Shown here: one piece after another, positions 1 to 45,781 of the stretch
Numbering within the stretch: position 1 is the stretch's first letter
Layout of the letters: each line of letters starts with the position of its first letter
Assembly (NCBI GenBank): GCA_950072105.1
Contig: CATMOE010000028.1
Coordinates: 1-45,781, forward strand
Source of the DNA: an uncultured Dehalococcoidia bacterium
GTDB taxonomy: Bacteria; Chloroflexota; Dehalococcoidia; Lucifugimonadales; UBA3495
Reading direction: 5' to 3'
DNA: 45,781 bases
The notes under the pieces: model-generated
Database searches by the model: none
Told to the model about the DNA's origin: nothing
The model's input: the letters and a program-made list of their open reading frames with translations, nothing else
Made by a program: the position numbers and the translations under genes

Positions 1-1597
1 AGTCTTGGATAAACTTTACCGAGTCTTCGACTTTCTCTTCGATCACGTGGTCCTTGCATGCCAGCAATATTAGGACAGACTCAACCAAGCACGTTTTTAG
101 GGTCTCGAGCTGGGTAGCCACAACAGATGAAGCAATATTTTCTTGCACTAACTGTCTGATCTCGACGTAAAAACTCATTAATCGTGTTCTGTATAACTCA
201 AAAGCCCCCAGAGCGTCACGAAGAGAGTCCGCTATCTGCATGGTTGGATCAACGTCCTCTTGTGACAAGTCTTCTTCCGAGACTTTAATTTTTAGGTCTG
301 TAAGCAACTGAACTTTGGTTTCACAGCACTTGCCCAAGGCTTCGATGGATTCTTGCACGGCGGACTCATTGGTAACGTATAAGCCAAGAACCTGATCAGG
401 ATCCTCCAACAAATTTTTTAGGCGTTGTTGGTCATCCTCGCCTAAGATTCGCGGCACCAAAAGACGAGCATCTTGCTCTATTTTTGTGATCACTGAGACT
501 TGCTTTGACAAAAATTCAGCAGGATTAAATTCTTCAGTAGTTTTGTCGCTAGTATCCTTAATCGCCTGCAACTGCAGCTCTGTTAAAGCCTGACCACACA
601 ACGCACAGATTGGTGATTCTTCATTTACTAATGGGATCCCCCTGCGGGCTATATCAACAAGTTCACGTTCTCGGGCGATGTCCTGACTATGTTTGTGGTT
701 TAGAAGATCAGTTCCACACGTGGCTATACCTGTTTCAAGTTCGCTTATTTTGACAGCGATAGACTCGAAGTTTTCTTGAACCTCTTGGTCCAACCCTAGC
801 TTCGCAAAGTCAAACGTTCTGGCAATTACGTGATTCATTTCAGAACCAATTTCAATTATTTCGGCTCCCTTATCGTCGGGCAACTCCTTATCGAATAACG
901 TCTTGAAAACTGAAGATATAGCTGACTGAAATGTGGTTGGGGTAAACCCTTCGTTTTCAAGTTCGTCCTTTATCGGGCTCATATCGGGCACAGTAGAACA
1001 AAGCTCGATGAGATCGGCTCGAAGGGTTTGTCCTTTTGAGATGTCTTCGGGCTTCGTCTTGAAGCTCCTGCTGGCGTTTTGAATGCTGGCTTGTAGAGCA
1101 TTCAGTGCTCCCATACCGAGTTGGGCGCTTATCAAGCTGAACCGCTCGGCAGGTTTAGCAAACACGAAGTCTCTAATCCCATGCTGGAGAATCAAAGGAT
1201 GCCTGACTTCGCCGGATACTCCCAGGGCAGAAAGGTCATTCACTTGATTTCCGTCAACATAGAGAACACCAGGGCCTTCTTCCTGGTCTATTACACGTTT
1301 TATCTCTACGTCGTTACTATCGTTGTAGAGATAAAGCGTAACGTAAGCTTCTGAATCCGCTGGATAATGCCGGTTACGAAGAGAATGCTCAAATTCCCTT
1401 TTTTGTATGTCCCTTTCCCCGCGAGTCCTACGTGTATTATTTCCATAAATTGCCCATTCAATCGCCTCGCATAAGGAAGATTTCCCATGACCATTTGGTG
1501 CGTATAGTAAGACGAGGGGATTGTCCAAAGAACAATATTGGATGTCATTGAATCCTCTAAATCCTGCTACCTCAATACCTTTTAGTCGATAATTCAT
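1..1597 (-). CDS. Rad50/SbcC-like (SMC-family) ABC ATPase, 3' end outside the window
   Basis: Manual translation: MNYRLKGIEVAGFRGFNDIQYCSLDNPLVLLYAPNGHGKSSLCEAIEWAIYG. It has the FRG motif, a Walker A, a Q-loop-like LILQHGI and a zinc-hook-like CALC at residues 331-334 (596-607), with coiled-coil-like flanks. The frame is open for 532 codons to the window edge. The ATG overlaps the upstream stop (ATGA). Confidence 0.88.
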   Translation of the reverse strand, partial: MNYRLKGIEVAGFRGFNDIQYCSLDNPLVLLYAPNGHGKSSLCEAIEWAIYGNNTRRTRGERDIQKREFEHSLRNRHYPADSEAYVTLYLYNDSNDVEIKRVIDQEEGPGVLYVDGNQVNDLSALGVSGEVRHPLILQHGIRDFVFAKPAERFSLISAQLGMGALNALQASIQNASRSFKTKPEDISKGQTLRADLIELCSTVPDMSPIKDELENEGFTPTTFQSAISSVFKTLFDKELPDDKGAEIIEIGSEMNHVIARTFDFAKLGLDQEVQENFESIAVKISELETGIATCGTDLLNHKHSQDIARERELVDIARRGIPLVNEESPICALCGQALTELQLQAIKDTSDKTTEEFNPAEFLSKQVSVITKIEQDARLLVPRILGEDDQQRLKNLLEDPDQVLGLYVTNESAVQESIEALGKCCETKVQLLTDLKIKVSEEDLSQEDVDPTMQIADSLRDALGAFELYRTRLMSFYVEIRQLVQENIASSVVATQLETLKTCLVESVLILLACKDHVIEEKVEDSVKFIQD

Positions 1598-1794
1598 TGT
1601 TCATTCTTCCCGTCAGGCAGTGTTCTACGACATACTTCGAGGTAGTTTTCTATAGCCTCCTGGGTTGGTGAATCTACGTAGGCTTGCAGTAATTCGAGGT
1701 GGAGCCCTTCAGGTAAGCCAGACATGAACTCAATCAAGATAGGGTCAATTGAGGGATCTTCCAAGGGTTCCGGATCTATGGGTTTATCTTCCAT
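1594..1794 (-). CDS. Small acidic hypothetical protein (66 aa), coupled to the ATPase
   Basis: ATG start; its TGA overlaps the ATPase ATG; same AT-rich composition as the ATPase gene. Confidence 0.65.
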   Translation of the reverse strand: MEDKPIDPEPLEDPSIDPILIEFMSGLPEGLHLELLQAYVDSPTQEAIENYLEVCRRTLPDGKNEQ

Positions 1795-1935
1795 TTAAAC
1801 TGCTCTCACGCCACTTCGAGTCGAGGATTGTTTAACTTCCGGACAACTTAAGGTGGCAAAGCGTTCTTACCTTAAAGTTACTCACCGGGTCCAGCGGCGT
1901 GATAGTTTAAACGACGGTTACTTTCGCCTAGGTTT

Positions 1936-1965
1936 CGGACCCACGCCTGTTCAACAGGCGGTCCG
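1936..1965 (-). terminator. Hairpin downstream of grdA (possible terminator)
   Basis: CGGAC..CGCCTGTT-C-AACAGGCG-GTCCG inverted repeat about 20 nt after the grdA stop; weak U-tract. Confidence 0.45.
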
Positions 1966-1985
1966 CATCCTACGGGCTTCCAGCC

Positions 1986-2441
1986 TTATCTTCCCCGCAC
2001 CTCTTTAATCGCCCTGGCAATCTCTTCAGCGTCCAAAGCGATGTCGGCCAAGCCTACTTCCAGGTCGTAGGTGGCCGAGTCAATCTGTTCTTTGATCTCC
2101 GGTTCGGTGATGTGGTAGGCCGGGAGGCCCAGGGCCTCTCCTGCCAAAGCTCCGGCCCACGAGGGGTCGCCGTCGGTGACGGTGGTGGCGTAGAGCTTGG
2201 TGCTTTCGGGGGTGGGGGTGCCCAGTAGGACGACGAGGTTGTCGGTGCCTATCTGGTCTACGATCCGTTTGATATCTTCTTGACCCTCCAGGTCAAGAGC
2301 GCCGGCGGCGGTTCAAACGAAACAGTGGGTCATCTCCAAGACTACTTCCGCTCCGGAGCTGCGGGCGCAGTTGGCGATGGCGGTCCCTTGGACCCCGTCC
2401 CGTTCTCCCAGAGCGATTACTCTCATACCTTTGAGTTGCAT
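1986..2441 (-). CDS. grdA: Glycine/sarcosine/betaine reductase selenoprotein A (Sec at codon 43)
   Basis: SD AGGAGG, then [54 protein letters not shown]...GDPSWAGALAGEALGLPAYHITEPE...RGR*. [13 protein letters not shown].DLE and GDPxxAG are GrdA motifs. In-frame TGA at 2313-2315; 151 aa on read-through; adjacent to grdC. Confidence 0.93.
2278..2298 (-). promoter_or_regulatory. Candidate bacterial SECIS hairpin in grdA mRNA
   Basis: mRNA UCUUGACC-UGGAG-GGUCAAGA: perfect 8-bp stem with a G-rich loop, starting 14 nt after the UGA. Confidence 0.65.
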
Positions 2442-2463
2442 CGGTTCAGACCTCCTAGAAGTA

Positions 2464-2543
2464 CCCCCATCCTAACTTTCCCCCATAAAGGGGGAAGGGA
2501 CTTATTCTCTCCTCTTCGCAAAGTGGGAGAATCAAATGGGGGA
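2464..2543. repeat. REP-like palindromic repeat, family B (C-run/G-run hairpins)
   Basis: TTCCCCC-ATAAA-GGGGGAA plus a second degenerate unit in the grdC-grdA spacer; similar to elements near 10190 and 17640. Confidence 0.5.
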
Positions 2544-2549
2544 TCGCCG

Positions 2550-4004
2550 TTATTTACTTGGATTTGCCTCTAAGACAAAGGACATTCCGTCGGACATCTG
2601 AGTCATGCGGCCCAAGAACAGGCTCCCTTTGGCCAGGAACATGGCTCGATTCATTCTACCATCCATCATTCGCTCCACGGCGTGGCCGAGGAAGGGGACG
2701 GCGGAGGCGATATGTCCTTGGGTCGGAGAAAAGCCTGGCATGCCGTGGACTTCCACGAAGGCCGGCAACGCTTCTCTTTCAATCTCTTGGTGGCGCACGG
2801 CCAATGCGCCGATGAGGCGGTAGTTCAGGTTGGGCACGTTCCCGCTTCCGGCGGGCTCGGTTACCTCGGGATTGTGTAGCTCGGTGGCGTACTTATCGAT
2901 GTCTTGAAAACCCAATCCCAGGTTTTCCAAGGGGACGGAGATCAACTGCTCGAAGATGGCCTGCTGGCTGGAGCCGGCCCCCACGGTGTGACGGCCTACC
3001 GAGTCCAGCCGCAGCACCGGGCTTGTCCCATCATCTTCGCCCACGAGAACGGCCACCGAGGCTAAGATGTCCTCCAATATCGGTTGGTCGTGCTGCAGGT
3101 GTCCTTGAAATTTCATGCCCAGCTTGGCCAGGGAGCAGCCACCGACCACCGCAACTTGTCGGTACAGGCCCGAACTCACCAACGCGCCGGCCATGACCAG
3201 AGCGTGGACCGGTCCGCAACAAAAGGCTTTAACGTCGCAACCGGTGGCATTTTCCAGACCGCACATCTCGGCGATCGCCTTGGCCAGGTTTCCCCCGCCT
3301 CTCTGGTAACGCTCCCCAACCGCCTCTTCCCCGGTGTTTAAAACATAATCAATGCCAGAGCCGTCCAGGCCTTGGTCCCGCAAAAGGGTTCGCAGAGCCA
3401 TGGCGGCGGTGACTTTACAGGCCAAGTTTTCTAGGATGACGTCCGAGGTCAGGGCGGCGTCTTCGTCATGGGCGCGGCTGATACATCCCACCAAGCTGCC
3501 GTCCCGTAGATGCAAAGGCAGAGTGCCCGCCCCATTTGCCACTTGGGCTTCAATGTCTGACTGACTCTTGGCGCCGTCCAGGCCGTCCAGGTCGCTGGAC
3601 GTGATCAGGGGGTGATCCGCCAACGCGTTCCGGACAAGGCCGATGAATCCTTCTTCCAGCCAGACGAGGTCGAAGGCGTCGGCTATCTTCAGCAAACCGA
3701 TCAGTTCTTCCTCGGGCATGATTTCGCCGTGCGGCAGCCAACGTTGCGATTCGCCGTTGCCGTGGAACCAGGGCCGCTCGATTTCCTTCAGTTGATCGGG
3801 GTAGATGCCGCCCAGGAACGCGCGGTTGGGGGGATATGCGACGGCTTCGGGGTAAGAGCGAAGATGGGCCATGATGCTGTCCAACAAAGCGGGGTCTTTT
3901 TCGATCTCCCGGGAGGGCTTTGAGCCATGGCGCACCAAGCCCGGCGCGTGCCCAAGTTGATAGCGGACGCCCTTGATCACCGGCTGCTTCACTAATCGGT
4001 CCAT
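2550..4004 (-). CDS. grdC: Glycine/sarcosine/betaine reductase protein C, GrdC (FabH-like) subunit
   Basis: Motifs LVRHGSKP, GEEAVGERYQRGGGNLAKAIAE, DVKAFCCGPVHA, ATELHNPEVT, MPGFSPTQGHIAS, KGSLFLGRMTQMSDG; directly upstream of grdA. Confidence 0.9.
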   Translation of the reverse strand: MDRLVKQPVIKGVRYQLGHAPGLVRHGSKPSREIEKDPALLDSIMAHLRSYPEAVAYPPNRAFLGGIYPDQLKEIERPWFHGNGESQRWLPHGEIMPEEELIGLLKIADAFDLVWLEEGFIGLVRNALADHPLITSSDLDGLDGAKSQSDIEAQVANGAGTLPLHLRDGSLVGCISRAHDEDAALTSDVILENLACKVTAAMALRTLLRDQGLDGSGIDYVLNTGEEAVGERYQRGGGNLAKAIAEMCGLENATGCDVKAFCCGPVHALVMAGALVSSGLYRQVAVVGGCSLAKLGMKFQGHLQHDQPILEDILASVAVLVGEDDGTSPVLRLDSVGRHTVGAGSSQQAIFEQLISVPLENLGLGFQDIDKYATELHNPEVTEPAGSGNVPNLNYRLIGALAVRHQEIEREALPAFVEVHGMPGFSPTQGHIASAVPFLGHAVERMMDGRMNRAMFLAKGSLFLGRMTQMSDGMSFVLEANPSK

Positions 4005-4115
4005 AGCCTCAACATGTTACGCTGCAACGTCCGCGGTTGTCGAGGTGAAACGCCTCTTCGACTTGAAACCACTCTACCAAATGTGCTTACAATGTGGTTG
4101 GGAAGGAGTTGATCG

Positions 4116-4637
4116 ATGAAGAGACCCACAATCACGGCCGCGCTGGTCTTGCTCATGTTGCTGACGTTGTTCGGCCACGGGGACACGGTGCAGGCACAGG
4201 TCACCTGTACCGGCCACGCCAGGAGTTTGGGCTGGTCTTATTATGGGACCGCCGGAGGCGATCTGATCAACTGCCGGGGCTCAATTGCCGACGTTGTGAT
4301 TTTGGGCCTGGGCGGGAACGACATCCTTATCGGTGGGCAGGGCAACGATACGATCTTGGGTGGTCCTGGCGAGGACTTCTTATTCGGCCGGGGTGGCAGG
4401 GATTTTCTAAGCGGCGGGAGCGAACGCGACCTTCTTTTTGGGTCCAATGGTGGAGACGTTTTGGTTGGCGGCTCGGGAAGAGACTCCCTCATCGGCAGTA
4501 ACGGAAACGACGTTCTTTACGGCGGCCCAGATGACGACACCTTGTTCGGAGGCCCGGGAATAGACATTTGCGATGGACAGGGAGGCTCCGATGACTTCGC
4601 GGCGTCTGATTGCGAAGGCACTCCCAACGTCCCATAA
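4116..4637 (+). CDS. Small secreted protein with RTX/hemolysin-type Ca2+-binding nonapeptide repeats
   Basis: N-terminal signal peptide (VQA-Q), tandem GGxGxDxL repeats, Cys residues flanking the repeats; SD GGAG. Confidence 0.85.
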   Translation: MKRPTITAALVLLMLLTLFGHGDTVQAQVTCTGHARSLGWSYYGTAGGDLINCRGSIADVVILGLGGNDILIGGQGNDTILGGPGEDFLFGRGGRDFLSGGSERDLLFGSNGGDVLVGGSGRDSLIGSNGNDVLYGGPDDDTLFGGPGIDICDGQGGSDDFAASDCEGTPNVP

Positions 4638-4870
4638 GGCCGTACAAAAGATTTTTTTGCGGCAAACCGGCAATCGCGATTCATCGTAGTTTTAGAGTAG
4701 TTGTTGCGGTGAGAAACATACCGGCCTTGCCACAGTAGGGCGGTGATGCATATCATACTTCATGGGACCAACGATGGAATCGCCGAAGGCGCCGCATCGG
4801 GATTTAACTCAAATAAGTCAGATTTTTCTTAATCATTTCCGGTTTCCCAAGTCAACCAAGGGAGAACAAG

Positions 4871-6862
4871 ATGAGCCTCAAGTCACCTGCTAATAAACTG
4901 ATGATTGGCCTCGCCGCAGTCATTTTCGTAACTTTCGCCGCGGGATGCACCAGGGAAGTAATTAAAGAAGTGCCCGTGGAAAGGATCGTAGAGAAAGAGG
5001 TGATCAAAGAGGTTTTCATCGAGAGGCCGGCCGCGCAAGAGGAAGCCAAGACTACCGAAACTACCGAGTCAACGGGGCCAAAGATCTATAAATTGGGAAT
5101 CTTCGAGGACCTCACCACCACCAACTATTGGGCTTACCTGGGCCCGGACACCACGATCTGGAATTCGTACGTATTGTCCGGCGGCAAGCCCGCCCTGTAC
5201 AGTCTTTCCGACCAACGTTTCGACTGGATCCCATCGGCGGCAGCCGACTTCCCAACACCGGTATTAGAGGAGACGGTAGGCGGCACGACGTTCTGGACCA
5301 CCGAGGTGGTGCTGAAAAGAGGAATGAAGTGGAGCGATGGAAATGACGTGACCGCCGAGGACTTTATCTTCACCGCCCATACCGTCCGGGACTTGGAACT
5401 TTCTGGAAACTGGTCATCGTCGGTCGATACTGAATTCTTCGACCACGCTCAAGCGCTCGACCCTTACAAGCTGAAGATCTACTTCAAACAGAAACCCGGT
5501 CTTGCCCGCTGGCAATTCGGGTTGGCCTTCATGCCCATTTTGTCCAAAGCCTTTTGGGAACCGGTGGTTGAAAAAGCCAAAAAAGAGGGTACCACCGTCG
5601 AACAACAGAGGGCACTATACGCCCACGTGCCCAAGAATGAACCCTCCGCCGGAGGCTATATCTTCAAAAAATGGGAGAACGGGGCCTTCGCCGAAAAGGT
5701 GAAGAACCCGGACCACTACTTCGAAGGCTCGTCAATCATCCAATATTCCAACGGGGCCTACTCCGAGTCCAAACCTGGCGTTTATGAATTCAACGCCTAC
5801 GGCCAACTCACCGGCGAAAAAGTCTTGGATTATACCGTGGGTCCCTTTGCCGCAAGCTCGATCTACAGTATCTTCGGAAACCAGGAAACGGCGGTTCTAG
5901 CACTGAAGAAGGGAGACATAGACTTCATGCTGAATCCTCTGGGTCTCCAAAGAGGATTACAAGAACAACTGAAGGGCCAGGCGGGCTTGGACACCTTGGA
6001 AAACGCCAACAACGGGTTCCGGTATCTGGGCTTCAATATGCGCCGTCCTCCTATGAACATCAAAGCTTTCCGCCAGGCGGTAGCGATCCTGATCGACAAA
6101 GAGTTCCTGACCAGTACCGTGCTTCAAGGGGTCGCCATCCCCATGTACACCACCGTGCCGGAAGGGAACGGCTTCTGGTACAACCCCAACGTCTCGTTGA
6201 TCGGCAAGGGGTTGTCCCGGACCGAACGAACCGAACAGGCGGTGAAGCTGCTGAAAGACGCGGGTTTCACCTGGGAAAAGGAACCCAAGGTCAGCGAGAA
6301 CGGCACGGTTGAGGTCGAGGGCAAAGGGTTGAAACTCCCCAATGGCGACCCGATGCCTGATTTGGAGATACTTTCCCCCAGTCCGGGTTACGACCCCCTG
6401 CGCTCTACCTTCGCCATCTGGATCGAGCGGTGGCTCAATGACATGGGCATTCCGGCCAAGGCCAAACTCACCGACTTTAACGTGATCGTGGAGAAGATCG
6501 CGGACCCGGACGGTTTCGACATCTGGATATTGGGCTGGGGATTGAGCAATTTCCCAGATTATCTGGAAGCCTTCTTCCACTCTCGCCATGCCGAGGGGGA
6601 CGGACTCAATCGAGGCGGGTACTCGAATCCGGAGTTCGACGCCCTAGCCGAGCAACTCTTGATCGAAACCGACCTTGACGCAGCCCGGGATCAGGTTTTC
6701 AAGATGCAGGCATTTCTGGCCGACGACCTGCCCTACGTGGTGCTGTTTACCACACCGCTACTGGAGTCCTACCGAAGCGACCGTCTAACCTTCCCATACA
6801 CCAATACCCTAGGCGGCCTGCAAAGCACCAACGGGATGACCTCCGCGGTGGTGATTAAATAG
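4871..6862 (+). CDS. Peptide/nickel ABC transporter substrate-binding lipoprotein (family 5)
   Basis: Lipobox FAAGC; KWSDGNDVTAEDFIFT; GFNMRRPP..FRQAVA; first gene of the ABC operon. Confidence 0.92.
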   Translation: MSLKSPANKLMIGLAAVIFVTFAAGCTREVIKEVPVERIVEKEVIKEVFIERPAAQEEAKTTETTESTGPKIYKLGIFEDLTTTNYWAYLGPDTTIWNSYVLSGGKPALYSLSDQRFDWIPSAAADFPTPVLEETVGGTTFWTTEVVLKRGMKWSDGNDVTAEDFIFTAHTVRDLELSGNWSSSVDTEFFDHAQALDPYKLKIYFKQKPGLARWQFGLAFMPILSKAFWEPVVEKAKKEGTTVEQQRALYAHVPKNEPSAGGYIFKKWENGAFAEKVKNPDHYFEGSSIIQYSNGAYSESKPGVYEFNAYGQLTGEKVLDYTVGPFAASSIYSIFGNQETAVLALKKGDIDFMLNPLGLQRGLQEQLKGQAGLDTLENANNGFRYLGFNMRRPPMNIKAFRQAVAILIDKEFLTSTVLQGVAIPMYTTVPEGNGFWYNPNVSLIGKGLSRTERTEQAVKLLKDAGFTWEKEPKVSENGTVEVEGKGLKLPNGDPMPDLEILSPSPGYDPLRSTFAIWIERWLNDMGIPAKAKLTDFNVIVEKIADPDGFDIWILGWGLSNFPDYLEAFFHSRHAEGDGLNRGGYSNPEFDALAEQLLIETDLDAARDQVFKMQAFLADDLPYVVLFTTPLLESYRSDRLTFPYTNTLGGLQSTNGMTSAVVIK

Positions 6863-6962
6863 CAATCAGCTTTCAGCGTCCAGCCCCGGTAAGTAAGGTG
6901 CTGGCGGCTGACCGCTGGTTGAGGAGCTGATAAATCCTTGCAAATCTCAGCGTTGCCAACCA

Positions 6963-7028
6963 CGTTCGTGGTGAGCGTGTCGAACCACCCTTCCGCCGAG
7001 GGACCCTTCGACACGCTCAGGGCGAACG
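6963..7028. repeat. REP-like palindromic repeat, family A
   Basis: TGAGCGTGTCGAA (6972-6984) / TTCGACACGCTCA (7007-7019) perfect 13-bp inverted repeat, with outer CGTTCG/CGAACG. Confidence 0.75.
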
Positions 7029-7048
7029 GAACTAGGTACTAGACCCGT

Positions 7049-8200
7049 ATGACGGCCTACCTATTGCGCCGCTTCGGACAGATGCTGCTCACCCTGTTCA
7101 TGATCATCAGTTTGGCCTTTTTCTTGGTCCAAGCCCAACCTGGCGACTACACCTCCACGTACGCCCAGAACCCGGACCTTCCTCCGAACGTCAGATCCCA
7201 GATCCAGGCGTCCTTTGGCTTGGACAAGTCCCTGGGCGAACAGTACCTGCTCCACATCAAGAACTCCTTTACCGGCAACTTCGGCGTTTCCTTCGGCCAC
7301 TACCCGCGCACGGTGATGGATGTCATCAAGGAACGGCTCCCTCGAACCGCCGTGCTGTTCCTGACCGCCACGGTCATCTCGTTTTACCTAGGGTTTGTGT
7401 TGGGAAAGGCAATGGCTTGGCGCCGCGGCGGATTCATGGAATACACCGCCACCATTTCAGGGGCGACTTTGTTCACGGTGTTCACGCCTTGGTTCGCGCT
7501 GATGATGATTTGGACCTTCGCCTTCAAGCTGGGCTGGTTTCCCTTAGGCAAATTCTTGGACCCATTAGTGTGGCGTGAAGCTCCCGTTGCCGCCAACAGT
7601 GTGTTCAACGACATGCTGCTCACCGCCGGGGCCTTCACCGTATTCATCTTCTTGGCCATCCTGATTTCCAAAAAAGCGGGAGGGAGGCGTTGGCGCACCT
7701 GGCTGCTTCCCGCCGCGGCCGCCGGCGCGGTTGTGATACCTGTAGCCTGGGGCCTTTCCGGAACCGCGTATCTGGCCCTGGACATTCTCAAGCACATGGT
7801 CCTACCCATAGCCACTCTGACATTGATATCTTTCGCCGGCACAATGTTGCTGACCCGCAATAGCATGTTGGAGACCCTTAGGGAAGACTTTGTCATGGCG
7901 GCCCGGGCGAAAGGCCTGCCGGAAAATGTGATCCGCGATAAGCACGCCGCCCGAAACGCTCTCCTTCCGGTGGTGACCAGTCTGGTGTATAGCCTAGCCT
8001 TTGCCATTGATGGAGGAATCATTATCGAGACGATCTTTTCCTGGCCCGGCATGGGGCTGACCCTGCTCCAGGCGGTACGGTCTGAGGACCTGCCCTTGGC
8101 CATGGGCGCCTTCGTGTTCATAGGAATCTTCGCTTTGGGAGCACATTTGGTGGCCGACGTACTTTACGCCTTTCTGGACCCCAGGATACGTTACCAGTGA
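7049..8200 (+). CDS. Peptide ABC transporter permease (OppB/DppB-like)
   Basis: YLLRR start, FGVSF, EAA loop (DFVMAARAKGL), ETIFSWPGMG, C-terminal LDPRIRY. Confidence 0.95.
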   Translation: MTAYLLRRFGQMLLTLFMIISLAFFLVQAQPGDYTSTYAQNPDLPPNVRSQIQASFGLDKSLGEQYLLHIKNSFTGNFGVSFGHYPRTVMDVIKERLPRTAVLFLTATVISFYLGFVLGKAMAWRRGGFMEYTATISGATLFTVFTPWFALMMIWTFAFKLGWFPLGKFLDPLVWREAPVAANSVFNDMLLTAGAFTVFIFLAILISKKAGGRRWRTWLLPAAAAGAVVIPVAWGLSGTAYLALDILKHMVLPIATLTLISFAGTMLLTRNSMLETLREDFVMAARAKGLPENVIRDKHAARNALLPVVTSLVYSLAFAIDGGIIIETIFSWPGMGLTLLQAVRSEDLPLAMGAFVFIGIFALGAHLVADVLYAFLDPRIRYQ

Positions 8201-9177
8201 TCCAATCAACCGGCATGAATTCCCCGCAGCCTCAAGATGGACCGGCAATATTGACGGCAAGACAGATCCGCGCCGCCAAGATGCGCCTGGCCCTGCGGGG
8301 TCTGCGAGAGGGCTGGTCCATCTTCCTTGAAAGCCGGATAGGCGTCGTCGGCCTGGTAGTGATCATAATCTTTGCCCTCATGGCCGTGTCCCACCCTATC
8401 CTGATGGCCACGATATGGGACGACGCCACTTACAACCCGGTTACCGGGTACGCGTTCGACCAAACAGAGCAACCTGCGGCCCCGTCGTGGAGCCACCCTT
8501 TGGGTACCGACCCACTGGGCCGGGATGTTTTGAGCCAGTTGCTGTCCAGCACCTCTTCCGAGTTCATCCTGGGCATAGTGGCCGCGTTGGTAACCGTCTC
8601 CATCGCCACCACCGTGGGAGCAGTAGCCGCTTACTACGGCGGCTTGGTGGACACATTTTTCATGCGCCTGGCCGACTTGGTGGTCTCCCTCCCCGGCATC
8701 TCCTTGTTGATAGTGCTCAGCGCGCTGATCGACCTCAACCTATTTACGCTGGCGCTGGTGTTGGGACTGCTGGGCGGGTTCGGTGGGACGGCGATCGTCC
8801 TCAAGTCCCAGGCCTTGGGCATCACCGTAAAGCCTTACATCGAAGCGGCAAAAGTAGCCGGAGGGGGCCGCTTCCATATCATATTCACGCACATCGTCCC
8901 CAACCTGCTGCCCTTGTCTTTCCTCTACATGATGTTCACCGTCACTGCGGCGATATTCTCAGAGGCGGTGTTGTCCTTCTTCGGTTTGCTGAACATCCGG
9001 ATGAGCTGGGGGATAATGATCCACACCGCCAGCACAGGCGGTTATCTCTTGGGTGGAGCGCGGTACTGGTGGCTAATAGTCCCGGCGGGCGCCTCGATCA
9101 CCCTATTGTGCAGCACCTTTTATCTGGTTGGCCGGGCATTGGATGAAGTAGCCAACCCTCGGCTCAGACGCCGATGA
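8197..9177 (+). CDS. Peptide ABC transporter permease (OppC/DppC-like)
   Basis: HPLGTDPLGRD, YIEAAKVAG, HIVPN, SWG motifs; overlaps both neighbours. Confidence 0.95.
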   Translation: MIQSTGMNSPQPQDGPAILTARQIRAAKMRLALRGLREGWSIFLESRIGVVGLVVIIIFALMAVSHPILMATIWDDATYNPVTGYAFDQTEQPAAPSWSHPLGTDPLGRDVLSQLLSSTSSEFILGIVAALVTVSIATTVGAVAAYYGGLVDTFFMRLADLVVSLPGISLLIVLSALIDLNLFTLALVLGLLGGFGGTAIVLKSQALGITVKPYIEAAKVAGGGRFHIIFTHIVPNLLPLSFLYMMFTVTAAIFSEAVLSFFGLLNIRMSWGIMIHTASTGGYLLGGARYWWLIVPAGASITLLCSTFYLVGRALDEVANPRLRRR

Positions 9178-10151
9178 CCATAGAGGAAACAGCGGGCCCG
9201 GTATTGCAGGTGAAAGACCTCACCATGCATTACCAAACCCGTCAGGGCACGGTGAAGGCCGTCGATGGCATCAGTTTTGAACTGGCGCGGGGTGAGGTTT
9301 TAGGGCTAGTGGGAGAGTCCGGCTGCGGCAAGACCTCCATCGCCGTCACTTTGATGAAGCTCCTCCCAGACAACGCGCTAATCCTTAAGGGACAAGTGCT
9401 GTTGGACGGCCAAGACCTGATGACGATGGACGATACCACCTTGCGAAAGTACCGGTGGCGCCGCATATCGATGATCTTTCAGGCCGCCATGAACTCCCTG
9501 AACCCGGTCCACCGGGTCGGCGACCAGATCGTCGAGGCCATCGAAGCTCACGATATGGCCGCCACGTTGAAAGAAGCCCAGGAGACGGTGGACCGCCTAT
9601 TCCGGTTGGTGGGGTTGGACCCGAGGCTCACCGACCGGTATCCCCATGAGTTCAGCGGGGGGATGAGGCAACGGGCGGTTATCGCAATGGCATTGGCCTG
9701 CCAGCCCGACGTGATTGTCGCCGACGAGCCCACCACGGCGCTAGACGTTATCGTTCAGGACCGCATCCTGCGGCAGATCAAGGAGATCCAGACCGACCTG
9801 AACATGAGCATGATTTACATCACCCACGATATTGCCGTCGTGGCCGAAGTAACCGACCGCATCGGCGTGATGTACGCCGGCAAGCTTGTGGAGTTGGGCA
9901 GCACGGCCGATGTGTTCGAACGCCCCATTCATCCCTACACCAAGGCCCTGCTGTCGGTGTTCCCTAGCATACGGGGAGAAAAACGCCCCTTGACAACCCT
10001 TGGCGGAGAACCGCCCAACTTGGTAGATCCTCCCACAGGCTGCCGATTCCACCCGCGCTGCCCTTACGCCACCGCTATCTGCCAGCAAGAAGAACCACCG
10101 ATAGTCGTTCGCGACGGCCATTGGGCGGCCTGCTGGAACCCGGTGGGATGA
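9174..10151 (+). CDS. Peptide ABC transporter ATP-binding protein (OppD-like)
   Basis: GESGCGKT, FSGGMRQR, ADEPTTALD, C-terminal HPY and CRFHPRC. Confidence 0.96.
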   Translation: MTIEETAGPVLQVKDLTMHYQTRQGTVKAVDGISFELARGEVLGLVGESGCGKTSIAVTLMKLLPDNALILKGQVLLDGQDLMTMDDTTLRKYRWRRISMIFQAAMNSLNPVHRVGDQIVEAIEAHDMAATLKEAQETVDRLFRLVGLDPRLTDRYPHEFSGGMRQRAVIAMALACQPDVIVADEPTTALDVIVQDRILRQIKEIQTDLNMSMIYITHDIAVVAEVTDRIGVMYAGKLVELGSTADVFERPIHPYTKALLSVFPSIRGEKRPLTTLGGEPPNLVDPPTGCRFHPRCPYATAICQQEEPPIVVRDGHWAACWNPVG

Positions 10152-10238
10152 GCATATTATGCTGAAAATCTCCAGGATTGATCCACTTTTGCCCCAATCT
10201 ATAAAAGGGAGTTTGGGGGATTTCGTACGGCACCGCCG

Positions 10239-11276
10239 ATGAACTCACCGTCACCCATCGTCCAAGTAGATGGCCTGACCAAATTATTCCCCGTTTCCAA
10301 AAGCCTGTTTGGCGGGCCCAAGGGTTACATCCACGCGGTAGACGGCGTGTCCTTCGACCTCTATCCGGGACAGACGTTGGGGTTGGTGGGAGAATCGGGA
10401 TGCGGTAAAACAACCATCGGCAAGCTGCTGGTAAAGCTTCAGGAGCCCACCAGCGGGAGGATACTCTTCCGCGATACCGGACGTGAACCCAATGGGGCGG
10501 AAGAAGATGGCGCGAAAGTCGATGGCGAGTTTGACGACATATCCCAAACCAAGGGGCAACAACTAAAAGACTTCCGGCGGAAGGTCCAGATGATCTTCCA
10601 AGACCCCTATGAGTCGATGAACCCCCGGAGGACCATTTTCGACACTATAGCCGAGCCCTTATTGGTCCAGGGCATCGGCAATTCCCTGGACCGCTTGGAC
10701 CGGGTAACCAAGTTGTTGGAGTTGGTGGGGTTAACACCTCCGGCCACCATGCTGTTTCGCTATCCCCACGAACTGTCCGGCGGACAACGTCAAAGGGTAG
10801 CCATCGCCAGGGCCTTGATTATTGAGCCCAGTTTCGTAGTAGCCGATGAGCCAACCTCCATGTTGGACGTGTCCATCAGCACCGGGATAATGATGTTGAT
10901 GCTTGACCTGTCCCAGCGCCTGGGTGTGACCTATCTTTACATCACCCACGACCTGGCGGTGGCCAGGTACATGTGCCAGCGCATCGCCGTGATGTACCTG
11001 GGCAAGATCGTCGAGGTGGCCGAAACCGAGGAACTGTTGGCGAATCCATTGCACCCCTACACCAGGGCCCTGCTATCGTCCGTACCCGTGCCCGTGCCCG
11101 GTTTCCGGCGAGAACCGGTGGAAATAATCGGCGACTTATCAGCGCCCTTGAACCCGGCGCACAGGTGCCGCTTTCATGACCGGTGCCCCATAGCCGGCAA
11201 TGAGTGCCACGCCACTCCCCATCCTCCCCTGGAGGACCGGGGCGGAGGCCATCTGGTGGCTTGCTACCGGGTTTAA
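10239..11276 (+). CDS. Peptide ABC transporter ATP-binding protein (OppF-like)
   Basis: GESGCGKT, LSGGQRQR, ADEPTSMLD, HPYT, CRFHDRC. Confidence 0.96.
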   Translation: MNSPSPIVQVDGLTKLFPVSKSLFGGPKGYIHAVDGVSFDLYPGQTLGLVGESGCGKTTIGKLLVKLQEPTSGRILFRDTGREPNGAEEDGAKVDGEFDDISQTKGQQLKDFRRKVQMIFQDPYESMNPRRTIFDTIAEPLLVQGIGNSLDRLDRVTKLLELVGLTPPATMLFRYPHELSGGQRQRVAIARALIIEPSFVVADEPTSMLDVSISTGIMMLMLDLSQRLGVTYLYITHDLAVARYMCQRIAVMYLGKIVEVAETEELLANPLHPYTRALLSSVPVPVPGFRREPVEIIGDLSAPLNPAHRCRFHDRCPIAGNECHATPHPPLEDRGGGHLVACYRV

Positions 11277-11298
11277 AGTTTCGGGCACGGGGCCTGCG

Positions 11299-11327
11299 TT
11301 GACGGCCTCCCGGTCCGCTGCTAAAGT
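11299..11327 (+). promoter_or_regulatory. Putative sigma70 promoter for the DUF1501 gene
   Basis: TTGACG-17nt-TAAAGT. Confidence 0.5.
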
Positions 11328-11356
11328 GATTCCATCCCAGCCCAGGAGCTGAGCCC

Positions 11357-12484
11357 GTGACCACGACGAAGAAAGACCCGGTTTTGGTAGTGGTGCAGTT
11401 GACCGGCGCCAACGACTACATGAACACGGTCATCCCCTACGCAGATCCGCTCTACTACGACAATCGTCCCACGGTAGGCATACCCGAGGACCGGGTCTTG
11501 CCCATCGACGATCAGGTCGGTTTTAACCCGGCATGCGGCCCCATCAAAGAGCTGTACGACCAGGGCAAGGTGGCCATCATCAATGGGGTTGGCTATCCCA
11601 GTCCCAACCGGTCCCACTTCCGCTCCATGGACATCTGGCATACTTGCGAGCCGGAAAAGATTGCCACAGAAGGCTGGCTGGGGCGGGTCATCCGCGACTT
11701 GGATCCCAAGGCGGAAAACGTGTTGACGGGAGTCAACTTTGGACGCGGACTACCCCGGGCCTTGGCTCTGCCCGGCGTTCCCGTGGCGTCGGTGGGTAAT
11801 TTGGCATCGTACGGCGTGCTGACTGGAATATCAGACCAGGAGCGCCGGACCGAGGCTTTGGACATTTTCGCCCGCATGTATGCCCCGGTATCTGGGACCG
11901 GCCCGGTCATGGATTATCTCGGCCAAACCGGCCTGAACGCGCTGCAAGGCGCGGACATCTTGAAGACCGCGCCCGGCAAATACCGATCGACAGTCGAGTA
12001 CGGCGACAACCCCATCTCCCAAAACCTGAAAGGAATCGCCCAGGTGTTATTGGCGGATCTGGGGACCCGTATCTTCTACACTCAGCAAAGCGGTTTCGAC
12101 ACCCACGCCAACCAAGTGCCCACCCAGCCGATGCTGCTGGGGGAGCTTTCCCAAGGGATCGGGGACTTTTACGCCGATCTTCGGGAGCACGACGCGTCGG
12201 ACAACGTGCTGATGTTCGTGTTCACCGAGTTCGGACGCCGGGTTAAGGACAACGGTTCCGGCACCGACCACGGCTCCGGCGGGATGTCGATGGCCATCGG
12301 CGATCCGGTGAAAGGCGGCATGCACGGCGAGTATCCCTCGTTGAAAGAGGAGGACCTGTTGGAGGGCGACCTGTGCTTCAACATCGACTTCAGGGGTGTT
12401 TACGGGACCATGGTGGAAAGGTGGCTGGGATTGGACGCCAAGCCGGTGGTGGGGGGGAGTTTCGAGCAACTGGGGTTCCTGTAA
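11357..12484 (+). CDS. DUF1501 family protein
   Basis: LVVVQLTGANDYMNTVIPY, NRSHFRSMDIW, GFDTHANQ, TEFGRRV..NGSGTDHG. Confidence 0.9.
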   Translation: MTTTKKDPVLVVVQLTGANDYMNTVIPYADPLYYDNRPTVGIPEDRVLPIDDQVGFNPACGPIKELYDQGKVAIINGVGYPSPNRSHFRSMDIWHTCEPEKIATEGWLGRVIRDLDPKAENVLTGVNFGRGLPRALALPGVPVASVGNLASYGVLTGISDQERRTEALDIFARMYAPVSGTGPVMDYLGQTGLNALQGADILKTAPGKYRSTVEYGDNPISQNLKGIAQVLLADLGTRIFYTQQSGFDTHANQVPTQPMLLGELSQGIGDFYADLREHDASDNVLMFVFTEFGRRVKDNGSGTDHGSGGMSMAIGDPVKGGMHGEYPSLKEEDLLEGDLCFNIDFRGVYGTMVERWLGLDAKPVVGGSFEQLGFL

Positions 12485-12556
12485 CGTCCGGCAGTTCACC
12501 AGGCGCGCCAAACCGGATTGTTCCGTAGCCAATGCTTGGATTCCTACCCGGCGCTG

Positions 12557-12623
12557 TGGCTCGACAAGCCTACTACGAACGGCGGGAGTTCTCTTATCCG
12601 TTAGCCATGAGCCTGTCGAACGG
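12557..12623. repeat. REP-like repeat family A, degenerate copy
   Basis: TCGACAAGCCT..ACGAACGG...CCGTT..TGAGCCTGTCGAA between convergent genes. Confidence 0.55.
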
Positions 12624-12651
12624 CCCCTCCCAATTGACTCCGGAAATGATT

Positions 12652-12885
12652 TTACCCCGCCGCTACGCAAGTAATGGTGCGAATCACGCCCTTAAGTCCC
12701 TGGACCTGACCGGTCACCAGATCGGCCACCGCCGCCATATCCGGGGCTTCGATCAGCGCGATGACATCGAACGGCCCGGTGATGACGTCAACCGTCTGAA
12801 CCTTGTCGAAAGAACGCAACGAGTCCGCGACACCCCTGGCCATTCCTACCTGGGTTTCGATCAGTATGTAGGCTCTAGTTCCCAT
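12652..12885 (-). CDS. Stand-alone Lrp/AsnC ligand-binding domain protein
   Basis: RAYILI..., TGPFDVIA, GVIRTITC; 77 aa with no HTH; SD AGGAG. Confidence 0.88.
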   Translation of the reverse strand: MGTRAYILIETQVGMARGVADSLRSFDKVQTVDVITGPFDVIALIEAPDMAAVADLVTGQVQGLKGVIRTITCVAAG

Positions 12886-12917
12886 GGGATGCTCCTGTCT
12901 GGCGTATTTAGACTATC

Positions 12918-13304
12918 TTATCCTGGAATACATGCCGTGGAGGTTATCTCCACCAGGTTATCGGCCGCGCCGAACTCGACGATGATTGCCGTGCGCGCCG
13001 GCCGGTCATCTTTGAAATATTCTCCGTAGACTTCGTTGAACCCCTCCAGGTCTTCTTTGCGAGCCAAGTAGCAGGTGTTGGTCATCACGTTGTCCAGAGA
13101 CGTTCCAGCGGCTTCCAAAATAAGCTTGATCCGGTCAATGGTGAACCGTGTCTGCTCTCTTATGTCTTTGCCGGTGGCGTTGGTGGTTGGATGGCGGCCG
13201 GTGCACCCTTGCACGAACACCATGTTTCCGAATCGGGTAGCCTGGGAAAGCAGGCCCCTGCCGGGAGCCAGTTTATCGCTGGAGACTATCTCTTTCTTCG
13301 GCAT
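12918..13304 (-). CDS. RidA/YjgF family enamine/imine deaminase
   Basis: LEAAGTSLDNV, FNEVYGEYF, RPART (catalytic Arg), VEI; likely start MPKKEIV at 13304. Confidence 0.9.
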   Translation of the reverse strand: MPKKEIVSSDKLAPGRGLLSQATRFGNMVFVQGCTGRHPTTNATGKDIREQTRFTIDRIKLILEAAGTSLDNVMTNTCYLARKEDLEGFNEVYGEYFKDDRPARTAIIVEFGAADNLVEITSTACIPG

Positions 13305-13381
13305 CGCTACACCTCGCAAAACATCTTCTAAAACCCTATCGCCAAGCCTGGAATCTCGAGCCTGGATTTCAAGGAAATTTT

Positions 13382-13409
13382 ATTATATCCCGGCGTCACA
13401 AGGTGTCAA
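13382..13409 (-). promoter_or_regulatory. Sigma70 promoter for the ridA-asnC pair
   Basis: Minus strand TTGACA-16nt-TATAAT, both hexamers consensus. Confidence 0.7.
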
Positions 13410-13639
13410 ACGGTCCGAATCTTGGCGCCGGCGTTGCATCTGGAAGCCTGGCAGTTTTCGTAGGGACATCGATCGTCCAAAACATATTGCACCAACGCCA
13501 CCTAAACAGCTACAATTACCGCAGAACCGAAGGCTGGGATTCATCCCGCCGGAGGCCTGGTCAAAACTAGCCGGGCCGGTTGATCTGGTTGGGTGACTTA
13601 ACCTGCATATTGGTACCCTAAACCGAAGGGGGATGCTAA

Positions 13640-15679
13640 ATGCCCAACGTAGATGTCGGAAACATCAGAAACGTGGTTCTACTGTCGCACAGCGGCGCCG
13701 GCAAGACGTCTCTCAGCGAAGCCCTGATCTTCAATTCCAAGCACGTTACGCGTCTTGGCCGGATCGAGGATGGCAACACCGTCTCCGATTTCGAGCCGGA
13801 GGAGATCAAGCGTAGCAGCAGCGTCCAGACTACTCTGATCGCTTGTGAAGCAGACGGCTACAAAGTCAACTACCTGGATACTCCAGGATATGACGACTTT
13901 CAAGGCGAAGTTACCGCCGCGTTACGGGTTGTTGAATCAGCTTTGATCCTACTGGCCGCGCCTTCCGGCGTAGACGTTGGCACCGAGCGGGCCTGGACCC
14001 TGGCCAAGGACCAGGGTTTGCCCAGGATGTTCTTGGTCAACAAGATGGATAGGGAAAATGCGGACTTCGACCGTTGCGTGTCCGAGATTCAAGCAACCTT
14101 CGGGACCCACTGCGTTCCCTTTCAAATACCCATCGGAAACGCCCAGGACTTCAAGGGGGTCGTCAGCGTGATTCATCCCCCTGCTGACGCCCCCGGAGAG
14201 ATCGCCGCCGAGTTGGAGGCTGCCAGAGAACGTCTGATCGAGGCCGTGGCGGAAACAGATGACGCCTTGGCCGACAGATACCTGGAAGGGGAAGAACTGA
14301 CCAGTGAAGAGATAGCGACCGCCGTCCGGACCGGCATTCTTAACGGCGATCTCGTGCCCATTTTGGCTGCCTCGGCCACCGATAACGTGGGTGTGGAAGA
14401 GTGTATGGCCTTGGTAAGGGAATTCTTGCCTTCGCCCAAAGACGGTATCAAGCCTGAAATGTCCAGCGGCGCTGACGGATTCGAGGCCGATGCCAACGGA
14501 CCGCTAGCCGCTTTCGTATTCAAAACCACTGCCGACCCATTCGTGGGCAAACTGTCCGTTTTCCGGGTCTATCGCGGCGTCATCAAGAGCAACTCGGAGG
14601 TTTGGAACAACGTCCGGGAGAACAATGAGCGCATCGGACAGTTATATCTGCCTCGAGGCAAATCTCAGGAGAACGTGACCGAAGTTAGCGCCGGAGACAT
14701 CGGCGCCATCGGTAAGCTTTCCGAGACGTTGACCGGAGATACGTTATGTCTCCGGGAACAGCCGGTTAGCTTCGAGCCGATCGACTTTCCGGTAGGGTTC
14801 TATCGGGTGGCCGTGTCTCCCGCGACTAAAGCCGACCTGGACAAAATGTCCACATCCCTGGCCCGCATCGTGGAAGAGGACCCCACATTACGATATTCCC
14901 GGGACCCAGACACCGCCGAATCGCTGATCTCCGGCCTGGGCGACGCCCAGATCGATGTGGCCATGGACAAGATACGGCGCAAGTTTGGCGCCGACCTAAG
15001 AGTCAAGATGCCGAAGGTGGCCTACAAAGAAACCATCACCCAGACGATCAGGTCCGAATACCGGCACAAGAAACAGTCCGGCGGACACGGGCAGTACGGC
15101 CATGTAGTCATCCGTCTAGAGCCCATGGAGCGTACCGCGGGGTTCGAGTTCGGCACCGAGGTTGTTGGCGGAAAGGTGCCCAGGGAGTACTTCCCATCGG
15201 TAGAGAAGGGCGTTATAAAGGCCATGGATGAGGGAGTTTTGGCCGGATTCCCCATGGTGGACATGAAGGCCGTGCTTTGCGACGGAAGCTTCCACGACGT
15301 GGACTCTTCGGGAATGTCATTTGAGATCGCCGGCAACCAGGCCATGCGCAAAGGAGTGGCCGACGCCAGTCCCATCCTGCTGGAGCCGATCATGAAGCTG
15401 CACGTTACCGTGCCCGACGCCTACACCGGGGAGGTAATGAGCGACCTGCAGGGCAAACGGGCCCGTATTCTGGGCATGACCCCCATGGATGGAAGCACCG
15501 AGATCGAAGCTGAAGTACCTCAAGGTGCGGTGCAACGTTACTCCCAGGACCTTCGGTCGGTCAGCCAAGGCCGAGGCGTTTACCGGTTGGTGTTCGACCA
15601 CTACGATCCTCTACCGCCCGACATGCAAATGAAAGTCATCGAAGAAACCAAACGGGCCAAGGAAGAGGAAAAAGTTTAG
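13640..15679 (+). CDS. Elongation factor G paralogue (EF-G2 type)
   Basis: HSGAGKTS, DTPGYDDF, NKMD, KKQSGGHGQYG, DGSFHDVDSS; stand-alone, outside the str operon. Confidence 0.93.
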   Translation: MPNVDVGNIRNVVLLSHSGAGKTSLSEALIFNSKHVTRLGRIEDGNTVSDFEPEEIKRSSSVQTTLIACEADGYKVNYLDTPGYDDFQGEVTAALRVVESALILLAAPSGVDVGTERAWTLAKDQGLPRMFLVNKMDRENADFDRCVSEIQATFGTHCVPFQIPIGNAQDFKGVVSVIHPPADAPGEIAAELEAARERLIEAVAETDDALADRYLEGEELTSEEIATAVRTGILNGDLVPILAASATDNVGVEECMALVREFLPSPKDGIKPEMSSGADGFEADANGPLAAFVFKTTADPFVGKLSVFRVYRGVIKSNSEVWNNVRENNERIGQLYLPRGKSQENVTEVSAGDIGAIGKLSETLTGDTLCLREQPVSFEPIDFPVGFYRVAVSPATKADLDKMSTSLARIVEEDPTLRYSRDPDTAESLISGLGDAQIDVAMDKIRRKFGADLRVKMPKVAYKETITQTIRSEYRHKKQSGGHGQYGHVVIRLEPMERTAGFEFGTEVVGGKVPREYFPSVEKGVIKAMDEGVLAGFPMVDMKAVLCDGSFHDVDSSGMSFEIAGNQAMRKGVADASPILLEPIMKLHVTVPDAYTGEVMSDLQGKRARILGMTPMDGSTEIEAEVPQGAVQRYSQDLRSVSQGRGVYRLVFDHYDPLPPDMQMKVIEETKRAKEEEKV

Positions 15680-15712
15680 TCCAAAAGCTCGGTTCGGAAC
15701 AAGCACCAAATC

Positions 15713-15743
15713 ACAAGAGCCCCGGTCACCCCGGGGCTCTTGT
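15713..15743. terminator. Hairpin between convergent EF-G2 and mutase genes
   Basis: ACAAGAGCCCCGG-TCACC-CCGGGGCTCTTGT, 13-bp stem. Confidence 0.75.
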
Positions 15744-15761
15744 ACGTTTCTGCCATCTTTG

Positions 15762-15828
15762 CCGTTCTTGGCCAGCCCGTCGAACATTCCTTCGGCGGAA
15801 GGACCCGTAGACAGGTTCAGGGCGAACG
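15762..15828. repeat. REP-like repeat family A, degenerate copy
   Basis: Aligns by eye with 6963-7028: CGTTC..GTCGAAC..CCTTC.GC.GA.GGACCC..GACA..TCAGGGCGAACG. Confidence 0.65.
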
Positions 15829-15861
15829 AGCGATCCTAACAGCTATTCCCAAGCCTGGGCC

Positions 15862-17526
15862 CTAGAATCCCCACGAGGGCTGGTATTCGCCGAAGACGCC
15901 CCGCATGACGTCCATCATTTCTCCCAATGTGGCGTAGGATTTGACCGCCTCCACCAACGGCGGCATCAGATTGTCCGAACCCTTGGCGGCTTGTTCCAAC
16001 GCCCGCAGTTTTTCCGCCACGTCGCGATTGTCCCGAGTGCGCCGTATCTCGTTCAACCGGTCTACTTGCCGCCGCTCTCCCTCCCGGTCAACCCGTAGCA
16101 GGGGTATCTCAAGAGCGTCGTCGGTGCAATGCTCATTGACGCCCACCGTGATCCGCTCTTTACGGTCCTCTTCCATCTGATAGATATACGACGCGTCGGC
16201 GATCTCTCTCTGTAAGAAGCCACTCTCAAGGGCCGCCATGACCCCGCCCATATCGTCGATGCGTCGAAAATAGTCGTAGGCCGCGGCTTCCAGTTGGTTG
16301 GTCATCGACTCTACAAAGTAGCTGCCACCTAGCGGGTCAACGGTATCGGTGACTCCCGTTTCGTGGGCGATGATCTGCTGGGTGCGTAGGGCTAGAAGAG
16401 CCGCGTCCTCTGAAGGTAGAGCCCAGGCTTCGTCCTTACCGTTGGTATGCAGCGACTGGCAGCCGCCAAGGACCGCGGCCAATGCCTGCATGGACACCCT
16501 GGCCACGTTGTTCTCCGGCTGCTGAGCCGTCAGGCTGGCTCCGGAAGTCTGGGCATGGAACCGTAGCCACGCCGAACGGGGGTTCTGGGCCTTGAACGTC
16601 TCCGTCATCTCCCGGGCCCAGATACGCCGGGCCGCGCGGAATTTGGCGATCTCCTCGAAGAAATTGTTGTGCACGTTGAAGAAGAAGCTGAGCCTGGGAA
16701 CGAAGTCGTCGATGGCCAGTCCCCGGGCGACGCAACGGCGCACGTACTCAAACCCATCGGCCAGGGTGAAAGCCAGCTCCTGCACCGCATTGGACCCCGC
16801 CTCCCGGATGTGGTAACCGCTGATGCTGATGGGGTTCCAGCGGGGCATGTGCTTCGTGGCGAACTCCACGGTGTCCACCACCAGCCGCATTGAAGGTTCG
16901 GGCGGGAATATGTACTCGTTCTGGGCGATGTACTCCTTGAGGATGTCGTTCTGCAAGGTACCGCCGACTTTACTCAGATCAGCCCCTTGTTTTTCCGCGA
17001 CGGCGATGAACATGGCCCAGATGATGGCTGCCGGGCTGTTGATGGTCATGGAGGTGGTGACGTCCTCAAGGCTGATGCCGTCGAAGAGTGTCTCCATGTC
17101 GGCCATAGTGGAGATCGCCACGCCGCACGTGCCAAACTCGCCGGCTGCCCTGGGGTCGTCGGTGTCATAACCGTAAAGGGTGGGCATGTCGAAGGCGACG
17201 CTCAGGCCGGTTTCGCCGTTGCCCAGCAAGACTTTAAAACGTTCATTGGTTTCTTCGGCCAGACCGAACCCGGCGAACATGCGCATGGTCCACAAACGTG
17301 CCCGGTAACCTGTGGGATGGACCCCCCTCAAGTAGGGATACTCCCCCGGTAGTCCGACGTCTCGCAGATAGTCAGAATCCGGCAGGTCCTCAGGAGTGTA
17401 TACCTCTTTCACCGGGATCTGAGAGGGGGTCTTGTAGTCCTGGCGGCGTTGCTCAACGCTAGAGTGATCGTCGCGCCACTGGCTGATATGGCTACGCAAC
17501 CGCTCCGAATCTTCAGAGGGAGACAA
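15862..17526 (-). CDS. B12-dependent acyl-CoA mutase large subunit (isobutyryl-CoA mutase-like)
   Basis: [62 protein letters not shown]; no C-terminal DxHxxG cobalamin domain. Confidence 0.9.
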
Positions 17527-17592
17527 TGGGCACCTCCAGGGAGACTGAGAAGGATCGGTTCGGGCTGATCCCCGAAACTGTTTCTAGCATCC

Positions 17593-17621
17593 AGTCTAGA
17601 TTGGCCTGAAAGGGGTGTCAA
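17593..17621 (-). promoter_or_regulatory. Putative sigma70 promoter for the mutase gene
   Basis: Minus strand TTGACA-17nt-TAGACT. Confidence 0.6.
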
Positions 17622-17638
17622 CGTGAAGGGAGGCAATC

Positions 17639-17736
17639 TAATCCCCTCCTTCGTAAGGAGGGGATTAGGGGAGGTCGTTCCGCGGGGAGGTCACGACCCC
17701 CCTGTGGTCCGCCCTTCGTAAGGAGGGACGGGGAAA
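17639..17736. repeat. REP-like repeat family B, two tandem units (may also terminate tyrS)
   Basis: TAATCCCCTCCTT-CGT-AAGGAGGGGATTA (13-bp stem) and a second CCCTTCGTAAGGAGGG unit. Confidence 0.65.
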
Positions 17737-17782
17737 ATGACCATTCGTAATGGGAAGGGAACGTGGAAGGCGGGAACGGCGG

Positions 17783-19024
17783 TTAGGAGTTGACCAGCCG
17801 GATGAATCGGCGGCGGCCGACTTTGATGACCGTGCGGTGCTCCAATCCCAGGCCGGCGGCCCGGTCATCCCGGTCCAAGGTGCGGGAGTCACCGGATGGG
17901 TCAGAGATTATCTGTACGGCGCCCTGGTTGATCAATCGCTTCGCTTCGGTGGTGCTGGGGGCCAAGCCCGCGTCGACGATGATGTTGCTCAACCGTCTCG
18001 TCTCATTCTCAAAAGATGGCGCCAAAGACGGCTCGGCGAACTCGGGAATCTCTTCGGGCAGGGCACGGCGTTGCACCACCCGTTCGAAGTTTGCCTGGGC
18101 GGCATCGGCGGCGCTCCTCTCATGGAACTGGTCGGTGATCTCCCAGGCCAGGCGTTTCTTCATCTCCATTGGGTTGACCGAACCCGCCACTAGGTCGCTG
18201 GAGAAGGCGGCTAATTCTTCCGAGGGAGCGTCAGTTAGGTATTCAAAGTAGGGGACGATCAGCTCGTCGGGCAGTGACATGAGCTTTCCGTACATGTCGT
18301 TGGGCGTCTCCTCCACTCCGACGTAGTTGTCCAGGCTTTTGCTCATCTTTTGAACGCCGTCGGTGCCCACCAGGATAGGCATGAGGAAGCATTGCTGGGG
18401 ACGTTGTCCCTCCATCTGCTGCATTTCCCGGCCGACCAGCAGGTTGAACCGTTGGTCGGTGCCGCCGAACTCCACGTCAGCCTCAATCTTCACCGAGTCG
18501 TAGGCCTGAAGCAACGGATAGAGCAACTCGGTAATGGCGATGGGCCGTTGCTCTTGGAATCTCTTGGCGAAGTCATCCCGCTGCAAAAACTGGGCCACGG
18601 TGAATTTTCCAGTCAACCGAAGCACGTCCGCCAGACCAAACTTTCCGAACCACTCACTCTGCCACACCACCTGGGTCAGGTCCTTGTCCACAACCTTAAA
18701 GAACTGGCGCAGATAGGACTCGGCGTTGGAAACTACCTCATCGTGGGTCAGGACCGGCCGGGTGGCCGACTGGCCGCTGGGGTCGCCTATCTGGGCGGTC
18801 CAGTCTCCCACGATAAGAATCACTTGGTGGCCCAACTGTTGGAGTTGGCGCAGTTTACGAAGACCCACCACATGGCCCAGGTGAATGTCCGGCCTGCTGG
18901 GGTCGAAGCCCATCTTCAGGCGCAGGGGCTTTCCCTCTTGCAACATGCGGACGAACTCGTCGTGGGAGATGATTTCCTGGACGCCACGACGGGTTATCTT
19001 GGCAATGACCTCTTCGCTAAGCAC
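17783..19024 (-). CDS. tyrS: Tyrosine--tRNA ligase
   Basis: GFDPS..HLGH, YPLLQAYDS, GGTDQ, KMSKS, C-terminal S4 domain. Confidence 0.97.
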   Translation of the reverse strand: MLSEEVIAKITRRGVQEIISHDEFVRMLQEGKPLRLKMGFDPSRPDIHLGHVVGLRKLRQLQQLGHQVILIVGDWTAQIGDPSGQSATRPVLTHDEVVSNAESYLRQFFKVVDKDLTQVVWQSEWFGKFGLADVLRLTGKFTVAQFLQRDDFAKRFQEQRPIAITELLYPLLQAYDSVKIEADVEFGGTDQRFNLLVGREMQQMEGQRPQQCFLMPILVGTDGVQKMSKSLDNYVGVEETPNDMYGKLMSLPDELIVPYFEYLTDAPSEELAAFSSDLVAGSVNPMEMKKRLAWEITDQFHERSAADAAQANFERVVQRRALPEEIPEFAEPSLAPSFENETRRLSNIIVDAGLAPSTTEAKRLINQGAVQIISDPSGDSRTLDRDDRAAGLGLEHRTVIKVGRRRFIRLVNS

Positions 19025-19026
19025 TA

Positions 19027-19965
19027 CTAGGCACCGTCCGCTTTCCTGTCTTGGTCCAGGGCGGCCCTAGCGCCGGCAACGTCCCGGTCGATCTGCGAGA
19101 TCAACTCCTCCAGGCCGGGGAAGGATTCCTGGCCGCGAAGTTTGCTGACAAACTCCACGTTTAGCCGCTGACCGTATAAATCGGCACTGAAATCCATCAC
19201 GAATACTTCAACCAACCGCTCCGACAGGCCAAAGTGGGGCCGGATCCCAATGCTCGTGGCGGAAGGGCGCTTCACGCCATCGATGGTGACCCAGGTGGCG
19301 TAAATTCCGTCTCCTGGCAGCGCCGTCCGGGGGTCCATTTCCAAGTTCGCGGTGGGGAAGCCCATCTGAGCACCACGCTGGTCGCCTTTCACCACCAGCC
19401 CTTCAAAACCGTACTTCCGCCCCAGCAGCTTGGCACAGGCGGCAACGTCTCCTTCCTCCAGTTCCGACCGGATCCGCCGGCTCTTGACTAGTTCTCCATC
19501 GATCAACAAAGGGTCCATCACCTCAACCCAGAACCCTAATTCCGAGCCCCTTTGCTTCAGGAAGCCAATGTCGCCTTGCCGATCCCGCCCCAAGGTAGAG
19601 TCAGGCCCCGCCACCAACCCCTTCATACCAAGGGAATTTACGAGAGTAGCGGTAAAGTCGTCGGCGCTGACCTGGGACAGCTCATGAGTGAAGTCCAAAG
19701 GAACCACCAACTCTATACCTTGCTCCTTCATCAGGCGCACCCTTTCATTGAGCGACGTCAGGTAGGAAATTTCAACGCCGGGGCGAAGGACAGATATGGG
19801 GTGGTTGGTAAAAGTAAGGACGGTGGGGAGGTAATCGGACCCCGCCCGCTCAACCAGGCGGCGTAGCAAATGACGGTGCCCTTGGTGAACTCCGTCGAAA
19901 ACTCCGACGGTGAGGACGGTTGATTTATCTGGGGCGATGGAGGCCAACTGCTGGTGGAAATTCAT
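19027..19965 (-). CDS. ribF: Bifunctional riboflavin kinase/FAD synthetase
   Basis: VGVFDGVHQGH, GFPTANL, GIYAT; likely start MNFHQQL at 19965. Confidence 0.95.
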   Translation of the reverse strand: MNFHQQLASIAPDKSTVLTVGVFDGVHQGHRHLLRRLVERAGSDYLPTVLTFTNHPISVLRPGVEISYLTSLNERVRLMKEQGIELVVPLDFTHELSQVSADDFTATLVNSLGMKGLVAGPDSTLGRDRQGDIGFLKQRGSELGFWVEVMDPLLIDGELVKSRRIRSELEEGDVAACAKLLGRKYGFEGLVVKGDQRGAQMGFPTANLEMDPRTALPGDGIYATWVTIDGVKRPSATSIGIRPHFGLSERLVEVFVMDFSADLYGQRLNVEFVSKLRGQESFPGLEELISQIDRDVAGARAALDQDRKADGA

Positions 19966-20058
19966 ACCGACTCTCGAACCGAGCGCGCCAGCCCCCCGCT
20001 TGAATTGTTGTGTAATTACGTAATCCAGCACTTTGGAGCACCGGAGCGATGCGCTGGG

Positions 20059-20087
20059 ATGGTAGCACAGGCAACTAGGAGCGTCAA
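20059..20087 (-). promoter_or_regulatory. Putative sigma70 promoter for ribF-tyrS
   Basis: Minus strand TTGACG-17nt-TACCAT with a TGn extension. Confidence 0.55.
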
Positions 20088-20175
20088 CTAGAGACAGGCT
20101 TAACGAAGTCCGTTGTCAGGCGCGGCAATGGGCTCGATTATCACTCCCGATACCGTGCCCGTTAATCCTGTGACC

Positions 20176-20958
20176 TCACAAGATTTGGGACAGGAACAGC
20201 TTGGTACGGTCGCTTTTTGGAGCTTCGAATATCTGCTCAGGGGAGCCTTCTTCCACGATCACGCCTTCATCGAACATCATCATCCGGTCGGCGACCTCTT
20301 TGGCAAAGCCCATCTCGTGAGTTACCACGATCATCGTCATGCCCGATGTGGCCAACTCCCGCATCACGTCCAGCACTTCCTTGATCATCTCTGGGTCCAG
20401 AGCCGAAGTAGGCTCGTCGAATAGCATGATCTTCGGCTGCATGGCCAGCGCCCGGGCTATGGCCACTCTTTGCTGCTGACCGCCGGAAAGCTCGGCGGGA
20501 TACTTGTCCGCCTGTTCTGGTATACCCACCCGCTCCAGGAGTTCCATGGCTTGCGCTACAGCCTGTTTAGCAGACAATTTTCGCACTTTCATTGGAGCCA
20601 GCGTAATGTTATTCATGACATTTAAATGGGGGAAAAGGTTGAATGACTGGAAGACCATGCCTACATCACGGCGGATAGCATCGATGTTGCGGGTATCATT
20701 AGTGAGGGCGACGCCGTCAACGATGATGTCGCCGCGTTGATGCTCCTCAAGGCGATTTATCGTACGGATAAATGTCGACTTGCCCGAGCCTGACGGTCCG
20801 AAGACGACCACCACCTCGCCCTTCTTGATGGTGGTGGTGATGCCTCTAAGAACGTGGAAATTGCCGAACCACTTATGCACATCCCGGCAGACAATGATGT
20901 CCTTGGACTCCTCCATTCGTTCATTTGTTGGTTCGTTCGTTGGTTCGTTCGCAACCAT
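20176..20958 (-). CDS. General L-amino acid ABC transporter ATP-binding protein (AapP-like)
   Basis: [34 protein letters not shown]. Confidence 0.95.
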
Positions 20959-21017
20959 AATATCCTCTGTAGATCCTAATCAACTAACCTGTCAAAACGG
21001 CTAATGCTGAACCATGT

Positions 21018-22268
21018 TTACCGCTCACCCACGCCTAGGTGCTGCTCGACCCGTCTGCTCACATATGACATGCCGTAGGTGAAGACCCAGAAGACCAGCG
21101 CCAGGAAAATAAACAACTCTTTCGCGTTGGCTAGGTATTCGGGGTTGCCCTGTATGAATGCCCGGCTGATCTCCACCACGTCCAGCATGCCGATTATGTA
21201 GACCAAACTAGTGTCTTTGAACAGCGATATAAACTGCCCCACGATGGGAGGAATGACGTTGCGAATGGCCTGGGGCAGCGAGATGAACAGCGTGGTCTGC
21301 CAGCCGGGCAATCCCAACGCACGCGCTGCCTCCACTTGGCCAGGGTGCAACGATTGAAGCCCGCCACGAATATTTTCCGCCATGTACGCCGAGCTGAATA
21401 GGGTGATCACAATGGCGGCTCGCACCAGGGAGTTCTGCGGGAAGTTCTCTGGAAACGCCAGGGGCACCAGCACTTGGGACATGAACAACAGCGTTATCAG
21501 AGGCACGCCTCGGAATGTCTCAATGAACACTATGCACATCAATTTCACTATTTGAAGGCGGCTGCGTCGTCCCAACGCCAACACGATACCCACGGGAAAA
21601 CTGAGCGCTATCCCGGCGATCGCCAGCAGCAGGTTGAGCATCAGACCACCCCAGTAGATCACCGATACTGGATGCAAGAGCGGCACACCGGGTATGCCCC
21701 GCAACAACACCAAGGTCAAGATGAACGCGAGAACACTCAGGATAGCGATCCAGGAGGCGGAGCCCAATCGGGTGTACCGGGCAAGTGCCCACCCTACCGC
21801 CAGCGCAGGCAAGTTCGCCAGGAGTAGCAGGCGCACATCCAAACCCATTCGATCCAAGCCGTATGGCAGGAAGGCAAATGCCGCTGCTACTCCTCCAACT
21901 ACCAATGCGATGCGCTTAGTGACGCCACCGCCAGCCACTGCCCAGGCCATCCCCAGCAGGGCAGTTACCAACAGGAGGGCAGCCTGAGGCCGCCAAAAGC
22001 AGTTTTGCCCCGGACAGGCTGCTTCGATGTTGTACTGGCCGATGATGATTCGACCGCCCAGCGTGGGAACAACCGACCAGTTAGCTTCGAGAATTATCCA
22101 GCCCAGTCCGAACCATAGGGCCAACGCCAGAGCGATACCAGCCATGACCGTCATCGCGCTGTTGTGCCAGGCGCTGAACAAGTTCACCCGCATCCAGCCC
22201 ACCATGCCCGTCTCGGCGCGAGGCGGCGGCAGAATCTGTGGGGCAATCAGTTGGGGATTAGTTGACAT
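21018..22268 (-). CDS. General L-amino acid ABC permease (AapM-like)
   Basis: W.R.NLFS, WGGL, FRGVPLI, AENIRGGLQS, FKDTSL. Confidence 0.92.
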   Translation of the reverse strand: MSTNPQLIAPQILPPPRAETGMVGWMRVNLFSAWHNSAMTVMAGIALALALWFGLGWIILEANWSVVPTLGGRIIIGQYNIEAACPGQNCFWRPQAALLLVTALLGMAWAVAGGGVTKRIALVVGGVAAAFAFLPYGLDRMGLDVRLLLLANLPALAVGWALARYTRLGSASWIAILSVLAFILTLVLLRGIPGVPLLHPVSVIYWGGLMLNLLLAIAGIALSFPVGIVLALGRRSRLQIVKLMCIVFIETFRGVPLITLLFMSQVLVPLAFPENFPQNSLVRAAIVITLFSSAYMAENIRGGLQSLHPGQVEAARALGLPGWQTTLFISLPQAIRNVIPPIVGQFISLFKDTSLVYIIGMLDVVEISRAFIQGNPEYLANAKELFIFLALVFWVFTYGMSYVSRRVEQHLGVGER

Positions 22269-22271
22269 CCT

Positions 22272-23477
22272 TCAGTTCGCAGTGAACCGGCTGTGCCGGT
22301 TATATAGGTTGCCGATCAAAGAGAAAGTCAGGCTCATCGCGAGATAAGCCGCCATAATCAGGATGAATATGGACACTGCCGGAGCGGTCTGAGTCATCGT
22401 TTTGGCCACATTCGTCAGGTCTGAATACCCGATGGCGCCGGCCAGGCTGCTGTTTTTCGTGAGGTTTAGGCATTGGCTGATCAGCGGGGGTACGATGACC
22501 CGCAGCGCCTGGGGAAATGTTATGTCGCGCAGGGTACTCATCGCCGACAGTCCGACAGCTCGGGCTGCCTCCGTCTGCCCACGGCCGACCGACTGGACAC
22601 CGGCCCGGACGATTTCGGCGATGAAGGACGACGTATACGTGACCAGTCCTATCAGCAGGGCTATCAGCCCGCCCGGGACGGTGAACCCCCCGGCAATTCG
22701 GCCGAAAGTTCCGTGAGGCTCCGGTTGCGAAATGACGAAGGGGGCTGCCCCACCCGCAACGCTTAAGATCAGCCATGCAGCGGCGCCGACGGCTACAGCG
22801 GCCGCGCATCCCACGGCCAGCGGATAGGAAGCCACGCCCGTATCTCGCTCCCGCCGGGCCAACCAGCGGCGGATCACCCAACCAATGATAACGGCCGCGA
22901 CCGCTGCCACAATCCACGTTCCCGCCAAACCAGAGTTGGTGGGGGACGGCCAGGGAAACGACACGCCTCCGTTGTTTATGTAGAGCCTCTGGGCGATAAC
23001 GTATCCTTGCCGAACCGGCGGCAGCGCGAGGACGATATAGAACCAGAAAAAGAGATGCAGCAACAAAGGAACGTTGCGGAAGAACTCGATGTACACCAAC
23101 GCCACTTTGGACATGATCCAGTTGCCCGACATGCGGGAGATTCCTACGATGATTCCCAGCACTGTGGCCAGAATCACCCCGACGATGGAGACTACTATGG
23201 TGTTGGTGGCCGCGACAACAAAGGCGTAGAGAAAACTGTCTGAGGATTTATAGTCCAGAAAATGCTGACCGATGGGAGTTTGATATGCCCGTGACAGAAA
23301 GCTGAAACCGTAGGGTATGTCCCTTTCCTGTATCGCATTTCCGATGTTGACGAAGAACCAACTGACCAAGACCACGACTAGAACGCCGGACAATATCTGC
23401 GAAGCCCATTGGATAACGAAGATATTCCGCCAGATCGGAATACCTTGGTAGGTTAGATTTCGCAGAATCGTTGCCAT
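22272..23477 (-). CDS. General L-amino acid ABC permease (AapQ-like)
   Basis: YIEFFRNVPLL, AEIVRAG, GQTEAA, NLTKNSSLA. Confidence 0.92.
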   Translation of the reverse strand: MATILRNLTYQGIPIWRNIFVIQWASQILSGVLVVVLVSWFFVNIGNAIQERDIPYGFSFLSRAYQTPIGQHFLDYKSSDSFLYAFVVAATNTIVVSIVGVILATVLGIIVGISRMSGNWIMSKVALVYIEFFRNVPLLLHLFFWFYIVLALPPVRQGYVIAQRLYINNGGVSFPWPSPTNSGLAGTWIVAAVAAVIIGWVIRRWLARRERDTGVASYPLAVGCAAAVAVGAAAWLILSVAGGAAPFVISQPEPHGTFGRIAGGFTVPGGLIALLIGLVTYTSSFIAEIVRAGVQSVGRGQTEAARAVGLSAMSTLRDITFPQALRVIVPPLISQCLNLTKNSSLAGAIGYSDLTNVAKTMTQTAPAVSIFILIMAAYLAMSLTFSLIGNLYNRHSRFTAN

Positions 23478-23563
23478 AATGGCCAGGCGAAACTCCTCTG
23501 AAACGTCGGTTTATTCTAGCGCATCGCCGAAGGTTCGCATCGGGAATGTTCGGCATCAACTAT

Positions 23564-23596
23564 AAGGGGCGGCCAGCAATGCGCCAGCCGCCCCTT
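23564..23596 (-). terminator. Intra-operon hairpin after the binding-protein gene
   Basis: AAGGGGCGGC...GCCGCCCCTT, 10-bp stem. Confidence 0.6.
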
Positions 23597-23637
23597 GTAC
23601 TTATCCTGATTTATATCGCCTAACTACCCGAAAGTCA

Positions 23638-24960
23638 CTAGCTCAGGGGCGCGGCGTAGATCTGCCCGCCCTTGGGGCAGTCGGTGCAGGTAGCGTCGGC
23701 CCACAGGGCGTTACGTCCATTTTCCCTGGGTAAGTTAATGCCACCTGGACCCAGGTTGCGGTCGTAGATCTCGCCGTAGTTGCCAACGGCCTTAAGGATG
23801 TCTTGGGCCGCTGTCTGACTGATGCCCAAGCTCTCCTGACCATATGAACCCTCGATGCCCAGCAGGCGGTCGACCTTGGTGTCGCCCGTGGCGGAGGAGG
23901 CTACGTTGCCTGAGGTTACGCCATAAGCCTCACCGTAGATGAGCACGGCCATCACCGTTTTTACGACGTCGAACCATTGATCATCCCCGTGGGGGACGAC
24001 CGGACCCAAAGGCTCTTCAGAGATGGTTTCAGGGAGAATGATGTGGTCGTCCCGCTTGTCGAAAGCGCTACCCAAAGCCGCGAGTTGGGAACGGTCATTC
24101 GTGAAGGCATCACACTGGCCGCTCTGGTAGGCCGCTACCACCGCATCGGTATCTTCAAACGTCAGCGCCGAGATGTTGAGATTGTTCTGATTGGAGAAGT
24201 CCTGCAGGTTTAGCTCCGTCGTGGTGCCCTGGGTGACACAGACCACGGCGTCATTAAGCTCCAGAGCGCTGGATATACCCAAGGCCTTATTGACCATGAA
24301 CCCTTGTCCGTCGAAGAACATCGTCTGGACGTAGTTGCCCCATTGGGAGTCGCGAGAAGTTGTCCAGGTAACGGTGCGGACAAGCATATCCACTTCGCCC
24401 GACTGGATGGTCGGCCCTCGTTCGGATGCCGAGATATAGCGAATCTCGATGGCTTTAGGATCGCCCAAGACCGCGGAGGCAACCGCGCGGCAAAGGTCTA
24501 TGTCAAAGCCCACGTTGTTGCCGGACGCATCCAAGGAGCCATAACCAGGAACGTCGTTGCGGCTGGCGCAGATGAGCTTGCCTCGCTTCTTAACAGTGTC
24601 CAGCCGCGAGCCCTCCATCTTGGCCATTCCGCCTGGCTGCATCTTTTCCATCATCATTGCCATGTTTTCAGGCCCCATCGCCTCCATCATCTGAGGCATC
24701 ATTTCGGCCATCATCGCAGCCACGCCATCAGGCCCCATTTTTTCCATCACCTGGGGCATCATCTCGCCCATCATCGCGCGGACGCCCTCAGGTCCCATCT
24801 TTTCCATCATCATACTCATGGCTTCAGGTCCCCCCGCCTGGGGCGCGGCGGCGGTTGTCGGAACCGGCGTCGGCTCACCGCCACAAGCCACTGCAAACAC
24901 AGCCAAAAAAACCAATAAACCACTCAGTGCGCCTAGATGCCTGCGCTTAATCTTTGTCAT
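23638..24960 (-). CDS. General L-amino acid ABC substrate-binding lipoprotein (AapJ-like) with Met-rich repeat
   Basis: Lipobox AVAC; GFDIDLCRAVA, TWTTSRD, GTTTELN, ISEEPLGP, VGNYGEIYDRN. Confidence 0.93.
   Translation of the reverse strand: MTKIKRRHLGALSGLLVFLAVFAVACGGEPTPVPTTAAAPQAGGPEAMSMMMEKMGPEGVRAMMGEMMPQVMEKMGPDGVAAMMAEMMPQMMEAMGPENMAMMMEKMQPGGMAKMEGSRLDTVKKRGKLICASRNDVPGYGSLDASGNNVGFDIDLCRAVASAVLGDPKAIEIRYISASERGPTIQSGEVDMLVRTVTWTTSRDSQWGNYVQTMFFDGQGFMVNKALGISSALELNDAVVCVTQGTTTELNLQDFSNQNNLNISALTFEDTDAVVAAYQSGQCDAFTNDRSQLAALGSAFDKRDDHIILPETISEEPLGPVVPHGDDQWFDVVKTVMAVLIYGEAYGVTSGNVASSATGDTKVDRLLGIEGSYGQESLGISQTAAQDILKAVGNYGEIYDRNLGPGGINLPRENGRNALWADATCTDCPKGGQIYAAPLS
24621..24820 (-). 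repeat. About three 60-bp tandem units encoding a Met-rich 20-aa repeat
   Basis: MEKMGPEGVRAMMGEMMPQV / MEKMGPDGVAAMMAEMMPQM / MEAMGPENMAMMMEKMQPGG; the 60-nt period is visible in the DNA. Confidence 0.9.
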
Positions 24961-25046
24961 ACTTACCTCTTAAAATAGATGGATTTCGGCAAGCATGCGC
25001 TCTTAATGGACCAACATTATGCCACCTATGCGCTGCTTCCTTCGCC

Positions 25047-25077
25047 ATTATAGCAACAGCGGCTTGTGTGTAGTCAA
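25047..25077 (-). promoter_or_regulatory. Putative extended -10 promoter for the aap operon
   Basis: Minus strand TTGACT-19nt-TATAAT with TGc immediately before the -10. Confidence 0.55.
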
Positions 25078-25299
25078 GAAGATCGGCCTAAAGTTCGCCA
25101 GCTTGAGTGTAGGTCCAGGCGATTTACCCTGTCCAACGTCAGCCGTTTCGCACGCGCAATGATGTAGGATAGTTGATATCGGAGCATTCGGCCGAACCAA
25201 TATGCTTTGAAATTGCTCAAAACCGGGCAGTTCGCCACGAGTGATTTTTCTTGACATTATGCTTAAATTGTGACCAAGAAATTCCCGCGAAGCAATATT

Positions 25300-25860
25300 A
25301 TGCGTGTGGCAGCCGGTAAAGCCAAGGGACGCCCGCTGAAGGGGGCGGTGTCTTCCGAGGTCCGCCCTACCACGGCGCGTGTGAGAGCGGCCATCTTTAA
25401 CATCCTCCAAGCCAGCCTGTACCAAGACGGACGGGTGCTAGACCTGTACGCCGGTACCGGGAGTCTGGGGATAGAAGCCCTCAGTCAGGGGGCGGGATGG
25501 GCAGATTTCGTGGACCTAGACCGGCGGCAATGCGCCGTTATCCAGGCAAATCTGAAAACCACGGGGTTCAGCGCCCAGGCCAGGGTCCGCACCGGAGCGG
25601 TCTTGCAGACTCTGGGAAATCTGGAGGGCCCTTATCAAGTGGTTCTCTTGGACCCACCATACAAATTGCAAGAGCTAGACGAGGTATTGGATGCGATGGC
25701 CTCAACTCCTGATCTAGTAGCTCAAGGAGGAATAGTGGTGGCGGGTCACTCCAGACATCTGGAGTTACAATCAAGTCATGGCTCGCTACGGAGGATATCC
25801 CAACGCCGCTATGGGGATAACGCCGTGGACTTTTATCTTAACGAGGTCGAATCGGAGTGA
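25300..25860 (+). CDS. rsmD: 16S rRNA m2G966 methyltransferase
   Basis: MRVAAG..KGR, RPTT, LDLYAGTGSLGIEALS, DPPY, RRYG; upstream of coaD. Confidence 0.93.
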   Translation: MRVAAGKAKGRPLKGAVSSEVRPTTARVRAAIFNILQASLYQDGRVLDLYAGTGSLGIEALSQGAGWADFVDLDRRQCAVIQANLKTTGFSAQARVRTGAVLQTLGNLEGPYQVVLLDPPYKLQELDEVLDAMASTPDLVAQGGIVVAGHSRHLELQSSHGSLRRISQRRYGDNAVDFYLNEVESE

Positions 25861-26351
25861 CTGCCGTTTATCCAGGAAGCTTCGACCCAGTAACTCTGGG
25901 ACACGTGGACATAGCCAAGCGTGCCTCAGCGCTCTTTGACAAAGTAATAATCGGCGTCTATGCCACGCCATCCAAGTCGTTGCTATTCGACGCCGAAGAA
26001 AGGATCAGCCTATTTACCAGATCCTTGGAGGGACTGCCCAACGTGGAGGTGAGGGGATTCGAAGGATTAGTGGTGAGATTCGCCGAGGAGGCCGGCGCCA
26101 ACGTCATAGTCAGGGGATTGCGCAGTGGGTCAGACTTCGAGTACGAATTCGACATGGCCTTTATGAATCGCAAACTGGCCCCGGATATCGATTTGGTGAC
26201 CTTCATGACCTCCCAAGAGTACATGTTTCTTAGTTCAAGCCTGATCAAAGAGGTAGCTAAGCTGGGGGGAGATATCACCGACATGGTGCCCCCGCACGTC
26301 AACGAGGCTGTTCAAGCCAAATTTGGATTGCCGGTCAAGGGAAAAAGTTGA
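25857..26351 (+). CDS. coaD: Pantetheine-phosphate adenylyltransferase
   Basis: YPGSFDPVTLGH, RGLR..SDFEYE, SSSLIKE. Confidence 0.97.
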   Translation: MTAVYPGSFDPVTLGHVDIAKRASALFDKVIIGVYATPSKSLLFDAEERISLFTRSLEGLPNVEVRGFEGLVVRFAEEAGANVIVRGLRSGSDFEYEFDMAFMNRKLAPDIDLVTFMTSQEYMFLSSSLIKEVAKLGGDITDMVPPHVNEAVQAKFGLPVKGKS

Positions 26352-26369
26352 CCGGGCAAGGAGGACATC

Positions 26370-26882
26370 ATAGATATCATAAACGTTATTGACCGATTGG
26401 AGACCTTACTCGATACCAGCAAGGCCGTGCCCGTTAGTGGTAACGTCCTTGTCGATAAGAAGAAAATAATGGAGCTGGTCGACCAGTTGCGCCTGGCTAT
26501 ACCCCAAGAAGTTAAGGCAGCCGTCGAGGTTCTTTCTCAGAAAGACCACATCATCAACCAAGCCAATCTGGACGCCAGGCGAACCAAGGCCCAGGCCGAG
26601 GATGACTACCGGGAACGCCTGGACCAGAATGAGATTACCGAACTGGCTCAGAAGCGGGCCACCGAAACTCTGTCGGAGGCTGAGGAACGAGCAAACCGCA
26701 TCATCAAGCAGACGGAGAACGATGCCAAGTCACGTTTGGTCGATGCCGACGCCTATGCCCTGCGCAGTCTCCGTGCTCTGGAACGCCAGTTGAACAACAT
26801 CACCGAGTCGGTACGGAAAGGCATCGACATCCTGGCCGAGGACACCGTAGTCGGCGCCAACGGGTACCACACCGCAAATTAG
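26370..26882 (+). CDS. Coiled-coil protein following coaD (DivIVA/SepIVA-like); probable ATA start
   Basis: Coiled-coil pattern, AVPVSG..LVD, LRLAIPQE, ADAYA. SD AAGGAGG (26358-26364) lies 5 nt before an in-frame ATA; the track start is TTG at 26397. Confidence 0.75.
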   Translation: MDIINVIDRLETLLDTSKAVPVSGNVLVDKKKIMELVDQLRLAIPQEVKAAVEVLSQKDHIINQANLDARRTKAQAEDDYRERLDQNEITELAQKRATETLSEAEERANRIIKQTENDAKSRLVDADAYALRSLRALERQLNNITESVRKGIDILAEDTVVGANGYHTAN

Positions 26883-26927
26883 ATCAAGCCCCGGCGGGAC
26901 ATCCAGGATCAAGCTATCCGCCGCTAC

Positions 26928-26974
26928 AAACCCCCAAGGTACTACCCGGCTAGGCCGGTCAGCCTTGGGGGTTT
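26928..26974. terminator. Bidirectional terminator-like hairpin
   Basis: AAACCCCCAAGG...CCTTGGGGGTTT between convergent genes. Confidence 0.6.
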
Positions 26975-27028
26975 TAATTACGCCTTTAAGATAATCAAAC
27001 CTGCTGGATGCGCCGCGCTTGCGGCGCC

Positions 27029-29485
27029 CTAGTTTAATGGCGCCATCAATCCCTCGTAGTAACCCCGCATAGAACGGTTCAGCTCTCCAAACCTTTTCTC
27101 CACCAGGGAATTCACGGTCCCCTCGGGAAAAGCGCCATCCGGACCACGCTCGCCGGCTGGACATCCGGTCAGGATCTCCAATCCTTCGTCGATGGTTTTA
27201 ACGGAGTATATGTGGAACCGGCCCTCTTTGATCGCCTGGACCACGTCGGACCGCAGCATGAGGTTTCGCAGGTTCTGGTGCGGCACCATAACCCCTTGGT
27301 CCCCGGTCAATCCGGCGATACGGCAAACGTCATACATGCCTTCGACTTTTTGATTGACTCCGCCGATGGGCTGTATTTCCCCTTTCTGATTCACCGACCC
27401 GGTCACGGCGATGTTCTGCTTCAGCGGCAGACCGGACAGGCTAGACATGATGGCGTACAACTCGGTGGAGGAAGCGCTATCTCCGTCGATACCGTCGTAG
27501 GACTGCTCGAAGCAGAGGCTGGTGGATAGCGTCAGCGGTCTTTCTTGACCAAACTTGGCGCCCAAATAGCCGCTCAGGATCAGCACGCCCTTGTCGTGGG
27601 TGCGGCCACTGAGGGACGCTTCCCGTTCGATGTTAATAATCCCATCCCTTCCAGCGAAGGTTTGAGCGGTGATACGCGAAGGACGGCCGAAACTGAAGTC
27701 GCCCAAGTCGTAAACCGCCAGCCCGTTCACTTGACCCACCACGGAGCCGGTGAAATCCAGCAGCAACGACCCATCCTCCACCATCTCCTGAACCCTTTCC
27801 TCCATCTGATTCAACCGGTGGACCTTTTGTGTCAACGCTTGCTCCACGTGTTTACCCAGCACCGAGGAACTAGAATCCTGACCGGCCCAGTAATCCGCTT
27901 CGATCAGCAGGTCTTTGATCTGGCCAAAACGGGTCGAGAGCTTTTTCTGGTCGGACACCATTCGGGCCGCTTGTTCGATCACCCGGGCCGCGCCATCGGA
28001 GTCGAAGGCGCGAAGCCCCTCGTCTTCGCAAGTCCGGCAGATGAAGGCACAATATGCATCGACGTTTTCCGGCGTGATGTCGACTTTGTTGTCGAACTCG
28101 GCCTTTACTTTGAACAGATCCCAAAAGTCTTCATTGTCCATCGTTGTAAGGAGGCGGTAGGTAGACTCATCACCGGTGATTATCACCTTTATGTCCAGCG
28201 GGATCGGCTCCGGGCGCAGCCCTTGGGGCACGAAAAACCCGCTCTGCTCAGCCGGGTCTTCCAACCGGATCTCCCGGTTGCGAATGACCCGTTTCAAACC
28301 TTCCCATACCGGGGGCGAACTCAACACGTCTCGAGCGTTTAAAACCAAATAGCCCCCGTTGGCTTGATGGATCGAACCCGGTTTCAGCATTGTGTGGTCG
28401 CTGAAATACGTGCCCATGGATGCGCGGCGTTCGATGCGGCCGAACAGGTTTCCCCAGTTGGGATTAGGTTCGATAACAATAGGCGCTTTGCCCACGTTGC
28501 TGTTGTCCACTAGGAGATTGATGTCAAAAGCGAGGAAGGGATTCGCGTTTCCCGGTCCGGCAGGCGTACCGGAGGCCGAGGGGGGCGCGGATTGTGCAGG
28601 GTCCGCCTCCTCTTCCTTGAACAGATTCAGGTTGTCCAACACCTTTTCGGCCAGGTGGCCTAGGTAGTGGTTAACTTCAGGAACGTCCCGGTAGGTATTG
28701 ACCGTCGGCCGGAAGATATCTGTAACGCGGTGTTCGGCCGCCGACCGTTCATGGTCACGAATCAAGTCCCAGGATTCTTTCTCCGCCTCTCGAACTTTGG
28801 CCATCGTTTCCTGGGTCTGCTGCATCAACTGGTTGCGAACCTCGTCGATCGATTTCCGTCGCTCCTTTTCAAGATCCTGATATTCCTCCGGAGACATGGC
28901 CCGGTTTTCCACCATGGGGAAAATAGTCACGCCCGTCTGATTGACCTGAATTGCGAACCCTCGATCTCGGGCATCCTGTTCCAACGCGTTCATGATTTCC
29001 TGGGTGGTCAAACGCCCCTTTTCCTCCATCTCCCGGCGCTCGGCTTCGAACTGCTCGCTCTTGAATACCTTGGGCATCTCCTCTCGAAGCAGGGCCAAGA
29101 TGTAGGTCATCCGGGAACGCAAAGACTTCCCCTCACCCGCCGGTAAGCTAAGAGCAAAGGGCCGGTCTGGATCGTCAAAGTTGTAAGCGTAGCACCAATC
29201 AGAGGGTGGCTTACTCCGCTCTTGTCGTTCCATATCTTCGATGATCCCTTCCAAGTGGGCCTTTATCGCGCTGGTTTTGCCGGTACCGGTCAATCCGGTC
29301 ACAAATAAGTTGTAACCGGGTTTGTCCACTTCCAGACCGAACCGTATCGCATCCAGCGCCCGGTCTTGCCCAATGAAGCGGTCGAGAGGCATCAACTCAT
29401 CGGTGCATTGAAAGTTGAAATCCTCTGTTTGGCATGTCCAGCATGTTTCTTGCCAGGGAACCCGATACTTGTCTAATCCATTCAT
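27029..29485 (-). CDS. Lon-like protease (LonC/AAA_32 + S16 domain)
   Basis: IGQDRA, GLTGTGKT, HQANGGYL, FKVKAEFD, catalytic DGDSAS and GGVNQK; start estimated at MNGLDKY. Confidence 0.92.
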   Translation of the reverse strand: MNGLDKYRVPWQETCWTCQTEDFNFQCTDELMPLDRFIGQDRALDAIRFGLEVDKPGYNLFVTGLTGTGKTSAIKAHLEGIIEDMERQERSKPPSDWCYAYNFDDPDRPFALSLPAGEGKSLRSRMTYILALLREEMPKVFKSEQFEAERREMEEKGRLTTQEIMNALEQDARDRGFAIQVNQTGVTIFPMVENRAMSPEEYQDLEKERRKSIDEVRNQLMQQTQETMAKVREAEKESWDLIRDHERSAAEHRVTDIFRPTVNTYRDVPEVNHYLGHLAEKVLDNLNLFKEEEADPAQSAPPSASGTPAGPGNANPFLAFDINLLVDNSNVGKAPIVIEPNPNWGNLFGRIERRASMGTYFSDHTMLKPGSIHQANGGYLVLNARDVLSSPPVWEGLKRVIRNREIRLEDPAEQSGFFVPQGLRPEPIPLDIKVIITGDESTYRLLTTMDNEDFWDLFKVKAEFDNKVDITPENVDAYCAFICRTCEDEGLRAFDSDGAARVIEQAARMVSDQKKLSTRFGQIKDLLIEADYWAGQDSSSSVLGKHVEQALTQKVHRLNQMEERVQEMVEDGSLLLDFTGSVVGQVNGLAVYDLGDFSFGRPSRITAQTFAGRDGIINIEREASLSGRTHDKGVLILSGYLGAKFGQERPLTLSTSLCFEQSYDGIDGDSASSTELYAIMSSLSGLPLKQNIAVTGSVNQKGEIQPIGGVNQKVEGMYDVCRIAGLTGDQGVMVPHQNLRNLMLRSDVVQAIKEGRFHIYSVKTIDEGLEILTGCPAGERGPDGAFPEGTVNSLVEKRFGELNRSMRGYYEGLMAPLN

Positions 29486-29752
29486 CCAGAGCCTCCGGAG
29501 ACCAACGTAGCCGCTTCCGGCATCAGACGCCACTCAATAGGGGTGATTACCTACTTAACTATCTTATGATTGATTGGCAATTATACACTCGAGGCGTTAT
29601 TTGAGATGCCGCAACCTCGCTCAGAGACGCAACCACTCATCGGTTTTTTGGAACGACGGATTCGCCGATACAAAACGCGACACCGGATTCCGGACGCGGG
29701 ATTGGCGAGGTCTCCAGCGGTGGCAAACGGAAGTAAACTGGGTCTATTTGGG

Positions 29753-29782
29753 TTGACATTGAATTTAGCCAAGGCATACAAT
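29753..29782 (+). promoter_or_regulatory. Sigma70 promoter for the DUF151 gene
   Basis: TTGACA-18nt-TACAAT. Confidence 0.65.
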
Positions 29783-29819
29783 CCTTAGGCGTACAGGGTG
29801 ATAAGCGGAGGCAGGTTTA

Positions 29820-30380
29820 ATGCTTGAGATGACCATCGATAGCATCCGGGTCAGCCCGATGAACTACCAGCGGGTTGTAATCCTCAAGGAAAAAGACTCG
29901 GACCGCTACTTGCCTATTTGGATCGGGCCGGCGGAAGCTGACGCTATCGCCGTCAAGCTCCAAGACTTGAGCGTTCCTCGCCCATTGACCCACGACCTGT
30001 TACGCACGGTGATCGACAGCCTAGGCGCTTCCGTCCAGCACATTTTGGTAAGCGATCTCCAGAACGACACCTTCTTCGCCAAGATTTCACTTCAATCCAA
30101 TGGTACTTCCCAGGAGATAGACTGCCGGCCCAGCGACGCGGTGGCCTTGGCCGTTCGGGCCCAGGTACCGATCTACGTCGAAGAATCGGTGCTCGACAAA
30201 GCAGGGATTCTTCTGGACAAAGAAACCGGCAAACCACTGATTCCTGGAGAAGGCGATCAGACCTCGGATGCAAAGCCCGTCGAATTGAAAGAAGAAGACA
30301 TACGGCGCATGTCCGCTTTCACCGACTTCATCGACACATTGGACCTGGAGGACTTCGGCAAGTCGCAACCAAGTAGGTAA
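29820..30380 (+). CDS. Bifunctional nuclease family protein (DUF151)
   Basis: LPIWIGPAEA, PRPLTHDL, DCRPSDAVALA. Confidence 0.94.
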   Translation: MLEMTIDSIRVSPMNYQRVVILKEKDSDRYLPIWIGPAEADAIAVKLQDLSVPRPLTHDLLRTVIDSLGASVQHILVSDLQNDTFFAKISLQSNGTSQEIDCRPSDAVALAVRAQVPIYVEESVLDKAGILLDKETGKPLIPGEGDQTSDAKPVELKEEDIRRMSAFTDFIDTLDLEDFGKSQPSR

Positions 30381-30404
30381 AGTCCCCCAATACTAAAAAA
30401 ATTG

Positions 30405-30440
30405 AACGGCCCCGGCGTTATCAACGTCAGGGCCGTTTTC
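30405..30440 (+). terminator. Intrinsic terminator
   Basis: AACGGCCC...GGGCCGTT followed by a T-rich tract. Confidence 0.65.
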
Positions 30441-30479
30441 CGTTTTCTCGGCCGTCGAATCTCCTAGTGAGGGCCTCAA

Positions 30480-30508
30480 TTGACTTTTAAAAAGCATCCT
30501 GATACCAT
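30480..30508 (+). promoter_or_regulatory. Putative atp operon promoter
   Basis: TTGACT-17nt-TACCAT. Confidence 0.55.
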
Positions 30509-30529
30509 TCACCAGGCTCGGCGGCAAGG

Positions 30530-30772
30530 ATGAATCTGTGGGTCCTGGCTGTAAGGCTCACGGGCCTGGGTTGGTATGTCGCCCTATGCATCGTCTTCGG
30601 TATTGTGGGCGGGCTTGCACTAGACGGGCTATTAGAAACCAAACCCCTCTTTATGTTGCTGGGTATTCTGCTGGGTTCCGTGGTCGCGTTTTGGGGACTC
30701 TATAAAATGGTCCAACCCCTCTTGAACGCGGCGGCGAGCCAAAGCAAAAACGATAACGGGAGTAATAGTTAG
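30530..30772 (+). CDS. AtpZ/AtpI family membrane protein
   Basis: Two TM helices, GGLALD..L.T.P.FML.G..LG; first gene of the atp operon. Confidence 0.85.
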   Translation: MNLWVLAVRLTGLGWYVALCIVFGIVGGLALDGLLETKPLFMLLGILLGSVVAFWGLYKMVQPLLNAAASQSKNDNGSNS

Positions 30773-31794
30773 TGCCATCGGGCAGCGCTGCCAGGAACCT
30801 CCTCGTATTAGCTGGATTAGGGCTCCTGGCCCTTTTGCTGGCTGGGGCCGTAATGGGCGTCATAGGTCAAAAGATCTTAGGCCTTGGCGACGGTTACGTG
30901 TCCAAGCCGGAGATCCATCTCCCTCCACAACCGATATTCCCCGCTTCGGTTCGTGACAAACACCTCGGGCTGACTCCGGCCAAAGATCACGTGGAAGAGC
31001 CGCAAAAAGACGAGGACCACAAAGAAGGAACCGCGGCAAAAGATGCTCAAGAGGGAGAAGCCCACTCCACTCCCTTGCCGATAATGCAATTCGCCGTAAC
31101 CAACACTTTGCTATCGGCATGGTTCGCCACCGTGATGTTGGTCCTTTTCTTCGTTTTGGGTTCCCGGAAGAAAAGCTTGGTACCCGGCCGGTTCCAAAGC
31201 CTCGTAGAGTCTCTCATCGAGGCGGCCTTGAGCTTCTGCAGCAGTGTTCTGGGTCCGGAGATGGGACGGAAGGCGTTCCCCGTTGTGGCGACGATTTTCT
31301 TCTTTGTGCTTTTCAACGCTTGGCTGGCTCTACTGCCCTTTTACCAATTCTTGGGATTCACCAAAGATGGTGAGATCAAAGCCCATCTGCTTCGGTCGGC
31401 CGGCACGGATCTAAACTTCCCGTTGGCCCTAGCCCTGATCTCCTTTGTTTTCGTCGAATACTGGGGGATAAGGTCCCACGGGCTAGGCTACTTCAAAAAG
31501 TTCTTTGCCATAGGTGGCCTGTTGCGGCTCCGCCCTTCGGGTATAATCGACGCCTTCGTGGGCTTTTTAGAGTTGATCAGCGAATTTGTCCGGATAGTCA
31601 GCTTCACCTTCCGGCTTTTCGGCAACATGACCGCCGGTGAGATTCTGGTGGTCATGATAACGTTCCTGGTTCCATTCGTGGCCGTGGAGTTTGTTTTCGG
31701 GTTGGAGTTGCTGGTAGGTCTGATTCAGGCCGTCATATTCGCGTCTCTCACCCTGGTATTCTTGTCGGTGGCGGTGAGCCACCAGGAACATTAA
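30772..31794 (+). CDS. atpB: ATP synthase Fo subunit a
   Basis: PGRFQSLVE, SFTFRLFGNMTAGE (conserved Arg), IQAVIF. Confidence 0.95.
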   Translation: MPSGSAARNLLVLAGLGLLALLLAGAVMGVIGQKILGLGDGYVSKPEIHLPPQPIFPASVRDKHLGLTPAKDHVEEPQKDEDHKEGTAAKDAQEGEAHSTPLPIMQFAVTNTLLSAWFATVMLVLFFVLGSRKKSLVPGRFQSLVESLIEAALSFCSSVLGPEMGRKAFPVVATIFFFVLFNAWLALLPFYQFLGFTKDGEIKAHLLRSAGTDLNFPLALALISFVFVEYWGIRSHGLGYFKKFFAIGGLLRLRPSGIIDAFVGFLELISEFVRIVSFTFRLFGNMTAGEILVVMITFLVPFVAVEFVFGLELLVGLIQAVIFASLTLVFLSVAVSHQEH

Positions 31795-31924
31795 CCAGAC
31801 CGGGAAGCCCGGTGAAAATGTTGAATAGCCGGTCCCAAGGCCGTCGAAGGGAAGGGGACCGGCAGGTAATCCGGATTCAAGGCGATCTTGACACCATAAA
31901 ATCATTCTAGGAGGCCAAACGGTC

Positions 31925-32176
31925 ATGGATCTCGTCCTTTTGCAATTCGCACCAGAAGCTGCGAAATTCATCGGAGCGGGGCTAGCTATCGGATTAGGTG
32001 TGGTTGGTCCCGGCATTGGAATCGGTATCCTAGGCGCCGGCGCCATGGGCGCCATCGGCCGCAACCCCGAGGCCGCCGGTCAGATTCAGGTAAATATGAT
32101 TTTGGCCATCGCCTTCGCGGAGGCTTTGGGCATCTACGCATTGATCGTAGCGGTCATCCTGTTGTTCGTGGTCTGA
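31925..32176 (+). CDS. atpE: ATP synthase Fo subunit c
   Basis: GxGxG helix, RNPE loop, FAEALGIY. Confidence 0.97.
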   Translation: MDLVLLQFAPEAAKFIGAGLAIGLGVVGPGIGIGILGAGAMGAIGRNPEAAGQIQVNMILAIAFAEALGIYALIVAVILLFVV

Positions 32177-32177
32177 C

Positions 32178-32687
32178 ATGACGGAGCTAGGAATCAACCT
32201 TCCCAGCTTGATCGCATACCTGCTTAACTTTCTGATCCTGCTGGGAGTACTTTATCTAATGGCCTATAAGCCAATCATACGGCTATTAGACCAACGCGCC
32301 GACCGGATACGGGAAAGCCTGGCCGCGGCGGACCAAGCAAGACAAGAGGCGACCAGCGCCAGGGAATCCATTGAAGAGCAGATCAACGAAGCCCGCCGGG
32401 AAGGCCAGCGATTGTTGGAGCAAGCTAGGGAAGCATCGGACCGGTTTCGCGGCGAGGAGATGGACCGGGCCAGGGGTGAGGCCGAGGCTTTCATTGAGCG
32501 GGCCCATGCCGACATCCAACGGGAACGCGACGCCGCCATCCAAGAAGTCCGGGCCAATTTTGGCGAACTGGCCATAACCGCGGCTGAGCGGGTGATACGC
32601 CGCTCTCTGGACCGTCAAACCCACCAAGAATTGATCTCTCAAGTCCTGGAAGAGGGCGGTTCAGCCTCCGGCAATGGGAGGGCATAG
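32178..32687 (+). CDS. atpF: ATP synthase Fo subunit b
   Basis: N-terminal TM (NFLIL), YKPI..LDQR, coiled coil. Confidence 0.95.
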   Translation: MTELGINLPSLIAYLLNFLILLGVLYLMAYKPIIRLLDQRADRIRESLAAADQARQEATSARESIEEQINEARREGQRLLEQAREASDRFRGEEMDRARGEAEAFIERAHADIQRERDAAIQEVRANFGELAITAAERVIRRSLDRQTHQELISQVLEEGGSASGNGRA

Positions 32688-32694
32688 ATAGCCT

Positions 32695-33234
32695 ATGCCG
32701 AAGCGCGTCTCCGGGCAGCGTTACGCCCAAGCAATCTTCGAGTTGGCGTTGGAGCAAGGACAGACCGACGAGTGGGCCGCCGATCTTGAATTGGCTGGCC
32801 AGGTGCTTCGGGACGAGGAGTTCCGCACCTTCCTGAACCACGCGGAAGTCCCCGCCGATGAGAAGATAAAATCTGTAGAAGCCGTCTTGCCGGACGTTCA
32901 TCCGCTGATTCGCAACTTGTTGAAAGTTCTGGTTACCAAGGGATCAGCCAACCTTGCTCCGGAGTTGAGTGACGCTTACGCTAAGCTGTTGGACATCCAC
33001 CATGGACGCCAACGGATCGAAGTTGTGACAGCGGTGGCGTTGGACGATGCCGAGCTTCAAAGTATCACCCAGTTCGTCTCCAACTTGACTGGAAAAGATG
33101 TCGTGGTTACCACCGAAGTTGACGAAGACATAATCGGCGGCATTGTGATCCAGATAGGAGACCAACTACTCGACGGCAGCACCCGGACACACTTGGAAGC
33201 GCTAAGGAAGCGGGTGCGTTCCGGCATTAGCTAG
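32695..33234 (+). CDS. atpH: ATP synthase F1 subunit delta
   Basis: [14 protein letters not shown]....GD.LLDGS. Confidence 0.95.
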
Positions 33235-33295
33235 TCTTGGAACCGATTACGAAGGCCCGGGCTCGGCCAAGCCGGACCAGAAAAGGGAGTCACCA

Positions 33296-34807
33296 ATGGC
33301 GACTAGAGGACAAGATATAGTTTCCTTGATCAAGCGCCAGATCGAAGAGTTCGAAGGCGATCTGACCTTGGTGGACGTTGGAACAGTGGTCCAAGTGGGC
33401 GACGGAGTTGCCAGCATCCAAGGGTTGCAGGGCGTCCGCTACAACGAACTCTTGGACTTCGGCAGCGACGTTCTAGGCCTGGCATTGAACTTAGAATCCG
33501 ACCTGGTCGGCGCGGCTATTCTCGGTGACCCCAACGTGGTCAAGGAAGGAGACCGGGTCCGCTCCACCGGGAGAATCATTGAGGTCCCGGTGGGCGATGC
33601 CCTGATCGGCCGTGTCGTAAATCCGGTTGGAAATCCCTTAGATGGAAAAGGGCCCGTAAATACCACCTCCACTCGCCCGGTCGAAAAAGTTGCTCCCAAC
33701 GTAGTGTCCCGGCAATCGGTGGATACACCGGTGCAAACCGGTATCAAGGCTGTTGACGCCATGATCCCCATCGGCCGCGGTCAACGGGAGCTGATAATCG
33801 GCGACCGGTCCACAGGCAAAACCACCATAGCCCTGGATGCCATCATTAACCAAAAGGGCGGCGACCTGATCTGCATTTACGTCGGCATCGGCCAGAAACA
33901 GGGCAAAGTGGCCCAAGTGGTCAACATTTTGGAAGAAAACGGCGCGATGGAACACACCATCGTCGTCACCGCCGGCGCCGCCGACTCCGCTCCGATGCAG
34001 TACATCGCCCCTTACGCGGGCTGTGCCATGGCCGAAGAGTTCATGGCCCAAGGCAAGGACGTACTTATCGTCTACGACGACCTGACGAAACATGCCTGGG
34101 CCTACCGCCAGATGTCTTTGCTGCTGCGCCGCCCGGCCGGTCGCGAAGCCTATCCCGGCGACATTTTTTACCTGCACAGCCGGTTGCTGGAGCGGTCTGC
34201 CCGGCTGGACGAAGCCAACGGCGGCGGCTCTATCACCGCGTTACCAATCATCGAGACTCAGGCCGGAGACGTTTCGGCGTACATACCTACAAACGTCATT
34301 TCAATCACCGACGGGCAGATCTACCTTGAAACGGAGTTGTTCAATGCCGGTATCAGGCCGGCGGTCAACGTAGGTTTGTCAGTGTCCCGAGTGGGCGGCG
34401 CCGCCCAAACCAGAGCCATCCGCCGTGTGGCGGGCCGTTTACGCCTAGACTTGGCCCAATACCGGGAACTAGCCACCTTTGCCCAGTTCGGTACCGCCGA
34501 TCTGGATGCCGCTACCAGGGCCCAACTGGCCCGGGGCCAGCTTGCCACGGAAATCCTGAAGCAGCCTCATTCCAATCCGCTATCCTTGGAGCATGAAGTA
34601 ATCATCCTGTTCGCGGTCAATGAAGGGCTTATTGAAGACATTCCTCTGGAGCGCTGTGCTGACTTCCAAGACCAATTGTTGCGGCACATGTCGTCAACTC
34701 ACCCGCAGATCGGCCAAGACATCGCGACGGCCAAAGATATTACACCGGAGATTGAATCTGCTTTGACCCAGGCCATTAACGACTTCAAGGGCGGGTTCAA
34801 CGCTTAA
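33296..34807 (+). CDS. atpA: ATP synthase F1 subunit alpha
   Basis: [29 protein letters not shown]. Confidence 0.98.
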
Positions 34808-34841
34808 GGCATGCGAGATGAGGCCGAAGGGAAAGAGATAA

Positions 34842-35705
34842 ATGCCTAGCGTTAGAGACATGCGCCGCCGCATCCACAGCGTGCAAAATACCGGCAAGGT
34901 GACCAACGCCATGTCGCTGATCGCGGCGTCCAAGATGCGGCGCGCCCAACAGGCGGTAACCCAAGGACGGCCCTTCGCTGAGAAGATTCAAGAAATCATC
35001 ACCCACCTGGCGGCCCAGCCCGGCGATGACGAAGGCACCGTACATCCCTTGCTTCAGGTACGACCCGTGCAGCGGGTGGGTATTCTAGTGATCAGTCCGG
35101 ACCGGGGCTTATGCGGCGGCATGCACGCCAACCTGAACCGGGTAGTGGGTCAGTTCATGCTGGAGCAAACGGTTCCAATCACTGCCATCGTAGCGGGTAG
35201 AAAAAGCAGAGACTTCATGGTCCGCTCCGGGCAGGAGGTCAAAGCGGTTTTTACCGAACTGCCAGACCGCCCGGTCTTGGCAGATACTATCGCCATTTCC
35301 CACTTGGTCATCGACTCCTATTCCGAAGGCGAGGTGGACGAGGTTCATCTAGCCTTCACCAGGTTCGCTTCTACTTTGTCCCAAATACCGGTCATTGAGA
35401 AGCTGCTGCCAGTTGCGCCCGCATCTCTGACCGGTTCGGAAAGGGTCGGATACATCTACGAGCCGGACAGCCTAGCGGTGCTGGGGAGCTTGTTGCCGCG
35501 ATATGTTGAGATGGAGGTATTCCATGCTCTGCTGGAGTCCAACGCCAGCGAGCAGTCGTCCCGCATGGTCGCCATGCGTAACGCAACCGAAAACGCCAAC
35601 GAACTGATGAACGACATGACCCTGGTGATGAACCGGATCCGCCAGGATGGCATTACCAACGAATTGCTGGACCTGATCGGAGGACAGATGGCCCTGGAAG
35701 GCTAA
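34842..35705 (+). CDS. atpG: ATP synthase F1 subunit gamma
   Basis: KVTNAMSLIAASK, DRGLCG, SEQSSRMVAMRNATENA. Confidence 0.97.
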   Translation: MPSVRDMRRRIHSVQNTGKVTNAMSLIAASKMRRAQQAVTQGRPFAEKIQEIITHLAAQPGDDEGTVHPLLQVRPVQRVGILVISPDRGLCGGMHANLNRVVGQFMLEQTVPITAIVAGRKSRDFMVRSGQEVKAVFTELPDRPVLADTIAISHLVIDSYSEGEVDEVHLAFTRFASTLSQIPVIEKLLPVAPASLTGSERVGYIYEPDSLAVLGSLLPRYVEMEVFHALLESNASEQSSRMVAMRNATENANELMNDMTLVMNRIRQDGITNELLDLIGGQMALEG

Positions 35706-35756
35706 ACGAATCAGCAGCAAAGCGCGAGCGCAATCTTTAGAGACTTGCTAACTTAG

Positions 35757-37169
<1,413 letters not shown>

Positions 37170-37297
37170 GCGTCAGTTGCGCCGGGCACCGGCATATCTG
37201 AAGCGAGGCACCCGTGATCAAGTAATCTCACGCCGTAACCGGTTCAGCTCCGCTGATGTTGTTATTCTTCTTTGAAGCCGGTTAAGCGAAAGAGTCA

Positions 37298-37502
37298 GTG
37301 CCCCCAAAGATACGAGACCTAATCACCGACCTCGAACGTGCCCTGTTTGTGAACCGGAGAGGCAGAGGCAGTCATAGAAACTTTATTCATCCCAACGTTA
37401 TTCAAACCGATCACAATTTCAGGCAACCTGGGTGACGATGCCAAACAGTATCAGGTAAGGGCGGTGCGGCTGGCCATCGAGGAGTCGAAAAGTGAAGGAT
37501 AG
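37298..37502 (+). pseudogene. hicA: Frameshifted HicA-family toxin
   Basis: GTG start: MPPKIRDLITDLERALFVNRRGRGSHRNFIHPNV, then a stop at 37433-37435. The +1 frame continues KPITISGNLGDDAKQYQVRAVRLAIEESKSEG*. GSH is the HicA motif. Frameshift near 37400. Confidence 0.75.
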
Positions 37503-37731
37503 CGCGAAGTACGTAAAGATCGTGGAATGGTCCGACGAGGATCAATGCTATGTAGGAAGTTCCCTTGGATTGATTTTTGGCGGGTGCCATGGGGACAACG
37601 AAAGAGAGGTTTTCGGCGAGCTCTGCCGGATAGTTGAAGAGGTCATCGAACTCTTCCAAAAAGATGGCAACCCTCTTCCACCAGCAACTTCTGGCCGTGA
37701 TTTTGCGAATAAAATGCAGAGCGTTACCTGA
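37492..37731 (+). CDS. hicB: Short HicB-family antitoxin (no DNA-binding domain)
   Basis: Y..IVEWSDEDQCYVG...GCHGDNE.EVF.EL..IVEEVI..FQKDGNPLPP. Confidence 0.8.
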   Translation: MKDSAKYVKIVEWSDEDQCYVGSSLGLIFGGCHGDNEREVFGELCRIVEEVIELFQKDGNPLPPATSGRDFANKMQSVT

Positions 37732-37822
37732 CTTCTGCCTGTGGCTGACTCACAAATTCTCGCCATCTGATGAGCTTAACCGATTGCTACTTGGCAATTG
37801 TCAACCGGAAGGATGAAAAACC

Positions 37823-38269
37823 ATGGCGACAATGCAACTGGAAATAATCACTGCGGAGCAACAGGTCTACAACGACGAAGTGGAATTGGTGGTTGCTCCC
37901 GGTATTGAAGGCGAATTGGGCATCTTGGCCCACCATGCCCCCCTGATGACGGCGTTGCAGCCTGGAGAAATTCTGATCCGTAAAGACGGGGAAGAGACCT
38001 ATCTGGCCGTAACCGGGGGTTTCTTGGAGGTCATGGGCAACAAGGTCACCATCTTGGCCGATGCCTGTGAACGTTCCGACGAGATAAACGAAGAGCGCGC
38101 CCAGATAGCGGTGGACCGGGCCCGAGAGCGGATGGCCAACCAGGGCACCGACATGCAATTGGAGCGGGCCGTGGCTTCCGTACGCCGGGCCCAAGTGCGG
38201 CTGAACGTGGTGCGGCGGCGGCGGACCAGGGCGCCTAGGCCGGGTGCCGGAGATGCCGGCGGGGCGTAA
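37823..38269 (+). CDS. atpC: ATP synthase F1 subunit epsilon
   Basis: LEIITAE, GELGILAHHAPLMTAL, GGFLEV, INEERA. Confidence 0.96.
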   Translation: MATMQLEIITAEQQVYNDEVELVVAPGIEGELGILAHHAPLMTALQPGEILIRKDGEETYLAVTGGFLEVMGNKVTILADACERSDEINEERAQIAVDRARERMANQGTDMQLERAVASVRRAQVRLNVVRRRRTRAPRPGAGDAGGA

Positions 38270-38307
38270 ATAATTTTGGCAGAGTGAGCGGACAGGCTGA
38301 GAACAGG

Positions 38308-38970
38308 CTACTCAACCGAATTGTCGGTCAAGTAGTAAGTCATAGACTGCAAGGATAACACCGGGTCGATGTTCCTCACCCGGACCCCTTCCCTCACCTG
38401 AGGCGATATCGGGGCATAGTTCAGCACCGCACGCACTCCGCAAGCCACTAATCGGTCCACTACGCCTTGCGTATGCTCCGTGGGCACGGCCACAATGGCT
38501 ATACTGATTTTCTTGCTGCTTACTATCTCGTCCAGTTGCTCCAGAGAGCTGACAGTTAACCCGGCAATCGTTTCCCCTACCACATCGGAGTTTGAGTCAA
38601 ACGCGGCAACGATATGGAATCCGTCAGGCGTGAATCCGGGATAACTGAGGATGGCTCTACCCAGGCGGCCTACTCCCACAACGGCAACATTCCAGAAGGA
38701 GTTAAGACCAAGGATCAACTTCAGCCTTTCCAAGAGGTGAATGACGCTGTAACCGCGTCCCTGCTTGCCGAACCGGCCAAAATAGCTCAGATCCTTGCGG
38801 ATCTGAGCCGGGGTCACCTGCAATTTCTCGCCCAGTTGCTGGGAGCTGACAACCTCAGCGCCCTCTTGGAACAGACGGGTGAGGATTCGAACATACAGGG
38901 GAAGGCGAGCGACCACCACTTCTGGCGCGTCGGACCGGCGTTGGTTTTGTGAAGCGGAATCAAGGGCCAT
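38308..38970 (-). CDS. rex: Redox-sensing transcriptional repressor Rex
   Basis: RLPLY.R.L, QIRKDLSYFG.FGKQGRGY, VGVGRLGRA, LNYAP; start estimated at MALDS. Confidence 0.95.
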   Translation of the reverse strand: MALDSASQNQRRSDAPEVVVARLPLYVRILTRLFQEGAEVVSSQQLGEKLQVTPAQIRKDLSYFGRFGKQGRGYSVIHLLERLKLILGLNSFWNVAVVGVGRLGRAILSYPGFTPDGFHIVAAFDSNSDVVGETIAGLTVSSLEQLDEIVSSKKISIAIVAVPTEHTQGVVDRLVACGVRAVLNYAPISPQVREGVRVRNIDPVLSLQSMTYYLTDNSVE

Positions 38971-39080
38971 ATAGTTCCAGCTCCTCCACACGGTGCTACC
39001 GCGTGGTCTACCAGAGTAAGCGGCCAGGCGACTGGTTCGTGCGTTACGGACAGGCCGAGTTAGGAATATCCGAGATATAA

Positions 39081-39131
39081 TTTATAATGACTATTAACGA
39101 TGAGTCAAGGTATTTGTGAAAATTAGTACGA
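39081..39131 (-). promoter_or_regulatory. Putative rex promoter with adjacent Rex-operator-like site
   Basis: Minus strand TTGACT-16nt-TATAAA; TTGTGAA-AATT-AGTACGA at 39114-39131 has one perfect half-site. Confidence 0.45.
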
Positions 39132-39206
39132 ATGCGAATCCGGAAATGGCGAATGGCTTATTCCAGGCGGCACGCCCGCCGATAATCAGCTCTGAATTCT
39201 GACGAT

Positions 39207-39506
39207 ATGAGTTTGCACATCGGATATTGCCGGATGGAGTTCTTCTTGCCGGACAGTCACAGCCTAAAAGCCAAGCGCCAGGTTGCCCGGTCAGTAGCGG
39301 CAAGGATCCGCAACCAATTTAACGTCACTGTCGCAGAGGCAGACGATAACGACCTGTGGCAGCGGCTTACTCTGGGTATTTGTTGCTTGAGCAACGATAC
39401 CAAGCACGCCAACGAGATTCTGTCTAATGTAGTCGCGTTTGTGGAAAAGAGCCGCGACGACTTGGAGTTGCTGGACTACGAAACCGAGATAATTTCGGGG
39501 CTCTAG
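39207..39506 (+). CDS. DUF503 (YlxP-like) protein
   Basis: SHSLKAKRQV, FNVTVAE.DD.DLWQR. Confidence 0.9.
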   Translation: MSLHIGYCRMEFFLPDSHSLKAKRQVARSVAARIRNQFNVTVAEADDNDLWQRLTLGICCLSNDTKHANEILSNVVAFVEKSRDDLELLDYETEIISGL

Positions 39507-39573
39507 GTCCGATGGGCCTTGGCAAGTCAACTCTTGGGAGTTTGGCTGCGACGATCAAACTGCCTAGTTAGGG

Positions 39574-39602
39574 TTGACGGTGGCGTTGCTGGTTTGTAGA
39601 CT
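39574..39602 (+). promoter_or_regulatory. Putative sigma70 promoter for the 64-aa gene
   Basis: TTGACG-17nt-TAGACT. Confidence 0.55.
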
Positions 39603-39728
39603 GCTGTTACCGGACCTGAAAAGGCTTATGGACCCGGTATCAGCTTAAGTAGTACGCACCAGAGCGATGGTTGCGAAAAAAATAAGACTCCTAAGGGAAA
39701 AATAGTACACAAGACGGAGGAGGGTAAG

Positions 39729-39923
39729 TTGGCATACGCGGAAATGACAAGTGTGGAATCCGGATTGCGGTTCAAAACCCGGGCGGGCTTGGTGGTGGAA
39801 ACCACCGGAGTGAGCCTACACATCGAGTCCACCGAAGTTAACGTGCATGAAGTGGTTATCGTCGACGGAGAAGGCCAAGGGAACAAATACCTGCACAACT
39901 TGGACTACGCAGAAAAGGCCTAA
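39729..39923 (+). CDS. Small hypothetical protein (64 aa, beta-rich)
   Basis: SD GGAGGAGG before a TTG start; upstream promoter and downstream terminator. Confidence 0.8.
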   Translation: MAYAEMTSVESGLRFKTRAGLVVETTGVSLHIESTEVNVHEVVIVDGEGQGNKYLHNLDYAEKA

Positions 39924-40000
39924 GTCCGGCCGCTATATGTTCTCACTCCCTCGCTAGGTTCGCCTGGCCGTTGGTGAGAGGAAGACCGCTCTCAGGTAAA

Positions 40001-40030
40001 AAATTGGCGCCGATCAGTCGGCGCCAATTT
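40001..40030. terminator. Bidirectional intrinsic terminator
   Basis: AAATTGGCGCCGA-TCAG-TCGGCGCCAATTT, perfect 13-bp stem. Confidence 0.8.
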
Positions 40031-40094
40031 CTACTAACACATCCGAAAATGGGGCGGCATTCAGCAAGCTCGGGATCGATCGTTGATACCAGCA

Positions 40095-40940
40095 TCAGTT
40101 TGGGGTGGAATCGGTGGGACCGTCCTTCAGAGAAGCCAGAAATTCGTTCAACGTGTCCCAGTAACTCCCGCCGCCCGCGATGTAGGTGTCGTTGTGGGCC
40201 GTCCCTGGTAGCAGCTGGAACCTCTTGGGTTGATTCGCCGCCTCGAACAACTTCTTACCCTGGCTCAGCGGCACCGTCGCATCCTGGTCCCCGTGCAGAA
40301 TGAGCACCGGGCGGTGGATCTGCCTGATAGTAGTAATGGAGTCGTACCTTCCCCGGACCAGCAGGTGGAAGGGTGTGAAGGGAAATGCCACTTTTGCCAT
40401 GTCCGATATGGATGAGAATGGGGCCACCAGCACCAAGCCCAATGGTTCCCTGCTGGCGGCCAACTCCACCGCAACCGCCGCGCCAAGAGACCGTCCAAAG
40501 TAGACAATCTTCTCCGGCGCTAAGTCGGACCGGGATGTCAGATACTCTAACGCAGCTCGAGAGTCCTGATATGTCCCCTTTTCGGACGGTGTCCCGGAGC
40601 TGCGGCCATAACCCCTATAATCGAAGATAAACTGGTTCACACCCAACCGATGCCGGAAGAGGGCCAGTTCTTCAACCCGGTGGCTGATGTTGCCGCCGTT
40701 GCCATGAAACCAGAGCCAGGTTACGTCCCCGGTGCCGGGCAGGTACCATCCGTGCAAGTTGAGACCGTCCCTGGTGGTGAAGAAAACTTCTTCGTATTCA
40801 ATCCCAAAGTCGCCCGGCGTCTGCTCAATGGCAGCGGAGGGGAAGAATATATACCGTTTTTCTAACTGTGACCAGAACACAAATGCTACAACCACTAGAC
40901 CAAGGATAAAACCGGCGGCGAGGGTCACTCTGGTGTTCAT
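40095..40940 (-). CDS. Membrane-anchored alpha/beta hydrolase (Bem46/ABHD13-like)
   Basis: N-terminal TM, FHGNGGNI, DYRGYG, GRSLG, HGDQD, HND. Confidence 0.92.
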   Translation of the reverse strand: MNTRVTLAAGFILGLVVVAFVFWSQLEKRYIFFPSAAIEQTPGDFGIEYEEVFFTTRDGLNLHGWYLPGTGDVTWLWFHGNGGNISHRVEELALFRHRLGVNQFIFDYRGYGRSSGTPSEKGTYQDSRAALEYLTSRSDLAPEKIVYFGRSLGAAVAVELAASREPLGLVLVAPFSSISDMAKVAFPFTPFHLLVRGRYDSITTIRQIHRPVLILHGDQDATVPLSQGKKLFEAANQPKRFQLLPGTAHNDTYIAGGGSYWDTLNEFLASLKDGPTDSTPN

Positions 40941-41015
40941 TATCGGTGCCCCAGGGGTCCAACCAACTACAAGGCGGCCATTGAGACCATTAGCCGGGCG
41001 GCGGACTTTAGGGAG

Positions 41016-42005
41016 TTAACGCCGGCTGCCCTGGGCCACGACATAGATCGGGGACCCGGCGGCGAAAGACTCCAGATTTTCCACAGACATCTCCAATCCG
41101 CGCATGGTGCCGTTGTAGGCCATTCCCCCGGCGTGGGGAGACAGAACCACGTTTTCAAGTTGAGTAAGACGATGGCCGGGCGCAAGAGGCTCGGCTTGGA
41201 ACACATCCAACGCCGCTCCGGCGATGCGCCCATTCTCCAAGGCGTCGATCAGCGCGTCCTCATCCACGGCAAGGCCGCGGGAGGTGTTCACCAATATAGC
41301 CGTATCTTTCATCAGATCAAACTGGGCGCGTCCGATGAGGCCCCGGGTGATCTCGGTTAACGCCACGTGAAGAGATACAACATCGGACTGACGTAGCAGG
41401 TCGTCAAGCGACAGGAATTCCACGTCATATTCGGCAGCCCGCTCCGGACTGGGGTGCACTGTCCAGGCCACCACCCTCATGCCGATGCCTTTCCCCAACT
41501 GAATCATGCGCCGGCCGATGGCTCCGGTTCCCACCACTCCCAGGGTCTTGCCATAGAGCTCGTTGATGAAGCCCCTGGTCCAGCCGCCACTTCGTATATG
41601 CTGGTCGTTTATCACGATCTGCCTAGAAACGGCCAGGGCCAACGTCAACGCATGCTCCGACACGTAGGGCGCGCCATATGCCGGGGTGTTGGAAACGGTG
41701 ATGCCCAATTCCTCGGCGGCGGTCAGGTCAACATGGTCGACGCCGGTGCCCCAAACGGACAGAATCTTGAGCGCCGGGCAGGCAGCCAGTACTTCTCTGG
41801 TGAATTGGACCGAGGAGCGGATGTTGATCACGGCCTCAGCGTTTTGCATACGCGCTACCGTCTCATCATTGTCCAAGGGACGGTCGAAGTGCCACTCCAC
41901 GTTTTCAGCCAAAGCACGGGCGCGATCTTCATACGGTGTTCCGGATAGGACCGGAGGCTCATCGTCGGGAACTACCAACAGGGCAAAGGGTTTATTGTTG
42001 GACAT
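41016..42005 (-). CDS. D-isomer-specific 2-hydroxyacid dehydrogenase
   Basis: GTGVDHVD, VGTGAIG, NTSRG, LDVF..EP, SPHAGG; start estimated at MSNNKPF. Confidence 0.92.
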   Translation of the reverse strand: MSNNKPFALLVVPDDEPPVLSGTPYEDRARALAENVEWHFDRPLDNDETVARMQNAEAVINIRSSVQFTREVLAACPALKILSVWGTGVDHVDLTAAEELGITVSNTPAYGAPYVSEHALTLALAVSRQIVINDQHIRSGGWTRGFINELYGKTLGVVGTGAIGRRMIQLGKGIGMRVVAWTVHPSPERAAEYDVEFLSLDDLLRQSDVVSLHVALTEITRGLIGRAQFDLMKDTAILVNTSRGLAVDEDALIDALENGRIAGAALDVFQAEPLAPGHRLTQLENVVLSPHAGGMAYNGTMRGLEMSVENLESFAAGSPIYVVAQGSRR

Positions 42006-42009
42006 AGGC

Positions 42010-42246
42010 CTAACGCCGCGTCTCAGGATCAACGGGATTATTCGCGGCGTAAGAGCCTTGTTCCTGGTGAATCGCGGCGCCGCGTCCGGCCAGGTCACGG
42101 ACTTCATGAGTGTCGGCCTGGCAATTGGGGCACCATATAGTTTCGGTAGTCATCAGCATCATGTTGTCTTTCTTCACGTCGAAAGTGCCCAGTTCTTCGC
42201 CGCACGCTCCGCAGCTTTGCACCACGGTCATATCGCCTTCAGCCAT
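42010..42246 (-). CDS. Small zinc-ribbon-like protein
   Basis: CGAC...CPNC; fits between co-oriented genes with short spacers. Confidence 0.7.
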   Translation of the reverse strand: MAEGDMTVVQSCGACGEELGTFDVKKDNMMLMTTETIWCPNCQADTHEVRDLAGRGAAIHQEQGSYAANNPVDPETRR

Positions 42247-42262
42247 AAATCAAACCCTCGAT

Positions 42263-44293
42263 CTACTCTTCTAGGCTATCTGCCAGAATCTCCAGAACAT
42301 CCTTGGCCTGTTTCTCGCCCTCTAATCCCTTGGCCTGGATGCCCTCGGTGAGCATCTGCAAGCAGAAGGGGCAGGAAACCGCGACAGTGTCGGCGCCGGT
42401 TTCTAAGAATTGGTCGGTGCGAGCATGGTTAACCCTTGTTCCCCTGCTTTCCTCCAGCCACATATGGCCGCCGCCCGCGCCGCAGCAGAATCCCCGCTCC
42501 CGGCAATTGGGCTCGATCTCAATCAGGTTAAGACCGGGCACCGATTTGGCCACGGCGCGGGGCTCATCGTAGATTCCGTTGTGGCGGCCCAGGTAGCAAG
42601 AGTCGTGATAGGCCACGTTGGTCTGAATCATTTTGATTGGCTTGATCTTGCCTTCCCTAATCAGTCCGTCAACGAATTGGCTATAGTGGAGCACCTCATA
42701 GGTCCCACCAAACTGGGGATATTCGTTCTTCATCGTATTGAAACAGTGTGGGCAGATGGTCACGATGGTTTTTACTTCATAGCGATTCAGGGTTTCGATG
42801 CTTTGTTGGGCTAGTATTTGGAAAAGATACTCATTGCCCATTCGCCGGGCGGGATCACCGGTGCAGGTCTCTTCTTCGCCTAGGATAGCGAAGTTCACTC
42901 CGGCGGCCTTTAACACTTTGACCATGGACCGGGCCACCGCCTGGCTTCGCTGCTCCAACGCGGCGGTGCAGCCCACCCAGAAAAGGACTTCCACGTCTGG
43001 CTTCTCGGCCAACGTCGGTACATCCAGACCCTCAGCCCAGTCGGTGCGCGAGTATTGGGTACCCCGCCACGGATGCCCTCGTTGCTCGAGGTTCAGCAGG
43101 GCGTTCATCGCAGATTCCGGAATCTTAGACTCTTCAAGAACCAGGTTGCGCCGCATATCCATGATGGTGGGAACGTGTTCCACAACTACCGGGCACTCCT
43201 CCATACAGGCGCCACACGAAAGACAATCCCAGATCGCCTCTTCAGATATGGCCCCGCCAAATAGAGGCGTGGGCTCAACGTGCTCCGGATCTCGTGCTCC
43301 CTGATGCCCAATGGCGACCATGTGGTCTTTCAGGTTTTCCACGATGTGCATCGGCGATAGCACTTTGCCGGTCAGGTTAGCCGGGCATACGGAAGTACAT
43401 CGTCCGCACACCGCGCAGGCGTACCCGTCCAACAATTGCTTCCAGGTGAAGTCCTGAACTCTTCCAGCGCCAAAACGCTCAGTGTTCTCCAAGTCAATCG
43501 TAGGTAGCAAACCACTGGGTTCCAACGACCGGAAGAAAGCGTTCAGCGGCGCGGCCAGCATGTGCATATGTTTGGTGAACGGAATATAGACGGCGAAGCC
43601 TAGAATTATGGACAGGTGCAGCCACCAGAAAACACCATGCAACACGTTTGACGCTGCGAGCCCGATACCCATGCCTTGGAACAAGCCGGACAATGCGCTG
43701 CCGATAATGACATTCGCTTCCGGTCCTAAGCCGCCCTTGGCTATGTAAAAGGCGTGGGTCAGGAGGGTGGATACCATGAGCAGACCAATGAGTCCAACGA
43801 TGATAACGGAGTCCAGATGTCTGGTCAGATCGTAGCTCAGACGGCTGGGTTTTACGATCCAACGCCGGGCCAAAGCCCAACCCAGCAGGACCAACATGAC
43901 CGCGGCCATGATGTCCAGGTAGATACTGTAAATCCGGACGCCGGTGGTGTGAAGCAGCCATTCCGGGAAGTGACTCCATATGGAGGCGCCGAAGATAAAA
44001 ATCAGGTAACTCAGGGCAAAGGAGAGGAATCCCCAGAAGATCAGGGCGTGTCCGATGCCGGCCCAGTCCCTTTGGGGGACTCGTTGCAACACTTTCCGCT
44101 GGCCCAGAACGATACTCACCGCCCCCTTCAGTCTTACCCAGGGGCGGTCGAACCGGGCAACGCCTTTACCCTGACGGATCAGGCGGAACACCCGATGATA
44201 GAGCACGTAGTTGGAAAGGGCGCCGGTCACTAATGCAGCTAGATACACGCCAGCCCATATAGGTAGAGGCCCGATGTCTCCCGGTGGTACCAC
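42263..44293 (-). CDS. Membrane-bound Fe-S oxidoreductase (FadF/HdrED-like: TM domain, 2x[4Fe-4S], CCG domains)
   Basis: TM helices with His residues, CAVCGRCTSVCP, CLSCGACMEECP, YHDSCYLGR, CCGAGGG, CPFC. Confidence 0.92.
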   Translation of the reverse strand: MVPPGDIGPLPIWAGVYLAALVTGALSNYVLYHRVFRLIRQGKGVARFDRPWVRLKGAVSIVLGQRKVLQRVPQRDWAGIGHALIFWGFLSFALSYLIFIFGASIWSHFPEWLLHTTGVRIYSIYLDIMAAVMLVLLGWALARRWIVKPSRLSYDLTRHLDSVIIVGLIGLLMVSTLLTHAFYIAKGGLGPEANVIIGSALSGLFQGMGIGLAASNVLHGVFWWLHLSIILGFAVYIPFTKHMHMLAAPLNAFFRSLEPSGLLPTIDLENTERFGAGRVQDFTWKQLLDGYACAVCGRCTSVCPANLTGKVLSPMHIVENLKDHMVAIGHQGARDPEHVEPTPLFGGAISEEAIWDCLSCGACMEECPVVVEHVPTIMDMRRNLVLEESKIPESAMNALLNLEQRGHPWRGTQYSRTDWAEGLDVPTLAEKPDVEVLFWVGCTAALEQRSQAVARSMVKVLKAAGVNFAILGEEETCTGDPARRMGNEYLFQILAQQSIETLNRYEVKTIVTICPHCFNTMKNEYPQFGGTYEVLHYSQFVDGLIREGKIKPIKMIQTNVAYHDSCYLGRHNGIYDEPRAVAKSVPGLNLIEIEPNCRERGFCCGAGGGHMWLEESRGTRVNHARTDQFLETGADTVAVSCPFCLQMLTEGIQAKGLEGEKQAKDVLEILADSLEE

Positions 44294-44445
44294 TCTTTTG
44301 AACCCTCCTGACTTGAGACAGCTAACAGTTTAACAGGCCCAGTGGCAGCCAGCCAGATATGACAGCTTGTTAACCCGGAACCCTAAAGATTGGGCGACAA
44401 GAATAAAGGGCGGTAAACGGCGTACAATTTGAGCCGCTGGATTTC

Positions 44446-45453
44446 TTACCCGCTCTTCACCCTGGGTATAACGTCTCGGCCCATGATCTCTATCTGGCGA
44501 AGTAACTGCCGGTGGGGCATACCAGGCCATTGCATGCGGAAGATCATGTAATCGATCCCCAACTCCGATTCGTACCGCTTTATCTCACCAACCACATCGT
44601 CCGCGGTCCCCAACAGAAACCGGTCTTTGGCCAAGTCCCGGTATGGGATCGAGAAGCTCTCTTCACCCGGTAAAGCTTTGTCCTGCCCCCAGGAGGCATA
44701 AGCCGCGTATTTGCCCTCCAGATACGGCCTGCTCTCGTTATAGGCCGTCTCCCGGTCCTGGGCCACGTACAACTCCCGCATCATGGGCAGACTGGACGCC
44801 GGTTGGCCCGCCTTAGACAGAGCCTCCCGATACATCTCCAATTGGCCGGTCACCATGGAAACCGTGGCATGGGGATTGACCAGCCAGGGATAGCCCCATC
44901 GGGCGGCCCTCCGTATGGCCCTGTTACCGTCGGCGGCAACCCATATCGGCGGATGCGGCCGCTGCACCGGCCGGGTCGCCAGCTTTACCTTGGGAACGTG
45001 ATAATATCGTCCGTTGAATTCCACCTCCTCTTCAGTCCAGAGGAGTTTTATCAACTCCAGGGCTTCCCGCATCCGCCCTACCCGCTGGCTGGGCTCTACT
45101 CCAAAGGCGGCGAACTCTTCTTCGCGGTAACCAAGGCCGATGCCGAATATGAACCGGCCCCCACAGATCGCGTCCAAAGTTGCCACGCTATCGGCTATCT
45201 CAACGGGGTTGTGCAACGGCAACAAGATAATCGTGGCAGCAACCTCCATGTCGCCGGCTTCGGCTGCCAGCCGTGCCAACAAAGGCATGGTGGTGCTCAT
45301 CTGATATGGAGCCGCCAGGTAGTGTTGGGCGGCGCAGATAAGATCGAACCCGGCCCCCCTGGCCGCCTTCACCTGCTCCACGCTCTCCTGAATCTTGTCC
45401 GGCATCGACTCGCCGGCCACGTACTGGCTGTTTATGAGTAGTCCCAGCTTCAA
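44446..45453 (-). CDS. LLM-class (luciferase-like) flavin-dependent oxidoreductase
   Basis: AGFD....QHY, HNPVEIA..VATLD, GRFIFGIGLGYR..EF, PVQRPHPPIW; TTG start. Confidence 0.93.
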   Translation of the reverse strand: MKLGLLINSQYVAGESMPDKIQESVEQVKAARGAGFDLICAAQHYLAAPYQMSTTMPLLARLAAEAGDMEVAATIILLPLHNPVEIADSVATLDAICGGRFIFGIGLGYREEEFAAFGVEPSQRVGRMREALELIKLLWTEEEVEFNGRYYHVPKVKLATRPVQRPHPPIWVAADGNRAIRRAARWGYPWLVNPHATVSMVTGQLEMYREALSKAGQPASSLPMMRELYVAQDRETAYNESRPYLEGKYAAYASWGQDKALPGEESFSIPYRDLAKDRFLLGTADDVVGEIKRYESELGIDYMIFRMQWPGMPHRQLLRQIEIMGRDVIPRVKSG

Positions 45454-45567
45454 CGCTCATCACCTTCAGATAAGATTGTACCAATGCTAACAGAGTCCAT
45501 GATGAATGGAGCACCAACCGGTTGATTTTATTCGAAACACTACCCTGGCAACAACCCGTGTTTCCTC

Positions 45568-45596
45568 TTGCGACGGAGCAAGTGAACGGTTACAAT
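45568..45596 (+). promoter_or_regulatory. Putative sigma70 promoter
   Basis: TTGCGA-17nt-TACAAT. Confidence 0.5.
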
Positions 45597-45643
45597 CCCC
45601 ACCGAGTCTCCCATCCATATTAAATACGAGGGGCGCGGCAAGC

Positions 45644-45781
45644 ATGAAAATCGCGCGATTTAGAGCCGCCAGGCGAGTGGCATTCGGTGTGATGATGGGA
45701 GATGAAATTGTTGAGATCCGTGGAAGTATCTATACCCGCTTCAGGCTGACCAACACCCGGTATCCTTTGGCGGACGTAAAC
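45644..45781 (+). CDS. Partial CDS, probably the N-terminus of a fumarylacetoacetate hydrolase family protein
   Basis: MKIARFRAARRVAFGVMMGDEIVEIRGSIYTRFRLTNTRYPLADVK, open to the window edge; resembles FAH-family N-termini. Confidence 0.6.
   Translation, partial: MKIARFRAARRVAFGVMMGDEIVEIRGSIYTRFRLTNTRYPLADVN

Follow-up and report, generated by a model that had tools for sequence, protein, structure and literature searches.

What does a Rad50/SbcC-type zinc-hook ATPase gene do at the very end of a contig, directly behind a small acidic ORF and with no nuclease gene in front of it? We studied this question for the window, i.e., the whole 45,781-nt stretch of contig CATMOE010000028.1 (here C28; assembly GCA_950072105.1, an uncultured Dehalococcoidia bacterium). 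A first-pass annotation had read the pair as a horizontally acquired module with the layout of Lamassu or ABC three-component systems. We find a conserved two-gene cassette that belongs to neither RloC nor Lamassu by the features tested and that probably serves as a self-destruct defence, so far undescribed, against invading DNA.

The locus

The features of the locus are listed in Table 1. The ATPase was found as first described, that is, with a Walker A motif, with a CxxC at residue 331 (CALC, its only CxxC) and open to the window edge, which is the first base of C28. The overlap with the small acidic ORF was borne out as well, and so was the low GC content: the two genes have 0.447 and 0.463 vs. 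0.576 for the genome, and their third-position GC is 0.44-0.45 compared to 0.70-0.72 in two neighbouring genes. Upstream of the pair lie grdA, with an in-frame TGA read as selenocysteine, and grdC. A scan of the locus for promoters and terminators stayed at chance level. A contig of RNA run X15 spans 1033-1961, although contigs as such cannot show transcription. The small ORF is on record on 178 contigs, and the runs holding the stretch are marine.

Table 1. Coordinates of the ATPase gene fragment, its upstream partner and flanking features within the window.
Feature	Position	Strand	Remark
ATPase, 5' 532 codons (of ~806 aa)	1..1597 (ORF 2-1597)	-	Rad50/SbcC-type zinc-hook ABC ATPase
Small ORF, 66 aa, acidic, three-helix	1594..1794	-	conserved upstream partner; candidate stand-alone Mre11-type Rad50-binding HLH
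ATGA stop/start overlap	1594..1597	-	couples small ORF and ATPase (sequence)
Walker A APNGHGKS, codons 33-40	1478..1501	-	K invariant in 81/81 relatives
Zinc hook CALC, codons 331-334	596..607	-	both Cys invariant in 81/81 relatives
IS junction, codon 213	958..958	.	metagenome loci L010-L012 switch into the presumed IS3-type element; depth step in X2
Second IS junction, codon 53	1438..1438	.	locus L013
Non-coding island leader	1795..1975	.	congener similarity stops at ~1975-1993
grdA, selenoprotein A	1986..2441	-	core-genome flank outside the module; Pfam GRDA 3e-53

Two further elements were observed in the flank. Between grdC and grdA (2457-2512), a short hairpin-forming, REP-like repeat is found, of which the source genome and its congeners hold dozens of copies. 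The 173-aa protein encoded at 4116-4637 starts with a signal-peptide-like segment and contains calcium-binding nonapeptide repeats (Pfam HemolysinCabind) as its only domain.

A two-gene island broken by an insertion sequence

A leftward extension of the contig, as had been proposed, meets the contig end at position 1, but the 3' part of the gene was found elsewhere in the assembly, namely on contig C13, by tblastn with the C-termini of full-length relatives. Here, C13:62950-63411 (minus strand) encodes 154 residues from the H-loop to the stop with 68% identity to these C-termini. That is, the fragment, which lies outside the window, holds the last 155 ATPase codons (H-loop and HEPN-like domain); about 121 codons including the signature and Walker B are absent from the assembly. 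At the contig end, the fragment borders on a terminus of an insertion sequence, an element with two ORFs (integrase-core and transposase HTH domains) that we take to be of the IS3 type. Core sequence is back at C13:62807 (a grdE-like gene for the glycine reductase B subunit), about 140 bp past the ATPase stop. Since the core grd cluster resumes at this short distance, the island consists of two genes and the effector gene that had been suspected beyond position 1 is absent.

A single contig of run X1 spans window positions 1-2003 and extends 391 bases further, close to the 362 bases expected to the insertion site with a 31-mer overlap added, and thereby supports the C28-C13 join, short of proof. 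Four near-identical metagenome loci enter the other end of the same element, three of them at 958 and one at 1438, and the contig depth in run X2 is 87 over 1-987 vs. 548 upstream. We infer a single insertion near codon 652 with subsequent adjacent deletions. The source genome's copy of the cassette is a pseudogene, interrupted by the insertion sequence. The small gene has remained whole.

The cassette is missing from both congeners (2/2), for which the similarity ends just past the grdA stop and restarts at the gene that sits at the C13 end in the source genome. Congener G001 carries a different insert at the same site after grdA (L155:2619-3221), with a 201-codon frame that has two in-frame TGA three codons apart (UxxU if read as selenocysteine), a signal-peptide-like start and no Pfam match; its product is a candidate redox protein with two selenocysteines. 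The stretch following grdA is possibly a hotspot for insertions. In the source genome, termini of the presumed IS3-type element are found at the ends of C1, C4, C8, C10, C13, C14, C33, C37, C43, C54, C59 and C64, and its two ends occur in 7 and 11 copies, which points to recent expansion.

The small ORF and the ATPase form a conserved pair

For the search, an 81-row ATPase alignment was used (mean column identity ~27%; best 80 of 569 confirmed genome loci, with 8 more in the phylum). The core set comprises 30 members, i.e., 29 loci above 400 bits and one contig-cut fragment at 300, and full-length ATPase relatives have about 800-840 aa (e.g., P0007 with 42% and P0009 with 36% identity). The family carries the complete set of ABC motifs. 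Three core loci are without upstream DNA and were left out of the pair count. In the other 27, the neighbourhood survey that had been suggested gave a uniform result: an acidic ORF of 48-72 aa precedes the ATPase in 27/27, of which 25 are whole and overlap the ATPase or end just before its start, 1 is cut by the contig end and 1 is displaced by a transposase. The net charge is negative in 27/28 small proteins.

Since the small ORFs were chosen by position, their homology was checked with leave-one-out profiles, from which rows of at least 40% identity were removed, against a background of ~7,100 ORFs. Here, 21/28 small ORFs rank first and 14/28 score at E<0.001. The window's 66-aa ORF, held out of the profile, is at rank 1 of the ~7,100 background ORFs (E 9.5e-5) and thus exceeds chance expectation at the sequence level. 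Among 598 ORFs, the three highest scores belong to the held-out small ORFs of one viral contig and two plasmids (L140, L157, L158). As a control, 1,286 frames were scored from 22 loci (RloC, Lamassu, SbcC and other ATPases), and the best E was only 2.2.

Related hook ATPases show other arrangements. A sister family (L042-L095, L100-L104), common in Actinomycetota and Chloroflexota, combines the HEPN-like tail with a fused, helical N-terminal extension of ~60 aa. This extension may be the fused counterpart of the small protein, a reading without support from the profile comparison (probability 0.3% vs. 54 rows of the extension). A third group near the core family in the head tree (L059, L063, L098) has frames of ~910-970 codons with an N-terminal extension of 80-90 aa and lacks a small gene in front. 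Another SMC-like ATPase family, of ~700 codons (L002, L003, L005), occurs in three genomes of the host's family and matches in the Walker A region only.

A HEPN-like tail as candidate effector

The family extends ~120 residues past the H-loop. Within this tail, Arg719 is present in 80/81 and His778 in 81/81 rows of the alignment. Pfam DUF4145, which is classed as a HEPN family (PMC3710099, in excerpt), matches 4/24 tails (best 1.5e-8), the other 20/24 are without a HEPN model match and the source genome's own tail is without a match in Pfam or PADLOC. When compared to 8 RloC tails, the 81-row tail profile yields E 2.7e-4 and a probability of 42%, and the Arg and His line up; the 24-row profile yields 3%, and the comparison with one RloC tail yields 0.7%. 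Among PDB sequences, no HEPN match was found. One of the tail's neighbours in language-model space is an abortive-infection C-terminal cluster (0.92). Given these profiles, we are quite confident that the tail adopts a HEPN fold.

Whether it would cut RNA is a more delicate matter. The His of the Rx4-6H motif is present in 81/81 rows, and an Arg 4-7 residues before it is found in 8/81 and missing in 73/81 as well as in the source genome's copy. RNase activity is nevertheless plausible, since HEPN families are described that are without this Arg but keep the His and another basic residue (PMC3710099, in excerpt); we rate the chances of such an activity as even. Because the relatives carry the HEPN-like domain fused to the ATPase, this domain is likely the effector by sequence, with no separate effector gene.

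The small protein and the Mre11 helix-loop-helix

An AlphaFold2 model of the 66-aa protein shows three helices (18-25, 31-41, 45-58; pLDDT 77). In a structure search over 48,161 chains, yeast Mre11 444-503 is found at rank 2 (Z 4.0, rmsd 3.5, 53 aligned residues), with a Z that is tied with unrelated helical hairpins and under the level the tool calls meaningful. The idea of an Mre11 HLH predates this search. According to the excerpted sources, the Mre11 HLH at residues 442-507 holds the Rad50 coil (PMC11661359), and a 43-residue HLH together with the Rad50 head is sufficient for DNA binding (PMC3258140).

Sequence comparisons gave no such link. The small-protein profile has a probability of 0.7% vs. 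30 SbcD tails, which is below unrelated windows; no match was found in PDB sequences, and none of 8,000 longer proteins scored. ESM Atlas provided no useful match (best 0.82), and neither did Foldseek with re-alignment. The small protein and two of its homologues are without a PADLOC or Pfam match, so the proposed PADLOC check came back empty for them, LmuC models included. No LmuC chain is among the 50 structural matches listed, and the small protein may yet be structurally related to LmuC. Given the tied Z and the failed sequence tests, the Mre11 match is a lead. Going by the structural model, we somewhat favour that the small protein binds the ATPase at the root of its coil.

Relation to known systems

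The source genome's housekeeping SbcC is encoded at C15:18203-20788 (861 aa, divergent from ffh, no sbcD beside it) and its sbcD at C6:64664-65449; in the kin set, sbcD is present in 34/40 genomes. The first-pass annotation was right in that grdA and no SbcD gene lies upstream of the pair, but the argument drawn from it is weak, since the genome's own sbcC and sbcD are unlinked and a missing adjacent sbcD is therefore not diagnostic here. A housekeeping SbcC was rejected as identity of the window's ATPase, given the copy on C15 and the separate clade of the window's gene.

This clade was placed in head trees of 47 and 44 rows (9 rows skipped by the head-cutting rule, 3 more left out later). 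RloC, SbcC, short LmuB and the sister family with N-terminal extension form supported groups apart from the core family, with no settled order of the deep nodes: neither a grouping of the core family with RloC (p-AU 0.095) nor one with SbcC (p-AU 0.051) is rejected. The 10 RloC heads form a 100/100 group without the core family and short LmuB are also separate with 100/100, while the lone long LmuB, the only one found in three samples with 251 genomes, sits on a long branch with unstable placement. Clustering with vertically inherited SbcC or RecN at a conserved locus, together with a small ORF not conserved beside homologues, had been named as refutation; since the clade is separate from SbcC and the small ORF is conserved, this refutation fails.

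With SbcCD/Mre11-Rad50, the family has in common the zinc-hook ATPase and a partner whose size, position and predicted fold recall the Mre11 HLH; the solved structures closest to the ATPase are SMC and Rad50 heads. In contrast to SbcCD, the family is without a phosphoesterase domain and an LSGG-type signature, has a DD instead of a DE Walker B and an extra C-terminal domain, and is sporadic rather than vertical.

Lamassu is defined by LmuA, LmuB and LmuC (PMC12663957, in excerpt), where an origin of LmuC from the SbcD C-terminus is proposed (section 11 therein) and effector-less clades exist (section 5). Long Lamassu resemble the family in that a small gene directly precedes a single-hook ATPase of 800-1000 aa with hhhhDD Walker B (section 5). 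This long-type Walker B and the single CxxC are present in full-length relatives (the Walker B region of the source copy is unassembled), and the sampled long LmuB (L164) has DDPVQSMD and SEAQxN (Walker B and signature) in common with the family. However, it ends just after the H-loop where the family adds its tail, and Lamassu's LmuC of 150-164 aa (the sampled one with 150 aa and an MComp1 match) contrasts with the much shorter partner of 48-72 aa. Lamassu furthermore has a separate LmuA effector, while the family has none and its effector is likely fused to the ATPase. LmuB models are also the best PADLOC matches, with 1.9e-20 for the fragment and up to 5e-33 for full-length relatives vs. 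1e-111 to 1e-145 (four of five matches, one model) and 2e-131 (other model) for true members. Membership in Lamassu was rejected, as no LmuA is linked in the two-gene island and no LmuC match was found. The suggested Lamassu/ABC three-component layout is therefore unsupported.

RloC (Pfam AAA_13) is an anticodon nuclease, marked by excision of the tRNA wobble nucleotide. It is described as lone mobile cargo that is rarely linked to restriction-modification (R-M) and as an internally silenced hook-ATPase-nuclease (PMC3458546, in excerpt). Like RloC, the family has an ABC head, coiled coil, zinc hook and C-terminal HEPN(-like) tail in one polypeptide, which for the family is known from sequence profiles only. 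It differs by its low AAA_13 (RloC) scores of 24-38 bits compared to 367-611 for true RloC, by the small upstream gene that RloC loci do not have, and by the mostly absent Arg of the Rx4-6H motif. RloC membership by head clade was rejected, since the family lies outside the RloC (AAA_13) clade.

ABC-HEPN fusions are known, i.e., ABC ATPases of which some carry a HEPN tail (PMC3710099, in excerpt). Among these, APECO1_4465 and ERFG_01251 are likened to the family by description only. PADLOC's PDC-S06 models match the ABC motifs of the family only (best 4.9e-11), and the PrrC model matches over 50 residues with 1.9e-6. The literature searched, including the accessible parts of 10.1101/2024.01.29.577857 and PMC10586767, yielded no description of the pair; the ABC ATPase classification of Krishnan et al. 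2020 may list the clade.

Distribution and neighbourhood

None of 59 relatives has an orthologue of the ATPase (matches there are short N-terminal ones or SbcC, at best E 2.4e-8), and 400 genomes of the phylum provided 2 further core members. Core loci occur in Chloroflexota, Pseudomonadota, Bacteroidota, Actinomycetota, Armatimonadota, Omnitrophota and others as well as in four archaeal groups. Family copies are also present on two plasmids and one viral contig, while no match was found in 50,697 phage records. This distribution, together with the site that is empty in both congeners, agrees with the horizontal acquisition that had been claimed, and a horizontally acquired, mobile cassette with sporadic occurrence in bacteria and archaea is supported by sequence comparison.

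The neighbourhoods of 29 loci were surveyed within two genes (102 neighbours; greedy ORF picking, raw counts without a background rate). No third gene recurs among these neighbours and no nuclease partner lies upstream of the ATPase in any of the 29 loci. R-M genes adjoin 6/29 loci and integrase, recombinase or transposase genes also 6/29, with one locus having both. A toxin-antitoxin pair is found by 1/29 and sbcCD downstream in 1/29; 17/29 are without R-M genes, mobile genes or a toxin-antitoxin pair. ATPases that are split, truncated or hit by an insertion sequence were observed in 5/26 fully covered core loci and in one plasmid copy, some of which may be assembly errors. Such repeated broken copies are expected if the gene is costly.

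Proposed role and alternative explanations

We consider a defence role of the cassette likely, judged from its sequence. For the more specific reading as a self-contained abortive defence, in which a Rad50-type sensor with fused predicted HEPN RNase is joined by a coil-root partner, the balance tips slightly in favour. The cassette's mode of action is likely that of RloC, supplemented by the small partner. The zinc-hook ATPase would act as a sensor of DNA that is foreign or broken, with its dimer loading onto DNA ends or replication intermediates; DNA ends as trigger are suggested by analogy with RloC and Lamassu only. Head engagement would then join two tails such that RNA is cut and the cell stalls. 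The 66-aa partner may clamp the coiled-coil root, as the Mre11 HLH does, and either lock or license the activation of the tail. That the pair marks a third, minimal route from SbcCD to immunity, in which SbcD was reduced to a gene for a ~60-residue Rad50-anchoring HLH and the sensor gained a fused non-canonical HEPN RNase, is a tentative and rather doubtful proposal.

The rarity of the Rx4-6H Arg can also be explained by a tail that is a catalytically dead HEPN-like scaffold, such that the pair binds DNA or recruits a nuclease in trans (host SbcD or R-M enzymes) as anti-plasmid or accessory defence. The R-M genes next to 6/29 loci and the effector-less Lamassu clades (PMC12663957, section 5) fit this explanation. 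Yet the other 23/29 loci are without an R-M neighbour, the His is invariant and the N-terminal Arg present in 80/81 rows despite the low mean column identity, and HEPN families without the motif Arg but with His and another basic residue are described (see above, PMC3710099), which makes a dead tail unlikely. Somewhat less probable still is a small protein that acts as plain type II antitoxin plugging the HEPN active site, with no coil-binding Mre11 remnant involved. It is what one might read from a coupled, upstream and mostly negatively charged product of 48-72 aa without sequence link to SbcD, and from locus L028, where an insertion sequence sits between the genes and the ATPase is damaged too. 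Against it stand the rank-2 structural match to the Mre11 HLH, the position of the small gene, which is where LmuC and the SbcD C-terminus precede their ATPase (PMC12663957, section 11), and the internal silencing of the similarly built RloC (PMC3458546).

An accessory DNA repair or recombination ATPase that travels on mobile elements with no defence role is improbable: the similarity to SMC and Rad50 heads and the SbcC grouping left standing by the head tree agree with it, but the 29 loci are without an upstream nuclease partner (sbcCD lies downstream in only 1), the host genome encodes an SbcC and an SbcD of its own, the toxin-like tail is conserved and inactivation is repeated. We give the least credit, and very little of it, to a Lamassu or ABC three-component system whose LmuA was lost or is encoded elsewhere. 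The LmuB models as best PADLOC matches and the Walker B and signature resembling the one long LmuB sampled would be accounted for, whereas the far higher scores of true members, the closed two-gene island without a conserved third gene, and the different ATPase end and LmuC of the sampled long Lamassu contradict it.

Implications

If the defence role of the cassette is true, it adds an unannotated two-gene family from many phyla and both prokaryotic domains to prokaryotic immunity; such systems, whether in bacteria, in archaea, on plasmids or on viral contigs, would have escaped both PADLOC and Pfam. Intact pairs are found, for example, in L097 and on plasmid NZ_AP024517.1 (WP_213539971.1 with WP_213539970.1); copies in cultured environmental strains, such as those of a Nitrosospira plasmid and of Dyadobacter Leaf189, are directly testable. 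In the source population, the nested insertion junctions within one marine population are a natural record of cassette loss. The family bears on the conversion of repair ATPases to immune sensors. If true, the minimal route with an SbcD remnant would have its place between SbcCD, long Lamassu and RloC, and the family may hold the smallest remnant of the SbcD C-terminus, with the effector on the ATPase.
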